NCBI RefSeq assembly: GCF_900199515.1
Contig: NZ_LT963434.1
Coordinates: 1,323,272-1,355,271, forward strand
Direction of reading: 5' to 3'
Length of the DNA stretch: 32,000 nt
Source of the DNA: Massilicoli timonensis
Lineage (GTDB): Bacteria; Bacillota_I; Bacilli_A; Erysipelotrichales; Erysipelotrichaceae
The notes beneath the pieces are model-generated. The model was not told where the DNA came from. It ran no database searches and saw only the letters and a list, made by a program, of their open reading frames with translations. Each line of letters begins with the position of its first letter. Within the stretch, counting starts at the first letter, position 1. The position numbers and the translations under genes are program-made. Positions 1 to 32,000 of this stretch are shown here, piece by piece.

Positions 1-221
1 ACTCCACTTCCCATACATAACCCCAGTATGATCGAAGTAAGCAATACCATTAGCGCATAAGCAGAACCAACTGCCGCAAGCGCCTCTGCACCGATCGTCT
101 GCCCGACGATCAGGGTATCCGCAACATTATATAACTGTTGAAGCAGATTGCCGGCAATCATCGGCAAACTGAATAAAATAAGGCTCTTTCCGATTGCACC
201 TTCTGTTAAACTCTTTTTCAT
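1..221 (-). CDS. MATE family efflux transporter, N-terminal part (gene runs off the window start)
   Basis: Reverse-strand translation from ATG at 221-219 gives MKKSLTEGAIGKSLILFSLPMIAGNLLQQLYNVADTLIVGQTIGAEALAAVGSA..., the canonical MATE/NorM-type N-terminus. A GGTGA SD lies just upstream. Not in the ORF track because it is truncated by the window edge. Confidence 0.75.
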   Translation of the reverse strand, partial: MKKSLTEGAIGKSLILFSLPMIAGNLLQQLYNVADTLIVGQTIGAEALAAVGSAYALMVLLTSIILGLCMGSG

Positions 222-635
222 GTGATCACCTATTACAAATTGTATTATAACATGCGCTGACAAAGCCGGAAGCCTATTTTCTAAAAAACATATTTTCATT
301 TTTATGACAAGTTGATATTACTTGTTTTTTATTTACCCTGTTCATAAGCAAAAATAAGTACATCGTTATTTACTGAAATTTTATCTGCATATCATACGGA
401 TTTCCTGTTTGGATATGTAAAAACGATCACCTGCATTTACAAATGATCGTTTTTTCTATTCTCTAAAATCCGTCGTCTTCTGCTTCTTGCACAATTGTTT
501 TGACATCAAAAACTCCCAGTGCTTCTTTTTTCGCCCAAATACAATCATCAATCAGCTTGCATGCTCTTATCCTCATAGGCAAACACTGCGACGCATCTGG
601 TGATCTATGCTATAATGATGCAAAGAGGTGATAAA

Positions 636-989
636 ATGGACGCACTTTTTATTTGGTATCCAAAATGTTCTACCTGTCAAAAGGCCAAAAAAGAATTAGA
701 AGAAACAGGTATCACTTTTACGCTGAAGGATATCGTTACACAGACACCCGTTGCCGATGAGCTGCGAGATTATCTCCAAAAAAGCGGTATGCCGTTAGAA
801 AAGTTCTACAACACATCAGGCAAACAATATCGAGCCCAGGATATCAAAAACAAACGGCTTACGATGAGCGAAACAGAACAGTTGCAGCTGCTAAGTGAAA
901 ACGGCATGCTGTTGAAGCGACCTCTTCTGATTTACGGCGATCAGGTCATCATCGGCTACAAGCCGGGCGTTTATCTCAGCTTAAAATAA
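636..989 (+). CDS. ArsC/Spx-family (arsenate reductase-like, thioredoxin-fold) protein
   Basis: ORF 600..989. Preferred start is ATG 636 (MDALFIWYPKCSTCQKAKK...), preceded by AGAGGTG at 624-630. The N-terminal CxxC and overall pattern are typical of the ArsC/Spx/YffB family. Confidence 0.75.
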   Translation: MDALFIWYPKCSTCQKAKKELEETGITFTLKDIVTQTPVADELRDYLQKSGMPLEKFYNTSGKQYRAQDIKNKRLTMSETEQLQLLSENGMLLKRPLLIYGDQVIIGYKPGVYLSLK

Positions 990-995
990 TAAAAG

Positions 996-1026
996 GCGGA
1001 TCCCCTGCAAAGTGAATCCGCTTTTT
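996..1026. terminator. Bidirectional rho-independent terminator between the arsC-like and ftsH-like genes
   Basis: GCGGAT-N14-ATCCGC hairpin flanked by an A-run upstream and TTTTT downstream. Confidence 0.6.
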
Positions 1027-1028
1027 AT

Positions 1029-2867
1029 TTACGCATTTGCACCGTTATGCAGAATTTCCATAAACTCCTCTCCGGTGATCGTTTCTTTTTCATACAGATA
1101 TTTTGCCAGTTCATGCAGCTTATCAATATTCTTCGTCAATAGATCCACTGCGTAAGCATGTGCTTCTTTGATGATCTTCAGCACCTCTTCATCCACTCTT
1201 GTCGCTGTATCAGCGCTGCATGCCAGCTGCGTATCACCGCCTAAATACTGATTGGTAACCGTCTCCAACGCCATCATATCAAACTTATCGCTCATACCGA
1301 GTCGGGTAACCATCGCTCTTGCTAATTTTGTCGCCTGCTCGATATCGTTTGCGGCGCCGCTCGTAACACTTTTGAATACCACTTCTTCCGCTGCTCGACC
1401 GCCGGTCATTGTCGCAATGCGAGCAATCGCTTCCTCTTTGCTGATCAGATTGCTTTCCTCTTCCTCCACCTGCATCGTATAGCCAAGCGCACCGCTGGTA
1501 CGCGGAATAATGGTAATCTTATGCACCGGGGCCGAGTTCTTCGTAAGTCCTGCCACCAGTGCATGTCCGATCTCATGATAAGACACGATCAGTTTTTCTC
1601 GATTCGAAATCACCGCACCTTTACGCTGATAGCCGGCAATTACCGTTTCCACCGCTTCATCAAAATCCTTTTGAGAAACGATATCACGATCATCTTTTAC
1701 CGCTAACAGTGCCGCTTCATTGACGATATTGGCTAATTCCGCACCACTGGCACCGGCCGTAGCACGCGCCACGACATTGAAGTCAATATTCGTGCCGATC
1801 TTGACATCTTTGGCATGTACGCGCAAGATTGCTTCTCGTCCTGCCAGATCCGGCAATTCCACCGGGATCCGCCGGTCAAATCGTCCCGGTCTTAACAATG
1901 CCTGATCCAAAGATTCCGGACGGTTCGTCGCCGCTAAGATCACGACGCCCTTGCTGCCGTCAAAACCATCCATCTCTGCCAATAGCTGATTCAATGTTTG
2001 TTCCCGCTCTTCATTGCCGCCTAAGCCGCTGCCGTCGCGTTTTTTTCCGATGGTATCGATTTCATCGATAAAGACGATACAAGGCGCTTTCTCTCGTGCC
2101 TGCTTGAATAGATCACGCACCCGTGCTGCTCCTCACCCGACAAACATTTCCACAAACTCACTGCCGGAAATCGAGAAGAACGGTACACCCGCTTCCCCGG
2201 CAACCGCTTTCGCAAGCAGCGTTTTCCCGGTACCCGGAGGACCCACCAATAATGCGCCCTTTGGCATCTGTGCGCCGATCCGCTGGTATTTTTTCGGATT
2301 GTTCAAGAAATCCACCATTTCCTTCAGCGCTTCCTTCGCTTCCTCTTGCCCGGCTACATCCTGAAACGTCTTGCCGCTTTGTGCCTGCACATACACTTTT
2401 GCACTGCTCGCACCGAAACTACCAAGACCGCCGCCGCCAAATGTCATACCGTCTTTACCCATCTTTTTCTGCATTCGCTTAAAGAACCATGTACCCAGCG
2501 CATACATGAAAATGACCGGCAAGATAAACTGAATCAAGAAAGATAACAACGGATTCATTTCCTGCGGGAATACCCGCGTCATGCTCACATCAGACTCTGC
2601 CAAGCGATCCACTAAATTGGGATCCTCCATTCGCCCCGTAATATAGATCGTCTGATCTTCTTGCGACTTCTTAAAAGCGATCTGTTCATTCTGCACCTCT
2701 ACGATTTCGATCTGCTCCTTGTCAAGCATCTTCAAAAATGTACTATAACTGACTTCCTCAGTGCGGGAATTGCTTAACATCGGAAATACGAATGCATTTA
2801 ATAAAATAATGATGATCAACATTAAAAAATAATAATAATACAATGGTTTCTTCTGTTTATTATTCAT
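1029..2867 (-). pseudogene. ftsH: FtsH-like ATP-dependent zinc metalloprotease interrupted by an in-frame TGA (2133-2135)
   Basis: ORFs 2133..2942 (TM segments, Walker A GPPGTGKT) and 1029..2120 (Walker [36 protein letters not shown] zinc site) are in the same frame. The junction reads [19 protein letters not shown], against the family consensus FVEMFVGVGAxRVRDLF. Likely true start is ATG 2867 (MNNKQKKPL...) after a GGAGG SD. Confidence 0.85.
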
Positions 2868-3291
2868 TTGACTTCCTCCTTTCCTCAATATAGGCGGAAA
2901 GCACCTGCAAGCCTTCCATGACCTTCTGAAATTGTTTTTCATTCAGATCCGCAAACAGACTTTCCTGCCTGCATACGTCCTGTAAGCATTCCTTTGCTTT
3001 TTCAGTCATCTGCAAGTACACGATACGCCGATCCCTAAAGTCATGCACCCGCTCCACAAAGCCGCTTTTCTCCATCCGCTTGGCGATCGCCGACAGATTG
3101 GAAATGCTAAGCGACAGCGTATCTGCTAATTCACTGATCCTTAACTGCCTTTTATTTTGCAGTTCCATCAGTACCTCCGCCTGTACTCTTGTAATATCGT
3201 AAGGTTCACATCTGCGGTTTAAGATCACATGCAAAGATGCACCGATCTTGCGCATTTCATCAAATATCAAGACATCATAATCCTGCTTCAT
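2860..3291 (-). CDS. MarR family transcriptional regulator
   Basis: 143-aa ORF with a winged-helix MarR pattern ([46 protein letters not shown]). Its stop overlaps the ftsH-like ATG by 8 nt. Confidence 0.85.
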
Positions 3292-3363
3292 ATTGCCTTC
3301 CTCTCTTTAATATTTCACGCATTGAATAAATGTAGTATAAACATCCGTATCAAAAAAAGGGCG

Positions 3364-3445
3364 CTCTAAACTTCCGTGTGGGTGTGGGTACGCCCTAAAC
3401 TTATGTGTGGTATTTTTCAGATACCTCTAACATTTTGTGTGGGTG
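3364..3445. repeat. Three iterated copies of the ISL3 end motif CTCTAAAC-N4-GTGTGGGT (left end)
   Basis: Copies at 3364-3384, 3393-3412 and 3425-3445, all similar to the reverse complement of the right-end copies. Confidence 0.7.
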
Positions 3446-3511
3446 AATAAAAAACCTTCGTGATATGATTTCTTTGTCGAGAAGAAATTACACGAAGGAG
3501 GTATTTAACCT

Positions 3512-4849
3512 ATGAATGATTTTATCACAGATTTATTTAATATTGATAGAAAAAAGATTAAAAAAATGAATGTTGTTACTAGTAAGGATAAAACTGAGTT
3601 TCATATCGTCTTAAACCACGATGGTGATTTATTTTGTCCTTTTTGTTATGGTGTCGTTCATGCCAATGGCTATTCGAAACCTAAAATAATCAATCACCCT
3701 AAACTAACAGATAGAAAAGCGGTAATTATCTTTTATAACCATCGTTATCAATGCAACGAATGCTTGCGTACTTTCTCTGGGAAAAATCCTTTCACTTTTT
3801 CTAACTTTAGAAATTCTTATCTTTCTTTTGAAAACATTATGAAGCAGCTTTCTAATTTGAATTATTCATATAAAATGGTAGCTGAGCTGAACCATATCTC
3901 TCCTACCCAAGTACAAAGATATTTTGATAGCTTCGTAAACATTCCTAGAATCACTCTACCTGAATCTATAGGGATTGATGAGATTCATTCAAAAATGGCA
4001 AAACGAAAAGATTCTGCTTATTTATGTGTGATGGTGGATAATAAGAAACGTTCTCTTTTTGAAATACTTCCATCTCGTTCTAAAGCAGAATTAAAACGTT
4101 ATTTTGAAAAGATTCCTCAAATAGAACGGAACAACGTAAAATATGTAACCATTGATATGTGGTTTCCTTATAAAGAAGTAGCGAATAAGTATTTCCCTAA
4201 CTGCATTGTAGCTGTTGATCCATTTCATGTTGTCGAACATTTAATGACTAGTTTCCGCCGTATACGTCTTAATATCATGTATCAGGTAGAATATGGCAGT
4301 GATAGTTACTATTTACTCAAAACATGGAAAGACTTAATTGAAAAGAATGTTTTTCTCGATAATGAACCAGTCTACAATAATCGCTTCAAAATGAAACTAA
4401 ACAAAAGACAGCTACTTGATTTAATTCTTGAGATTAGTGAAACATTGGCTTTAGGATATCACCTAAAAGAGATGTATTTAACCTTTAATAAAAATGCAAC
4501 GGAAGAAAATTGTGAGGAATGGTTCAATTCTATTTTAGAAGCTTTTAAAAAATCAGGAATATCAGAGTTCCATGATTTTATTCAAACACTTGAAAACTGG
4601 AAACCAGAAATTCTTAATTCATTCAAAAGACCTTTTGATGAGCACAAACTAAGCAATGCACTCTGTGAAAATATCAATGGGCAAATTAGAACATATTTAT
4701 CTGTATCAAAAGGAGTATCTAATTTTATCCGTTTTAGAAAAAGATGTATTTTTGCTTTAAATCCAAAGGTTTTCTATTCAATTACAAATCAATTAAAATC
4801 TAATAAAGTTCAAGGCAAAAGAAGAGGCAAATATAATAAAAACAAATAA
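3512..4849 (+). CDS. ISL3 family transposase
   Basis: 445 aa. N-terminal zinc-finger pattern (CPFC...CNEC) followed by a DDE_Tnp_ISL3-like body (IGIDEIH..., VTIDMWFPY..., NALCENINGQIRTY). GAAGGAGG SD at 3494-3501. Confidence 0.9.
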   Translation: MNDFITDLFNIDRKKIKKMNVVTSKDKTEFHIVLNHDGDLFCPFCYGVVHANGYSKPKIINHPKLTDRKAVIIFYNHRYQCNECLRTFSGKNPFTFSNFRNSYLSFENIMKQLSNLNYSYKMVAELNHISPTQVQRYFDSFVNIPRITLPESIGIDEIHSKMAKRKDSAYLCVMVDNKKRSLFEILPSRSKAELKRYFEKIPQIERNNVKYVTIDMWFPYKEVANKYFPNCIVAVDPFHVVEHLMTSFRRIRLNIMYQVEYGSDSYYLLKTWKDLIEKNVFLDNEPVYNNRFKMKLNKRQLLDLILEISETLALGYHLKEMYLTFNKNATEENCEEWFNSILEAFKKSGISEFHDFIQTLENWKPEILNSFKRPFDEHKLSNALCENINGQIRTYLSVSKGVSNFIRFRKRCIFALNPKVFYSITNQLKSNKVQGKRRGKYNKNK

Positions 4850-4934
4850 ATAAATGAATCGTACTTCTCGACACATAAAAAGGTGGTTCATTAGTACTTA
4901 CTTGTACTAAATATACCACCTTTTATCTCATCTT

Positions 4935-4988
4935 AAACCACTCGAAAGTTTAGAGTTCATTTTCTCAAAACCACTCGAAAGTTTAGAT
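4935..4988. repeat. Two iterated copies of the ISL3 end motif (right end)
   Basis: AAACCACTCGAAAGTTTAGAG at 4935-4955 and AAACCACTCGAAAGTTTAGAT at 4968-4988. Confidence 0.7.
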
Positions 4989-4992
4989 TACT

Positions 4993-5030
4993 AAAAAAAG
5001 CAAGGGAATTACCGCAAGTCGATAATTCCC
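4993..5030 (-). terminator. Rho-independent terminator of the cellobiose PTS operon
   Basis: On the minus strand: GGGAATTA-N11-TAATTCCC followed by TTGCTTTTTTT. The T-tract is the sequence duplicated by the ISL3 insertion. Confidence 0.6.
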
Positions 5031-5058
5031 TTTTATTCTCACATAATTCACATACTTA

Positions 5059-5361
5059 TTATGCTTCTTTACATGCTTCCAGCACATTTTGAAAGATCTT
5101 GTCAGCACGCATCATGCCGAAATCCTGCACATCGATCAAGAGGACCGGTTTGCCCTGCGCCTGTTTTACAACATCCTGATAAGCAAAACGAATCTGCGGC
5201 CCGAGCAGTATGATGTCAGCACTGTCGATGTTCTCATTCAATTCTCCCATCGGGATCGCCTCCACATTCGCCTCGACCTGATGTTTACGCGCTTCTTCTT
5301 CCAGCTTCATCTGTAAGATGCCGGTACTCATGCCCGCATTGCACATTAGTAATATTTTCAT
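5059..5361 (-). CDS. PTS lactose/cellobiose-family EIIB component
   Basis: 100 aa starting MKILLMCNAGMSTG (active-site Cys context), typical of LicB/CelA-type IIB. Confidence 0.9.
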   Translation of the reverse strand: MKILLMCNAGMSTGILQMKLEEEARKHQVEANVEAIPMGELNENIDSADIILLGPQIRFAYQDVVKQAQGKPVLLIDVQDFGMMRADKIFQNVLEACKEA

Positions 5362-5373
5362 ATCTTTCCCTCG

Positions 5374-6678
5374 CTATTTCGCTACTTCTGCTTCTTCCTG
5401 CAGTTTCTGTTTTTCATATACTTTCAAGAATGGATAATAGATGATCATATCCATGATGATCAGTCCGATTACCAACAGCACCGCTTTTATATCCAATGTC
5501 GCCAGCAGCGCCCCGATCGGACAGAACATGTTCCAGCTTGGATAAACGAAAGTTCTGGCAACCAAACCGATATCCATCAACAAATAAGAGATGACACCGT
5601 TTGCGGTCATGGCGAATACGAACGGAAACATCATCGTCGGATTCAGCATTAACGGCATACCGAAGATGATCGGCTCATTGATATTGAAGAATGCCGGTAT
5701 GATTCCTAGTTTTCCGACTGTTTTCAGATGTTTGGATTTGCTTCTCAATAACAACAGCGCCAAACCGAATGTCGCACCGCTGCCGCCGATCGCCATAAAC
5801 GTCCACCAAAACGGCTCCGTTAATACATAAGGCAGTGCAATCGCCGCAGTACCTGCCGCATAAGCAGTCATATTCACCGACAGATTATGATACAAGAACG
5901 GTGTCAAAGGACCGGTAATGACCGAATCGTGAATGCCGAACCACCAAAGCACCATGACCAGCAAAGACAGGATCATTACGCCGAATACATTGTCGATCAT
6001 GGAAACGACCGGTTCTAACAAGGCGCCGATCAAGCCCGGGAACGGTACTCCCGCAAAAGTGATGACCGCTGTGCTCATCAGTCCCATCACTGCCAATACA
6101 ATTACGACCGGCACCAAAGACGCAAACGATTCCGTCAGCGCCGGCGGTACATTACCACCCTGCAGTTCAATTCTTCCTACTTTATGGTCATACAGGAAAC
6201 GATACAGTTCAAAAGCAATGCCGGCGGTGATCATCGAACCGAATAAACCGGTACCACCCAAATAGTCAGTGGTAAAGCTGCCATCCGGTGCGATTGCATT
6301 TACAACAATAAATGAGATCCCGCACAACACTGTCGGCAAATATCCCTTCATGCCATGATGCTTGGATAAAAAGAACCCCATGCCAAACGCCAGATACAGC
6401 GCCAAACAACTCATCGTCGCATAGTTGATCGCATTCAAAGGTCCATAAGCGAAGTCCGCAAACCACTGCCAGCCCTCCATAAAGGTCCGCATGATGCCCG
6501 GATCCATCTCATGGAAATCCATTGCCGGAGAGATCAGGATCAAAGCAAAGCTGCCGACGGTCAAAAACGGAATCATCGTCAAAAATGTACTTTGAATCGC
6601 CTGCACATATTTCTGCCGCGCTAATTTATTCGCCATCGGCGCCACATAGCGCTCAAGCATCGCACTCAATTTGTTCAT
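5374..6678 (-). CDS. PTS lactose/cellobiose-family EIIC permease
   Basis: 434-aa polytopic membrane protein with a LicC/CelB-like N-terminus (MLERYVAPMANKLARQKYVQAIQSTF). Its start overlaps the GH1 stop (ATGA). Confidence 0.9.
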   Translation of the reverse strand: MNKLSAMLERYVAPMANKLARQKYVQAIQSTFLTMIPFLTVGSFALILISPAMDFHEMDPGIMRTFMEGWQWFADFAYGPLNAINYATMSCLALYLAFGMGFFLSKHHGMKGYLPTVLCGISFIVVNAIAPDGSFTTDYLGGTGLFGSMITAGIAFELYRFLYDHKVGRIELQGGNVPPALTESFASLVPVVIVLAVMGLMSTAVITFAGVPFPGLIGALLEPVVSMIDNVFGVMILSLLVMVLWWFGIHDSVITGPLTPFLYHNLSVNMTAYAAGTAAIALPYVLTEPFWWTFMAIGGSGATFGLALLLLRSKSKHLKTVGKLGIIPAFFNINEPIIFGMPLMLNPTMMFPFVFAMTANGVISYLLMDIGLVARTFVYPSWNMFCPIGALLATLDIKAVLLVIGLIIMDMIIYYPFLKVYEKQKLQEEAEVAK

Positions 6679-8081
6679 AACTCTTTCCCTTCTTTCTCAT
6701 CAATCTTTTTTTGATACCAATAATAACTATCTTTCGGATAACGCTTTTCATGATCTTCATAATCGACATACACCAGACCATAGCGTTTTTCATAGCCATT
6801 GATCCAACTGTATAGATCCATCGTAGACCAGACAAAATAACCGCGTACATCAATGCCTTCTTCTTTGGCTTTCCACATCCAGTCGATAAATCCATCAAGA
6901 TATTCGATGCGATAAGGATCATGTACCTGTCCGTTTTCCAGCTTGTCATAATAGCCGATCCCATTTTCGGTAATGATGAAAGGAATATCCCCATAACGCT
7001 CTTTCATCATATAAAGCAAGTCATAGATACATTTCGGATAAACCTCCATTCCCCATGGATTGCGTTTTACCTCCGAATCTTTATCCAACTCAAACCATCC
7101 TTTTACGATGATGCTGGTCTTATCCTTGCTTTTTCCGGTATTGTTGATCTTCAAACAGGTTTCTCCGCTCGTATAAGGCTTTACCACTGCCCGCTCATAT
7201 ACATTCAATCCCAGAAAATCTACCGTACCTTCCATAAAGCACTGCTTGTCCCCTTCTTTTATAAAAGATAGATCGATGTTGCTTTCCTTTAACTTTACGA
7301 ACAGGTCATCACAGAACCACCCGGTGATCGTCGGATCGGCAATGCAGCGGTTATAAAACAGATCGGCATTTTTCGCCGCTTCCCGATAAGCCAAATCATC
7401 TTGCAGCGTGGCGATCGGATAAGGAGCGTGAACCAGACCGATCATGCCTTTCGCCTGTAACTTGCGAAAACGGCTTACTGCTTTTGCGCTTGCCAGCAAC
7501 ATATGATATAGCGCCTTCGCACGGCGATTCATGTCGGTTACATTCGGCGGGTAATTTCCGACCGCATAAGCGCACATCGTATCGTAATCCGGTTCATTGA
7601 TGGTGACCCAATGGCGCACCTCATCGCCAAAGGCCTCAAAGCACACCTGCGCATAGTCCGCAAACGCTTCTGCCACTTCTCGATTCTCCCATCCGCCGAT
7701 TTCCATCAAAGGCTGCGGCAGATCATAATGATAGATCGTTACCAGTGGTGTTACACCGTACTTTTTACATGCGGCAAGCACCCGTTTGTAAAAAGCGATG
7801 CCGGCTTGACTGATTTTACCTGTGCCTTTGGGAATGATCCGGGTCCATGCCAAAGAGAAGCGATAGGCGTTTTGTCCTCCTTCTTTCAGCATGCGGATAT
7901 CTTCTTCATAGCGATGATAATGATCACTGGCAACATCTCCGGTTACTGCGTTGATGTTGTTTTTTTCACTATGACAGAACACATCCCAGATCGATTCTCC
8001 TTTGTCATCTTCCCGATAACCGCCTTCGCACTGGTATGCGGCGGTTGCACTTCCCCACAAAAACGGCTCTTTCAGCTCCAT
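6675..8081 (-). CDS. Glycoside hydrolase family 1, 6-phospho-beta-glucosidase
   Basis: 468 aa with GH1 signatures FLWGSATAAYQCEG, TINEP (acid/base Glu) and ITENG (nucleophile Glu), embedded in a PTS operon. Confidence 0.9.
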   Translation of the reverse strand: MELKEPFLWGSATAAYQCEGGYREDDKGESIWDVFCHSEKNNINAVTGDVASDHYHRYEEDIRMLKEGGQNAYRFSLAWTRIIPKGTGKISQAGIAFYKRVLAACKKYGVTPLVTIYHYDLPQPLMEIGGWENREVAEAFADYAQVCFEAFGDEVRHWVTINEPDYDTMCAYAVGNYPPNVTDMNRRAKALYHMLLASAKAVSRFRKLQAKGMIGLVHAPYPIATLQDDLAYREAAKNADLFYNRCIADPTITGWFCDDLFVKLKESNIDLSFIKEGDKQCFMEGTVDFLGLNVYERAVVKPYTSGETCLKINNTGKSKDKTSIIVKGWFELDKDSEVKRNPWGMEVYPKCIYDLLYMMKERYGDIPFIITENGIGYYDKLENGQVHDPYRIEYLDGFIDWMWKAKEEGIDVRGYFVWSTMDLYSWINGYEKRYGLVYVDYEDHEKRYPKDSYYWYQKKIDEKEGKEL

Positions 8082-8085
8082 ATCT

Positions 8086-8412
8086 TCACTCCTTTCCCGC
8101 TTCCAGCTTCTGATAAACGCGTATCAGCTTTTCCGCCATCCTTTCCATAAAGATCCCCATCGTCAGATGATCTTGTGCATGGCTCATGATAATGCTGAAA
8201 GGAATATCCTCTGCTCTGACCTCTGCACTCAGTAAATCTGCCTGTGAGCGGTGCGCTGCATTTAATTCCTCTTTCCCCGTCTGCATCGTCGTCCTCGCCT
8301 CTTCAAAACGAGCTTCTTCGGCAAGATCGACGGCGCGATAGAAGCAATCAAACGCACTGCCTGCATGTGCAATCATCATAAACGCCATAGACTGCATTTC
8401 CTCCTTAGTCAT
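8086..8412 (-). CDS. PTS lactose/cellobiose-family EIIA component
   Basis: 108-aa helical protein (MIAHAGSAFDCFYRAV...HAQDHLM-like motif), first gene of the IIA-GH1-IIC-IIB operon. Confidence 0.85.
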   Translation of the reverse strand: MTKEEMQSMAFMMIAHAGSAFDCFYRAVDLAEEARFEEARTTMQTGKEELNAAHRSQADLLSAEVRAEDIPFSIIMSHAQDHLTMGIFMERMAEKLIRVYQKLEAGKE

Positions 8413-8557
8413 GCTCTCACTCCTTCCTTGTCCTTATTCTAAAACAAATACCTCGTATCATTCCAATTTGTTTTTGCATAGTACCCCGCAAAAAAAAGAT
8501 TGTTTCTTTTTATCTGTTATAATATATTTATATAATAACAAAGAGGGGTGATAAGTT

Positions 8558-9490
8558 GTGTATGCTTTCAGTGATCGCCAAAAGAAAATCATCCGTTATC
8601 TCATGCAAATGCCGGCGTTTGTCAAAGGGAAAGTGCTTGCCGATGCTTTACATATTTCCCTTCGCACCCTGCAATATGAGATCACAGCGATCAATCAGAT
8701 CTTTCACGACAAGCTGATCCTTTCCACCAATCAAGGATATATGATCAATGCCGATACCGATGCGGATCTGCATGCGCTGTTTTTTCTGCCTGACCAGAAA
8801 AATGAACAACACGCGCTGTTGAAACAACTGCTTTTGGCACAGGACGAAATCTCTATTGATGACTTTGCCGAGCGCTGCTATCTCAGCACAAGCACACTGT
8901 TATCTCATCTAAAACAGCTTCATGCGCCGCTTGCTGCTTATCAGCTCCATGTAAAAAGAAAACACAATCATATCTGGATCGATGGCAGCGAATATGACAA
9001 ACGCAAATTGATCAATCACTTGTTGCGGGAAGAAGCAAAACCGGGACAGCCGTCTTTTGAAAAGCTGACGTCAGATTTCGGCGATATGAATCTATTGCGC
9101 TGCAAACAGATGATCGAGGCATCGATCGAGCGTTATCACTGTCATTTGGAAACAAGTTATGCCGGTGCGCTCTTCTTAAATATCGCCGTTGCGCTGTTTC
9201 GTATCCGCAATAAGCATTACATGGAAGCATTGGCGGATCCGATCGACCGCAGTTCGATCGAATATCAGATCGCCCGCGATATATGCGAACAATACGCGCA
9301 GCATTACCCCATTCATATTTATCCGGAAGATGTCGCTTACATCGCCCTGCTGCTCATCGGCCAGATCAAGCCCTATATCCTGTTTAGCGAGGAAGGTGCA
9401 AGCTCCATGATCTCTGCCGCTTTCAAAGAACAAGTACGCGCGATCCTGCATCGCACCTTTCAGTATTATATGCTTCACATTGATTATGCA
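8558..9490 (+). pseudogene. PRD-containing PTS operon regulator (LicR/CelR-like), 5' fragment truncated by IS110 copy A
   Basis: GTG start after a GAGGGG SD. N-terminal HTH (VLADALHISLRTLQYEI) then the beginning of a PRD. The host reading frame ends at 9490, and the tail 9491-9682 of the track ORF is IS sequence. Confidence 0.8.
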
Positions 9491-9502
9491 TCCTGGTATA
9501 TT
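9474..9502 (+). promoter_or_regulatory. Putative hybrid flank/IS promoter reading into IS110 copy A (TTCACA-17-TATATT)
   Basis: The -35-like TTCACA (9474-9479) is in host DNA and the -10-like TATATT (9497-9502) is inside the IS, with an exact 17-nt spacer. Sequence pattern only. Confidence 0.4.
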
Positions 9503-9790
9503 GGAAATGACTCATCTAAAAGTCATTACAACATACCTTTTCCTTTCTATCAACCTTTATACCCGTGGTTGATTACGGGGTTCATTGTCTGTATGATTGA
9601 AATATGTGAATGTGGATTTGTATTGCTCCTTGTGGCTCTGACTACTTTAGAAAGGTTCTTACCACTCCTTATTCCAAAATAATGATGAGTTAGATGAGTC
9701 TTTGAATTCGTATCTCGTTCCAGGTTTTATGGTCTAAGTGCTGTGGTTTCTTCACTTCACATACTCTTATTTCAGAAAGGATGTGTTTTT
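9491..9790 (+). ncRNA. Candidate IS110 left-end guide/bridge-type RNA region (copy A)
   Basis: 300 nt non-coding stretch upstream of the recombinase gene with dense self-complementarity: hairpin 9506-9527, hairpin 9562-9579, 11-bp pairing 9509-9519/9690-9700, 8-bp pairing 9603-9610/9756-9763. Internal TTGATT-17-TATGAT promoter at 9569-9597. Exact RNA ends unknown. Confidence 0.4.
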
Positions 9791-10975
9791 ATGTTTCTTG
9801 TTGGAATCGATGTCGGTAAGCTCTCTCACATGTTTTGCATCATGGATTCTTCCAATGGCGAAATCCTCGTCAGTCCTGTTTCTTTTAAAAACAATAAACA
9901 AGGCTTTGATTTTCTGATGGGCAACATCAAGCTTTATCCCAAAGACAAATTGCTGATCGGTATGGAAGATACAGGCCATTATCATTTCAACCTTTTGAAG
10001 TTTTTACTCGATTCCGGTTATACCGTTGCACTCATCAATCCCATAACGACCGATCTTACCCGAAAGATGCAACTAAATCCTACCAAAGACGACAACCTGG
10101 ATACCATGACCATCTGTGATGTCCTGGCTTCCAGTCCTCGTAAAAAGGGTTACAGGATTTCTAAAATCAATAATTTTGAATTTTATGAGCAGAAACGTCT
10201 GACCCGTGAACATCACGATCTCAAGGAACAATTAAACGTATATGCCAATAAGCTTCAGAAATGTATTGATATCGTTTTTCCTGAATATAACTCCCTGTTT
10301 AAATCCAAGTATGGAACTGTATATATGAAGGTCTTAAAAGCGTTTGGCTGTGCGAATGCTATTGCTCATGCCGATATCCGCAATATTCGCAAATGCTTCG
10401 AAACCAATAGGAACGGCCGCACTATTTCACTGACACCGGAAAAATTAAAAGAAGCTGCTAAGCATTCGATCGGGTTTCCTTCAAAGGCTGAAGTGATCGA
10501 AATACGTCATCTGATCGATTTGATCGAATTGATCAAAGAACAAATCAACGATGTGGATATAAAAATAGAAGAGTTCAGCACGCAACTTAACTCTCCTATC
10601 CTCACCATACCGGGAATCTCACATTTCTCCGGTACTTCTATTTTAGCTGAATTAGGAGATTTACGCAACTATTCTAAGGCGTCTCAAATCATCAAATTTG
10701 CCGGTGTTTCCCCATATAAGCATCAATCAAGTCAATATGAAGCCCAACATACAGCCATTACCAAGAAGGGATCACGATATCTTCGCAAAACACTTTATCA
10801 GGTGATCTTACCTGTTATTCGCTACAATCCTGTATTTAACGAATACTATCATCTCAAGTTGTCGCAAGGGAAAGGCCATCGTTGCGCTCAGGGACACTGT
10901 GTACGAAAGTTACTTCGGATCATCTATCATCTGGTAATAACGAATCAACCGTTTGATTCAACTCTTTTAAAATAA
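9791..10975 (+). CDS. IS110 family transposase/recombinase (DEDD RuvC-like N-domain plus Tnp_20 C-domain)
   Basis: MFLVGIDVGK..., MEDTGHYH and ICDVLA motifs in the N-domain; PGISHFSGTSILAELGD and TKKGSRYLRKTLY in the C-domain. ATG 9791 with a GAAAGGA SD is preferred over the track start GTG 9743. Confidence 0.9.
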   Translation: MFLVGIDVGKLSHMFCIMDSSNGEILVSPVSFKNNKQGFDFLMGNIKLYPKDKLLIGMEDTGHYHFNLLKFLLDSGYTVALINPITTDLTRKMQLNPTKDDNLDTMTICDVLASSPRKKGYRISKINNFEFYEQKRLTREHHDLKEQLNVYANKLQKCIDIVFPEYNSLFKSKYGTVYMKVLKAFGCANAIAHADIRNIRKCFETNRNGRTISLTPEKLKEAAKHSIGFPSKAEVIEIRHLIDLIELIKEQINDVDIKIEEFSTQLNSPILTIPGISHFSGTSILAELGDLRNYSKASQIIKFAGVSPYKHQSSQYEAQHTAITKKGSRYLRKTLYQVILPVIRYNPVFNEYYHLKLSQGKGHRCAQGHCVRKLLRIIYHLVITNQPFDSTLLK

Positions 10976-11135
10976 GTCATTACTAAATTCTTAGATCCTC
11001 TACTAAGTTCTTTTTGTCATGCCTTTTTATTCACTATTTCAAAGATCGAGACAACTTCAGCTAACTAACTTCAATAAATTTTTATTTTCAGACTTTTTCA
11101 TACAATTTACTTGATTTTTATATAGTTAGCTTTCT

Positions 11136-12099
11136 AAGCAATTTTACCTTGCATGTAGACGCTTTGATCAAGCGTGCGAAATACCATCAGTATGTAAGCA
11201 ATGCCACGACCGAAACCATTAAATTCAGTTGTCCTTTCATTTATGATGTAGCGGTCTATCTGGCAAAAGAGCTAGAGGAAGCTTTTGCCATTACGATACC
11301 GGAGGAGGAAATCGGTTTTTTAAGCATTCATATCGGTTTTGGGATCGAAAGCAGTACCAAAGAACACAACCGTGTCCGGGTATTGTTGATCTGCGAGGAT
11401 TATCATCAGAGCGCGCAGACGATCATTAAGTATTTGAAAAAAGATTATGCGGACGTCATAGAAATCAGCAATGTCATATTCGGTGTTCCCGCCAACAACG
11501 ATGAACTGGATGTCGATTTGATCCTTTCGACCATTCCTTTGTATATCTTGCATAAACGGGTCTTACTGATCTCACCGTTTTATACCGACATGGATCGCTC
11601 CATGATCGAAGAAGCGATCAGCGCCTGTTTGAAAGAGCGGAAGATCGAACAGGAGCATGACCTGCTGACGCGCTATTTTGATGAACATTTATTTTTTCAC
11701 CGCACGGACTTAACCGAAAAGGAAGAGGTGATCCGCTTTTTGGGGCAACAGATCGTTTCGTTTGGAATAGCACAGCCGGAATTTATCGATTCCGTATTAA
11801 AGCGGGAGGAAATGTCGTCTACCTGCTTTTTTGAAACATTTGCCATTCCTCATGCCATGGAGCTGAATGCAAAGAAAACGATGTTTTGTGTTCTGATCAA
11901 CGAAAATGGGATCCACTGGGATCAGCATCAGATCAAGATTGTTTTGATGATTGCCGTAAAACAGCAGGATCGACTGGAATTTATGAAGATCTACAACAGT
12001 ATCATCCACGTGCTCTGGAATCAAAGCAAGGTTGCCAAACTGATACAGGCGCAGGATTATCAGGATTTTATCAAATGCTTAAAGGCAGATATGCGTTGA
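11136..12099 (+). pseudogene. PRD-containing PTS operon regulator (LicR/CelR-like), 3' fragment (PRD2, EIIB-like, EIIA-2-like)
   Basis: ORF 11149..12099 continues the PRD (EEEIGFLSIHIGFG) and ends with an EIIA-2-like domain (FETFAIPHAMELN). The frame is open back to the IS boundary at 11136. Confidence 0.8.
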
Positions 12100-12130
12100 A
12101 GATCGTTGTACCAAATTCTTTTCGATCATA

Positions 12131-12154
12131 AAAAAAGCGGGAAACCGCTTTTTT
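12131..12154. terminator. Bidirectional terminator between the regulator 3' end and ispF
   Basis: AAAAAAGCGG-GAAA-CCGCTTTTTT hairpin with a GAAA tetraloop. Confidence 0.65.
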
Positions 12155-12179
12155 CTTTTTAGTCAAAGAAGGGAAAACA

Positions 12180-12650
12180 CTACTGTACCAACAGTACGAT
12201 GCTTTGCGCCAAGACGCCCTCTTCTTTTCCGACAAATCCCAAGCCCTCTCCTCTTGTGGCTTTTACGCTTACCTGGGTGATCTCACAAGCTAAAGCAGCG
12301 GCGATATTTTCCCGCATCTTTTCAATATAAGGCGCCATCTTAGGCCGCTCTATCATGATCAAGGCGTCAATATTGCCGATCCGGTAGCCGTTTGCTTTCA
12401 TCATTTTGCCCACCTCTTTTAAGATTACCAAAGAGGACATTCCCTGATAACGCGGATCCGTGTCGGGGAAATGCTTTCCCAAATCTCCTAGCGCCAACGC
12501 GCCTAAAATACTTTCCGCAATCGCATGAAGCAAGGCGTCTGCGTCAGAATGCCCAAGCAGTCCTTTCTCATGTGGTATTGTTACACCGCCTAAAATCAGT
12601 TCTCTGTCTGCGGCGAACCGATGAATATCGCTGGATTGTCCGATTCGCAT
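12180..12650 (-). CDS. ispF: 2-C-methyl-D-erythritol 2,4-cyclodiphosphate synthase
   Basis: 156 aa starting MRIGQSSDIHRF...GHSDADALLHAI...FPDTDPRY, with IspF zinc and substrate motifs. Confidence 0.92.
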   Translation of the reverse strand: MRIGQSSDIHRFAADRELILGGVTIPHEKGLLGHSDADALLHAIAESILGALALGDLGKHFPDTDPRYQGMSSLVILKEVGKMMKANGYRIGNIDALIMIERPKMAPYIEKMRENIAAALACEITQVSVKATRGEGLGFVGKEEGVLAQSIVLLVQ

Positions 12651-12672
12651 CTAATCATGCTCCTGGTATATT
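12644..12672 (+). promoter_or_regulatory. Putative hybrid flank/IS promoter reading into IS110 copy B (TTCGCA-17-TATATT)
   Basis: TTCGCA (12644-12649, in host DNA) and TATATT (12667-12672, in the IS), 17-nt spacer. Same geometry as copy A. Confidence 0.35.
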
Positions 12673-12960
12673 GGAAATGACTCATCTAAAAGTCATTACA
12701 ACATACCTTTTCCTTTCTATCAACCTTTATACCCGTGGTTGATTACGGGGTTCATTGTCTGTATGATTGAAATATGTGAATGTGGATTTGTATTGCTCCT
12801 TGTGGCTCTGACTACTTTAGAAAGGTTCTTACCACTCCTTATTCCAAAATAATGATGAGTTAGATGAGTCTTTGAATTCGTATCTCGTTCCAGGTTTTAT
12901 GGTCTAAGTGCTGTGGTTTCTTCACTTCACATACTCTTATTTCAGAAAGGATGTGTTTTT
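12661..12960 (+). ncRNA. Candidate IS110 left-end guide/bridge-type RNA region (copy B)
   Basis: Identical to 9491-9790. Confidence 0.4.
12695..12723 (-). promoter_or_regulatory. Putative outward-facing promoter in the IS110 left end, directed at ispF (TTGATA-17-TGTAAT)
   Basis: The minus strand reads TTGATA (12723-12718), a 17-nt spacer, then TGTAAT (12700-12695) preceded by TGT (extended -10 like). Downstream lies the hybrid SD AGGAG (12664-12660), 9 nt before the ispF ATG. Confidence 0.45.
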
Positions 12961-14145
12961 ATGTTTCTTGTTGGAATCGATGTCGGTAAGCTCTCTCACA
13001 TGTTTTGCATCATGGATTCTTCCAATGGCGAAATCCTCGTCAGTCCTGTTTCTTTTAAAAACAATAAACAAGGCTTTGATTTTCTGATGGGCAACATCAA
13101 GCTTTATCCCAAAGACAAATTGCTGATCGGTATGGAAGATACAGGCCATTATCATTTCAACCTTTTGAAGTTTTTACTCGATTCCGGTTATACCGTTGCA
13201 CTCATCAATCCCATAACGACCGATCTTACCCGAAAGATGCAACTAAATCCTACCAAAGACGACAACCTGGATACCATGACCATCTGTGATGTCCTGGCTT
13301 CCAGTCCTCGTAAAAAGGGTTACAGGATTTCTAAAATCAATAATTTTGAATTTTATGAGCAGAAACGTCTGACCCGTGAACATCACGATCTCAAGGAACA
13401 ATTAAACGTATATGCCAATAAGCTTCAGAAATGTATTGATATCGTTTTTCCTGAATATAACTCCCTGTTTAAATCCAAGTATGGAACTGTATATATGAAG
13501 GTCTTAAAAGCGTTTGGCTGTGCGAATGCTATTGCTCATGCCGATATCCGCAATATTCGCAAATGCTTCGAAACCAATAGGAACGGCCGCACTATTTCAC
13601 TGACACCGGAAAAATTAAAAGAAGCTGCTAAGCATTCGATCGGGTTTCCTTCAAAGGCTGAAGTGATCGAAATACGTCATCTGATCGATTTGATCGAATT
13701 GATCAAAGAACAAATCAACGATGTGGATATAAAAATAGAAGAGTTCAGCACGCAACTTAACTCTCCTATCCTCACCATACCGGGAATCTCACATTTCTCC
13801 GGTACTTCTATTTTAGCTGAATTAGGAGATTTACGCAACTATTCTAAGGCGTCTCAAATCATCAAATTTGCCGGTGTTTCCCCATATAAGCATCAATCAA
13901 GTCAATATGAAGCCCAACATACAGCCATTACCAAGAAGGGATCACGATATCTTCGCAAAACACTTTATCAGGTGATCTTACCTGTTATTCGCTACAATCC
14001 TGTATTTAACGAATACTATCATCTCAAGTTGTCGCAAGGGAAAGGCCATCGTTGCGCTCAGGGACACTGTGTACGAAAGTTACTTCGGATCATCTATCAT
14101 CTGGTAATAACGAATCAACCGTTTGATTCAACTCTTTTAAAATAA
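12961..14145 (+). CDS. IS110 family transposase/recombinase (copy B)
   Basis: Protein identical to the copy A product. Confidence 0.9.
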   Translation: MFLVGIDVGKLSHMFCIMDSSNGEILVSPVSFKNNKQGFDFLMGNIKLYPKDKLLIGMEDTGHYHFNLLKFLLDSGYTVALINPITTDLTRKMQLNPTKDDNLDTMTICDVLASSPRKKGYRISKINNFEFYEQKRLTREHHDLKEQLNVYANKLQKCIDIVFPEYNSLFKSKYGTVYMKVLKAFGCANAIAHADIRNIRKCFETNRNGRTISLTPEKLKEAAKHSIGFPSKAEVIEIRHLIDLIELIKEQINDVDIKIEEFSTQLNSPILTIPGISHFSGTSILAELGDLRNYSKASQIIKFAGVSPYKHQSSQYEAQHTAITKKGSRYLRKTLYQVILPVIRYNPVFNEYYHLKLSQGKGHRCAQGHCVRKLLRIIYHLVITNQPFDSTLLK

Positions 14146-14327
14146 GTCATTACTAAATTCTTAGATCCTCTACTAAGTTCTTTTTGTCATGCCTTTTTAT
14201 TCACTATTTCAAAGATCGAGACAACTTCAGCTAACTAACTTCAATAAATTTTTATTTTCAGACTTTTTCATACAATTTACTTGATTTTTATATAGTTAGC
14301 TTTCTTTTGTTCCTCTGTGTTTCTTTC

Positions 14328-14356
14328 ATTATAATCATAAAAGCGAAACAAGGCAA
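14328..14356 (-). promoter_or_regulatory. Putative ancestral ispF promoter displaced by IS110 copy B (TTGCCT-17-TATAAT)
   Basis: The minus strand reads TTGCCT (14356-14351), a 17-nt spacer, then TATAAT (14333-14328), 22 nt from the IS right boundary. Confidence 0.45.
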
Positions 14357-14617
14357 CTTGTCCCAACTGATAAAAGAAGCATAAACACGTCTTTTTCTTC
14401 CTGATTATCAGGAAATGATTGTTTTCAGCAGTGATGGTTTATTGGCTTTTAGCGTAAAAAGTATATTTTATGAGATAGAGAAGCCTCAATAAGGGCATAA
14501 TACTAAGGAAAAACACCGATAATAGCCGAAAAGTGATAAAATGATGTAAGTTTTGTTACCGTTTTTTGTATTTTTATGTTAAACTTATTCGGGACTGAAG
14601 AAAAAGAGGGATTAGAA

Positions 14618-15052
14618 ATGAAACTTGTAATCAGAAGGATGAAGCCGGAGGACGCGGCGGATATTCAGGCATTAAACACACAGCTCGGCTATTCTTATCC
14701 GGCGGATAAGATTGCGGCACGCATCAATTTTCTGCTTTATTCCAGCAGTGATGTCATGCTGGCGGCAGAAGCGGATGGAACGGTAATCGCTTATGCGCAC
14801 GCAACGCGCTATGAAACGCTTTATGCGGATAAAATGGCGAATATCTTAGCATTTGTCATAAAAGAGGGAATCGAAGAAAGTGAAGCGATCTCTCAGCAGC
14901 TTTATGATGAATTTGAAAAGCAGATCCGTTCTTTCGGATTCATGGGCATGCGTATGATCGCCGATACTTCCCGCATCATCACAAGGGAGTTCTTCGTAAA
15001 AAACGGATTCGACTCTAAACGCGACTTAAAGCATTTTATCAAATGGTTTTAG
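14618..15052 (+). CDS. GNAT family N-acetyltransferase
   Basis: ORF 14576..15052. Preferred start ATG 14618 (MKLVIRRMKPEDAADIQALN...) after an AGAGGG SD. Size and motif layout are typical of GNAT. Confidence 0.7.
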   Translation: MKLVIRRMKPEDAADIQALNTQLGYSYPADKIAARINFLLYSSSDVMLAAEADGTVIAYAHATRYETLYADKMANILAFVIKEGIEESEAISQQLYDEFEKQIRSFGFMGMRMIADTSRIITREFFVKNGFDSKRDLKHFIKWF

Positions 15053-15083
15053 CCACAAACAAAAAATAGGGGGATTTGATCAA

Positions 15084-15111
15084 CTGTATGAATTTTCATG
15101 CAGTTTTTTTT
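15084..15111 (+). terminator. Rho-independent terminator after the GNAT gene
   Basis: CTGTATGAA-TT-TTCATGCAG stem followed by T8. Confidence 0.65.
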
Positions 15112-15155
15112 AGGATTATTTCATAAAGGCACACATATCAGATACAGGTGATGCT

Positions 15156-16046
15156 ATGTTAGAGTTAAAAAATATCAGTAAATACTATGATCAGCACAAA
15201 GGGATCGCGCACTTATCCGTCAAGGTCAAAAAAGGCAGTGTGCTGGCATTTTTAGGGAGCAACGGCAGCGGTAAAACAACGACCTTCCGCATTTTGCTGG
15301 GACTGTTAAAACCAAGCGAAGGCACGATCCTCTATCATAAAAGAGCGATCCGCGAGTATCCCAGCACGCTCATGGGCTATATGCCGGAGGAACGCAGCCT
15401 GCTGCGCGATCTGAAAGTCTTTGAACAGATACGCTATCTGGCACGGTTAAAAGGGATGGAAGATGCATTGATCGAAGTGAGGATGCGCAAATGGCTGGAA
15501 GGACTTGGCATCACCCATTATCGCAACCGCAGGATCGCCGAGCTTTCCAAGGGCAATCAGCAGAAAGTACAGTTGATCTGCGCATTGATCCACGATCCGG
15601 AAATCATCATTTTCGATGAACCTTTGAACGGTTTGGATCTGGAAAATGTGCAGCTGTTTCAGGCGCTGATCACTTATTTGAAAAAGCAGCAGAAGATCAT
15701 TTTGATCTCCTCCCATCAATATGAAAGTGTGGAGCCATACTGCGACAGCGTGCTTTATCTCTATCATGGTGATGTGATCTTTCAAGGTGATCTTTTGCGC
15801 TTAAAGCAACAACGACAAGGGCGCATCATGCAGTTCCCTAAGCAATGCGGACGCAACTGGCTGGATCAAAAAGGCGTACTGGATGTACATGAAGAAAACG
15901 GCTATACGACATTGCGTGTCGATCATGAACGCACAGCTGCCATGATCATGAAAGAGCTGATGCGTGATGATATTTACGAAATACAAGTCAGTCTGCCTTC
16001 TTTGCGGGAGCTGATTCGAGGGTATATGGATGAAAGAGCTCATTAA
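15156..16046 (+). CDS. ABC transporter ATP-binding protein (ABC-2/NatA-like)
   Basis: Walker A GSNGSGKTT, signature LSKGNQQK, Walker B IIIFDEP. Confidence 0.9.
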   Translation: MLELKNISKYYDQHKGIAHLSVKVKKGSVLAFLGSNGSGKTTTFRILLGLLKPSEGTILYHKRAIREYPSTLMGYMPEERSLLRDLKVFEQIRYLARLKGMEDALIEVRMRKWLEGLGITHYRNRRIAELSKGNQQKVQLICALIHDPEIIIFDEPLNGLDLENVQLFQALITYLKKQQKIILISSHQYESVEPYCDSVLYLYHGDVIFQGDLLRLKQQRQGRIMQFPKQCGRNWLDQKGVLDVHEENGYTTLRVDHERTAAMIMKELMRDDIYEIQVSLPSLRELIRGYMDERAH

Positions 16047-17274
16047 ATTTTCTCTGCGGCGCCGTTTTTTCAATAAGACGCAGATCTTCATCAATTTGAT
16101 CTTGTTTACTGCCTGCGCGCTTTTGTTATTTGCGGACCATTTGATCACTTGTTTTATGCCAAGCATGCTGAACTCGATCAATATTCATACGGTGGCGATG
16201 CCGCAGTCGATGGTACAGGAGCTAAATGAAACAAAACAGTCGTTTTTCTATTTTCAGCCGACTTCACGATCACTAAACAAGGCGAAAAAGCAATATGAAT
16301 ATGTGCTCTTTTATGACGGTGAATTTACTTTGCACAGTGAATATCCGCTTGATGAAATGAAAATCGTGGCTTTGGAAAGTTTGTTAGAACAGTATCGACA
16401 GACACAGATCTTAAAAGAAAACAAGGAATCAGCGGCTTTGATTGCGTATGCGCAACCGCTTGTGCTGCATCAAAAAACAACGGCACAAAAACAGGAAGAG
16501 CGGGCAGGTATCGTCTTTATGGTCGTTACCGGCATCTATTTCATGATGCTTTCTTTTGCGACAACCGTTGCCAATGAGGTCGTCTATGAAAAAGCGACGA
16601 AAACACTGGAGCTGATCTTGACCAGCGTCAGTGCGCGAACGCATTTTTTAAGCAAGCTGCTGAGCGGCTGGCTGACCGTGCTGTTACAGTGTGCGATCAG
16701 TGGCGGCTGTTTGCTTTTTTGGACCTTGATCAGATGGCAGATCGACAACGGAAGCGGCTTGTTGAAAGCTGCGAAAAGCTTGCAGATTTTGTCGATCAAA
16801 GAAGCGACTTTTTCACAGGTACTCGCACATATCGATCTATCTTTCGATTTTTTGCTTCTGCTGCTTGGCATCGCTTTCTTTTTACTGGCAGGCATGCTGC
16901 TCATTCAAATGCTTTTGGTCGTTATTTCCAGCTTCATCTCCAGCATTGAGGCAGCAGCGGCGATCCAAGCGCCTTTCTATATGATCTTGATTGCTGTTTA
17001 TTATCTGACTTTATCGCTTAACGATCCCCAGCACATGTCGCAGGGCATCGGCTATTATTTGTCGTTTCTGCCGTTTTTATCCATGCTGATGATGCCATGT
17101 CGCTTTTTGATGACAGTCGTAACCGTACCGGAGTTTCTGCTGGCGGCTTTTTTGGCAATCGCTTCGCTTACGGCGGTTTTGCATTATGGCGGTGCGATCT
17201 ATCAGCGCGGCGTGCTCGACTATTCTAATAAAGGCTTTTTACAAATCATGAAAGCAATATGTAAACGATCCTAG
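16030..17274 (+). CDS. ABC-2 type transporter permease (NatB-like)
   Basis: 414-aa protein with an N-terminal TM segment, a large extracytoplasmic loop and a C-terminal multi-TM bundle. Overlaps the ATPase gene by 17 nt. Confidence 0.75.
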   Translation: MKELIKFSLRRRFFNKTQIFINLILFTACALLLFADHLITCFMPSMLNSINIHTVAMPQSMVQELNETKQSFFYFQPTSRSLNKAKKQYEYVLFYDGEFTLHSEYPLDEMKIVALESLLEQYRQTQILKENKESAALIAYAQPLVLHQKTTAQKQEERAGIVFMVVTGIYFMMLSFATTVANEVVYEKATKTLELILTSVSARTHFLSKLLSGWLTVLLQCAISGGCLLFWTLIRWQIDNGSGLLKAAKSLQILSIKEATFSQVLAHIDLSFDFLLLLLGIAFFLLAGMLLIQMLLVVISSFISSIEAAAAIQAPFYMILIAVYYLTLSLNDPQHMSQGIGYYLSFLPFLSMLMMPCRFLMTVVTVPEFLLAAFLAIASLTAVLHYGGAIYQRGVLDYSNKGFLQIMKAICKRS

Positions 17275-17365
17275 TGCAGCAGACCTTGTCTGTTTTAGAC
17301 AAACAAAAAGATCCTTGTTCAGACATGATCACAAAAGATCATATTCATGAAAAGGATCTGCTTTA

Positions 17366-18640
17366 TCATCCGGCTTTTTGATTTGTTCCTTTTTTCAGTT
17401 GAGCAAGAGAAGCTGTGCGTTTTGTCCGCTTTAATTTCTTTAGATTGCCTGCCAGTACCTGTTCATACTGACTATTGGTCTGCGGGGTATAGAAGCTTGC
17501 ATCCTTTAACGGATCCGGTAAATACTGGATCTGATCCCACAAATCGCTGCGCCCATAGTCATAGCGTTCATTTTCGGCTAAAGTAACCGGCGTATAATGC
17601 AGATATGGCGGCATTTGCAGACCATATTGATGCAGCGCCTGCATCGCTTTGTCGATTGCGGCTTCTGCCGATTTTGATTTCGGTGACAGACATAGATCGA
17701 TCACTGCCTGACTTAAAGGGATCCTGCCTTCCGGGAAGCCTACTCGTTTAGCCGCATCGATCGCGTTCACACAGCGCGCAACGGCAGCGGGATTGCCTAG
17801 TCCGACATCCTCATAGGCACATACCAGCAGTCTTCTTTCGATCGCATCCATATCCTGTGCTTCGATCATTGCCGCTAAATAATAAAGCGCCGCATCGACG
17901 TCACTGCCGCGTATGCTTTTTTGAAATGCACTCAGTACGTTATAGTAGCCATCTCCGTTTTTATCCAGCAGTCTTTGTCCTTTCTGCAGATACAGATCAA
18001 GCGCTGCTTCTTCAATGATGCCATTTTCACACCCATATGCGCAAAGTTCCAGTACATTCATCGCCTGCCGCAGATCACCGCCGCATTTGATTGCAATCTG
18101 TGAAAGCAGCGCGTCGTCCGCCTCAACCAGATGATTCAATCCTTTCTCACTTTCTAATGCGCGCCGCAGTGCTGTTACACAATCCGCAGTGCTGAGCGCG
18201 TAAAATTCAAAGATATGGCAGCGAGAGCGGATTGCCGGATTGATCGCATGATAAGGATTGGCAGTCGTTGCGCCGATCATGGTAATCATCCCTTTTTCAA
18301 CATAAGGAAGCAATAGATCCTGCTTATCCTTATTTAAGCGATGTACCTCATCAATGATCACGACCAGCCCCGGATAAAGCTTTGCTTCCTCAAACAGACG
18401 ATCCAGATCTTTTTTGTTGCCGCTGACCGCATTAAACATACGGTATGGCAGACCGACCGACTGTGCCAGTACGGTTGCCATCGTTGTCTTCCCGGTGCCC
18501 GGAGGACCATAGAAGATCATCGAAAACAAGCGTTTTGCTTCCACACATCGACGCAAAACTTTTCCCGGTGCGATCAAATGTTTTTGTCCGACGATCTCAT
18601 CCGGCGTTTGCGGACGCATCCGATAAGCAAGTGGTTCCAT
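17366..18640 (-). CDS. rarA: Replication-associated recombination protein A (AAA+ ATPase, MgsA/RarA)
   Basis: MEPLAYRMRPQTPDEIVGQKHL..., GPPGTGKTT and VVIIDEVHRLNK motifs, plus the C-terminal MgsA domain (NVLSAFQKSIRGSDVDAALYYL). Confidence 0.92.
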   Translation of the reverse strand: MEPLAYRMRPQTPDEIVGQKHLIAPGKVLRRCVEAKRLFSMIFYGPPGTGKTTMATVLAQSVGLPYRMFNAVSGNKKDLDRLFEEAKLYPGLVVIIDEVHRLNKDKQDLLLPYVEKGMITMIGATTANPYHAINPAIRSRCHIFEFYALSTADCVTALRRALESEKGLNHLVEADDALLSQIAIKCGGDLRQAMNVLELCAYGCENGIIEEAALDLYLQKGQRLLDKNGDGYYNVLSAFQKSIRGSDVDAALYYLAAMIEAQDMDAIERRLLVCAYEDVGLGNPAAVARCVNAIDAAKRVGFPEGRIPLSQAVIDLCLSPKSKSAEAAIDKAMQALHQYGLQMPPYLHYTPVTLAENERYDYGRSDLWDQIQYLPDPLKDASFYTPQTNSQYEQVLAGNLKKLKRTKRTASLAQLKKGTNQKAG

Positions 18641-18682
18641 GACATCGCCTCCTTATCGCCCATTTTATCACATTCCATTTCA

Positions 18683-19246
18683 TTAAGACAGAAAAAGATG
18701 CTCGACCAGGATCTTCAAACCGATCACGATCAGTACGATCCCACCGAAAATCTGTGCATATTTTTCAATATAGCTGCCTAGCCACTTCCCTAAAAACACT
18801 GCAATAAAACTCAAAAGGAAGGTGGTGATCCCGATCATCGCAACCGCGCTCCAAATGGAGTCCAGCTTTAAGAAGGCAAAGCTGATCCCGATCGCCAATG
18901 CATCGATACTGGTGGCGATCGCTAAGATGATCACCTGTTTCAAATACAGTGGTTCACAAACCGTTTCTTCTTCCGCCTTTGCTTCTCGCATCATATTGAT
19001 ACCGATGCCGGCCAATAAGAGAAAGGCGATCCAATGATCGATCGAAGCGATCAAATCAGAAAAATAAATACCGGCGAAATAACCGATCGTCGGCATCATC
19101 GCCTGAAATAAGCCGAAAAAGAATGCCAGGTAAAGAGCGGTCGTAATCGTCTTACCGCCACGTGTGCACATGCCTTTTGCCACTGCAACGGCAAACGCAT
19201 CCATGGACAGTCCAATCCCGATCATAAGCACTGAAAGCAATGTCAT
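18683..19246 (-). CDS. mntP: Manganese efflux pump MntP
   Basis: 187-aa, 6-TM protein with the duplicated GLSMDAFAVA / ATSIDALAIG motifs of the MntP/YebN family, preceded by a Mn riboswitch. Confidence 0.9.
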   Translation of the reverse strand: MTLLSVLMIGIGLSMDAFAVAVAKGMCTRGGKTITTALYLAFFFGLFQAMMPTIGYFAGIYFSDLIASIDHWIAFLLLAGIGINMMREAKAEEETVCEPLYLKQVIILAIATSIDALAIGISFAFLKLDSIWSAVAMIGITTFLLSFIAVFLGKWLGSYIEKYAQIFGGIVLIVIGLKILVEHLFLS

Positions 19247-19261
19247 ATCCTATCCTCCTGT

Positions 19262-19385
19262 AAAAAAAGACTCACGCACAAAAAACTGTGCATAAGTCTT
19301 GTCGTTTAACTATTAAGCCAGACCTCGCGGTCAGTCTGTTGGCTTAATTACTCACTTGTGAGCCAACTACTCCCTTAGTGCTTCC
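19262..19385 (-). promoter_or_regulatory. yybP-ykoY (manganese) riboswitch with terminator expression platform
   Basis: The minus strand carries AAGGGAGUAG (19376-19367) and ...AACGACAAGACUUAUG, matching the conserved yybP-ykoY 5' and 3' cores. The 3' P1 strand overlaps a 13-bp terminator stem (AAGACUUAUGCAC/GUGCGUGAGUCUU, 19300-19262) followed by U7. Confidence 0.8.
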
Positions 19386-19428
19386 TTATTCTACCATGAA
19401 CGATCAAAAATTACAATTACTGTTTTCC

Positions 19429-20253
19429 CTAGAAACCGAACTCTTCATCGCTGTACCAGTAGTCTTCGAAACTTTCCTCATCTTCATAGAAAGCATCGCT
19501 GCCATCACTTTCCACATAAGTTCCCGATTCTAAATAAGTATCCAGATCTTCCGGAAATTCGATTGCTTCCAACTGATTGACATCTTTCATCTTCAGCGTC
19601 AGTTCTACAACGACTTCCTGCTCATCCTGTACTGCATCTGCCTGCATGGAAAACGATGTCAGCATTCCTTTGTCATCGATCTGAAAAGTAAATTCCATCG
19701 TATTATAATGCGGCGCGCTTCCAGATGATGTTTCGTCATATGTCTTTTCGATCGTTGCATTGATCACATCCACATCAAACACCATGTGGATCTCATTATC
19801 GTCAATGGTCGCTTCTTCCAGCATGGCTTTGATTTCTTTGTCATCGATCATCGTTTCCGGATCAATGCCGATATTAAAGGAGCTGAGGCTTTCCTCTACA
19901 TCCAGCGGCTGTTTCATATTTTCTCCCATTGCGCTCATATACAAGTAATCCTCTTTGATATACAAGCTCATAAAATCATCGACTGAAATGCCGGACACTG
20001 ACATAGATGCATTCATGCGCAGCTGCAGCGGTCCGTCATTGATAAATCCGCCGTTGATGGCAAATTTCACTTTTTGTCCGTCTGCTTTCGCATTGACTTC
20101 CAATTCATAATCCGCAGACCGATAATCCATGATCTTCGTCAGTGCATTTTTATAAGCATCGATCGCTTCCTGCTGAATTTCTTTTTTGCTTCCACATGCA
20201 CCGATTACAAAGAGCATACAAAATGTTACAAAAAACATCGTGATCTTTTTCAT
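19429..20253 (-). CDS. Acidic lipoprotein of unknown function
   Basis: Signal peptide with lipobox (FVIGAC at the cleavage site). Start ATG 20253 is preferred because of GGAGGA 6 nt upstream. Very acidic C-terminus. No family recognised. Confidence 0.7.
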   Translation of the reverse strand: MKKITMFFVTFCMLFVIGACGSKKEIQQEAIDAYKNALTKIMDYRSADYELEVNAKADGQKVKFAINGGFINDGPLQLRMNASMSVSGISVDDFMSLYIKEDYLYMSAMGENMKQPLDVEESLSSFNIGIDPETMIDDKEIKAMLEEATIDDNEIHMVFDVDVINATIEKTYDETSSGSAPHYNTMEFTFQIDDKGMLTSFSMQADAVQDEQEVVVELTLKMKDVNQLEAIEFPEDLDTYLESGTYVESDGSDAFYEDEESFEDYWYSDEEFGF

Positions 20254-20367
20254 CGTCATTCCTCCTATCCGCTCTTGATTTAATTACATTCTATCACATA
20301 ATGTTTTGATACTCAATTCCCTTTCTTGCGGCTATTTTATCCTATGTAGTGTTTTTCTTTTGGCATC

Positions 20368-20393
20368 AAAAAACTCTTTCTTTCGTGAAAGAG
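20368..20393 (-). terminator. Rho-independent terminator after the FemAB-family gene
   Basis: Minus strand: CTCTTTC-ACGAAA-GAAAGAG followed by T6. Confidence 0.65.
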
Positions 20394-20399
20394 CCTTGT

Positions 20400-21602
20400 T
20401 TATTTTTTCAGTTTTTTCAATAGCCGCAGACACTTGGAAGAAACATCGTACAGCTTCGGATACGGCAATAAGTCAAATTCACCGATCCGTTCGTTGATGA
20501 CCGGATAAAAATTGCCTTTGAATTGTAGCAGGTTGTCTTGCAGCGTACCATCCACGCCGCCCATATTACAGATCTTCGCTCCCTTGGCAAAACATTGCCT
20601 GATCGCTTCCAGCCACACCTTATAAGGCGCCATATAGCGCTTAAAACGCTCATCCATTCCGGCATACAGAATCTCACTGCCACTTCCGTACACCACTGCC
20701 AAAACACCGCAAAGATAAGCAGTTTCCTGTTCTTTTGCCAAGTCTTTCAACTCATCATGATTACGCTTCAGCGACGCCCGCTTTTCTTCTAAAGTAAAGC
20801 GTTTCTTCGGTTTATCCCGGCACTGCGCAAGCTGCTCTTCCACACTTTCCAACTCTGCACAGATCGCGTCAAACTGTTTGCGCAGCGGGATCTTGCCAAA
20901 CATGAGGAATGCCTTTTCCCCATATGTTTCCAAGATTCTTTGATAATAACTTGCATCGCGCAGGGCGACTTCTTTTCGCTTGCTGGTCATCTGCATCAAT
21001 TCGTTAAACTGTTCTAGTTTTTCCAGATGCGCGATTTCGATCTCCACTTCTTTTTTATCTGCGATCGCCAACATTTTCGCAAAGTGTTTGCCGGTCAAGA
21101 TCTTCTCCAGATCCTCCTCATGCACCTCCGCCTGAAAACGCGGCTGTGCCGTTTCCTTCATATCGATGTTCTCTCCATGATAGACAGCGCCGGCTTGTCG
21201 GAAGGCCTGTACCAGCATTTCTCCCTGCTTAGAAACGATCCGTTCTTCACCGATGTGATAGCCTGCCAAAGTAACATTCGGATCAAACTTTACGATGAGC
21301 GCATGACGTCCTTTCGCCCACTTACCGATTGCTTTTAGGAAGGATACGCTCATTTCTAGGTTTTCAAAATCGACGATTGGTCCTCTTGGCACATACATCG
21401 CCTGAAGGCCAAAAGGCAAGTGCTTGATCAATACCATCGCAGCCCCTACCAATTCATGATCCTTCTCATATCCCAAGAAGACATGATCCCAATTATTTTT
21501 GACCTGCGCCCATCCGGCTGACTGAAGCAGACTGCCATAAGGGTGCTGTTCCACAAAGGCATCGTACTGTTTTTTATCTAAATCCGTAATCAGTTTATAC
21601 AT
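20400..21602 (-). CDS. FemAB-family peptidoglycan interpeptide-bridge aminoacyltransferase
   Basis: Start ATG 21602 (MYKLITDLDKKQYDAFVEQHPYGSLLQSAGWAQVK...). Central coiled-coil insertion, and overall length typical of FemX/FemA/MurM-type transferases. Confidence 0.8.
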   Translation of the reverse strand: MYKLITDLDKKQYDAFVEQHPYGSLLQSAGWAQVKNNWDHVFLGYEKDHELVGAAMVLIKHLPFGLQAMYVPRGPIVDFENLEMSVSFLKAIGKWAKGRHALIVKFDPNVTLAGYHIGEERIVSKQGEMLVQAFRQAGAVYHGENIDMKETAQPRFQAEVHEEDLEKILTGKHFAKMLAIADKKEVEIEIAHLEKLEQFNELMQMTSKRKEVALRDASYYQRILETYGEKAFLMFGKIPLRKQFDAICAELESVEEQLAQCRDKPKKRFTLEEKRASLKRNHDELKDLAKEQETAYLCGVLAVVYGSGSEILYAGMDERFKRYMAPYKVWLEAIRQCFAKGAKICNMGGVDGTLQDNLLQFKGNFYPVINERIGEFDLLPYPKLYDVSSKCLRLLKKLKK

Positions 21603-21809
21603 GGTTATCCTTCTTTCGATCAATGTGCGCTCACACATCCGTTCTCCGTCATCAAAGCGATCTTTTCATGCTTTTTGCACATCGCTGTTTACTAACAACA
21701 TTATAAACAGCTTGTCTGAAATGTCAATATATGGCTGCCAGTCGTTTCTCTTTCAGGGATAGTTTCCCCAAAACAAATGTCTTTACTCCCCTTTATCTGT
21801 AATTGACAT

Positions 21810-21839
21810 AAAAAAGCAAGAATGCATCATCATTCCTGC
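21810..21839 (-). terminator. Rho-independent terminator after gpmI
   Basis: Minus strand: GCAGGAATG-ATGATG-CATTCTTGC followed by T6. Confidence 0.65.
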
Positions 21840-21865
21840 TTTTGCTTGCTATTTCGGTGCTTTCC

Positions 21866-23437
21866 CTATTTGATGATGGCAGGAAGCCACGCTTCATCGC
21901 CGTCAACTTCCAAAAGCTTTGCGACCGTCGCAGCCACATTTGCCAAACCGAATTCTCCTTCGGCAATCTCCACATCGGCGCCATAAATAATGAAAGGCAC
22001 TTTATTCAGTGTATGCGATGTTTTTGCCTTCAAGGCTGCTCCTTCTTTCTTAGGCTTTTCATACATTTCATCCGCATTGCCATGGTCCGCGGTTACGATC
22101 AAGATACCGTTTACTTCATCTACCGCTTTCATGACCCGCTTCAGATTCAGATCCACACTTTCCACACCGATGATCGTCGCTTCATAATCACCAGTATGTC
22201 CCACCATATCCCCGTTTGGATAATTGGTGCGCAGGAAATCATATTTTCCTGATTTGATCGCTTCTACCAAAGCATCGGTGATCTCTGCCGATTTCATCCA
22301 AGGACGCTGTTCAAACGGTACGACATCTGATTTGATTTCTACATATTCTTCCAAGGCTTCATCGAACTTGCCGGAACGATTACCATTCCAGAAGTACGTA
22401 ACATGACCATATTTCTGCGTTTCACTGATCGCATACTGGCGAATGCCCTGTTTTACTAACGCTTCAGACAATGTATGCTTAATTTTCGGCGGCAGAGCCA
22501 AATACTGATGCGGGATATTCAGATCCGCGTCATACTGCAACATGCCGGCAAACTGCACCTTTGGACGGCGCACCCGATCAAAGTGGGTAAACTCCTCTTC
22601 ATCAAAGGCACGGCAGATTTCCTGTGCACGATCCCCTCTGAAGTTAAAGAGAATCACACTGTCGCCATCTTCGATCGTTCCTGCCGGTTTTCCATCTTTC
22701 ACGATCACAAATGCCGGCATATCCTGGTCTACGACGCCGCTTTCTGCACGATAGGTTTCGATCGCTTCTTTCGCGCTCGCAAATGTTCGTCCCTCGCCTA
22801 ATACATGCGTATGCCATCCGGCTTCCACCATCGGCCAGTTTGCCTCATAGCGATCCATCGTAATTTTCATACGTCCGCCGCCGCTGGCAATACATGCTTG
22901 GAACGAATCATCATTTAATTCCGCCATAAACTTTTCAATGCGTTCTACATAAAGCAAAGCGCTTGTTTCCGGCACATCACGTCCATCCAACAAAGCATGG
23001 ATCCGCACTTCTTTTACACCTTCTGCCTTTGCCTGTTTGATCAACGCTTCCAGGTGCTCGATATGAGAGTGCACATTTCCATCCGATAACAGACCGATAA
23101 AATGCAAAGTGCCCTTTTCTTTACAATAAGACACTAGATTTTTCCATGTTTCCGATTCAAAAATATCACCGGAAGCGATCGATTCATTTACCAGCTTCGC
23201 TCCCTGCGAATAGATCTGTCCGCACCCTAAGGCATTATGCCCTACTTCGCTGTTTCCCATATCGCCGTTGCTCGGCAATCCGACCGCCAAACCATGTGCC
23301 GCGATCGCTGTATGAGGACAAGTGCTTAATAATTCATCTAATGTCGGTGTATAAGCATTCAAAACTGCATTTCCCAGTTTATTTTCACTGATGCCGACAC
23401 CATCCATTACTACTAATACAACAGGTCTTTTGCTCAT
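21866..23437 (-). CDS. gpmI: 2,3-bisphosphoglycerate-independent phosphoglycerate mutase
   Basis: Start ATG 23437 after AGGAGG. MSKRPVVLVVMDGVG...NSEVGH...ADHGNA motifs of iPGM. Confidence 0.92.
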   Translation of the reverse strand: MSKRPVVLVVMDGVGISENKLGNAVLNAYTPTLDELLSTCPHTAIAAHGLAVGLPSNGDMGNSEVGHNALGCGQIYSQGAKLVNESIASGDIFESETWKNLVSYCKEKGTLHFIGLLSDGNVHSHIEHLEALIKQAKAEGVKEVRIHALLDGRDVPETSALLYVERIEKFMAELNDDSFQACIASGGGRMKITMDRYEANWPMVEAGWHTHVLGEGRTFASAKEAIETYRAESGVVDQDMPAFVIVKDGKPAGTIEDGDSVILFNFRGDRAQEICRAFDEEEFTHFDRVRRPKVQFAGMLQYDADLNIPHQYLALPPKIKHTLSEALVKQGIRQYAISETQKYGHVTYFWNGNRSGKFDEALEEYVEIKSDVVPFEQRPWMKSAEITDALVEAIKSGKYDFLRTNYPNGDMVGHTGDYEATIIGVESVDLNLKRVMKAVDEVNGILIVTADHGNADEMYEKPKKEGAALKAKTSHTLNKVPFIIYGADVEIAEGEFGLANVAATVAKLLEVDGDEAWLPAIIK

Positions 23438-23559
23438 TTTGTGATTTCCTCCTAATTCTACTTTATTAGTATAGCGCAATTTTCACTCAGAAACAACGAA
23501 AAGACCGTTTATTTCACCCTCATTACAGCTTTCTTCTCCTGATAAAGCCTGATTTCACA

Positions 23560-23757
23560 TCATTTTTCTTTATGGCTTTTTTTCAGCCGTTCTTTTGCCT
23601 GTGCAACGCTTTCTCCTTCCTTTTTCAAATAGCGTTCCACAAACGCATCTTCTATATTGTTGTATTTTTCTACAACGGTTTTCTCAATCTTTTCATATGC
23701 ATTGACTGCTTTCTCTGCGATATTCGCATTGACTTCCACTAATTTTGATCTTGTCAT
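23560..23757 (-). CDS. Small charged coiled-coil protein, unknown function
   Basis: 65-aa ORF. Its start overlaps the upstream gene's stop by 4 nt (ATGA). Last gene of a three-gene operon divergent from a TetR gene. Confidence 0.55.
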   Translation of the reverse strand: MTRSKLVEVNANIAEKAVNAYEKIEKTVVEKYNNIEDAFVERYLKKEGESVAQAKERLKKSHKEK

Positions 23758-24386
23758 CGTTTCATCTCCTCTTTTTTCTTTCTAAATAATATTTGGAACC
23801 CGATCCCCATGACAAACAGACAAACCACCGCTGCGGTAATATCATCCACGATCCAGCCGTTTTCCCACTCACCAAAAGAAGCGATCATCGAACGCTGTAG
23901 TGTAAACACCGAAGCTGCTGCTTCTGCAAGGCTGATATTTTTTAATAACTCCATGCTCACAGAACGCTTTTTTCGCCGGTGCAGTGCCCTCCAAATCGCA
24001 AAACCGATCTTAACAAATACAAAAGTAGCGATGGTAATCATCATGATCGTATCATATTTGACCGCAATATCATGTGACAAACTAATAGCAATGACGCCCA
24101 TTAAAGCAACGCTTAATAAAAGCAACAAAACACCACTGATCTTTTCGATAAACTGCTTTTGACAAATAAAGTACTGCCTATCATGTCGATCAGCATATAA
24201 GACACATACTCGCATAACAGACAAAATCAGATAATAAGCACAAAGTGCAAGAAACCATATAGATGACTGCATTATGCCCAATACCCCATGATAGCCCGCA
24301 TAAAGAAGGTGCAGGCATAATACGCCTTTTACCGATACTTTTTGATAGCGGTGCCGCCAACCATTTATAAATCTTTTTTCGTTCAT
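23754..24386 (-). CDS. Integral membrane protein, unknown function
   Basis: 210 aa with about 5 predicted hydrophobic helices. No family recognised. Confidence 0.6.
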   Translation of the reverse strand: MNEKRFINGWRHRYQKVSVKGVLCLHLLYAGYHGVLGIMQSSIWFLALCAYYLILSVMRVCVLYADRHDRQYFICQKQFIEKISGVLLLLLSVALMGVIAISLSHDIAVKYDTIMMITIATFVFVKIGFAIWRALHRRKKRSVSMELLKNISLAEAAASVFTLQRSMIASFGEWENGWIVDDITAAVVCLFVMGIGFQILFRKKKEEMKR

Positions 24387-24414
24387 AATCAGGTTATGAT
24401 AGGATAACCTTCAC

Positions 24415-24792
24415 TTACGCTTCCTTTTTGATTCCCACTAGGAATACGATCATCCCCAGCAAAACAAAGATGCCGATCACGCCAAGCAAAATTCCCGCCA
24501 CCAGCTCTTCCCAAAGCATACTAAAGCACATGCCTGCTCCAAACGTCAATGTACCGCAAATCCCGATACAAGCGGCCCCAATCTGCTTCAAAGAAATGCG
24601 AATCGTTTTTTTATATTCCATTTTTCTGTAAATGAGCCAAGTGATCAATAAAAGCGCCATACCCAAACAACCGAGAAAAATGCCAAGCGGCATTACCTGC
24701 CACTGCGAGATAAGCGCCATACACATTCCCAGCGAGAATAACAACATTCCCGTAGTTCCAAACATCATTACGAACAAGCTGCTTTTTTTCAT
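24415..24792 (-). CDS. Small integral membrane protein, unknown function
   Basis: 125 aa, four hydrophobic segments, GGAGG SD. First gene of the operon. Confidence 0.6.
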   Translation of the reverse strand: MKKSSLFVMMFGTTGMLLFSLGMCMALISQWQVMPLGIFLGCLGMALLLITWLIYRKMEYKKTIRISLKQIGAACIGICGTLTFGAGMCFSMLWEELVAGILLGVIGIFVLLGMIVFLVGIKKEA

Positions 24793-24816
24793 CTTATTTA
24801 ACCTCCGATCACATCA

Positions 24817-24840
24817 TTAAAACAACACTTGTTGTTTTAA
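24817..24840. promoter_or_regulatory. Perfect palindromic operator (probable TetR binding site) overlapping divergent promoters
   Basis: TTAAAACAACA-CT-TGTTGTTTTAA, with perfect 11-bp arms. It overlaps the minus-strand promoter TTGAAT-17-TATTAA (24865-24837) and sits next to the plus-strand TATAAT (24852-24857) of the TetR gene. Confidence 0.6.
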
Positions 24841-24917
24841 TATAAAGACAGTATAATATATTCAACAGATAAAACAATCATCAATTAACTGCCATTTGTT
24901 GAGATAAAGGAGTTTTT

Positions 24918-25454
24918 ATGAATAAAGCGAACAATCGAAGAAAAAGAGCGTCTATTGAGAAAATCGAACATGTTTTTATCGAACTGTTACAGACAAAAGC
25001 ATTAAATCAGATCAGTGTTTCCGATATCTGTAAAAAGGCGGAACTGAATCGTACCACCTTTTATGCCAACTATACGGATATTTACGCTCTGGCTGATTCT
25101 ATCCGCATAAAACTGGAAAATAATTTGAATGATCTATATCAAGATGAGATTACCGTCGGCTTTAACAGCAACGATTATTTAAGGCTTTTTCATCATATTA
25201 AAGAAAACCGGCTGCTGTACCTTGCGTATTTCAAACTCGATTACGATAATCAGTTCCGTGTTTTTCACTATGACACCCATCTTGCCGAAATACATTTTCA
25301 CAATCGTTTCATTGAGTATCGCATAGAATTTTTCAGAAGCGGTATTACTAAAATCATAAAAATGTGGTTACAAAACGGCTGTAAAGAAAGTCCGGAAGAT
25401 ATGTTTGAAATCATTAAAAGCGAGTATCGTGGGCGCATGGACTTTTTTTGTTAG
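24918..25454 (+). CDS. TetR/AcrR family transcriptional regulator
   Basis: 178 aa with an N-terminal TetR HTH (ISVSDICKKAELNRTTFYANY). Confidence 0.85.
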   Translation: MNKANNRRKRASIEKIEHVFIELLQTKALNQISVSDICKKAELNRTTFYANYTDIYALADSIRIKLENNLNDLYQDEITVGFNSNDYLRLFHHIKENRLLYLAYFKLDYDNQFRVFHYDTHLAEIHFHNRFIEYRIEFFRSGITKIIKMWLQNGCKESPEDMFEIIKSEYRGRMDFFC

Positions 25455-25621
25455 AAGGATGCGATATCCTGTTACAACTTTGCGAACACCGCAACATGCC
25501 TTCATCCGGTTGGTTTGTCTGATCTTATTGATACTATGAAAAACATATATAAAAGCAGAGCTTGCCCATACGCTTGCTCTGCTTTCTCTTTGTCTTTTTC
25601 TTTAATCAAATTATCACAACA

Positions 25622-26179
25622 TTAAATATTATCAATGTCAGTAGAAATGATCTCTGAAGTATTGATGTCGATCTCAAATGAATACTCTTTGTTATTGTAG
25701 TAGAAGTCGATATCATATACATTTCTGCCATCATCATATTCCTGTTTGATGCGTACATTGGTAATACTGTTGCCGTCAACGCCGAAATGCGCCACTGCCT
25801 TTGCCAACGCTTCATCCTGTGTCAATCCCTGCGTCTGTGTCTGCTGCTCACCTGTTTGGGTCTGATCACCGTTGCCGGTCGTCTGATTTCCACTATTTCC
25901 CTGTGGGGTGCTTGGCGCCTGATAATTCTTTGTTTCTTTTTCCGCAATCGTACCGTCATCGTCTATTTCATAATCGTACGATTTTGTATCCGTATGAAAT
26001 TCAAAACCGAAACTATCGTCGTCGATTGTCTCAGAAGTAAACGTAACTTCTTCTTCGCTCAGCCCGGCATCCTTCAAGGCAATGCTGCGAGCTTCTTCCG
26101 ATGTGATCTTTTTACCGCATCCTGCCAAGATCAATGAGATTCCCACACCACTCAAAACGAATAATTTTCCTGCTTTCAT
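25622..26179 (-). CDS. PepSY-domain lipoprotein
   Basis: Start ATG 26179 after GGAGG. Lipobox LILAGC. Two PepSY-like modules (EEARSIALKDAG..., QDEALAKAVAHFG...) separated by a Q/T/G-rich linker. Confidence 0.7.
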   Translation of the reverse strand: MKAGKLFVLSGVGISLILAGCGKKITSEEARSIALKDAGLSEEEVTFTSETIDDDSFGFEFHTDTKSYDYEIDDDGTIAEKETKNYQAPSTPQGNSGNQTTGNGDQTQTGEQQTQTQGLTQDEALAKAVAHFGVDGNSITNVRIKQEYDDGRNVYDIDFYYNNKEYSFEIDINTSEIISTDIDNI

Positions 26180-26360
26180 AGCAAACCTCCTCATTTGTTA
26201 TTTGTTATCCTTATCTTATCAAAGTATTTCTTAATTCGCAAGTTATATGTTACTAACTTTATATTATTTTTTCCTATTTCCTGCAAGATATGCACAAATC
26301 GCTTGCTTGATTTTTCTTTCCTCATAATCTGTATGGAAAAACTTACTTGTTTTCCTGATA

Positions 26361-26390
26361 AGAAAAGACCTGTCTCTTTTGAAACAAGTC
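26361..26390 (-). terminator. Rho-independent terminator after gnd
   Basis: Minus strand: GACUUGUUUC-AAAA-GAGACAGGUC followed by a U-rich tract. Confidence 0.55.
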
Positions 26391-26398
26391 TTTTTCTT

Positions 26399-27784
26399 TT
26401 ATTCCCAAATCGTATGAAAAACACCTTTTCGATCATTACGCTCATATGTGTGCGCGCCGAAATAATCACGCTGCGCCTGTAACAATGCGGTCGTAGAATC
26501 CGCACAACGGATCGCATCATAATAAGACAAAGCGCTCATCATAAGCGGTATGCTGATGCCGTTTTGCACTGCATAGGCAACGACATTGCGCGCTGATGCT
26601 TCATAGCTTTGCACCTTTTCTTGGATCGGTTTTGCCAAAAGCAAATGTTCCAGATCCGGCTGTTCATCATAAATATGCGCAAGCGTTTTTAGGAAAGCGC
26701 TTTTGATGATACAACCCTCCTGCCAGATCGTCGCCAGTGTGTGAAAACAGATGCCATACTCGTTCTTTTCATTGATTCTCTGCATAAAAGCAAAGCCTTG
26801 GGCATAAATCATGATCTTCATGAAATAAAGCGCTTCTTCCAGTTCTTTGATGAATGTGTCGTAAGGGTTTGCCTGTTGCTTTTTTTCATAATGCGCAGCC
26901 AGTTCATTGCGCAAATTTTTTTGTTCTGACAAGAAGCGGGAAGAAACTGCCTGTTCAATCGACGGCACTGCGATCCCTTCTTCGATCGCCGTCTGTACGA
27001 CCCACTTGCCGGTGCCCTTTTGCTTGGCGACATCTAAGATGTGATGAATCAGAAAAGTGCCGTCCCACTCTTGATAACGCAATATCGAAGCAGTGATTTC
27101 CATCAGGTAAGAGGAAAGCATGCCTGATTGATAATGCGCGAATATCGAGGCGATCTGCTCTGTATCATCTGCATAGGCAAAGCGCACCAAGGCATAGGCA
27201 TCTGCCAGCAGCTGCATATCCGCATACTCGATGCCGTTATGCACCATCTTGACAAAATGCCCGCAGCCTTTTATGCCGATGTAATGACAGCAGGAACTGC
27301 CATCGCTATTATGAGCGGCAATCGTCTCCAGCACTTCCGCTGCGTTTTGATAAGCGCTTCGATTCCCCGAAGGCATGATGCTAGGACCAAGGAGCGCACC
27401 TCTTTCGCCTCCGGAAACCCCTGCCGAAATGAAATGGATTCCCTTCTGTTCCAGTTCCTGCTGCCTTTTTTCACTGTCGAGATAAAACGAATTGCCGCAG
27501 TCGATGATACAATCTTCTTGCTGCAAGTACGGCAAAAGCGATGCGATCACTTCATCGACCGCTTTCCCCGCCGTTACCATTAAAATGATCACACGCGGTT
27601 TTGCCAGACTGTTCACAAATGCCTCCAAGCTTTCACAAGCCATGACCCCGTCTTTGTTTTCGGCAAACTGTATCGCTTTTTGCACTTCGATATTATAAAC
27701 GCTCAAAGAAAAGCCATGACGATAAATATTTTCCGCAAGCGAGGTTCCCATCACCCCTAAGCCATATAAACCGACCTTATTCAT
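26399..27784 (-). CDS. gnd: 6-phosphogluconate dehydrogenase (decarboxylating)
   Basis: 461 aa. N-terminal Rossmann GLYGLGVMG, then the conserved IMPSG...NGIEYADMQL...GTGKW motifs. Overlaps the M20D gene by 8 nt. Confidence 0.9.
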   Translation of the reverse strand: MNKVGLYGLGVMGTSLAENIYRHGFSLSVYNIEVQKAIQFAENKDGVMACESLEAFVNSLAKPRVIILMVTAGKAVDEVIASLLPYLQQEDCIIDCGNSFYLDSEKRQQELEQKGIHFISAGVSGGERGALLGPSIMPSGNRSAYQNAAEVLETIAAHNSDGSSCCHYIGIKGCGHFVKMVHNGIEYADMQLLADAYALVRFAYADDTEQIASIFAHYQSGMLSSYLMEITASILRYQEWDGTFLIHHILDVAKQKGTGKWVVQTAIEEGIAVPSIEQAVSSRFLSEQKNLRNELAAHYEKKQQANPYDTFIKELEEALYFMKIMIYAQGFAFMQRINEKNEYGICFHTLATIWQEGCIIKSAFLKTLAHIYDEQPDLEHLLLAKPIQEKVQSYEASARNVVAYAVQNGISIPLMMSALSYYDAIRCADSTTALLQAQRDYFGAHTYERNDRKGVFHTIWE

Positions 27785-28970
27785 TTTTCAATCGTTCCTT
27801 TAGCTCCGCCTGCGCCTGCTCCACTAATTCCGGATGTAAAAACAGTTCTCCTGCGGTTCTTGCCATTGCTTTGCTGCCGACCTCGATGCAGCGATAGCCC
27901 GCTTCACTGATCGCCAGTTCACGAAACTGGTCCGTATGCCCGGATATTTTATGATCGCGAAAGATCGTGACATATAAATTGCAGATCGGGATATGGCGAG
28001 AAACATTGCCCAGATCTTCTCCGCCCAGATCATACGGCATGCCATCCATGACCGGCTCCTTGAGCTTTGCCAGTTCTCCTTTGCAGACATCGGCCAGGAT
28101 CTGATTCGGGATCCTGCCCGCATAACCGTCCTGCTCCTTGATCTCACAGGTGCAGCCGGTTGCCATCGCACTGCCTTTCGCCGCATTTCGGATCTTTTCA
28201 TTGACCTTATGCAGATCTTTTAAGCTCAGTGAATTGCTGTTGCATAGTACTTTTGTATAAGCGGGAATCTGACCGGTGCTGATGCCGCCGTTGGCGATCA
28301 TGCAGCTGTAATTGGTATTGTTTTTGATCTGTTTTCCGTTTAGCCCCATTGCCGTTACAAATAATGTCGCCGCATCCAAGGCATTGATGCCATCCTCTGC
28401 GTGTGATTGCGCATGTGCGCTCTTGCCGAAAAACTCTATTTGAAATTCAGTGGAAGAAACACATTCGCCGGCAATACGGGTCGTTGCCGAGGTCGGGTGC
28501 AGCAGGAATACTGCATCAATATCCGCAAATACACCATTTTCTAACATGATGATCTTGCCGCCGCCATCTTCTTCCGCAGGTGTGCCGATCACATGGATCG
28601 TACCGCATAAATCGGCATCCTGTACCATCTTCTGTAAAGCGATGGCAGCACCCAGACCAGAGCAGGCAATCAGATTATGCCCGCACGCATGTCCCAGCTT
28701 TGGCAGCGCATCATATTCCAATAAGATCGCGATCTGCTTTCCTCCCAATCGATGCGTATAAGTGGCATGAAACGCTGTTTCCAAACCGCCGGATCCACGT
28801 TCTATCGCAAAGCCTTCTTTTTCCAAAAAAGCACTCAGGCAGCGCATCGCCTCATATTCATGAAACGCCAGCTCCGGGTGTCCATGCAGGAACGCCGATA
28901 TTTCCCAAAGCTCCTCCATGCGCGCCTCTACATAGCGATCACACGCTTCTTTTATCTTTTCAAAGTCCAT
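27777..28970 (-). CDS. M20D-family amidohydrolase (aminoacylase/HipO-like)
   Basis: Start ATG 28970 after GAAGGTGG. HPELAFHEYEA and HACGHN metal-site motifs of the M20D amidohydrolase family. Confidence 0.8.
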   Translation of the reverse strand: MDFEKIKEACDRYVEARMEELWEISAFLHGHPELAFHEYEAMRCLSAFLEKEGFAIERGSGGLETAFHATYTHRLGGKQIAILLEYDALPKLGHACGHNLIACSGLGAAIALQKMVQDADLCGTIHVIGTPAEEDGGGKIIMLENGVFADIDAVFLLHPTSATTRIAGECVSSTEFQIEFFGKSAHAQSHAEDGINALDAATLFVTAMGLNGKQIKNNTNYSCMIANGGISTGQIPAYTKVLCNSNSLSLKDLHKVNEKIRNAAKGSAMATGCTCEIKEQDGYAGRIPNQILADVCKGELAKLKEPVMDGMPYDLGGEDLGNVSRHIPICNLYVTIFRDHKISGHTDQFRELAISEAGYRCIEVGSKAMARTAGELFLHPELVEQAQAELKERLKNE

Positions 28971-29021
28971 AAAACCACCTTCTATCATCTCATGCACAGC
29001 ACGGTGATACTTCCTTTCCGT

Positions 29022-29846
29022 TTAGAATAAACCAACGAATGATCCTGCTAAGGAAATGATCAAGATTAGGATCAAGATCTTATTATAAGCCTGTTCTTTC
29101 TTATCGAAGTACAGATAGATCAACATGATCGCCGCTAACGGCAGCATGCCCGGAATGATCGAATCAAGTATATCCTGTACGACCATCGTATCCGCATTTT
29201 CCATCACGATCTCAATCGGGATCGACAGTTTTACATAGCTTGCCCCTAGTGCGCCCATCATAAACAGACCTAAGATACTGGATCCGGTAATGACATCCTT
29301 GATCATGCCCGACTGCAACATCGTCTGCACAGATTCACGTCCTACCCGATAGCCGAACATATACAGCACATAGCCTAAAGCCAGACAGATGAAGGCGAAG
29401 GCAAACGGGATCAATCCGCCCCATACGCTTCCCGCCATTGCCAAAGTAATGCCGAATGAGAAAACGATCGGACGAATGGTTCCCCATACGATCGTATCGC
29501 CGATACCTGCCATCGGTCCCATTAAACCGGTCTTGATGCCGGTAATCATTTCTCCCGGAATTTCCGCACCGTTCGCTTTTTCTTCTTCCATCGACAGTGT
29601 GATACCGCCGATCAGTGAGCCGAAGGTACCTTCTGAGTTAAAGAATTGCAAATGACGCTCCAGCGCCTCACGATACGCTTCTTCATCGTCATACAGTTTC
29701 CGCAGCGGTTTCATGATCGACACACAGAAACTGAGCGCCTGCATACGTTCATAGGAATTACTTGCTTCTACTAGCAAAGCCCACATGAAGAACGAGTTTC
29801 TGACCTCGCGTTTCGTTAACTTTTTCTGCGTTACAACTTCACTCAT
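29022..29846 (-). CDS. PTS mannose/fructose/sorbose-family EIID component
   Basis: 274 aa; the N-terminus (KLTKREVRNSFFMWALLVEASNSYERMQALSF) is typical of ManZ-type IID. Confidence 0.9.
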   Translation of the reverse strand: MSEVVTQKKLTKREVRNSFFMWALLVEASNSYERMQALSFCVSIMKPLRKLYDDEEAYREALERHLQFFNSEGTFGSLIGGITLSMEEEKANGAEIPGEMITGIKTGLMGPMAGIGDTIVWGTIRPIVFSFGITLAMAGSVWGGLIPFAFAFICLALGYVLYMFGYRVGRESVQTMLQSGMIKDVITGSSILGLFMMGALGASYVKLSIPIEIVMENADTMVVQDILDSIIPGMLPLAAIMLIYLYFDKKEQAYNKILILILIISLAGSFVGLF

Positions 29847-29848
29847 GA

Positions 29849-30592
29849 TTAAGCCTCCTCTCTGCGCGCCTTAGACGCGAATACAACTAATACGGCGATA
29901 CATGCACCGAAGATCGCTGCTGCCATGGTCGGGATCTGCAAATACTGCACAGCAAAGAAGCCGATGAAGAAATAAGGAAGCAGCTGTTTTTTACCGATGG
30001 TAAAGATGATGGTCGCAAAGCCGATAGCCGGTAATACACCGCCCGCTACTTCAAGACCGTGCATGAGCCAGTCCGGAATAAATTCCATGACCGCATTGAC
30101 TGCGTCTGCTCCGACATATACGGCCGCAAATACGACCGGAAAACGAAGCAGGAAATAGAAGATCTGCGGCAATACCGTACCGAGCATAAAGATTCCCTTG
30201 CTGTTGCCTTCCTTGGCATACGTATCCGCTCTGTGAATAAAGAATGCGTTAACCGTACGGCGAATCTGATCGACAAATGCTCCTAATACGCCAAACGGCA
30301 CTGCCAGTACCACTGCCGCTTCTGCCGATAAGTTTGATGCAAGTGCCAGCGGAATGGCAATCGCACCGGCAAGTCCCGCATCGGAAGGCAGATTACCGCC
30401 CGCAAAGATCATTCCCAAATAGATCAACTGAATGCTTCCGCCTAAAATCATGGAAGTTTCCATATCCCCTGAAACAATACCGAAAACCAAACCATAGAAA
30501 AGCGGCTGCCCTAATACATCATAAAACCAATACCCCAAACAGCAGTGTGCTAAATAATATAAGATACCCGCTGTGATCGCTAATTGTAACAT
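29849..30592 (-). CDS. PTS mannose/fructose/sorbose-family EIIC component
   Basis: 247-aa membrane protein with a ManY-type pattern. Confidence 0.9.
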   Translation of the reverse strand: MLQLAITAGILYYLAHCCLGYWFYDVLGQPLFYGLVFGIVSGDMETSMILGGSIQLIYLGMIFAGGNLPSDAGLAGAIAIPLALASNLSAEAAVVLAVPFGVLGAFVDQIRRTVNAFFIHRADTYAKEGNSKGIFMLGTVLPQIFYFLLRFPVVFAAVYVGADAVNAVMEFIPDWLMHGLEVAGGVLPAIGFATIIFTIGKKQLLPYFFIGFFAVQYLQIPTMAAAIFGACIAVLVVFASKARREEA

Positions 30593-30603
30593 TTTAATCC
30601 CTC

Positions 30604-31095
30604 CTATGAATAAAATTTCTTTAATGCGCTGTCTAACTCTTCTCTTGGCTCATTCGGCAGTACATGCAGATAAACATGGGTGCCTCTGCTTTGCATTTCC
30701 TCTAGTAGTTTCGCATCTTTCGCATCAAAGGAAACCTGTCCCATCACCGTCTTTCTGCCACCGCTTCCGCCAAGTCCGCCGATCTGGAATTCTTTGATCG
30801 GGAAGCCCTTGTTTAATGCGTCCATCGCTTCCTCCACGCTCTTGAACAACACCAAAATTCTTCCCTCTCCCATTTCGTTTTCTTTCCATGATGCGACTGC
30901 TCCATCGACGCTCAGCACTTCCACCTTTACGCCCGGAGGCGCCGCCATGACGTAAATGCTCGCCATGAATTGATCTTTTGACAAGGCATCATTGATGACA
31001 ACGATGCGATTGGCATTTGCCTCTTTGACCCATTTAGTGATGACCTGCCCGTGGATCAAACGATAGTCTGCGCGAATCAGTTTAATTTCTGCCAT
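30604..31095 (-). CDS. PTS mannose/fructose/sorbose-family EIIB component
   Basis: IRADYRLIHGQV phospho-His motif. Confidence 0.9.
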   Translation of the reverse strand: MAEIKLIRADYRLIHGQVITKWVKEANANRIVVINDALSKDQFMASIYVMAAPPGVKVEVLSVDGAVASWKENEMGEGRILVLFKSVEEAMDALNKGFPIKEFQIGGLGGSGGRKTVMGQVSFDAKDAKLLEEMQSRGTHVYLHVLPNEPREELDSALKKFYS

Positions 31096-31099
31096 ATGC

Positions 31100-31504
31100 T
31101 TACTCCCTTCTTAATACCTTAATGACATCTTTGCCGCTCTCTTTTAATGTCTGAATGCCCAGCTCCACCAGCTCCTCTGCACTGCATCGCTCCTTTTGCG
31201 AATAAATTTCAATGAGCATGGCAAGATTTAATCCGGATAAAATATGCAGTGCATATCTGCCTGACAGCATCGCCATCGTATTTGACGGTGTACCGCCGAA
31301 TAAATCCACCAGCGCAATGACTTCCCTTGTTTCCTTTTGCAGTTTCGCTTCGATCAAAGCGCTGTATTCCTCCGGCGACATGCCCGGCAATAATGAAAAC
31401 ACCTGCACATCTTCCAGCTTGTCATAGATCATTTCCGCGCTCTTCACAAGTTCTTCGCCGAAACGCCCATGCGTACAAATATAGAGTATCTTTCCTTGGT
31501 CCAT
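31100..31504 (-). CDS. PTS mannose-family EIIA component
   Basis: Start ATG 31504 (MDQGKILYICTHGRFGEEL) after AAGGGAG. The track start TTG 31537 lies inside the sigma54 promoter and is rejected. Confidence 0.85.
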   Translation of the reverse strand: MDQGKILYICTHGRFGEELVKSAEMIYDKLEDVQVFSLLPGMSPEEYSALIEAKLQKETREVIALVDLFGGTPSNTMAMLSGRYALHILSGLNLAMLIEIYSQKERCSAEELVELGIQTLKESGKDVIKVLRRE

Positions 31505-31532
31505 CGTTTCACTCCCTTCTTGCTTATCATTA

Positions 31533-31548
31533 AGCAAGATTTATGCCA
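31533..31548 (-). promoter_or_regulatory. Sigma54-dependent (-24/-12) promoter of the mannose-family PTS operon
   Basis: The minus strand reads TGGCAT-AAATC-TTGCT, with canonical GG/GC spacing, about 30 nt upstream of the IIA ATG and just downstream of the regulator gene terminator. Confidence 0.75.
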
Positions 31549-31551
31549 AAT

Positions 31552-31587
31552 AAAAAAAGCAGCGAAATCAGGCTTCTGACTGCTGCT
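31552..31587 (-). terminator. Rho-independent terminator after the LevR-like regulator gene
   Basis: Minus strand: AGCAGC-N18-GCTGCT followed by T7. Confidence 0.6.
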
Positions 31588-31602
31588 TCTTATTTCAGTG
31601 TA

Positions 31603-32000
31603 TCAATCTGTGTCAAAAATATCCATAATATAACACACTTCCCCATCCGGAACGGTAATGTTAAATGTCGATTCGATGATCTCCATTGCGGTCCTGATGA
31701 TACGATATCGTTTTTCATCCGCTTTGATTCGTTTCTCTTCCTCACTGTAAGCCATCGCCTGCTTTTGAATGATCCTTTCGATCATACATCCTAAATGCAG
31801 CAGATAGCCGATCAAGATACGGTTATAATCCATGATCTCCATCATATTGTTGATGATCTGAAATGATTTGGTAATCGCATCATTGGCTTTCATCGGATCT
31901 AAAAACACCAATGAATCTGTTAATAAATTGTTGATCACAAAGTTAGGAAGCTGCGGTTTTACATTCTCTGCCCCGGTAACATTGATGATCAGATGTGAAA
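31603..32000 (-). CDS. PRD-containing transcriptional activator, C-terminal part (LevR-like, probably sigma54-dependent; gene runs off the window end)
   Basis: The frame stays open to position 32000, upstream of the track start GTG 31938. PRD-like sequence (LIGYLLHLGCMIERI..., GEVCYIMDIF). Sits directly upstream of a -24/-12 promoter and a mannose-family PTS operon. Confidence 0.65.
   Translation of the reverse strand, partial: SHLIINVTGAENVKPQLPNFVINNLLTDSLVFLDPMKANDAITKSFQIINNMMEIMDYNRILIGYLLHLGCMIERIIQKQAMAYSEEEKRIKADEKRYRIIRTAMEIIESTFNITVPDGEVCYIMDIFDTD

Follow-up and report, generated by a model that had tools for sequence, protein, structure and literature searches.

A candidate bridge RNA with a readable target code in the left end of an IS110-group insertion sequence

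The 32,000-nucleotide stretch of DNA analyzed here (the window) carries two identical copies of an IS110-group insertion sequence, and comparison with related elements makes it very probable that each left end encodes a bridge RNA that programs the DEDD/serine recombinase of the element. A preliminary description of the region had proposed an RNA of this kind in the left end, and the proposal is now supported by the domains of the recombinase, by the matching of guide segments to the sequences that flank the insertions, and by covariation in the RNA stems. Since bridge RNAs have been predicted in 85.7% of IS110-group elements (Durrant et al. 2024, PMC11208160), the presence of one here was expected, and what we describe is clearly a further case of a mechanism already known, perhaps with novel regulation. 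New are the decoded guide and target code, a preference for ribosome-binding sites, an internal promoter-like element, and a covarying helix between the leader and the donor-binding loop, the last two of which fall outside the picture drawn for IS621. The literature that we searched, including the supplements of PMC11208160, gave no sign of an earlier description of this element family and contained no paper joining bridge RNA, IS110 and an internal promoter.

Limits of the element and its recombinase family

Comparison of the window with itself bore out the two identical copies reported earlier, as stretches of 1645 bp at 9491-11135 and 12661-14305. The insertion sequence proper is shorter, extending over 1635 bp from GGTATATT to TATAGTTAG on the + strand (9495-11129 for copy 1 and 12665-14299 for copy 2). 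On the left it is preceded by a CT core at 9493-9494 (12663-12664 in copy 2), before which stand the target bases TC (9491-92; left target ...TTATGCATC), and on the right it is followed by a second CT core at 11130-11131 (14300-01 in copy 2) and then by the right target TTCTAAG (11132-38). We placed the core and the element at these positions because right-end conservation among all relatives stops after ...TATAGTTAG-CT and because all left junctions compared read ...CT-GGTATATT. CT was found at both junctions in nearly all of ~70 loci. The TC at 9491-92 and the TTCT at 11132-35 are target bases common to every copy and lie outside the element.

To locate an uninterrupted target, we scanned metagenomes with a pattern in which the flanks could be separated by any sequence of 0-12 nt, so that the answer was not presupposed. 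One metagenome contig contained the empty site, cacattgattatgca-TCCTTTCT-aagcaatttt (...GCA TCCTTTCT AAGC...), and with the corrected ends the host regulator returns to frame as GCA TCC TTT CTA AGC. Three independent checks thus agree on the ends: the host frame, the 17-nt spacer of the junction promoter described below, and the empty site. Recombination is scarless around the CT core. The left boundary of 9491 given in the preliminary description proved 4 nt too wide when compared with the empty site, and its right end of 160 nt is actually 154 nt, with the core at 11130-31 and the target TTCT beyond it. We rejected an alternative in which the final CT of the 1645-bp repeat served as the core, as this broke the host frame and gave a promoter spacer of 21 nt; the right-end alignment, the right guide matches and the empty site fix the core at 11130-31. 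At one locus (L001) the right target reads TTAC, and an explanation of its odd right junction as the resolution of a mismatched core became needless once TTCT was recognized as target.

The resulting left end is 296 nt (9495-9790) and the right end 154 nt (10976-11129), so that the longer end, with the RNA, lies upstream of the gene; this is the IS110-subgroup layout that had been suggested. In the IS1111 group, by comparison, the RNA is found in the right end, downstream of the gene, and subterminal inverted repeats of 7-17 bp connect the ends; here both variable guide segments are located in the left end. No repeat linking the two ends was noticed by eye, and each end has its own internal complement. 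In agreement with the earlier view that 9491-9790 has no credible open reading frame, we found no independent one there; the frames that overlap this segment are read-through from the disrupted host gene, GTG-extended or frame-shifted transposase starts, and one antisense frame of 72 aa.

The recombinase gene (9791-10975, + strand) is preceded by a Shine-Dalgarno sequence, AGAAAGGA, at 9774-9781 and encodes a 394-aa DEDD/serine recombinase with PF01548 (DEDD_Tnp_IS110; E = 2.6e-35) and PF02371 (Transposase_20; E = 4.1e-21) domains. The only solved relatives found by sequence are the bridge recombinases of IS621 (8wt6) and ISCro4 (9t56), both weak matches at E ~1e-12. Close homologues come from Erysipelotrichaceae, among them Merdibacter sp. 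Marseille-QA0792, in which five or more copies encode a protein with 99.7% identity, and the family is widespread in gut Erysipelotrichaceae and other Bacillota, at 53-100% identity to the enzyme of the window. For comparison we gathered 10 metagenomic loci with an identical protein, 80 genomic loci with 53-100% identity and, in addition, a sister clade. The alignment used below holds 55 distinct orthologous left ends.

Guide segments and natural target sites

Across the 55 left ends, exactly two short hypervariable segments stand out amid long invariant blocks, and these correspond to target guides. The first lies between GGATTTG and a hairpin GTRGC...CTAC, ends in CT, and repeats the left flank of its own insertion; the second follows directly after the hairpin, ends in AG, and is the reverse complement of the right flank preceded by CT. 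The target loop of a bridge RNA is defined by this same arrangement, with a 5′ guide in the sense of the left arm and a 3′ guide antisense to the right arm, both including the core (PMC11208160). The alignment thus supports the reading of the two segments as the left and right target guides of a bridge-RNA target-binding loop.

In the window, the proposed loop occupies 9612-9665 (+ strand), with an outer stem GTGG/CCAC (9612-15/9662-65) and an inner hairpin at 9632-9645. Both stems are nearly invariant among the 55 left ends, and the pair 9634-9643 switches between G-U and A-U. The left target guide, TATTGCTC-CT (9621-9630, + strand), reads in the direction of the left target with the core, and the right target guide, TTTAGAA-AG (9646-9654, + strand), is the reverse complement of CT-TTCTAAA. 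Matches between left guide and flank reach 13 of 13 positions at one locus (L032, TATACGTTCC-CT) and are also seen with TTTGTCC-CT (L030) and TTTTACTC-CT (L020); the left guide of the window, TATTGCTC-CT, matches the flank of L001 at 10 of 10 positions. Examples for the right guide are CT-CTCTA (L017), CT-C[C/T]CTAAA (L036) and CT-CCAAAA (L078), and in the window CT-TTCTAAA is to be compared with the TTCTAAG of copy 1.

The agreement between guides and flanks was assessed by permutation across guide families, with 5000 permutations per guide. For the left guide (8 nt; 39 families), the score of guides with their own flanks was 5.50, compared with 4.11 +/- 0.15 after permutation, and for the right guide (7 nt; 22 families) the values were 4.67 and 2.68 +/- 0.25; none of the 5000 permutations reached the observed score in either case. 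Match frequencies were 0.91, 0.92, 0.78 and 0.80 at left target positions -1 to -4, and 96, 96, 93 and 73% at right target positions +1 to +4 (56 sites), and the informative positions are -1 to -5 on the left and +1 to +4 on the right. The alignment and the loop-to-flank comparison, both proposed in the preliminary description as ways to examine the candidate, gave covarying stems, hypervariable loop segments and guides that track their own flanks; its statement that guide segments and target code cannot be read off by eye no longer holds, because flank covariation makes the guides readable. Natural reprogramming of the guides was evident, with some 40 variants on the left and ~22 on the right.

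From these guides, the predicted target is TATTGCTC-CT-TTCTAAA. Natural sites share GCTC-CT-TTCT, or ~10 bp, and 16 distinct sites occupied by the window's own element share GCTC-CT-TTC(T/A). The opposite strand of the shared site is AGAAAGGAGC, a Shine-Dalgarno sequence, and the reverse complement of the target, TTTAGAA-AG-GAGCAATA, corresponds to a Shine-Dalgarno sequence with its spacer. Among 61 distinct insertion sites from the whole family, 40 had a start codon (ATG, GTG or TTG) 6-18 nt past the core on the opposite strand, as compared with 13% at random, when at least 40 open codons were required after the start. Because the opposite strand of the site is a Shine-Dalgarno sequence, we conclude that the family usually inserts just upstream of start codons and faces away from the gene; the guides explain why the elements occupy ribosome-binding sites. 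Copy 2 sits inside the Shine-Dalgarno sequence of ispF (12180-12650, minus strand; TATACC-AG-GAGCATGATTAG-ATG), which it divides in two. Copy 1 interrupts a Mga/PRD/EIIA regulator (8558-9490 and 11136-12099) at an intragenic, off-consensus site that agrees with the left target at 5 of 8 positions and with the right target at 6 of 7.

RNA core, promoters and leader

The core of the predicted RNA extends from about 9603 to 9763 (+ strand; 12773-12933 in copy 2) and would fold into two stem-loops with large internal loops, the first of which would aim the element at TATTGCTC-CT-TTCTAAA. It is closed by a terminal stem, 9603-9610/9756-9763, which is one of the pairings picked out in the preliminary description. 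Besides the target-binding loop, it contains a donor-binding loop (9668-9738, + strand) with an outer stem at 9668-75/9731-38, a short stem at 9677-79/9726-28 and an inner hairpin at 9694-9711, followed by a small hairpin at 9743-55. Seven of the eight pairs of the outer donor stem have double changes; for example, 9671-9735 changes from A-U to G-C in 8 sequences and 9674-9732 from C-G to U-A in 11. One relative (L058) has an insertion within the donor hairpin loop. A covariance model of 166 positions (R1), built from the present family, scored 178 bits on both copies.

To evaluate the structure as a whole, we scored it explicitly on the 55-sequence alignment and on slid and shuffled controls. 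Standard pairs made up 89.9% of cells, compared with 34-47% in the slid and 87.1% in the shuffled controls; pairs with double-sided changes numbered 25, compared with 8-16 and 14.5; and the covariation score was 0.142, compared with ~0.045 and 0.096, with none of 500 shuffles reaching the observed value. The frequent G-U pairs in the stems are consistent with the + strand only. An all-against-all helix search that allowed G-U pairs had been too noisy in this AT-rich alignment and was replaced by explicit structures and pair counts. Folding of single sequences was unremarkable and not unusually stable (z = -2.1 for 9491-9790 and z = -1.2 for the RNA core), which is to be expected when large internal loops make up most of the RNA. 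The target loop was absent from the minimum free energy folds. The segment is thus only modestly self-complementary, not unusually so as had been thought, and the evidence for structure is covariation. As for the individual pairings listed earlier, that of TATGTGAA with TTCACATA was found where it had been placed, and that of ATATTGGAA with TTCCAAAAT, which has one mismatch in the window and is paired in only 61.8% of cells across orthologues, is not supported.

The second loop presumably holds the circular donor, whose joined ends read TATATAGTTAG-CT-GGTATATTGG. The likely right donor guide is (T)CC-AG at 9719-9723 (+ strand), the reverse complement of CT-GG(TAT) of the left terminus; the window has TCC-AG here, nearly all orthologues have ACC-AG as part of an invariant ACCAGG, and L099 has AUACC-AG. 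The match amounts to 3-5 nt plus the core. The 3′ sides of the two loops are built in parallel, the target loop having AG-GUUCUUA-CCAC where the donor loop has AG-GUUUUAU-GG. As a tentative left donor guide we propose AGTTAG(AT) at 9688-9695 (+ strand), which would pair the donor through a 6-nt match to the right-end terminus TATAGTTAG-CT (11119-11131) and lies at a position equivalent to that of the left target guide. In the sister clade the terminus is TAGTTAT (G to T) and the candidate reads AGTTTG, AGTTTA or AGTTAG, with only AGTT matching; the change in the terminus has no counterpart in the candidate, and we found no sign that the two covary. The termini and donor guide segments are nearly invariant, which leaves too little variation for a covariation test. 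A TATACC in the loop of the stem 9549-55/9567-73 was also considered as right donor guide and was set aside because it is not conserved among orthologues.

Two promoter-like motifs could supply this RNA. The first comes into being only upon joining of the two ends, from a -35 box TTGATT in the right end (11111-11116) and a -10 box TGg-TATATT at 9497-9502 (+ strand) with a spacer of exactly 17 nt across the CT core. Junctions reconstructed in silico had TTGAYT-17-TGgTATAWT in all 44 distinct families. Excision may therefore create a strong promoter, with a predicted start at ~9509. The second, TTGATT-17-TATGAT at 9569-9597 (+ strand), is a sigma-A-like promoter within the left end that the preliminary description had noted at this position and that a consensus scan recovered, with a predicted start at ~9604. 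The motif TTGAnn-17(+/-1)-TAnnAT was conserved in 52 of 55 orthologues, 45 of which have a spacing of exactly 17. From integrated copies, this promoter could yield the RNA core and the recombinase mRNA, which would be a solution unlike the read-through of IS621. We put the chance that it is functional at about even because its -35 box sits within a covarying stem, and this stem alone could explain the conservation of the box.

The ~110 nt ahead of the core form a structured leader. It begins with a hairpin (9495-9537, + strand) whose outer stem, 9495-9503/9529-9537, encloses the hairpin at 9506-9527 reported earlier and is followed by UUUUCCUUUCU. The outer stem reaches 11 bp in orthologues, is retained in the sister clade, and shows covarying exchanges (T>A matched by A>T, G>C by C>G, and CAAA/TTTG in L091), and the closing pair of the inner hairpin changes from U-A to C-G. 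The composite hairpin has a folding energy of -13.8 kcal/mol (z = -4.0), and a U/C-rich tract comes after it. Farther on, at 9549-9579 (+ strand), are two interlocked covarying stems, 9549-55/9567-73, whose second strand carries the internal -35 box, and 9562-66/9575-79, with double changes in 6 of 7 and 4 of 5 pairs, respectively. The latter is the second hairpin of the preliminary description (9562-9579), so that both of its hairpins are in place and both covary. Full coexistence of the two stems as an H-type pseudoknot is unlikely, as it would span a 7-bp stem with a 1-nt linker. A tract at 9541-48 resembles an anti-Shine-Dalgarno sequence and is 88% paired with 9774-81.

The leader is also tied to the donor loop by a long-range helix of 11 bp (+ strand) between 9509-9519 (GACTCATCTAA) and 9690-9700 (TTAGATGAGTC), which the earlier work had noticed as a perfect pairing and which appears in the minimum free energy fold of 9509-9764. 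It is paired in 95% of cells and is almost invariant in the main clade, with a C-A mismatch in 12 sequences. These mismatches led us to discount the helix at one point, a judgment that the sister clade overturned: helix positions 7, 8 and 9 change there on both sides (L090, L091, L098 and L100), and L080 compensates at position 4, for a total of four to five independent compensatory double changes. Because of these changes, we conclude that the pairing is real and selected. The helix starts at the predicted start of the junction transcript and overlaps both the proposed left donor guide and the inner donor hairpin. The simple bridge-RNA picture cannot be complete, because in transcripts from the junction promoter this helix would cover the proposed left donor guide.

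The helix bears on how the RNA is supplied. One alternative, to which we give somewhat less than an even chance, is that the circle-junction promoter or read-through is the sole source of the bridge RNA, which would then be a molecule of ~255-280 nt that includes the leader, and that the internal promoter is a by-product of a stem and an AT-rich linker. All 44 families have a perfect junction promoter, and a helix that needs 9509-19 and 9690-9700 in one RNA means that leader-containing transcripts must matter. In three relatives (L069, L075 and L081), the internal -35 box drifts to TCGAyT while the stem is still paired, again as this alternative would have it. The pattern is moreover that of IS621, where the bridge RNA comes from a junction promoter plus read-through and integrated copies depend on read-through (PMC13626964). 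Less readily explained as a by-product is the -10-like TAnnAT, which keeps T1, A2 and T6 at a spacing of 17 +/- 1 in 52 of 55 orthologues, even though the bases separating the two boxes can vary freely; nor would a by-product account for a predicted start, ~9604, that coincides with the foot of the terminal stem of the core.

If both promoters were used, the leader might gate the bridge RNA, giving two conformers of one guide RNA in the integrated and the circular element, an idea that we regard as speculative and rather unlikely. Transcripts starting at ~9509 or in the host would carry GACUCAUCUAA, which would pair with the donor loop at 9690-9700, together with the anti-Shine-Dalgarno tract, and transcripts from the internal promoter (~9604) would have neither. 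Such gating, if it occurs, would give the element its own solution to the "chicken-and-egg" problem described for IS621 and could bias the element between excision and insertion. The supply of guide RNA before excision has only recently been addressed for IS621, for which read-through transcription is the answer.

A different reading of the leader, which we consider improbable, takes its complementarities as an extended recognition of donor DNA by the RNA (9529-37 pairing with the terminal GGTATATTG; 9690-9700 with 9509-19) and not as RNA-RNA structure. Both partner segments do lie within the right donor arm, in the outermost 25 bp of the left end, and they covary with RNA-encoding segments as guide-donor pairs would; in addition, 9495-9503 is upstream of the junction-promoter start and hence absent from that RNA. 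Contacts at 15-25 bp from the core would, however, call for much more melting of the DNA than the IS621 complexes show. The outer stem and inner hairpin also make one continuous stable hairpin (z = -4.0), and an analogous internal inverted repeat in the right end points to hairpins and not to guides. That the left end is merely a regulatory 5′ UTR or promoter region with protein-binding DNA and without guide function is very improbable, since the promoter-like motifs, the anti-Shine-Dalgarno-like tract (9541-48/9774-81) and the terminator-like hairpins that it would cover leave unexplained both the two hypervariable segments that track their own flanks with the correct strand polarity and the covarying stems that contain G-U pairs.

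Relation to known guide-RNA and insertion systems

A covariance search of Rfam 15, suggested in the preliminary description, matched no family at gathering thresholds and gave nothing but noise at E <= 10. The R1 model found nothing in the left end of the IS621 locus (L102), and homology to the characterized IS621 RNA is therefore not demonstrable. In organization, the present family nevertheless resembles IS621 and ISCro4 (Durrant et al. 2024, PMC11208160; Hiraizumi et al. 2024 and 2026). In each case the long left end that precedes the DEDD/serine recombinase gene holds the known or predicted RNA; insertion is scarless at a CT core; and a junction promoter is composed of a -35 box in the right end and a -10 box in the left end. 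The RNAs share two stem-loops with internal loops, whose 5′ side reads in the direction of the left arm and whose 3′ side is complementary to core and right arm, and each guide is followed, after 0-1 nt, by a hairpin. The differences lie in the sequence and structure of the RNA, for which no homology was detectable, in the recombinase, which aligns weakly (E ~1e-12), and in the 296-nt left end, with its ~110-nt structured leader ahead of the core. The present family also has the conserved internal promoter-like element, the covarying helix tying the leader to the donor loop, and shorter donor matches, and its target is a ribosome-binding site and not a REP element.

Natural retargeting between relatives has been described for the seekRNA of ISEc21 (Siddiquee et al. 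2024, PMC11187229) and is seen here between orthologues; an RNA of 58-74 nt is enough for ISEc21 (PMC11187229), whereas the conserved core here is ~160 nt. The target code of a bridge-recombinase family far from IS621 and ISCro4 has thus been decoded as to guides, core, ends and natural sites, and a family of this kind offers a ready supply of orthogonal bridge systems with low GC content. Should the internal promoter and the leader-donor-loop helix be functional, they would show how IS110 guide RNA is supplied and controlled before excision.

Insertion in a specific orientation between the ribosome-binding site and the start codon is known for the IS900/IS901/IS902/IS116 subgroup, with the reported consensus CATG-N4-6-*-CNCCTT. 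Those elements are actinobacterial and unrelated in sequence, and in the present family the preference is read from the guides (GCTC-CT-TTCT and variants) and seen at 40 of 61 sites. The leader recalls IS10 and IS50, in which read-through transcripts are inhibited by fold-back. As in those elements, sequences at the outer end are complementary to downstream functional sites and would occur only in transcripts that start outside the element or at its very end; the difference is that one of the sites putatively masked here is the donor loop of a guide RNA.

Ribosome-binding sites as insertion targets

Across the element family, insertion was targeted to ribosome-binding sites lying on the strand opposite the recombinase gene, which accounted for 40 of the 61 insertion sites in the collected loci of orthologous elements (L001-L100), compared with 13% of random positions. 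The right target guides, the bridge-RNA segments that are the reverse complement of CT and the right flank, themselves resembled Shine-Dalgarno sequences (UUUAAGGAG and UUCUAGGAG, among others).

Host loci of the two copies

Copy 2 is inserted in the Shine-Dalgarno sequence of ispF (12180-12650; site at 12640-12670, minus strand). Because the core AG is duplicated, AGGAG is retained beside ispF, and the upstream half of the ispF site, together with any native promoter, is displaced by 1.6 kb. The flanks of copy 2 (12631-12660 and 14306-14335) were chimeric when compared with metagenome loci (L007, L009 and L003): the left flank was found in L007 joined to another right flank, and the right flank in L009 joined to another left flank. 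The chimeric arrangement relative to L007 and L009 suggests that deletion or rearrangement between two copies of the element has occurred in some strains.

Copy 1 splits a transcriptional regulator with Mga-HTH, PRD and PTS-EIIA domains within its second PRD domain (8558-9490 and 11136-12099), and an intact allele of this regulator is present in a metagenome contig with an empty site (L103, 530-562). The host flank of copy 1 carries TTCACA 17 nt 5′ of TGgTATATT, the −10 box of the left end (9474-9502; 10 of 12 matches). Judged by sequence, the host TTCACA and the element TGgTATATT form a putative hybrid promoter, which could allow transcription of the integrated copy 1 from its extreme end.

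Complementarity and repeats in the leader

The Shine-Dalgarno sequence of the recombinase gene, AGAAAGGA (9774-9781), is complementary to TCCTTTCT in the structured leader (9541-9548). This complementarity was paired in 88% of cells among the orthologues, and no double changes were found across them. The same 8 nt of the leader are identical to TC-CT-TTCT, the middle of this element's target. The leader also shares a 10-nt direct repeat, AAGTCATTAC (9520-9529), with the sequence directly after the recombinase stop codon (10974-10983). Because the region 3′ of the stop codon was not conserved in the orthologues, this repeat is probably due to chance.

Element termini and the donor-binding loop

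The right-end terminus, TAGTTAGC (11123-11130), has an internal complement, GCTAACTA (11060-11067), which is CTAACTA in most orthologues and becomes GATAACT in L090 and L098, where the terminus is AGTTATC. Thus, each terminus of the element has an internal partner of its own, mirroring the outer stem of the left end. In two orthologous loci (L072, 1-100; L085, 779-830), the initial 18-46 nt of the left end were tandemly duplicated, and at the right junctions of L042 and L091 a partial left end (GGTAT...) came after the right end and CT. Such arrangements may be left over from junctions, tandem copies or self-targeting.

In the sister clade (L090, L091 and L097-L100), the 3′ strand of the donor loop contained AAUAUACC, 5 nt after ACCAG. 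This sequence, absent from the main clade, is perfectly complementary to the left terminus GGTATATT. In the sister clade its apparent pairing partner is UGUAUU, on the 5′ side of the outer stem. In one orthologue, L058 (approximately 200-225), the inner hairpin of the donor loop had a 15-nt insertion in its own loop, and part of the insertion could fold into a small additional hairpin (ACCCTTTAGGGT), showing that this loop tolerates additional sequence.
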